Virus record (IMG/VR): IMGVR_UViG_2660238346_000018
Strand: one strand, 5' to 3'
Length of the DNA stretch: 5,381 nucleotides
DNA from: a virus
Taxonomy: Duplodnaviria > Heunggongvirae > Uroviricota > Caudoviricetes
Shown here: in pieces, positions 1-5,381 of the stretch
Layout of the letters: each line of letters opens with the position of its first letter
Numbering within the stretch: position 1 is the first letter of the stretch
Position numbers and translations under genes: made by a program
Notes under the pieces: generated by a model
Seen by the model: only the letters and a program-made list of their open reading frames with translations
What the model was told of the DNA's origin: nothing
Databases searched by the model: none

Positions 1-40
1 ATTGGCGTTGAACTGGAGACCGGACGTTTTGAGCAGACAG

Positions 41-262
41 TCAGGGAAGTTCAGGATTTAATCGTTTGAAAAGGAAAGTACCATCAGCACCAATATCAAA
101 CTTCACATCAACCCGTCCCTTTATATAATTTGCCGCTGCATAGGCCGGATATTGTGGTAATGCCTTAACCAACTGTCGGGGCATATCTGTTTTATGTTGC
201 GTACAGCCCATAACCAGAGAAGACAACAAAATAATTAACGGAAGATTTCTTTTCATTTTCAT
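41..262 (-). CDS. Short lipoprotein with a TonB C-terminal-like motif, possibly truncated
   Basis: N-terminus MKMKRNLPLIILLSSLVMGC looks like a lipoprotein signal peptide with a VMGC lipobox. The motif QYPAYAAANYIKGRVDVKFDIGADG resembles the start of the TonB C-terminal domain (E. coli TonB QYPARAQALRIEGQVKVKFDV..DG), but the ORF stops about 15 residues later, well short of a full domain. Start could be ATG at 262 or 256; the ORF track used GTG at 271. GGGA lies just upstream. Confidence 0.45.
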   Translation of the reverse strand: MKMKRNLPLIILLSSLVMGCTQHKTDMPRQLVKALPQYPAYAAANYIKGRVDVKFDIGADGTFLFKRLNPELP

Positions 263-276
263 TCCCGGCACAGATA

Positions 277-293
277 AGAATAAGTCTTATTCT
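277..293. repeat. Perfect 17-bp palindrome AGAATAAG-T-CTTATTCT just upstream of the lipoprotein start
   Basis: Read directly from the sequence: 8-bp arms with a 1-nt centre, 15-30 nt upstream of the minus-strand start at 262. The minus-strand reading contains TAGAAT, a -10-like hexamer. A 1-nt loop cannot form an RNA hairpin, so a dimeric protein-binding site is the more likely reading. Confidence 0.3.
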
Positions 294-600
294 AACAATG
301 CCACCCTGTCGGTCATCAATCCTCTGTTTAATGGCAACGACAATTATCCGACTTAAATCACAAATCAGACACATGACATAACAGAGCTTGCGAGGTAACA
401 CATCGTCCGGTTTCTTCCACCATCGCACCGGACCAGCGACCATGAGGGGACAACGCCGCGCTCCGTTAACGCGGTAAACCCCGGTGTGTATCGTTTTTGA
501 TTATCCCCGCACACTCGCGCAGAGGAGTCTCCCGGTCGGGCTGCGGTCTCTGTTAATGCAGGAATACGGCGACAATACCGCGCATGGATAATAAGGTCGC

Positions 601-825
601 TCAACACACTGGCTGTAATGCAGCGGATACCATGTGGCATTTAGCGGCATTCATCGTACACTCCACGGTTAGCTCTTCATTCGTGGCATTCACCTGAAAG
701 GTCCGGGAGTGTAATTGCGTACATTTACCACTGAACGAACCTTCAACAAGAACACGACCACGCTGCAAAATACGGAACGGAATTGTTCCCTGAAAAGGCT
801 TTACGGTTACCAGTAATTTCTTCAT
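601..825 (-). CDS. Hypothetical 74-aa protein downstream of Rz
   Basis: ATG at 825-823 is preceded by GGAGG with 4-nt spacing (minus-strand CCGGAGGATGTATG), 24 nt after the Rz stop. Product MKKLLVTVKPFQG... has no signal peptide or TM segment. No family recognised. Confidence 0.5.
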   Translation of the reverse strand: MKKLLVTVKPFQGTIPFRILQRGRVLVEGSFSGKCTQLHSRTFQVNATNEELTVECTMNAAKCHMVSAALQPVC

Positions 826-848
826 ACATCCTCCGGATAATAAAAAGA

Positions 849-1307
849 CTACTTAATGCACTGAGTACGGATATATTCCTGCGCCCCTTCCAGTTGCTTC
901 TGCATCGTCATCAGCCGCTCTCTGAGGGTGAAATAATCCCGTGTAACGGTGTCTGCCAGTCGGGGGCCGGTTGCATTATCCACGCGGGCGGTGCCGGTGG
1001 CTTCACGCACGGGACCTGGACAGGTGGCGTTGATACGCAGGCGCTTACGACCAGCGGCAACGTCAGCGCGAAAAGTTTCATTTTCAGCTCTCGCATCAGC
1101 TAATTCCCTCGAGTATTTTGCATCGAGCGCAGCAACATCGCGCTGGCGCACCTGCATATCAGTAATGGTTGCGTTCGCCAGCTTCAGTTCACTGGCTTTG
1201 TTATCGCGCTGCGCTTTGTAGGTAATCGCGTTATCACGGTAATGGTCTGTTGCCATCCACAGCGCTCCACAGGCCACCAGCAGAATAACGATAAACGCGG
1301 AAAGCAT
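849..1307 (-). CDS. Rz: Rz i-spanin (inner-membrane spanin subunit)
   Basis: Translation closely matches lambda Rz as remembered: [50 protein letters not shown], with an N-terminal TM segment. Start taken as ATG at 1307; the ORF track extends to an in-frame GTG at 1322. Confidence 0.85.
911..1096 (-). CDS. Rz1: Rz1 o-spanin (outer-membrane lipoprotein) nested in the +1 frame of Rz
   Basis: [20 protein letters not shown]...[32 protein letters not shown] is near-collinear with lambda Rz1 (lipobox, proline-rich segment, [26 protein letters not shown]). It lies wholly inside Rz. GAGGGA sits about 8 nt upstream of the ATG. Confidence 0.8.
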
Positions 1308-1318
1308 TCGGTTTATGT

Positions 1319-1450
1319 TCACCCCAGCAGCCCCGACGAAGACAACATCATCCAGGCCATGGAAAGAAAAAGAGCAACCAGCATTAGTGAAAATGAAATG
1401 CCGACAATTACACAGAGGATCTTCGCCAGCGTTATGAGTTTGTCTGACAT
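1319..1450 (-). CDS. Small hydrophobic ORF (43 aa, predicted single TM) immediately upstream of Rz
   Basis: ATG at 1450 is preceded by a strong SD AGGGAGGA with 7-nt spacing. Product [43 protein letters not shown] is almost entirely hydrophobic. Its TGA stop (1321-1319) overlaps the alternative GTG start of Rz. No homolog recognised. Confidence 0.4.
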
Positions 1451-1464
1451 GCTTAATCCTCCCT

Positions 1465-1647
1465 TCACGATTTCAACGCAATGACCAGTTTTGCCAGCCC
1501 ATACAGCATCGGGGACACAGCAACACCGACCGCCACCCACTTAATGGCAAAAGCCAGTGCTCTGCTGATGTCATCAGTTACAGGCGCTTTCAGTTCAAGG
1601 CCGTTTTTCATAGTCAACCTCAACAGAATTCGTTTATACTTTTCCAT
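1465..1647 (-). CDS. Small ORF (60 aa) with a C-terminal hydrophobic segment
   Basis: ATG at 1647 with AGGGAG close upstream (spacing short, about 3 nt). Product [60 protein letters not shown]. It ends 14 nt before the RBS of the 43-aa ORF. No homolog recognised; could be a non-coding leader. Confidence 0.3.
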
Positions 1648-1680
1648 GTTCTCCCTTGCCTTATCCAAGGTCAGAAACAC

Positions 1681-1720
1681 AAAACCCCGCTTGCAGCCAA
1701 CAAACGGGGTTTTTACTTTT
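1681..1720. terminator. Intrinsic-terminator-like hairpin, usable on both strands
   Basis: AAAACCCCG (1681-1689) pairs with CGGGGTTTT (1705-1713) around a 15-nt loop, followed by TTTTTACTTTT on the plus strand. On the minus strand the same stem is followed by TTTTGTGTTT. Lies 84 nt downstream of the endolysin stop. Confidence 0.5.
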
Positions 1721-1803
1721 ATTCACTTAGTTTTTGTCAGTTCGCAGGATTTCGTGTTATCCGCCCGTGTGAGCAAACCGCATTTTTCAGCAAAATATTC
1801 TGC

Positions 1804-2337
1804 TTATCTGTCAATTCCCCAGCACGCCAGCGCACTCTCCTGGTCACGACGGGATACCTGACCGTAACAGTTATTTGAGCGAATACGGCAGTCTCTGCCA
1901 CCGTCCTTAATCCACCAGCGAATCGCCTCGCATGCTCCCCTGCGATCACCAGCATTAATTCGTCTGTAAAACGTCGACGGGAAACACTTACCGGGACCAA
2001 TGTTGTACGGACAGAATGACGCGATCCCCGCTTTCTGGGGTTCGGTCAGCGGCACTCTGATGTTTTTCTCCACCCACGCCAGCGCTTTATCACGCTCAAT
2101 GGCGTTAACCTGGTCGCATTTTTCCTTCGACAACTTCATGCCCGGAACGACAGGTTTGCCATCCACCATGATGGCACCACGGCAGATGGTCCAGATACCT
2201 GCACCATCACGGTATGCCGTTGTGTGGTTACCCTCTTTTTCGTCCAGAAACTGGTCAAGTATCTGAGGAGCAGACGCGCCTGCAGCAATCAGCGCCAGAA
2301 CAGCAGCTGACAGGCCGTATTTGATTTTTGCGTTCAT
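1804..2337 (-). CDS. R: SAR endolysin (T4-lysozyme-like muramidase, glycoside hydrolase family 24)
   Basis: 177 aa. N-terminal Gly/Ala-rich weakly hydrophobic segment YGLSAAVLALIAAGASAPQIL is typical of a signal-anchor-release domain. E..D..T catalytic-triad spacing (EKEGNHTTAYRDGAGIWT) and overall layout resemble phage 21 R. No canonical SD upstream of the ATG (AT-rich ATAAATATCC). Confidence 0.88.
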   Translation of the reverse strand: MNAKIKYGLSAAVLALIAAGASAPQILDQFLDEKEGNHTTAYRDGAGIWTICRGAIMVDGKPVVPGMKLSKEKCDQVNAIERDKALAWVEKNIRVPLTEPQKAGIASFCPYNIGPGKCFPSTFYRRINAGDRRGACEAIRWWIKDGGRDCRIRSNNCYGQVSRRDQESALACWGIDR

Positions 2338-2394
2338 GGATATTTATCAGGATTTATCGGTTCCGAATCCCTGGATATGTTAAGCCTTCACCCC

Positions 2395-2413
2395 GCCAGT
2401 GGTGGGCACTGGC
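2395..2413. repeat. Inverted repeat GCCAGTG-N5-CACTGGC in the divergent intergenic region
   Basis: Read directly: 7-bp arms at 2395-2401 and 2407-2413, located 36-54 nt upstream of the plus-strand 86-aa gene and about 60 nt upstream of the endolysin start on the other strand. Candidate operator or RNA stem. Confidence 0.3.
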
Positions 2414-2448
2414 CAGGGTATGTCAATCTGATAAACACAGAGGTGACT

Positions 2449-2709
2449 ATGGATTATCCAAATCTACCAAAACAAACTTTTGCTGATTTAATCGCACTCA
2501 GGCAAGCAGTCGTAGCTCTAATCAACGTGTTGCCGGATGAGGAAAAGGAATTAGTTAAAGCAATTCTTAACAGAACTGCCGCCGATTTTTCATCATTCCC
2601 ACTGACAGATGACCTTGCGGACCTTCCTGAATTAATTGCAGCGTCCGCCATTAAGCTTACTGAAGAGATTTACTCTCCTCAAAAGCCTTCACAAAATTCC
2701 TGCGAGTAA
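2449..2709 (+). CDS. Hypothetical 86-aa acidic protein, the only plus-strand gene supported in the window
   Basis: ATG at 2449 preceded by GAGGTGA with about 5-nt spacing; TAA stop at 2707-2709 followed 19 nt later by a strong intrinsic terminator. Product MDYPNLPKQTFADLIALRQAVVALINVLPDEEKELVKAILNRTAADFSSFPLTDDLADLPELIAASAIKLTEEIYSPQKPSQNSCE. AT-rich (about 40% GC) relative to flanking lysis genes. No family recognised. Confidence 0.5.
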   Translation: MDYPNLPKQTFADLIALRQAVVALINVLPDEEKELVKAILNRTAADFSSFPLTDDLADLPELIAASAIKLTEEIYSPQKPSQNSCE

Positions 2710-3166
2710 CTTCAATGCAATAATCGTAAAACGCCGCGAACTGCTCATCGCGGCGTTTTTTTGCATCTTCAGAAGGCATCAGCGTCGACAGTTTTTTATT
2801 CAGTTCAACGACGCAATTCTCCAGTTTTTCAATGCGTGATTCGATATCATCTTTTTCTGACAGTATCGTGTTATATGCATTGTTAATTTGTATGGTATAC
2901 CGATCTTCGGAACAAAGGCACTTTTCCTGTGACTGTTCATCCCCTTCACATAACCCGGCAGCAATATCCATGAAAAACTGCTTCGCCTTCTTTTTCGCCT
3001 CAGCTTCGTAAAATTCCAGCGTGGCACCTTCAACACGATCAAGATCAATCACCACATTTGGCAACAACAGTGACGTATACCCACCCGTTTCCAGCGCTAC
3101 AGTAACAGTAATCTTATCCGGGTAATTATTTATCCCTTTAACAACCAGTTCGTATTGTTTATTCAT
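2657..3166 (-). CDS. Hypothetical 169-aa protein inserted between pinholin and endolysin
   Basis: ATG at 3166 lies 4 nt after the pinholin stop, with GGAG about 9 nt upstream. Product MNKQYELVVKGINNYPDKITVTVALETGGYTSLLLPNVVIDLDRVEG... has no signal peptide or TM; the C-terminal half is charged with a coiled-coil-like segment (DDIESRIEKLENCVVELNKKL) and a cysteine cluster CEGDEQSQEKCLC. AT-rich. The CDS reads through the 2728-2762 hairpin (encoding KKRRDEQFAAF) and overlaps the 3' end of the plus-strand gene by 53 nt. Confidence 0.6.
   Translation of the reverse strand: MNKQYELVVKGINNYPDKITVTVALETGGYTSLLLPNVVIDLDRVEGATLEFYEAEAKKKAKQFFMDIAAGLCEGDEQSQEKCLCSEDRYTIQINNAYNTILSEKDDIESRIEKLENCVVELNKKLSTLMPSEDAKKRRDEQFAAFYDYCIEVTRRNFVKAFEESKSLQ
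2728..2762 (+). terminator. Rho-independent terminator for the 86-aa gene, embedded in the convergent 169-aa CDS
   Basis: 9-bp GC-rich stem ACGCCGCGA (2731-2739) / TCGCGGCGT (2748-2756), 8-nt loop, extendable by three A-T pairs, followed by a run of seven T. On the minus strand the same hairpin is followed by TTTTACGATTATT. Confidence 0.7.
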
Positions 3167-3170
3167 CGCC

Positions 3171-3386
3171 TTACTCTCCCCGCGCTGCCTTACGACGGTC
3201 CTCTCTGATTTTGAAATACAGGTTAGTCAGATATGTCAGCAGCCCAAACAGCAGACTCCCCAGCACGCCTATTGCCGCCCACTGAGACGGGGAAACCCTG
3301 TCCAGCAACTGCAGGAACCAGTAGCCCGTTCCCACCGCTGACGTGGTGTATGACACACCTGTTGTGATTTTTTCCATCTGGTACAT
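3171..3386 (-). CDS. S: Class II pinholin (phage 21 S-type) with dual start motif
   Basis: 71 aa [71 protein letters not shown], near-identical in layout to phage 21 S as remembered. Two TM domains, the first Gly/Ala-rich. Met1 and Met4 give the antiholin/holin dual start. GGGAGA SD upstream. Confidence 0.9.
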
Positions 3387-3461
3387 ACCCCGTCTCCCGT
3401 ACTCGGAAGCTCACAACAACAAAAGGGCCACCAGCTCTTTACTGATGACCCTGACTCACCG

Positions 3462-3752
3462 TTACAGCATTGTGCCCGATTCTGGCTGTGTGTCTGTCAT
3501 ATCCGTCACCGGTGGCTCCGGCTGAATATCACCATTTTCCGTGGTGACATCTTCCGCCTGTGGTTCCGGAAGCAGTTCCGGGGATGGTTCCGGCTGTGCA
3601 CCAAGCAATTCATCCAGAATTGAATCCACTTCTGCATCAAGACGCGCCTCAAGGTTCTGCCGAAGTTGCTGTTTCAGTGCGCTCCGGACTTCTTCAGAGC
3701 GCAGGACTTCCTTCACTGCCTCAGCAGTGACCAGCGATTTTATTTCTGACAT
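3462..3752 (-). CDS. Hypothetical acidic 96-aa protein upstream of the holin
   Basis: ATG at 3752 with a weak SD-like GAGAA upstream. Product MSEIKSLVTAEAVKEVLRSEEVRSALKQQLRQNLEARLDAEVDSILDELLG... has a helical N-terminal half and a Pro/Glu-rich low-complexity tail. The ORF track extends it upstream, but that extension (MCCIFFRVGTGQC...) is not protein-like. I faintly recall DUF-type small proteins at this position in Stx-phage annotations but cannot confirm. Confidence 0.5.
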   Translation of the reverse strand: MSEIKSLVTAEAVKEVLRSEEVRSALKQQLRQNLEARLDAEVDSILDELLGAQPEPSPELLPEPQAEDVTTENGDIQPEPPVTDMTDTQPESGTML

Positions 3753-3777
3753 AGGATTTTCTCGTTGAAAGGGGTTA

Positions 3778-3972
3778 TTAAGAAGGTTGTTCCGGAATGA
3801 GTGGGGCTTCTGTTTTTGCTCCGGCTGACTGACTGGCGCTGATTTTCTCTGCGGCCCTTTTATCAATCTGCCTGCGCCAGAAATCGCGCACTGCCCTGTA
3901 CCCACCCGAAAGAAGATACAGCACACAGACCGCCGTACAGAAGTACAGCATCACCTGATGAATAAATGTCAT
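3778..3972 (-). CDS. Hypothetical 64-aa protein with an N-terminal TM helix
   Basis: ATG at 3972. Product MTFIHQVMLYFCTAVCVLYLLSGGYRAVRDFWRRQIDKRAAEKISASQSAGAKTEAPLIPEQPS: one hydrophobic helix then a basic, charged tail. Stops 25 nt before the acidic-protein start. RBS weak (AAGAAA). Confidence 0.4.
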   Translation of the reverse strand: MTFIHQVMLYFCTAVCVLYLLSGGYRAVRDFWRRQIDKRAAEKISASQSAGAKTEAPLIPEQPS

Positions 3973-4069
3973 AGTTTCTTACCGTTATGGTTGACAATGA
4001 GAACTGTTTTCATTTAAAAAACCGATATACGAAAGCATCTTTTCTTTACATTCTCCATTGGGATTACCT

Positions 4070-4106
4070 CCGCCAGCTTCCGTTCCTGCCGCTGGCGGCT
4101 TTTTTT
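4070..4106 (+). terminator. Plus-strand-oriented intrinsic terminator between the esterase gene and the small genes
   Basis: Stem CCGCCAGC (4070-4077) / GCTGGCGG (4091-4098), 13-nt loop, then C plus seven T (4100-4106). On the minus strand the stem is preceded by seven A and not followed by a U-tract, so it would terminate plus-strand (antisense) transcription only. Confidence 0.5.
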
Positions 4107-4111
4107 GCCGG

Positions 4112-5381
4112 TTATGATGATGCCCGGCTTTCGTTAACTTTGACTGTGACCGTATCAAGCAGTACAGGATACGTCGCTTTTGCCCCCGTGATATCTGTCA
4201 GCGTCAGCGTATCTGCTGTAAAGCCATCATTTGTCCACATCACAAGGTCAAACGCCGTCTGCTCTGTACCATCAATCACCGGAACGACTCTTTCGCTGTT
4301 ATTTCCCGCAAAGCGGAAAACAACCGTATGCCAGTTATGGTCAAACGCACCAAATGTACCAAGTTGTGCATTCGACGTGCCCTTGTGGTGCATAAGATTC
4401 AGATTTGATGCATCCGTCTGAAGGAAGAATGATGCCAGCATACTGTTTGCTGCCGCGCCTGACGCCCACTGCGACACCGGCCAGTAGAGACCAAAGACAA
4501 ACTGTCCGTTCACCAGTTCGCTTCCATCCGGAATTTTGAACCGTACGGCAATTTCACCCCCCTTGCTGAGAAGATTTTTTGCCTCCTCCACTGCAACAGT
4601 ACGGAACATTTTCCAGGACGTCAGTTTACCGGGCTGTTTTTCCAGTCGCAGCGCTTTCCGTCCACCGTCATCAGTCACAGTGCCTTTGCCACCGGCAGCC
4701 CCCCACTGCTGCTCTGTCCATACACCATTTCCACTGTTCGCATCATATTCAGCCACCGTCCTGGTACTGCTCACGGCCTCATCATGACCAGTACCAGCAA
4801 CACCGCCATCCTGCGGTTTCTCAACACCCGGTACCCCCGGACTGACATCATCACCGGGAGTTGTACCACCCAACTGCGGTGCGCTCTGCCCGGTAAGGAA
4901 CGATAATGTCCGCCCGGCGTACTGCAAAATGGCACCTGCCAGGCGGTCTGAAACAATGCCTCTTCGCGCCCATGAACTGAAGTGCGTTTTACGATCGGCT
5001 GACGTCCAGTTACTGGCAGTGCGTGACGCAGCACCATAGTATCCCGCCGGGATAATGTCCGGATCTTCTGACGGCTCGTTTGTCGGCACATTCACACCAT
5101 GCTCATCCGTCATCAACGGCACAAAGTGAATATTCTGCGCAGCTTTGCCTTTATACCCACCGTAAACCGCCTCATACGGCGCTGCATACCTTTCCTTCCA
5201 GTAGTACGTGGTATCACCGCAAATCCACGGGACGCTGGCCGTTGTCCCGCCAGTACACTGCTCTGCCACATCTGCCAGTTCCGTACGGAACTGATTTACC
5301 ATGGCAAGGAAAAGCGCATTGTGTTCTGCATGTCTCCCCGAACTGACATCTTTTTCTCCCTGCATCCAAATCACTGATAAC
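4112..5381 (-). CDS. nanS-p: NanS-family sialate 9-O-acetylesterase, prophage type, N-terminus beyond the window
   Basis: IWMQGEKD, VPWICGDTTYYWKERY..YEAVYGGY, EPSEDPD, GYYGAASRTASNWTSADRKTHFSSWARRGIVSDRLAGAILQY are collinear with remembered E. coli NanS/YjhS blocks (CWMQGEFD, PWFCGDTTWYWKENF, DEDPD, GYYGSAYRSPENWTTALRSSHFSTAARRGIISDRFVEAILQF). An extra C-terminal domain of about 230 aa follows. The reading frame is open to the window edge; the ORF-track start at 5374 is a GTG artefact. Confidence 0.85.
   Translation of the reverse strand, partial: LSVIWMQGEKDVSSGRHAEHNALFLAMVNQFRTELADVAEQCTGGTTASVPWICGDTTYYWKERYAAPYEAVYGGYKGKAAQNIHFVPLMTDEHGVNVPTNEPSEDPDIIPAGYYGAASRTASNWTSADRKTHFSSWARRGIVSDRLAGAILQYAGRTLSFLTGQSAPQLGGTTPGDDVSPGVPGVEKPQDGGVAGTGHDEAVSSTRTVAEYDANSGNGVWTEQQWGAAGGKGTVTDDGGRKALRLEKQPGKLTSWKMFRTVAVEEAKNLLSKGGEIAVRFKIPDGSELVNGQFVFGLYWPVSQWASGAAANSMLASFFLQTDASNLNLMHHKGTSNAQLGTFGAFDHNWHTVVFRFAGNNSERVVPVIDGTEQTAFDLVMWTNDGFTADTLTLTDITGAKATYPVLLDTVTVKVNESRASS

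Follow-up and report, generated by a model that had tools for sequence, protein, structure and literature searches.

Introduction

Phages carry several small lipoproteins that come close to the subject of this study. Cor of phages phi80, N15 and HK022 is a lipoprotein acting on FhuA, and lambda has a small lipoprotein gene, bor, directly downstream of Rz/Rz1, where it is transcribed opposite to the lysis genes. With regard to TonB itself, Howard and co-workers are said to have reported in J Bacteriol in 2001 that periplasmic TonB fragments inhibited FhuA- and FecA-dependent functions. Binding of the Ton box consists in a strand being added to the beta-sheet of the TonB C-terminal domain (PMC5413942). 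Moreover, T5 Llp is presented in a recent preprint as a phage outer-membrane lipoprotein that blocks the TonB-dependent receptor FhuA (bioRxiv 10.64898/2026.03.26.714494). The closest described relative of the locus treated here is an annotated prophage gene for a 'TonB family protein', and examples of its intact form are gp70 of phage JLK-2012 (YP_009909161.1), gene 66 of Lys8385Vzw (QIW91738.1, named 'protein TonB') and WP_000828068.1 of E. coli. The intact product has 108 residues (MKRNLPLIILLSSLVMGCTQHKTDMPRQLVKALPQYPAYAAANYIKGRVDVKFDIGADGT followed by VTRIEFIRSEPHHLFDEQVVKAMAKWRFEKDRPCKGVKKTFIFSPSAP). A literature search for a characterised phage TonB-like lipoprotein or its function found no relevant publication.

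Here we analysed a stretch of 5,381 nucleotides, called the window below, from the Caudoviricetes record IMGVR_UViG_2660238346_000018. Near its left end lies a short ORF in which a sequence-only reading had seen a lipoprotein with the beginning of a TonB C-terminal domain. This ORF is the 5' remnant or an assembly artefact of the annotated prophage gene. We are nearly certain that it belongs to this known and already annotated family and does not represent a gene type of its own.

Results

Gene content of the window

The window corresponds to a whole contig, CCCD01002324.1 (5381 bp), of GCA_000939215.1, a very fragmented draft assembly in which the contig numbers exceed 2300. Apart from the short ORF and the DNA next to it, the window holds the late region of a lambdoid prophage on the minus strand. 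The features are as follows.

1..68, plus strand: 3' end of a prophage DNA methyltransferase gene, comprising the last 22 codons and the TGA stop (66-68); it runs towards the short ORF and lies at the contig end
41-271, minus strand: the short ORF, with its stop at 41-43 and candidate starts GTG 271, ATG 262 and ATG 256
41..76, minus strand: 11 codons from outside the family and the stop 41-43, antisense to the methyltransferase gene end
72..76, no strand: join between methyltransferase-derived and TonB-like-derived DNA, from a base-by-base table, with N at 72 and 76 in the public contig
77..256, minus strand: codons 1-60 of a prophage 'TonB family protein' lipoprotein gene, which has 108 codons when intact (tblastn, 100% identity)
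77..157, minus strand: match to the start of TonB_C, residues 34-60, with the YP motif, helix 1, strand 1 and the next turn (Pfam profile, alignment with TonB structures, model of the intact protein)
203..256, minus strand: signal peptide MKRNLPLIILLSSLVMG and lipidated Cys18 (codon 205..203), from inspection of the translation
289..316, minus strand: weak promoter-like site ATGACC-16-TAGAAT with TG, directly upstream of the short ORF
601-825, minus strand: 74-aa ORF (ORF call)
849-1322, minus strand: Rz (Pfam Phage_lysis, E 1.8e-49)
911-1096, minus strand: Rz1, embedded in Rz (Pfam Rz1)
1804-2337, minus strand: lysozyme (family match)
2377-2709, plus strand: 110-aa ORF flanked by the lysozyme gene and the DUF1327 gene, whose 3' end it overlaps
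2657-3166, minus strand: DUF1327/YdfR-family protein (family match)
3171-3386, minus strand: P21-type holin (family match)
3462-3926, minus strand: DUF826 (family match)
3778-3972, minus strand: DUF1378 (family match)
4112-5381, minus strand: SASA-family (NanS-p-like) esterase with DUF6645, C-terminal 420 residues, cut by the contig end

Some of these genes deserve a remark of their own. The DUF1327/YdfR protein has 169 residues, with the Pfam domain in residues 1-80 only and a long extra C-terminal half giving weak coiled-coil-type matches, and exactly this 169-aa protein was found on nine short draft contigs only. The 110-aa ORF at 2377-2709 has no family match, and an 86-aa version of it is called by gene callers in all related contigs. 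The 74-aa ORF at 601-825, annotated as hypothetical protein WP_000735655.1 in complete genomes, lies between Rz and the TonB-like gene, where related phages have a Rha-family regulator or KilA-N gene. It matches only positions 100-172 of the 291-position phrog_2571 and looks like a conserved remnant. The esterase end at 4112-5381 is a multi-copy prophage repeat, as is the methyltransferase end at the opposite side of the contig.

Comparison of the window with the deposited contig gave three differences, at positions 72, 76 and 803, where the record has N throughout and the window has A. The N-to-A change at 803 leaves one codon of the 74-aa ORF unreliable as well. Moreover, another contig of the same assembly (CCCD01002307.1, 853 bp) is 100% identical to window 2514-3366, and this duplication points to redundancy or mixing in the assembly.

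Start and lipoprotein signal of the short ORF

ATG 256 is the likeliest start of the short ORF, because it is the start used by RefSeq for the intact orthologues and a Shine-Dalgarno-like GGGA at 263-266 sits 6 nt before it. The product is therefore numbered from MKRNLPL and has 71 residues in the window. By inspection, the N-terminus (MKRNLPLIILLSSLVMG followed by Cys) has K/R in its n-region, a hydrophobic core and the lipobox L-V-M-G-C; thus a charged n-region, a hydrophobic core, a lipobox of the form [LVI][ASTVIM][GAS]C and a Cys within the first 35 residues were all found. In lipoprotein sorting the residue after the Cys, Asp or another one, sets the outer-membrane destination. Here it is Thr rather than Asp, so that sorting to the outer membrane is predicted. 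The promoter-like site upstream of the ORF was also found 5' of the intact gene, although a promoter scan gave site counts near the gene that were not above the shuffled expectation. A terminator scan found none 3' of the intact gene.

The intact 108-codon parent gene

Residues 1-60 of the short ORF were 100% identical to the 108-aa 'TonB family protein' WP_000828068.1 (tblastn, window 256..77), and window 77..256 is the sole part of the ORF that derives from this family. In its identity and in its position after Rz/Rz1 the window copy agrees with the WP_000828068.1 group, and its upstream neighbours match too, but it does not run to the full 108 codons: beyond codon 60 its frame consists of 11 foreign codons and a stop. 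At the nucleotide level, 524 of 525 bases matched between window 76-600 and a locus with the intact gene (L004, gene at L004:2857-3183). The megablast matches in phage records and complete E. coli genomes were near-identical, all began at window 74-77 and extended rightwards, and none of them spans window 1-73 at the matching place. The missing 3' part of the gene (146 nt, codons 61-108) was sought throughout the window, also as the partner of a local inversion, and was absent.

The intact gene was found in 414 of 5426 complete E. coli genomes, at 482 places and mostly with at least 99% identity. This gene of lambdoid and Stx prophages lies on the late-operon strand, always between Rz on the upstream side and the YlcI/YnfO, HNH endonuclease and terminase genes on the downstream side. 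In a sister contig from a different draft assembly (L006), which agrees with window 77-5206 at 99.8% identity, the gene is intact with its 108 codons.

These results bear on the sequence-only reading, which had considered a pseudogene fragment with a premature stop. The fragment is confirmed, since the ORF holds codons 1-60 of a gene whose intact orthologues are common, but there is no premature stop; the gene breaks off where it is joined, without homology, to the methyltransferase gene end. The same reading had named intact orthologues as the sign by which this copy would be known as a decayed fragment, and the common 108-aa orthologues give that sign. It had also noted that the frame continues with LSAQNV after the stop. 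The letters do read so, but they are antisense methyltransferase sequence and not a continuation of TonB.

The join to the methyltransferase gene

Window 1-75 matches the 3' ends of methyltransferase genes at 74 of 75 bases (98.7%) in 1876 E. coli genomes, and this 3' end is a repeat of up to 7 copies per genome. The last 22 methyltransferase codons read IGVELETGRFEQTVREVQDLIV followed by the stop, the reference gene being the CDS 3020-4069 of L003. An IS end or another mobile-element terminus at window 1-76 was also considered and was excluded, as the stretch is the methyltransferase gene end.

In the base-by-base table the window follows the methyltransferase gene up to 75 and the TonB-like gene from 77; GA at 74-75 is common to both parents, and position 76 fits neither. 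The tail of 11 codons reads XXFKRLNPELP in the record and FLFKRLNPELP in the window. Because the N at 72 and 76 were written as A, codons 61-62 ('FL') are products of filling. For two of three N in a contig of 5381 nt to lie no more than 11 nt from a chosen point, we estimate a chance of ~1e-5. The join is located 76 nt from the contig end.

The usual prophage order, on one strand, is methyltransferase, tRNAs, esterase, holin, lysozyme, Rz and TonB-like gene. In the window the methyltransferase end is on the strand opposite to the lysis genes and the TonB-like gene, so that these are inverted with respect to it; judged from gene order and orientation, the join has the geometry of an inversion or of two joined, oppositely oriented prophages. 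The join was absent from 5426 complete E. coli genomes and 50,697 phage records, and pattern searches, both exact and allowing for N, gave 0 matches in IMG/VR, GTDB representative genomes and JGI metagenomes. Among the homologues in a set of 5.8 billion protein clusters, no other cluster has the same protein tail. Exact look-ups of the 73-aa and 71-aa products returned no record, because the deposited product contains X.

Artefact or rearrangement

In the contig, codon 60 is linked to the 3' end of the convergent methyltransferase gene by a non-homologous join with 2 nt shared, the last 48 codons are gone, and the frame runs for 11 meaningless codons into antisense DNA before stopping. On balance we lean slightly towards a join that does not reproduce the genome faithfully. 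On this account the contig end, in a prophage repeat of several copies, would be chimeric or unresolved, and the 'short lipoprotein' would be an artefact of assembly and of filling N with A. Consistent with this account, two N flank the join and the join lies so near to the contig end inside a multi-copy repeat; the draft assembly is of low quality and redundant, and the join is unique to one contig. Moreover, the relative with 99.8% identity (L006) has the intact gene, and artefactual truncations of the same gene, with Nextera-adapter tails, exist in public data. On the other hand, a de Bruijn-type assembler would rarely pass through a chimeric link when it also had the true continuation, and a contig that ends ~75 nt into a multi-copy repeat looks like a real unique junction beside a repeat. 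The N may also come from reads of other copies of the two parent loci that were mapped onto a real junction, and genuine decay of the gene does occur elsewhere (P0006).

That the join is real is our second choice and a serious possibility. In that case illegitimate recombination in a decaying prophage would have fused the methyltransferase end to the middle of the TonB-like gene and left a functionless 5' remnant, a pseudogene that may be expressed or silent. The route may have been an inversion from downstream of the methyltransferase gene to codon 60, or an exchange between oppositely oriented prophages. A single inversion with breakpoints after the methyltransferase stop and at codon 60 gives exactly the observed order, each contig end falls within a multi-copy prophage repeat, which fits a real unique segment, other copies of the gene were broken independently, and the adjacent 74-aa ORF is also remnant-like. 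A real join is, however, harder to reconcile with one draft contig being its sole occurrence across the collections searched, with the two N at the join and its distance of 76 nt from the contig end, and with the intact gene in the 99.8% identical relative.

With regard to other broken copies in public data, two homologues (P0021 and P0028) end in ...VSYTHLTLPTTRRV and ...CLLYTSGKPLRSY, which is the translated Nextera adapter CTGTCTCTTATACACATCT. They are adapter-contaminated contig ends, not real truncations. P0006 is a frameshifted copy of the gene in a complete chromosome with several split neighbours, and represents genuine decay.

The remnant of the TonB domain

Whether the join is an assembly artefact, as we prefer, or a rearrangement, the coding content of the fragment is the same. 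The sequence-only reading had described a lipoprotein signal followed by only the start of a TonB C-terminal domain, and this description is accurate: the signal was recognised by inspection, and the short ORF matched Pfam PF03544 with E 6.7e-5 and 23.7 bits over profile positions 3-29 of 79. By the curated cut-offs (24.6 bits for PF03544 and 27.1 bits for TIGR01352) the ORF stays outside TonB_C, with 23.7 and 18.1 bits, respectively. NCBIfam models of enterobacterial TonB match its residues 34-60 with E down to 2.8e-7. The YP motif, which is invariant across the family alignment, is kept as PQYPAYAAA against PQYPARAQA of E. coli TonB.

The complete alpha1-beta1-beta2-alpha2-beta3 domain is absent from the window ORF, which ends as a TonB-like sequence at residue 60. 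The fragment keeps helix 1, strand 1 and a turn, the equivalent of TonB residues ~153-187 only, whereas the intact protein aligns from ~153 up to the final strand. The fragment has no strand 2, helix 2 or strand 3. In the complexes 2GSK and 2GRX the strand that pairs with the Ton box is the last strand of the domain, which is absent in the fragment. Since only helix 1 and strand 1 are left, no beta-sheet that binds a Ton box would be possible, and the copy would do nothing, be it artefact or real. A single-sequence AlphaFold model of the 71-aa product had pLDDT 54.8 and pTM 0.22 with no confident fold, which is weak evidence either way. Because the structure models are moderate at best (pLDDT 58.7 for the intact protein and 54.8 for the fragment), we relied mainly on sequence alignment to solved TonB structures. 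From these comparisons the fragment is predicted to be incapable of folding and of binding a Ton box.

The sequence-only reading had also proposed a real, minimal lipoprotein with a TonB-box-binding-like motif that could hinder uptake through TonB. We regard this proposal, taken as a selected protein that shows the motif in the periplasm, as very improbable. The signal peptide, lipobox, promoter-like site and GGGA are intact, so that, with a real join, production of a small lipoprotein would be possible, and the region of the YP motif is retained. However, the tail is antisense methyltransferase sequence and includes ambiguous bases close to the contig end (76 nt away), the one-strand fragment has no sheet for the Ton box to extend, and the single-sequence model gave the low pLDDT and pTM cited above. 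The domain is incomplete, and the short form occurred in no other sequence searched, which gives no sign of selection; on these grounds the proposal finds no support. For the truncated copy itself to act as a decoy is likewise improbable in the extreme. The weakest reading, a chance resemblance to TonB_C in a spurious ORF, is hardly credible: the ORF does fall just under the Pfam gathering cut-off (23.7 vs 24.6 bits), but its 60 N-terminal residues are identical, 60/60, to a 108-aa protein scoring 54.9 bits on TonB_C, that protein matches the enterobacterial TonB models with E 1e-20 and the TonB C-terminal domains of known structure with E 4e-16, and hundreds of genomes annotate the gene as 'TonB family protein', so that the resemblance, when tested for chance, proved genuine.

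The intact lipoprotein family

The intact orthologue scored 54.9 bits on PF03544 and 54.6 bits on TIGR01352, above both cut-offs. Against the solved TonB C-terminal domains of E. coli and Salmonella, 79 of its residues aligned with E of about 4e-16 to 3e-15, and its identity to the TonB proteins of these two organisms was about 39-42% by manual count, including the PQYP motif. In the model of the intact protein, made from a shallow alignment and with a moderate pLDDT of 58.7, the secondary structure is H36-43, E47-55, E61-70, H77-91 and E98-103, and the top 13 PDB matches of this model were all TonB C-terminal domains. The protein has neither a membrane helix nor a proline-rich spacer, and ~8 residues separate the lipid anchor from the start of the TonB homology. 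It is not a full-length TonB: on the NCBIfam PRK10819 equivalogs it scored 49-74 bits against cut-offs of 265-448, with matches within model positions ~152-240. Its nearest relatives by profile are the enterobacterial TonB proteins (E 1e-20). Because the best profile relatives are the enterobacterial TonB proteins themselves, the sequence comparison suggests that the intact family is a captured 3' end of host tonB fused to a lipoprotein signal.

Two other identities were considered for this protein. It matches PHROG 1267, labelled 'Rz-like spanin', from end to end. A spanin identity was rejected, as the window has its own Rz/Rz1, the 108-aa protein matches only TonB-type Pfam families, and it ends in a beta-strand and not in a membrane helix. 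The label of PHROG 1267 is probably wrong, because the phages have separate Rz/Rz1 and the protein has a TonB fold, and it may spread into phage annotations. An identity with Bor, Llp or Cor was rejected too, no such family being among the Pfam, PHROG and NCBIfam matches at the thresholds used. A Pfam Bor match was sought at E up to 1 in both the window ORF and the intact protein, and none was found. No relationship to Llp or Cor was found either, the TonB-type families being the only ones given by Pfam and NCBIfam when the intact protein was scanned with Pfam, PHROG and NCBIfam.

Discussion

The window copy itself matters little, being a broken or mis-assembled form of a gene that annotation pipelines have already named. 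It does carry a practical lesson: when a short ORF near the end of a contig encodes half a domain, comparison with the deposited sequence is advisable; in this case N-to-A filling had made two codons. Public protein sets contain several artefactual truncations of the TonB-like gene, including those with adapter tails.

On the other hand, the intact family is the better lead. It brings a lipid-anchored phage TonB C-terminal domain to ~8% of the complete genomes of E. coli, including many from STEC. Its most likely mode, as we infer it, would be that of a non-energised competitor for the Ton box at the periplasmic face of TonB-dependent transporters. A fuller proposal, which we make only tentatively and hold to be rather unlikely as a whole, is that the 108-aa lipoprotein is a captured TonB C-terminal domain that sits on the inner face of the outer membrane and occupies Ton boxes without energy transduction; it might thus exclude TonB-dependent phages or colicins, or protect progeny phage, at the cost of some iron or B12 uptake. 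If the intact family competes with TonB at the transporters, it would represent a new route of phage or colicin exclusion and possibly a modifier of iron uptake in pathogenic E. coli.

In comparison with known systems, the gene resembles lambda bor in its position after Rz/Rz1, but it shares the strand of the lysis genes, whereas bor lies on the opposite one. T5 Llp and Cor are small phage lipoproteins that, like the intact family, are predicted at the inner leaflet of the outer membrane, and a functional analogy with them is plausible, although they lack the TonB fold that the intact family has. The enterobacterial TonB C-terminal domain (PF03544, TIGR01352; PDB 1U07, 2GSK, 2GRX, 8RD6) is the closest in fold, and the intact phage protein is predicted to share its alpha-beta-beta-alpha-beta arrangement. 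In contrast to enterobacterial TonB, the phage protein has a lipoprotein signal peptide in place of the N-terminal membrane helix and the proline-rich spacer, and since it lacks these two parts it would have no link to ExbB/ExbD. Finally, the window copy is like WP_000828068.1, JLK-2012 gp70 and QIW91738.1 in its first 60 residues and in the upstream DNA (window 77-600), and in both cases the gene lies downstream of Rz/Rz1 and the 74-aa ORF. It differs from that family in that codons 61-108 are replaced by the methyltransferase end, which stands where the intact gene is followed by YlcI/YnfO, HNH endonuclease and terminase.

Follow-up and report, generated by a model that had tools for sequence, protein, structure and literature searches.

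The interval between the endolysin and Rz genes of the window (the whole stretch of 5,381 nucleotides analysed here, from an E. coli prophage) carries two real genes for very small proteins, ORF1 and ORF2, each under purifying selection in its own frame. In the explanation that fits them best, which we hold at about even probability, each is a functional late gene in its own right and encodes a very small protein of the inner membrane; the first is accompanied by a regulatory leader, and both serve an accessory role in lysis. The two products are probably accessory, membrane-active late proteins, and we infer for them a role in tuning lysis. The features concerned are listed below, together with their neighbours in the same cassette.

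3452-3424: terminator-like hairpin, about 35 nt upstream of the start of the S21-type holin gene
3171-3386, minus strand: S21-type class II holin of the pinholin family (PF04971, E 9e-33), in the same cassette
1804-2337, minus strand: SAR-type endolysin (phage lysozyme; PF00959, E 3.3e-24), with the hydrophobic N-terminal segment typical of SAR endolysins
1681-1713, minus strand: hairpin of 14 pairs with G+C-rich arms AAAACCCCG...CGGGGUUUU, of intrinsic-terminator type and bidirectional in form
1648-1680, minus strand: ORF1 leader, with the U-tract UUUUGUGUUUCU, a small stem-loop CCUUG/CAAGG and the Shine-Dalgarno (SD) sequence AAGGGAGAA
ATG 1647 to TGA 1465, minus strand: ORF1, 60 aa (PHROG 1115; RefSeq WP_021566721.1)
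1609-1621, minus strand: candidate second start in ORF1, GAGG 1621-1618 and Met13 ATG 1611-1609
1611-1640, plus strand: speculative antisense promoter-like site TAGTCA-18-TATACT (9/12 match) within ORF1 codons 3-13
1457-1464, minus strand: ORF2 SD AGGGAGGA, directly after the ORF1 stop codon, as read from the sequence
ATG 1450 to TGA 1319, minus strand: ORF2, 43 aa (PHROG 4906; RefSeq WP_001280932.1)
849-1322, minus strand: Rz i-spanin (PF03245, E 1.8e-49)
911-1096, minus strand: Rz1 o-spanin lipoprotein (PF06085, E 4.4e-20), embedded in Rz

The initial annotation had described a hairpin followed by two short hydrophobic ORFs at this site, and all of these features were recovered in place, on the minus strand. 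The start codons of ORF1 and ORF2 are 197 nt apart, so that the two are in different frames, as had been noted. Upstream, the hairpin at 1681-1713 has the SAR-type endolysin gene as its neighbour, and ORF1 and ORF2 precede Rz/Rz1. The pinholin gene of the window shows the same layout as the hairpin and ORF1, namely a hairpin and then the start. An antirepressor-like gene (ant), said to lie at this site in some Stx phages, was indeed seen there in 933W, Min27, P8983 and the Sakai prophages Sp6, Sp9 and Sp15.

In the core of ORF1, dN/dS was 0.17 in the ORF's own frame, the two remaining sense frames giving 0.90 and 7.0, and a value of 0.14 was obtained for its transmembrane part. For ORF2 the ratio was 0.43 overall (off-frame 0.87-1.21) and 0.31 over codons 2-26 (1.21 and 1.07 off-frame); its tail, the C-terminal third, was weakly constrained (0.70) and was frameshifted in 8 of about 108 loci. 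Of 109 loci, 108 keep ORF2 at a length of 43 or 44 codons, and the character of its hydrophobic helix was kept even between alleles about 65% identical. Frame-specific selection together with conservation at the protein level, present for both ORF1 and ORF2, upholds the earlier proposal that genuine genes for small membrane proteins reside in this lysis cassette. Ribosome occupancy, which that proposal also called for, was seen for the ORF2 homologue of E. coli Sakai, XECs191 (now ECs_5722/ECs_5741), a predicted inner-membrane protein reported with an RNA RPKM of 30.0, a RIBOseq RPKM of 12.6 and a ribosome coverage value of 0.43 (PMC5597208), a low signal that comes from uninduced cultures and from a sequence present in several prophage copies. 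Except for the XECs191 listing, no description of small ORFs between R and Rz was found in the literature.

Each protein has one hydrophobic segment, and AlphaFold2 gave one long helix for each. ORF1 carries its segment at the C-terminus, in agreement with the C-terminal transmembrane stretch first assigned to it. It is modelled as a tail-anchored, N-in protein whose N-terminal helix (3-14) is basic and amphipathic and whose long C-terminal helix (22-59) spans the membrane (mean pLDDT 78). ORF2, first described as nearly all transmembrane, is essentially a single transmembrane helix (predicted at residues 2-38, pLDDT 89.5). RefSeq (PGAP) annotates both as hypothetical, and PHROG 1115 and PHROG 4906 are families of no known function. 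For ORF1 and ORF2, no match was obtained at E <= 1 in Pfam and NCBIfam, holin families included, and a PDB sequence search returned nothing for either peptide. PADLOC defence models likewise gave no match at E <= 1 for ORF1, ORF2 or the family A' and C peptides described below. A profile search of about 1.84 billion representative proteins returned 21 matches, all of them small same-family proteins or fragments, with no holin among them. As a counterpoint to the lysis reading, neither protein resembles any holin, antiholin, releasin or spanin family.

A relationship between the ORF1 transmembrane domain and TMD2 of the S21 pinholin was considered and rejected (hhalign probability 1.9% over 16 columns, against the S21-type holin of the window). 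The idea had been prompted by P0120, a protein encoded on a 554-bp contig and probably a chimera. The W-x3-G-x3-S spacing common to ORF1 and S21 TMD2 is a short resemblance only.

The strong ribosome-binding site attributed to the second ORF was found as the SD AGGGAGGA at 1464-1457, 7 nt before the ATG, and in relatives it is kept as AGGGAGGA or AGAGGA. The initial annotation had further placed the end of ORF2 on the Rz start. This held in part: the TGA at 1321-1319 overlaps an in-frame GTG (1322-1320) of the Rz frame, but the Rz start given by RefSeq is ATG 1307, 11 nt downstream. Either GTG 1322 or ATG 1307 is possible as the start, because Rz begun at the GTG would retain an Arg (NINR) that aligns with the MNR of other Rz alleles. 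Junction variants read GGGGTGA, then 7-11 nt, then the Rz ATG.

The hairpin, first described as terminator-like, proved to be a conserved and stable structure of terminator type. The 86-nt sense RNA (1725..1640) folded at -31.9 kcal/mol (z = -4.4), a value that none of 200 shuffles equalled, and the antisense RNA of the same region at -20.3 kcal/mol (z -3.0). Among 26 distinct hairpin versions from different phages, every one folds, at -15 to -21 kcal/mol. The structure has the form of an intrinsic terminator, a G+C-rich stem-loop leading directly into a U-tract, and U-tracts flank it on both strands; the sense tract is weak in two tail-context and two metagenomic examples. The case for the hairpin rests on its own stability and conservation, because the count of terminator-like sites in the window was not raised (7 vs 5.1 +/- 2.1 by chance). 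RNAalifold produced a spurious helix with the sense leader alignment, since the 3' arm of the terminator was included, and with the antisense alignment the variable inner stem could not be aligned. The hairpin was therefore scored on an alignment of hand-registered arms, with a bulged U taken out in five versions, which qualifies the covariation result. Compensatory changes were observed at 3 of 13 pairs, 97.4% of cells were paired, and the covariation score was reached by none of 500 shuffles. Owing to G-U wobbles, 17 of 22 versions fold more stably on the sense strand; the version in locus L203 folds at -10.4 kcal/mol on the sense strand and at -4.4 on the antisense strand.

No Rfam family matched the hairpin region, the only match, below threshold, being the rimP leader on the plus strand (27.5 bits vs a gathering score of 47, E 0.23). 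The Hfq-bound RNAs checked as counterparts of the region were rejected. HnrS (EcOnc10-12), a published prophage small RNA, maps downstream of Rz in Sakai Sp9, and its counterpart in the window is at 436-552 as against 1640-1725 for the hairpin region; EcOnc33 lies inside the esterase gene, outside the endolysin-Rz gap. The Sakai data are no test of the hairpin module, because ant fills that gap in the three prophages examined (Sp6, Sp9 and Sp15).

Only 33 nt separate the hairpin from the ORF1 start codon. When the sense RNA is modelled, the SD (its 3' half), the spacer and the first two letters of the start codon (AU) are all base-paired to the U-tract. Of 19 leader variants, 15 fold more stably as the sense strand than as its complement, and the U-tract is paired with the SD in most of these folds. 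No sigma-70-like site was found on the minus strand between R and ORF1. Further into the gene, Met13 is nearly invariant and is preceded 6-9 nt 5' by GAGG, GAGA or GGAGG in 12/12 distinct contexts, GGAGG standing at the internal SD position in L097. The Arg codon three codons before Met13 is AGG or AGA in 11/11 distinct contexts, and the other Arg codon of ORF1 is CGA or CGG wherever Arg is retained. Many gene callers place the start at Met13, giving 48-aa database entries. As judged by these codon patterns, the internal GAGG and ATG may be a second start of ORF1 with a 48-aa product. By analogy with holin/antiholin pairs, it is a possibility that the 60-aa and 48-aa forms have opposing activities.

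Of 5426 complete E. coli genomes, 990 (about 18%) contain at least 80% of positions 1300-1810. In a tblastn search, ORF2 was found at full length and 65-100% identity in 276 phage records, including 933W, phi24B, Min27 and P8983, and in these phages it always lies between ant and Rz, directly before Rz; overall it occurs in hundreds of Shiga-toxin phages. ORF1 homologues were found in E. coli, E. marmotae and Salmonella. Both genes are thus widely distributed among prophages of enterobacteria. The two genes can be separated. ORF1 precedes Rz without ORF2 in Salmonella, ORF2 follows ant without ORF1 in 933W and Sakai, and the pair recurs in the same order in unrelated cassettes that have GH108 or M15 endolysins and different holins. 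Cassettes also exist, in E. marmotae and E. coli, where no Rz-family gene follows ORF2. The contents of the R-Rz gap vary between ant, peptide families A, C and D, or nothing, and lambda and K-12 Qin contain neither ORF1 nor ORF2. Family C is unannotated in H-19B, TL-2011c and SPN3UB, as is ORF2 in 933W. The module also occurs in the PhiR12/PhiR5 phages, whose records give E. coli K-12 or C as the host of propagation.

A hairpin and leader of the same type precede four peptide families (A, A', C and D), and this unit also follows tail-fibre genes and, in a position ahead of a holin and SAR endolysin, a capsid gene. In a metagenomic phage (L235), the peptides lie inside the lysis cassette, before holin and endolysin. 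These arrangements show a single mobile unit, in which hairpin and leader accompany genes of the ORF1 type. As a counterpoint, ORF1-family genes adjoin tail-fibre and capsid genes too, so that their tie is to late operons generally. Scans of contigs from one genome per species, with protein and DNA patterns, found no enterobacterial copy, and three DNA-pattern matches in Clostridia-type genomes were judged to be due to chance.

Under an accessory role in lysis, the hairpin would act as an intrinsic terminator, and ORF1, ORF2 and Rz/Rz1 are predicted to be transcribed solely by Q-antiterminated late RNA polymerase; the terminator would insulate the membrane-active genes from other upstream transcription. 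On the read-through mRNA, the U-tract is predicted to fold onto the SD and start codon of ORF1 and so keep its translation low, and the internal GAGG-ATG may yield the second, 48-aa ORF1 product. ORF2 would be served by its strong SD directly 3' of the ORF1 stop, and its own stop, overlapping or abutting the Rz start, could couple the translation of ORF2 and Rz. Both proteins would then act late in the inner membrane, where they would adjust when, or how efficiently, the membrane is permeabilised, the endolysin is released or the spanins act. Neither would be essential for lysis, because lambda and K-12 Qin do without them.

Several other explanations were weighed against this one. The position of ORF2 would suit a mere upstream leader ORF that delivers ribosomes to Rz and whose peptide has no function: in all junction variants its stop overlaps the Rz start or lies 7-11 nt before it, its final codons (GGGGTGA) supply an SD-like sequence, and its C-terminal third is weakly constrained (dN/dS 0.70). 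We nevertheless regard this as very unlikely, given the in-frame constraint on codons 2-26 (0.31 vs 1.07-1.21 off-frame), the fixed length of 43 or 44 codons, the hydrophobic helix conserved between alleles about 65% identical and the E. marmotae and E. coli cassettes in which ORF2 is followed by no Rz-family gene. It is extremely improbable that the ORFs are chance and functionless, or that they are decayed remnants of one larger gene with two transmembrane segments, as the initial annotation had suggested from their being out of frame. Rare fusions of ORF2-like and ORF1-like parts (P0094, one contig) and rearranged arrays do exist, but both ORFs are under frame-specific purifying selection, each is equipped with a start codon and an SD of its own and is found alone elsewhere, the pair keeps its order in unrelated cassettes, and no longer homologue appeared in the search of about 1.84 billion representative proteins. 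An origin as paralogues or as gene halves was rejected as well, hhalign giving no detectable homology between ORF1 and ORF2 (probability 5.9%). We also consider it unlikely that the proteins are moron-type cargo, serving in superinfection exclusion, defence or a change of the host membrane and merely filling permissive late-operon junctions. In favour of this, ORF1-family genes do occur at late-operon junctions known to take extra genes, including those after tail-fibre/tail-assembly genes and after the capsid gene, the contents of the R-Rz gap are themselves exchangeable (ant, families A, C, D, or nothing), and the families are accessory with a patchy distribution. However, no lysogen-active promoter was found, the terminator stands directly upstream, which is the reverse of the usual moron layout, and no PADLOC defence family was matched. 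Moreover, hundreds of phages show ORF2 in constant, tight coupling with the Rz start, and the L235 peptides lie within the lysis cassette, ahead of holin and endolysin.

A different use of the same leader is suggested by the opposite strand. Every peptide family has, on the antisense strand, a -10-like hexamer at ORF positions +6..+12 (TATACT in A/A'; TGcTAAAAT or TGcTAATAT in C; GcTAAAAT in D; TACAAT or TAAACT in distant members), with plausible -35 elements (TAGTCA, TGGACA or TTGTCA) at 18 nt. ORF1, and the peptides behind the same leader, would in that case be membrane toxins repressed by a cis-antisense RNA of about 75 nt, which would start from a promoter in the first peptide codons, run across the ribosome-binding site and end at the hairpin (plus strand, ~1647-1722). 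Such a type I toxin-antitoxin-like unit is in our judgement rather unlikely. The promoter match is 9/12, with the number of such sites in the window at chance level, and the hexamers fall on a conserved Tyr codon and on early codons rich in A/T, which often occur for unrelated reasons. On its antisense side the hairpin has a U-tract of at least three in every context, even where the upstream gene owns a terminator (L097, L104 and L236), but in hairpin and leader alike it is the sense strand whose folding gains from the wobble pairs. The units do occur in tandem arrays, like many type I loci, and the peptides are, like type I peptides, small and hydrophobic (< ~60 aa) with one transmembrane helix. 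Some variants add a leader mini-ORF with a hairpin over a second SD, and where the leader ORF has 8 codons the logic would resemble that of hok/mok/sok. Antisense small RNAs (AsxR, AgvB and HnrS) are known from this part of lambdoid prophages (PMC4104026, PMC13502914), but none of the EcOnc Hfq-bound RNAs checked (EcOnc10-12 and EcOnc33) lies between the endolysin gene and Rz, where Sakai carries ant, and in Rfam the rimP leader at E 0.23 was the one weak match. A separate promoter for a toxin mRNA was not found either, the sense gene relying on late read-through. In an extended form that we hold to be similarly doubtful, hairpin and leader would be a small-RNA gene whose antisense RNA sets a threshold to be passed by late transcription before any membrane peptide is produced, making an RNA-based lysis or abortive timer; four unrelated peptide families would have this timer in common, and enterobacterial prophages, H-19B-type Stx phages among them, would carry it at exchangeable positions next to lysis, tail and head genes. 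Antisense-RNA control of the type I kind is thus possible but less supported.

The lysis cassette of Stx and related prophages sets the time of burst, hence the amounts of phage and Shiga toxin released. The present results indicate that it routinely holds additional selected genes for tiny membrane proteins, unannotated in most phage records, and that these genes arrive with a recognisable unit, a terminator and an anti-SD leader, which moves between unrelated cassettes. Should the proteins tune the timing of lysis, they would be accessory lysis factors of a new class and would offer a way to influence toxin release. Should the leader encode an antisense RNA, the units would represent a new family of type I toxin-like modules in phages.

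Among known systems, S68/S71 of phage 21 and S105/S107 of lambda are likewise very small inner-membrane proteins of the late lysis cassette, with RNA structure at the translation start as predicted at ORF1. Holin/antiholin pairs have a dual start, which ORF1 may share through M1 and M13 with its internal SD, and the S gene of the window has a terminator just upstream, as does ORF1. Holins, however, have two or three transmembrane domains, whereas ORF1 and ORF2 have one each, C-terminal in ORF1. Neither belongs with the class II holins/pinholins (PF04971, PF16080), as shown by the lack of a family match and by one transmembrane domain instead of two; the cassette already holds a bona fide pinholin, and the ORF1 family occurs outside lysis cassettes too. 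Nor are they spanins, since only 2-14 residues extend beyond the transmembrane domain, there is no lipobox, and separate Rz and Rz1 genes are present.

Type I systems such as hok/mok/sok, symE/symR, ldr/rdl and ibs/sib encode hydrophobic single-helix peptides of 30-60 aa, as here. Sequestration of the SD in mRNA structure, predicted here for ORF1, and tandem arrays, observed here too, are features of these systems, and an overlapping leader ORF coupled to the main ORF is found in some variants here. The terminator-type hairpin of ORF1 units overlaps the 5' leader and could be the end of an antisense RNA, as in type I systems. In contrast to these, ORF1 lies in a phage late operon and would depend on antitermination, the folds favour the sense strand, no toxin promoter of its own was found, and there is no sequence relation to known toxin families. 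Another parallel is the Mu gp25 releasin (DUF2730), a membrane-tethered, mostly cytoplasmic small accessory lysis factor encoded near a SAR endolysin; it has 99 aa, with an N-terminal transmembrane domain (N-out, C-in) and an acidic cytoplasmic domain (PMC9239132). ORF1, in contrast, has 60 aa, a C-terminal transmembrane domain and a basic cytoplasmic segment, which gives it the opposite topology, and it has no DUF2730 match. It is found, too, with GH108 and M15 endolysins, which are not of the SAR kind.

Morons such as bor, lom and stx are, like ORF1 and ORF2, accessory genes at late-operon junctions, exchanged as small modules and flanked by a terminator-type hairpin. They normally have their own promoter, a downstream terminator and expression in the lysogen, whereas here the hairpin is upstream, no promoter was found, and ORF1 runs into ORF2 and Rz in what appears to be a translationally chained array. 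A last parallel is offered by the sar RNA of P22, a small antisense RNA of a temperate phage that takes part in ant control, crosses a ribosome-binding site and ends at a bidirectional-looking terminator. The likeness would be one of analogy, not homology, the target here being a membrane peptide and not an antirepressor; an ant-like gene nevertheless fills the same R-Rz gap in many Stx phages.

Read along the minus strand, the window represents the late region of a lambdoid E. coli prophage. The interval between its endolysin gene (R) and Rz/Rz1 holds a hairpin and two small ORFs, ORF1 and ORF2, in the following minus-strand order:

First: NanS-p-type esterase, DUF1378 and DUF826
3452-3424 (-): terminator-like hairpin, 12 pairs and a U-tract, ~35 nt 5' of the pinholin start at 3386
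3171-3386 (-): S21-type class II holin (pinholin), PF04971
2657-3166 (-): DUF1327/YdfR-family gene, 169 aa, between holin and endolysin
1804-2337 (-): lysozyme-family endolysin with a hydrophobic N-terminus, PF00959
1681-1713 (-): hairpin, followed by the leader (1648-1680)
1465-1647 (-): ORF1
1609-1621 (-): rare Arg codon AGG/AGA (GAGG/GAGA) 6-9 nt before Met13 of ORF1, at homologous positions in 12 contexts
1319-1450 (-): ORF2
849-1322 (-): Rz, PF03245
911-1096 (-): Rz1, embedded in Rz, PF06085
Last: 74-aa ORF (601-825, -) and small TonB_C-like lipoprotein ORF (41-271, -)

Over positions 1300-1810 the window matches E. coli STEC17-183 with 100% identity and four PhiR12-series Escherichia phages (recorded hosts: E. 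coli K-12 or C) with 99.8%, and 990 of 5426 complete E. coli genomes contain at least 80% of this segment. The DUF1327/YdfR-family ORF is a partial pseudogene according to RefSeq in the identical strain. A convergent, RefSeq-annotated 86-aa ORF (2449-2709, +; PHROG 2572) overlaps its 3' end by ~50 nt; these two lysis-cassette ORFs are uncharacterised. Beyond Rz, the 76-aa lipoprotein-like ORF (weak TonB_C match) and the 74-aa ORF, which matches the middle of PHROG 2571 and is possibly a truncated gene, lie on the same strand; in lambda and 933W this place is taken by bor, in the opposite orientation. Positions 436-552 share 96.6% identity with the part of Sakai Sp9 that contains the Hfq-CRAC peak EcOnc12. 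This peak is HnrS, a 66-nt prophage small RNA repressing hha (PMC13502914; PMC4104026 Table S2), so the window probably contains an hnrS copy downstream of Rz and antisense to the late genes, on the + strand at about 474-521.

ORF1 (ATG 1647 to TGA 1465, 60 aa) and ORF2 (ATG 1450 to TGA 1319, 43 aa) are both genes. As proposed in the initial annotation, they are out of frame with each other and the second has a strong RBS, the SD AGGGAGGA. The C-terminal TM described for ORF1 corresponds to a long predicted helix (residues 22-59) with its hydrophobic core near the C-terminus, preceded by a basic amphipathic helix (3-14). ORF2, described as nearly all TM, is predicted as a single helix (2-38) with two Lys in its short N-terminus and an uncharged tail. 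In ORF1 eight Lys/Arg precede the core and only ALKS follows it, which indicates a tail-anchored, N-in protein.

ORF1 homologues occur in E. coli, E. marmotae and Salmonella with identities down to about 65%. Among 24 distinct DNA versions (codons 13-60), dN/dS was 0.17 in frame versus 0.90 and 7.0 in the other sense frames, and 0.14 for the transmembrane part; one Salmonella pair gave pS 0.56 and pN 0.06. For ORF2, the in-frame value was 0.43 versus 0.87 and 1.18 in the other frames and, for codons 2-26 with more divergent copies added, 0.31 versus 1.21 and 1.07; the C-terminal 17 codons gave 0.70. A frame of 43 or 44 codons is retained in 108 of 109 ORF2 loci, the tail being frameshifted in eight. 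Both ORFs were already catalogued, as PGAP hypothetical proteins and as members of PHROG 1115 (ORF1) and PHROG 4906 (ORF2), each of unknown function, and one homologue had been flagged as translated. The latter, XECs191 of E. coli O157:H7 Sakai (ECs_5722 and ECs_5741 in the present annotation), is an ORF2 homologue. It is listed among translated intergenic ORFs in a RIBOseq study (RNA RPKM 30.0, RIBOseq RPKM 12.6, ribosome coverage value 0.43), where it is a predicted inner-membrane protein (PMC5597208). The two grounds for refutation named at the outset, absence of protein-level conservation and absence of ribosome occupancy, thus both fail, given the in-frame conservation and the XECs191 signal.

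Within ORF1, Met13 is nearly invariant in the family. The Arg codon three before it is AGG or AGA in 11/11 distinct contexts; at the other Arg position, copies that retain Arg use CGA or CGG. One lineage has GGAGG at this site through different amino acids. This codon choice suggests a candidate internal SD as its best explanation, and a second, 48-aa product starting at Met13 is possible.

ORF2 was initially said to end on the Rz start. Its stop codon does overlap a GTG in frame with Rz, which as a start would retain an N-terminal Arg aligning with the MNR start of other Rz alleles; the RefSeq start (ATG 1307) lies 11 nt further on. Either start is possible.

The suggestion that the ORFs are remnants of one larger two-TM gene is essentially excluded. 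The two families show no relation by hhalign (probability 5.9%) and each is found alone. ORF1 is the only one of the two ahead of Rz in Salmonella cassettes that have an HP1-type holin. In 933W, Min27, P8983 and Sakai Sp9/Sp15 it is ORF2 that stands alone, with the antirepressor-like gene before it and Rz after it; that some Stx phages carry such a gene here had been noted. ORF2 is present in 276 phage records, mostly without annotation. As a pair, in unchanged order, they also follow GH108 and M15 endolysins in cassettes whose holins are quite different. A profile search of 1.84 billion representative proteins returned 21 matches, all small same-family proteins or fragments, with no longer ancestor among them. 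In two further loci, L004 (2640-3148, E. coli ST131) and L094 (1403-1751), four consecutive small TM ORFs lie between R and Rz: a C'-type peptide, ORF2, the C-terminal 41 codons of ORF1, whose entry GTG overlaps the ORF2 stop (GGGGTGA), and an A'-like peptide of 28 aa terminating in RWW-stop on the Rz start. These arrays show shuffling at the GGGGTGA junction.

The terminator-like hairpin recognised initially was upheld: 14 pairs (1713..1681) are followed by UUUUGUGUUUCU, and the predicted fold of the sense RNA including the leader has -31.9 kcal/mol (z = -4.4, 0/200 shuffles as good), although the number of terminator-like sites in the window does not exceed the shuffled expectation. The hairpin belongs to ORF1 and not to the endolysin: the same unit precedes every ORF1-family gene found: an A-run, hairpin AAAACCCCG...CGGGGUUUU, c/gUGUUUCUG, a small stem-loop and SD GGGAGAA. 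It occurs in three unrelated lysis-cassette types, after tail-fibre/tail-assembly genes, at sites where a terminator of the upstream gene is already present, and, as tandem repeats, in a metagenomic phage in which the major capsid gene lies on one side and a holin/SAR-endolysin pair on the other. The window's pinholin gene, membrane-lethal and ~35 nt behind a terminator-like hairpin, has the same layout as the hairpin and ORF1. A pattern scan of viral contigs placed hairpin and leader before four peptide families:

Family A: ORF1
Family A': ...AFAIRIVAIAVLVWAIRWW
Family C: xDFSKLIREIR...GQIRWW, in H-19B, TL-2011c and SPN3UB without annotation there
Family D: xNFSGGDWIVEALKL...

A charged N-terminal segment and a C-terminal TMD are common to all four, and the C-terminus is often RWW-stop, on the start of the next gene. 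Fold energies of the 26 distinct hairpin versions range from -15 to -21 kcal/mol. When arms were registered by hand, 3/13 pairs had compensatory changes, 97.4% of cells paired and no shuffle reached the covariation score, with the caveat that one bulged U had been taken out of five versions. In Salmonella, A' and D variants, the leader has an added 8-codon ORF (e.g. MCREVCSL; some 20-50 nt ahead of the peptide start in L095/L101/L088/L179), a second hairpin covering the real, second SD (AGGGA...UCCCU), and a GUGA stop-start overlap joining the leader ORF to the GTG of the main ORF, a coupling layout resembling hok/mok. In the metagenomic phage contig L235 (2420-3685), two hairpin and small TM ORF units directly follow the major capsid gene; then come a holin-like ORF of 59 aa, one D-like and one C-like peptide (ending VRWW-stop) and a SAR-type lysozyme, so that the peptide families lie upstream of the endolysin.

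The same segment could instead encode an antisense small RNA in a type I toxin-like cassette. Four features speak for this reading: all peptide families have a -10-like hexamer at +6..+12, there are plausible -35 elements, the antisense U-tract is good whatever the context, and units occur in tandem arrays. However, the sense hairpin is more stable in 17/22 versions through G-U wobbles (in one, -10.4 kcal/mol versus -4.4 antisense), in 15/19 variants the sense strand gives the more stable leader, its U-tract pairing with the SD there, and the antisense RNA of the window reaches -20.3 kcal/mol (z -3.0) versus -31.9 (z -4.4) for the sense RNA. An Rfam search gave no family for the region. The Hfq-bound Sakai RNAs EcOnc10-12 and EcOnc33 map outside the endolysin-Rz gap, and are uninformative since the examined Sakai prophages lack the module there. 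On this evidence, we favour a predicted sense-strand terminator with an SD-sequestering leader and regard the antisense RNA as unlikely.

Taken together, ORF1 and ORF2 are real, widespread, uncharacterised accessory late membrane genes with a conserved leader, otherwise ordinary-looking. Beyond what is established (that the genes are real and selected, their topology features, synteny and modularity, the conserved structure, and ribosome occupancy of the ORF2 homologue), a role may be proposed. The hairpin would be passed only by Q-antiterminated late transcription, and in the read-through mRNA the U-tract/SD helix would hold ORF1 translation low; ORF2 would be translated from its own strong SD, its termination handing ribosomes to Rz, and both peptides would enter the inner membrane at a late stage of infection, where they would tune lysis. 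Rival to this are a moron-type cargo with a role outside lysis and, for ORF2, a mere coupling leader. New here are the recognition that terminator, anti-SD leader and mini membrane ORF form a mobile unit, the four peptide families behind one such hairpin-leader unit, and the constant ORF2-Rz pairing in Stx phages.

No relatives of either ORF were found in Pfam, NCBIfam, PADLOC or PDB. The resemblance of the ORF1 helix to S21 pinholin TMD2 was not significant (hhalign probability 1.9%). P0120, a predicted protein from a 554-bp ENA contig, joins the N-terminal half of S21 holin to the ORF1 C-terminal helix at a common W-[AV]-A-[IV]-G and is probably an assembly or recombination chimera. By membership tests, ORF1 and ORF2 group neither with holins, releasin (DUF2730; PMC9239132) or spanins nor with defence proteins (no PADLOC match), and their unit does not group with classical morons. 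In its working, the hairpin-leader-ORF unit comes closest to lysis-cassette membrane proteins of the small holin/antiholin type, and its likeness to type I toxins lies in regulation.

Follow-up and report, generated by a model that had tools for sequence, protein, structure and literature searches.

Why should a terminator-like hairpin stand inside a reading frame of a phage late operon, at the very place where that frame overlaps a convergent one on the other strand, and how does late transcription get past it to reach the endolysin? The window analysed here (the whole stretch of 5,381 nucleotides, IMG/VR record IMGVR_UViG_2660238346_000018) is the late and lysis region of a lambda-like (lambdoid) phage of Escherichia coli. 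The ORF list and Pfam matches place the holin, the DUF1327 gene, the lysozyme and Rz/Rz1 together on the minus strand, and a slot for exchangeable plus-strand cassettes lies between the endolysin and the DUF1327 (YdfR-family) gene. We compared the window with about 300 related loci. The features on which the argument turns are as follows.

1804..2337, minus strand: endolysin R, 177 aa (Pfam Phage_lysozyme PF00959, E 3e-24; 'lysozyme' in related records)
2338..2413, plus strand: 76-bp upstream block, candidate promoter and 5′ UTR, shared by plus-strand cassettes of the slot
2449..2709 (open from 2377), plus strand: 86-aa orphan ORF, phrog_2572, the cargo of the cassette, with GAGG at 2440-2443
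2657..2709, both strands: 53-bp overlap of the convergent ORFs, from the ORF list
2657..3166, minus strand: YdfR-family ORF, 169 aa (Pfam PF07041; phrog_2091)
2672..2688, strand not applicable: mosaic junction, with homology to the interior of YdfR-family genes on its right and cassette DNA on its left
2688..2807, minus strand: 120-bp conserved module centred on the hairpin, from comparison with the 213-aa L005 type
2728..2762, plus strand: hairpin and T7 run with intrinsic-terminator anatomy for plus-strand transcription, from inverted-repeat search and folding
3171..3386, minus strand: class II (P21-type) holin S (Pfam PF04971, E 9e-33), upstream of the slot in the late operon

The earlier note on this DNA had reported that the convergent ORFs overlap by 53 bp and that a terminator-shaped hairpin lies within the frame of the 169-aa protein, and both observations hold. 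The overlap, 2657-2709, comprises the stop codon and 16.7 codons of the minus-strand ORF. The hairpin is built from the inverted repeat AAAACGCCGCGA / TCGCGGCGTTTT (2728-2739 and 2748-2759; 12 nt, 100% complementary, 8-nt loop), and the 8-bp core of its stem has seven G-C pairs and one A-T pair. The TTT that follows the repeat completes a T7 run at 2756-2762 (T8 in the 2H10-type allele), four T's of which are able to pair with the A-tract. The stem starts 18 nt past the plus-strand stop codon TAA (2707-2709), and the whole hairpin falls within codons K136-F146 (KKRRDEQFAAF) of the minus-strand ORF. For rightward (plus-strand) transcription the full anatomy of an intrinsic terminator is present: a G+C-rich stem-loop, a U run and a position just past a co-oriented stop codon. 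The plus-strand fold (2722-2770) reaches −19.4 kcal/mol (z = −4.1; 0/200 shuffles as good) and the minus-strand fold (2715-2770) −23.1 kcal/mol (z = −4.4); on the minus strand the stem is followed by UUUUACGAUUAUU, a U-tract weaker than the U7 of the plus strand. By an arithmetic estimate, about 0.003 perfect 12-bp inverted repeats with a short loop are expected by chance in 5.4 kb.

A simple consensus terminator scan did not list the hairpin at 2728-2762, because it puts four A-T pairs into the stem and leaves fewer than five T in the tail window; the omission reflects how the tool works and does not count against the hairpin. A scan of the whole window against Rfam (E ≤ 1) gave no match at the hairpin or the overlap; the sole Rfam match in the window, a sub-threshold rimP-leader, falls at a different hairpin, 1649-1737. 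We rejected a bidirectional terminator of the convergent pair, given the weaker minus-strand tail and a minus-strand unit that must continue to the endolysin and Rz. A programmed −1 frameshift at the A7 run was likewise rejected: the run reads A AAA AAA on the minus strand, but the stem starts at the run (spacer 0) and the −1 frame, read from the sequence, hits UGA after 4 codons.

The hairpin is also coding sequence. It encodes the conserved peptide KKRRDEQFAAF in a predicted helix of the 169-aa protein, and in 117 loci, which were collected by the hairpin pattern itself, it is always in frame as KKRRDEQFAAFYD[YD]C. It had been asked whether homologs might end before the hairpin, the tail then being an artefact of reading through it, and whether they share one C-terminal tail. 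Every hairpin-bearing homolog reads through, and 89/117 loci carry the tail IEVTRRNFVK[AI]FEE[SG]KSLQ-stop. Hairpin and peptide are found, moreover, in longer relatives (213-296 aa) where no plus-strand gene ends nearby, including 213-aa proteins that lack DUF1327, and in 287-385-aa fusions. In the 213-aa and 287-385-aa forms the ORF runs on for 120-240 codons past the hairpin, entering a conserved domain in the 213-, 287- and 385-aa forms. Comparison with L005 delimits the 120-bp module, with the pattern ELNKKLS.L.PSED.KKRRDEQFAAFYD.C....RR.F and variable sequence on both flanks; in some alleles (L197 type; 197/211-aa variants) a further junction falls right at the right edge of the hairpin. 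The hairpin thus appears to be older than, and independent of, the 86-aa gene and to belong to a conserved coding module. Nor is the hairpin a mobile terminator module used elsewhere: all 111 viral-contig matches and the single species-representative genome match lie in the same slot and the same frame.

The overlap itself is no designed feature, to judge by the extent of homology: that of the minus-strand ORF to its longer relatives continues for about 40-55 bp beyond the hairpin and then stops. Compared with L005, blocks starting at 2688 and lying to its right have 11-15/15 identical positions, and those to its left are at about background level; over the 14 tail codons, IEVTRRNFVKAFEE and IKIARRTFANILQE agree at 29/42 nt, and beyond them the match is about random. 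The junction matches the start of a disordered tail in the AF2 model of the 86-aa protein, which has three helices and pLDDT < 50 at residues 76-86. The last 5-10 codons of the minus-strand ORF and the last 7-12 of the plus-strand ORF are run-on across the junction. Each ORF runs over the junction to the first stop codon, and therefore the two overlap; the whole 53 bp would be such run-on. In the phase of the overlap, a third codon position in either frame is a second position in its counterpart, and the variable sites (n=7) favour neither frame.

We consider it probable, if far from certain, that the locus is a mosaic junction in a holin-endolysin accessory slot, at which a moron-type cassette uses a pre-existing coding palindrome as its terminator. 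The C-terminal domain of a YdfR-family gene would have been replaced by an opposite-strand cassette consisting of the 76-bp block and the 86-aa ORF, though the exchange may also have run the other way. From a junction at about 2672-2688, the plus-strand ORF would continue into former YdfR-family DNA, to TAA, and the minus-strand ORF into cassette DNA, also to TAA. The hairpin, as an older YdfR-family coding palindrome, would be the first terminator-shaped structure met by the rightward transcript. It would most likely end the cassette transcript, sparing the YdfR-family gene and the holin from antisense transcription. We infer both this termination and expression of the cassette in the lysogen. 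The arrangement falls within the usual mosaicism of phages and is neither a novel regulatory device nor a new kind of system.

This explanation takes the minus-strand ORF to be a gene. Its match to PF07041 (DUF1327) scores 120.7 bits against a cut-off of 25 and covers residues 1-80 (2927-3166), and it lies where YdfR-family genes lie, between the class II holin and the lysozyme of a lambdoid lysis cassette. The family phrog_2091 spans its full length (E 2e-84), marking the 169/183-aa form as a recognised phage family; the match to phrog_1085 covers positions 1-174 of 296. The AF2 model has the DUF1327 domain, a disordered linker and long helices at 87-129 and 133-167, confident through residue 167 and with the tail inside the second; a Foldseek search of this model (169 aa) against the PDB gave no match with E ≤ 0.001. 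The usual C-terminal domain, present in the 268-296-aa relatives, is absent, and the ORF appears to be a C-terminally shortened form of the ~296-aa architecture.

The full minus-strand ORF is annotated by phage submitters, whereas PGAP labels it a pseudogene, 'incomplete; missing C-terminus', in four genomes. On the RefSeq/PGAP account, it would be a remnant of which the first 82-112 codons are meaningful, and the plus-strand gene with its terminator would be the functional unit. It is true that the C-terminal domain of the long relatives is missing, that the Pfam match is limited to residues 1-80 and that PGAP annotates the plus-strand ORF (as a hypothetical protein). Against this, the frame is kept across both the helical region and the hairpin in nearly every locus, although homologs differ by in-frame indels of 7, 14 and 42 codons. 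The full-length match to phrog_2091, the occurrence of the 169/183-aa form in E. coli, Shigella and Salmonella, the confident helices and the retention of the ORF by inducible phages also argue against a remnant, and we regard the pseudogene account as quite improbable.

The plus-strand ORF is harder to judge. It matches PHROG 2572 (E 4e-50), annotated as of unknown function, and has GAGG 6-9 nt upstream of its ATG. Its homologs are all ≥81% identical and come from E. coli, plus one partial Salmonella match; the homolog search found no distant ones. The 'DUF1823' label given to it in PhiR12 records was rejected (15.3 bits against a cut-off of 25), and the protein has no Pfam family. PADLOC and NCBIfam scans of the slot proteins returned nothing meaningful. 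The ATG is lost in 7/80 loci and one locus has a nonsense codon, together about 10%, and the GenBank record of 2H10 annotates the minus-strand ORF alone. All this would fit an alternative in which only the minus-strand gene is real, the 86-aa ORF being a chance or decaying frame and the hairpin a coding palindrome or the relic of an old terminator, with no plus-strand function now. Substitution counts point the same way at first sight, with S:N = 10:20 in the 86-aa ORF against 7.9 S expected, that is, no significant purifying selection in what is a low-power test. But the DUF1327 domain fails the same test (S = 12 against 9.4 expected) in spite of its Pfam support, and six-frame S/N and codon-position counts for the plus-strand ORF, the helical region and the DUF1327 domain gave nothing significant; the test is without power in a recombining, closely related set. 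Both protein families are confined to prophages of Escherichia, Shigella and Salmonella, which leaves no deep conservation comparison. Four independent indels in the 86-aa ORF, in contrast, are all in frame, which together with the good GAGG counts against that alternative.

The slot as a whole also tells against a chance frame. Between the endolysin and the YdfR-family gene, related loci carry plus-strand ORFs of 86, 104, 105, 106 or 210 aa, or none, representing at least four unrelated kinds of cassette (86, 210, 104/106 and 105 aa), so that the gene is present, absent or replaced at one position among related phages, as morons are. E. coli HS (NC_009800.1), for instance, has a cassette of the 2H10 type at 1669202-1669557. 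The 76-bp block stands upstream of the 86-, 210- and 104-aa ORFs, all in the same orientation, and in a variant form upstream of the 106-aa ORF; it is absent in six allele types where a long YdfR-family gene directly abuts R. The block holds TTTATC (2353-2358), a 17-nt spacer and TATGTT (2376-2381), as well as a 7-bp inverted repeat, GCCAGTG/CACTGGC, at 2394-2412. Across 7 variants, TTTAT[CA]-17-TATGT[TC] keeps an invariant spacing while the spacers differ at up to 6/17 positions, and the hexamers are kept save for the last base of each in one variant. The hexamers match the consensus weakly (3/6 and 4/6), a consensus promoter scan called no promoter upstream of the 86-aa ORF, and the hexamers overlap the stretch immediately before the endolysin start, from which their conservation could stem instead. 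The block is a candidate promoter of the plus-strand cassettes, and on the mosaic-junction explanation the likely one.

Where a plus-strand cassette is present the hairpin is mostly intact, and where there is none it has decayed. The hairpin is intact in 78/80 loci retrieved via the 86-aa protein. Among loci retrieved without reference to the hairpin, a plus-strand hairpin of ≤ −12 kcal/mol is found in 116/124 with the cassette block and in 1/40 without it; at the level of haplotypes this reduces to 15 against 2 (Mann-Whitney p = 0.05), with few independent lineages. In the main block-less lineage the stem is broken by a synonymous GCG>GCT, and KKRRDEQFAAF is kept even where the stem is broken. 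One locus, L058, has a perfect hairpin and no cassette, and was itself found by the hairpin pattern. Single stem substitutions keep the pairing on the plus RNA in three haplotypes and on the minus RNA in two. The Stx1-type cassette, clonal at 99-100% identity, was left out as an independent test of hairpin upkeep.

Protein constraint on its own would keep most of the palindrome, as one would expect if the minus-strand gene alone were real: the peptide persists with a broken stem, and synonymous recodings of it still fold, with a mean of about −9 kcal/mol. The natural hairpin, however, beats 99.3% (plus RNA) and 99.7% (minus RNA) of 5000 synonymous recodings under E. coli codon usage, and 14 to 33 of the 5000 fold as well. 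With several unrelated plus-strand ORFs behind a common block, this makes a real minus-strand gene facing a meaningless plus strand rather unlikely.

A hairpin stronger than its peptide demands, and retained where plus-strand cassettes are present, could instead be read as part of a regulatory device, for which the earlier note saw scope. A plus-strand transcript made in the lysogen and the late minus-strand transcript would then control each other, through pairing of antisense RNA over 2657-2762 or through collision of polymerases at the hairpin, so as to limit leakage of holin and endolysin or to time lysis. The convergent layout and a hairpin of A-tract, stem and T-tract that can fold on both strands would suit such a device, and there are precedents: in E. 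coli, hairpins that separate convergent genes have been described as sites of termination driven by collision (10.1101/2022.10.23.513370), and in P22 the ant moron influences late read-through and harbours an antisense RNA (PMC2629481). Yet run-on at the junction explains the overlap fully, and the geometry is not conserved: the 104/106-aa plus-strand ORFs end about 500 nt from the hairpin, and an allele with 2 nt inserted (L018 type, 4 loci) has both ORF ends changed. Many loci, moreover, have a decayed hairpin and no cassette. We hold a regulatory device to be distinctly unlikely. The same low standing applies to a broader speculation, that the hairpin is dual-use, both encoding a helix of a late protein and serving as common terminator to exchangeable opposite-strand morons that share a promoter block, whose prophage transcripts, antisense to the 3′ part of the YdfR-family gene, might damp leaky lysis-gene expression or tune the timing of lysis.

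On the mosaic-junction explanation, there remains the passage of late transcription. The earlier note was right that it must cross the hairpin, because endolysin R lies downstream on the late strand; PhiR12_1/2/5 and 2H10, which are viable phages, carry the arrangement of overlap and hairpin. In lambda, Q-modified polymerase reads through terminators, and a Q-modified, terminator-resistant polymerase would carry leftward transcription past this one. About 400 nt of a translated ORF precede the hairpin, and the trailing ribosome would suppress its formation. Trailing ribosomes repress terminators that lie near the end of translated ORFs (Li et al. 2016, PMC4824070); for a terminator 17-18 nt past a stop codon, the efficiency is 12-80%, depending on sequence (PMC4824070). 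By analogy, Q antitermination and coupled translation should suffice for read-through, which would need nothing unusual.

If the mosaic-junction explanation is true, the locus offers a worked example of how mosaicism creates overlapping convergent ORFs and a terminator inside coding sequence, and of an incoming cassette that takes over a coding palindrome for its terminator. It would also help annotation: where RefSeq has a pseudogene, and phage submitters two overlapping genes or one, comparison separates ancestral from run-on codons. The little-noticed accessory slot between holin and endolysin, where at least five distinct orphan genes on the opposite strand follow one common block, would be a reasonable place to seek lysogen-expressed functions.

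Several known systems resemble parts of this arrangement. Like the masked intragenic terminators (PMC4824070; lambda Q), the window has a canonical hairpin late in a translated ORF of a Q-dependent operon, and both mechanisms predict read-through; here, unlike there, read-through is a prediction, and the minus-strand U-tract UUUUACGAUUAUU is weaker than the plus-strand U7. The bidirectional terminators of convergent E. coli genes (Ju et al. 2019, as described in 10.1101/2022.10.23.513370) are, so far as that description goes, similar in having one hairpin at convergent 3′ ends, with A-tract and T-tract flanks, that folds in both transcripts. The late operon, in contrast, must not stop, and the window hairpin can terminate in one direction only during lytic growth.

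YdfR of the E. coli K-12 Qin prophage (103 aa) shares the N-terminal DUF1327 and the position between holin (essQ) and lysozyme (rrrQ). Its first 72 residues bind the catalytic half of RNase E, and the protein co-purifies with RNA (PMC13232886). The window protein has, in addition, a helical region that includes the peptide encoded by the hairpin. In E. coli genomes that have the short YdfR, the match to the window covers the DUF1327 part alone, at ~80% identity, and these genomes appear to be without the hairpin and the plus-strand cassette.

The cis-antisense RNAs of lambda OOP/cII and P22 sar/ant are RNAs with demonstrated effects. In the window too, a short transcript would complement the 3′ part of an opposite-strand gene; here, in contrast, the pairing is known as sequence complementarity over 2657-2762 alone.

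The closest likeness is to the morons of lambdoid phages, such as lambda bor and lom and those of HK97/HK022. Late operons are known to contain variable slots for such genes, the P22 'ant moron' (PMC2629481) being one example. The window slot differs in lying between holin and endolysin and in having as its putative terminator a palindrome in the coding sequence of the neighbouring late gene; expression of its cassettes from the prophage is a conjecture. As with morons, a gene is present, absent or different among relatives at one fixed late-operon position, in an opposite or independent orientation and with a putative promoter and terminator of its own; and the many alternative contents, which share some sequence, point to one old insertion site in rapid flux.

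The recognisable genes of the window all lie on the minus strand and make up the late and lysis region of a lambdoid (Stx-phage-like) prophage:

4112-5374, minus strand, cut ORF (RefSeq annotation: SASA-family carbohydrate esterase)
3778-3972, minus strand, DUF1378
3462-3752, minus strand, DUF826
3171-3386, minus strand, P21-type class II holin
2657-3166, minus strand, DUF1327/YdfR-family ORF of 169 aa
1804-2337, minus strand, lysozyme (endolysin)
between lysozyme and Rz, minus strand, two small ORFs
849-1322, minus strand, Rz, with Rz1 nested within it

Downstream of Rz/Rz1, also on the late strand, a small ORF at 41-271 carries a lipoprotein-type signal (…LLSSLVMGC…). Over 2338-3170 the window matches E. 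coli strain EC2 and the inducible phages PhiR12_1, PhiR12_2 and PhiR12_5 at 99.6-99.8% identity; compared with phage 2H10 and Qin-like prophages of many E. coli, identity is ~89% and the middle is replaced. The region of the plus-strand gene was found in at least 294 of 5,426 complete E. coli genomes, strain HS among them.

The plus-strand gene, an ORF of 86 aa, starts with the ATG at 2449, behind a GAGG at 2440-2443, and stops at 2707-2709. The stop of the minus-strand ORF is at 2657-2659, and the two ORFs overlap over 2657-2709 (53 bp). A hairpin, AAAACGCCGCGA-ACTGCTCA-TCGCGGCGTTTT followed by TTT, occupies 2728-2762, 18 nt past the plus-strand stop and within codons K136-F146 of the minus-strand ORF. 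Its plus-strand RNA folds at -19.4 kcal/mol, a value equalled by none of 200 shuffles; the U-tract is poorer on the minus strand (UUUUACGAUUAUU). ORF coordinates and inverted repeat thus confirm the earlier note, which had described a 53-bp convergent overlap with a hairpin inside the 169-aa frame, and we agree that this hairpin has the anatomy of a terminator.

The same note allowed that the tail of the 169-aa protein might be a read-through artefact, with homologs ending upstream of the hairpin. The homologs speak against this: of the 280 retrieved, those 162-211 aa long (in E. coli, Shigella and Salmonella, with overall identities as low as 47%) all read through the hairpin peptide into a common tail, IEVTRRNFVK[AI]FEE[SG]KSLQ*. 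The hairpin lies in the same minus-strand frame in all 117 loci that contain its pattern (a scan supplied 111 on viral contigs and one in a genome; the window and previously fetched loci make up the rest). Upstream of it, homologs differ by in-frame indels of 7, 14 and 42 codons that leave the ORF open. In the AF2 model of the 169-aa protein, the hairpin peptide and most of the tail fall within the helix 133-167 (pLDDT 67-79). At two related loci, L058 and L137, the A8 run abutting the hairpin (window 2756-2763) is one base shorter. The YdfR-family ORF thereby changes frame at the hairpin, and in L058 it is broken into ORFs of 194 and 134 aa; the missing base may reflect either sequencing error or true mutation of the homopolymer.

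Beyond the hairpin, the tail varies with the DNA to its left. With the 86-aa-gene cassette it has 27 residues (89 loci), in Stx1 phages it has 121 residues and is antisense to a 210-aa plus-strand ORF, and at other loci the ORF runs on into a conserved ~130-residue domain (EWECNRPSF...YLK.RI), giving proteins of 287-296 aa. A protein of 213-217 aa combines the helical region, the hairpin peptide and the ~130-residue domain, without DUF1327. PHROG 1085 (296 positions) spans DUF1327, the helices and the C-terminal domain, and PHROG 2091 (183 positions) is the short form. RefSeq PGAP handles the overlap by labelling the late gene a pseudogene 'missing C-terminus', a call that is correct on the missing domain but disregards the conserved open helical region. 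At one locus, L015, the gene for a 213-aa protein with the hairpin peptide and the C-terminal domain is followed by one for a free-standing 75-aa DUF1327 protein (E = 2e-8; 427-654 of the sub-region, minus strand, in numbering that begins 10 nt before the shared 5' block); the halves of the long architecture therefore also exist apart, in reversed order. At another, L066, the Stx1-type tail continues in frame into the C-terminal domain (385 aa).

Homology to the long relatives extends over the first 14 codons of the window's tail (IEVTRRNFVKAFEE), which correspond to internal codons there (IKIARRTFANILQE, RKVMSRNLAECF..). Compared with L005, a locus of the 213-aa type, 29 of their 42 nt are identical and past them identity is about random, while block-wise alignment gives clear homology to YdfR-family DNA from 2688 rightwards; these two limits place the cassette junction at ~2672-2688. 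To the right of the junction, the plus-strand ORF crosses 7-12 codons of former YdfR-family DNA before its TAA, where L005 has CAA; to the left, the minus-strand ORF crosses 5-10 codons of cassette DNA before its own TAA. For the 86-aa protein, AF2 predicts three helices, with pLDDT below 50 at residues 76-86, exactly the run-on part. In a type represented by four loci (L018, L033, L056 and L100), a natural 2-nt insertion (GAGAG) at the equivalent of window 2704-2709 deletes the plus-strand stop; the plus-strand ORF then crosses the hairpin and reaches 137 aa, and the minus-strand ORF is cut, ending ...IEVTLAGIL*. Since this one insertion alters both termini, neither is tightly constrained. 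We conclude that the 53-bp overlap is a leftover of the junction between two convergent ORFs, with no conserved design, and that the whole is a mosaic junction, at which a shortened late gene meets one of several opposite-strand cassettes that can replace one another.

The slot between the endolysin start and the YdfR-family gene holds five different plus-strand ORFs (86, 104, 105, 106 or 210 aa) or none. Among loci with a locatable endolysin start, a 76-bp block next to that start (2338-2413) precedes at least four unrelated cassettes (the 86-, 210-, 104- and 106-aa types) and is missing where the long gene directly abuts the endolysin. Seven variants of the block all have TTTAT[CA] and TATGT[TC] 17 nt apart (TTTATC-17-TATGTT in the window), with spacers differing at up to 6 of 17 positions. 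Just downstream of these promoter-like hexamers, a 7-bp inverted repeat (GCCAGTG-GTGGG-CACTGGC, 2394-2412), of which 5-6 bp are retained in the diverged variants of L187 and L207, may act as an operator or form a 5' stem-loop. The block is a candidate signature of a shared promoter and 5' UTR, although the hexamers are weak and it also borders the endolysin start, and thereby a candidate common promoter for a moron family of the holin-endolysin slot. In the Stx1a phage Stx1_14040 (L004), the 210-aa plus-strand ORF (141-773, counted from a point 10 nt before the shared 5' block) has no family match and is fully antisense to the last ~85 codons of a 263-aa minus-strand ORF (522-1313), so one of the two is likely real, not both; GenBank annotates only the latter. 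The 210-aa ORF has its own weak hairpin with a T7 run, ~50 nt upstream of the main one.

The 86-aa ORF belongs to PHROG 2572, a function-unknown family. It has no Pfam family (the label 'DUF1823' is sub-threshold), and PADLOC and NCBIfam searches gave no match. None of its homologs falls below 81% identity, and almost all come from E. coli. Four independent indels are all in frame; ACG replaces ATG in 7 of 80 loci, and one has a nonsense codon. Synonymous changes were not in excess (10 versus 7.9 expected), in a powerless test that the DUF1327 domain fails too; the varied contents of the slot are the more informative evidence on the plus-strand side.

The hairpin lies within a module (2688-2807, as compared with the 213-aa type) flanked by variable DNA on both sides, and some alleles have an additional junction directly at its right edge. 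The peptide is kept even where the stem is broken. Among long-protein loci, fetched without reference to the hairpin, a synonymous GCG>GCT change in the most frequent haplotype (35 loci) disrupts the stem (plus-strand RNA, -7.6 kcal/mol), another haplotype (12 loci) retains plus-strand pairing via a G-U pair, the stem is perfect in 7, and the segment is absent in 18. Loci fetched via the 86-aa protein have an intact stem in 78 of 80 cases. When the peptide was held fixed and recoded 5,000 times with E. coli codon usage, 14 minus-strand and 33 plus-strand RNAs folded as well as the real sequence; the average was still -9 to -10 kcal/mol, since codons for K are complementary to those for F, and codons for R to those for A. 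The sequence therefore holds nucleotide-level information beyond the protein, and the palindrome is partly peptide-derived. In loci not selected for the hairpin, a plus-strand hairpin of -12 kcal/mol or stronger occurs in 116 of 124 with the block and 1 of 40 without it, an association that comes from few lineages (15 versus 2 exclusive haplotypes, p = 0.05). The coding palindrome probably serves as the cassette terminator.

A rightward transcript from the block would cross the 86-aa ORF and reach the hairpin 18 nt past the stop. Terminators at that distance have efficiencies of 0.12 to 0.8, depending on sequence (PMC4824070), and given this range plus-strand termination may depend in part on translation of the ORF. 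Termination here would keep antisense transcription out of the YdfR-family gene and the holin. We concur with the earlier note that late transcription must cross the hairpin to reach endolysin, Rz and Rz1; viable phages carry the arrangement. Q modification of the lambda type makes polymerase terminator-resistant, and where a terminator stands late in an ORF under translation, the coupled ribosome represses it. For leftward read-through these two established mechanisms, the latter described in PMC4824070, would suffice, and the minus-strand U-tract is also the poorer one. The mutual antisense or terminator-based regulation for which the note saw scope is speculative and unnecessary for explaining the anatomy.

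A second hairpin of the same type (A-tract, 13-bp stem, T-tract), at 1681-1713 between the endolysin and the small ORFs preceding Rz, looks like a terminator on both strands; terminator-shaped hairpins are therefore not exceptional in this late operon. The sole Rfam match in the window, to the rimP leader (E = 0.23), falls on it and reflects generic terminator likeness. Immediately upstream of the holin gene, at 3424-3452 on the minus strand, is a terminator-like hairpin of 12 pairs followed by TTTGTTGTTG.

The late gene belongs to the YdfR/DUF1327 family, like K-12 YdfR, whose first 72 residues bind the catalytic half of RNase E and which co-purifies with RNA (PMC13232886). By analogy, RNase E offers a possible clue to what the late gene does (DUF1327 domain, 2927-3166, minus strand). 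The hairpin resembles those shared between convergent E. coli genes (10.1101/2022.10.23.513370); we rejected a bidirectional terminator, as one unit, the late operon, must continue past it. The arrangement fits the moron concept, and the slot resembles the single, rapidly changing 'ant moron' slot of P22-like late operons, which in P22 contains an antisense RNA and influences late read-through (PMC2629481).
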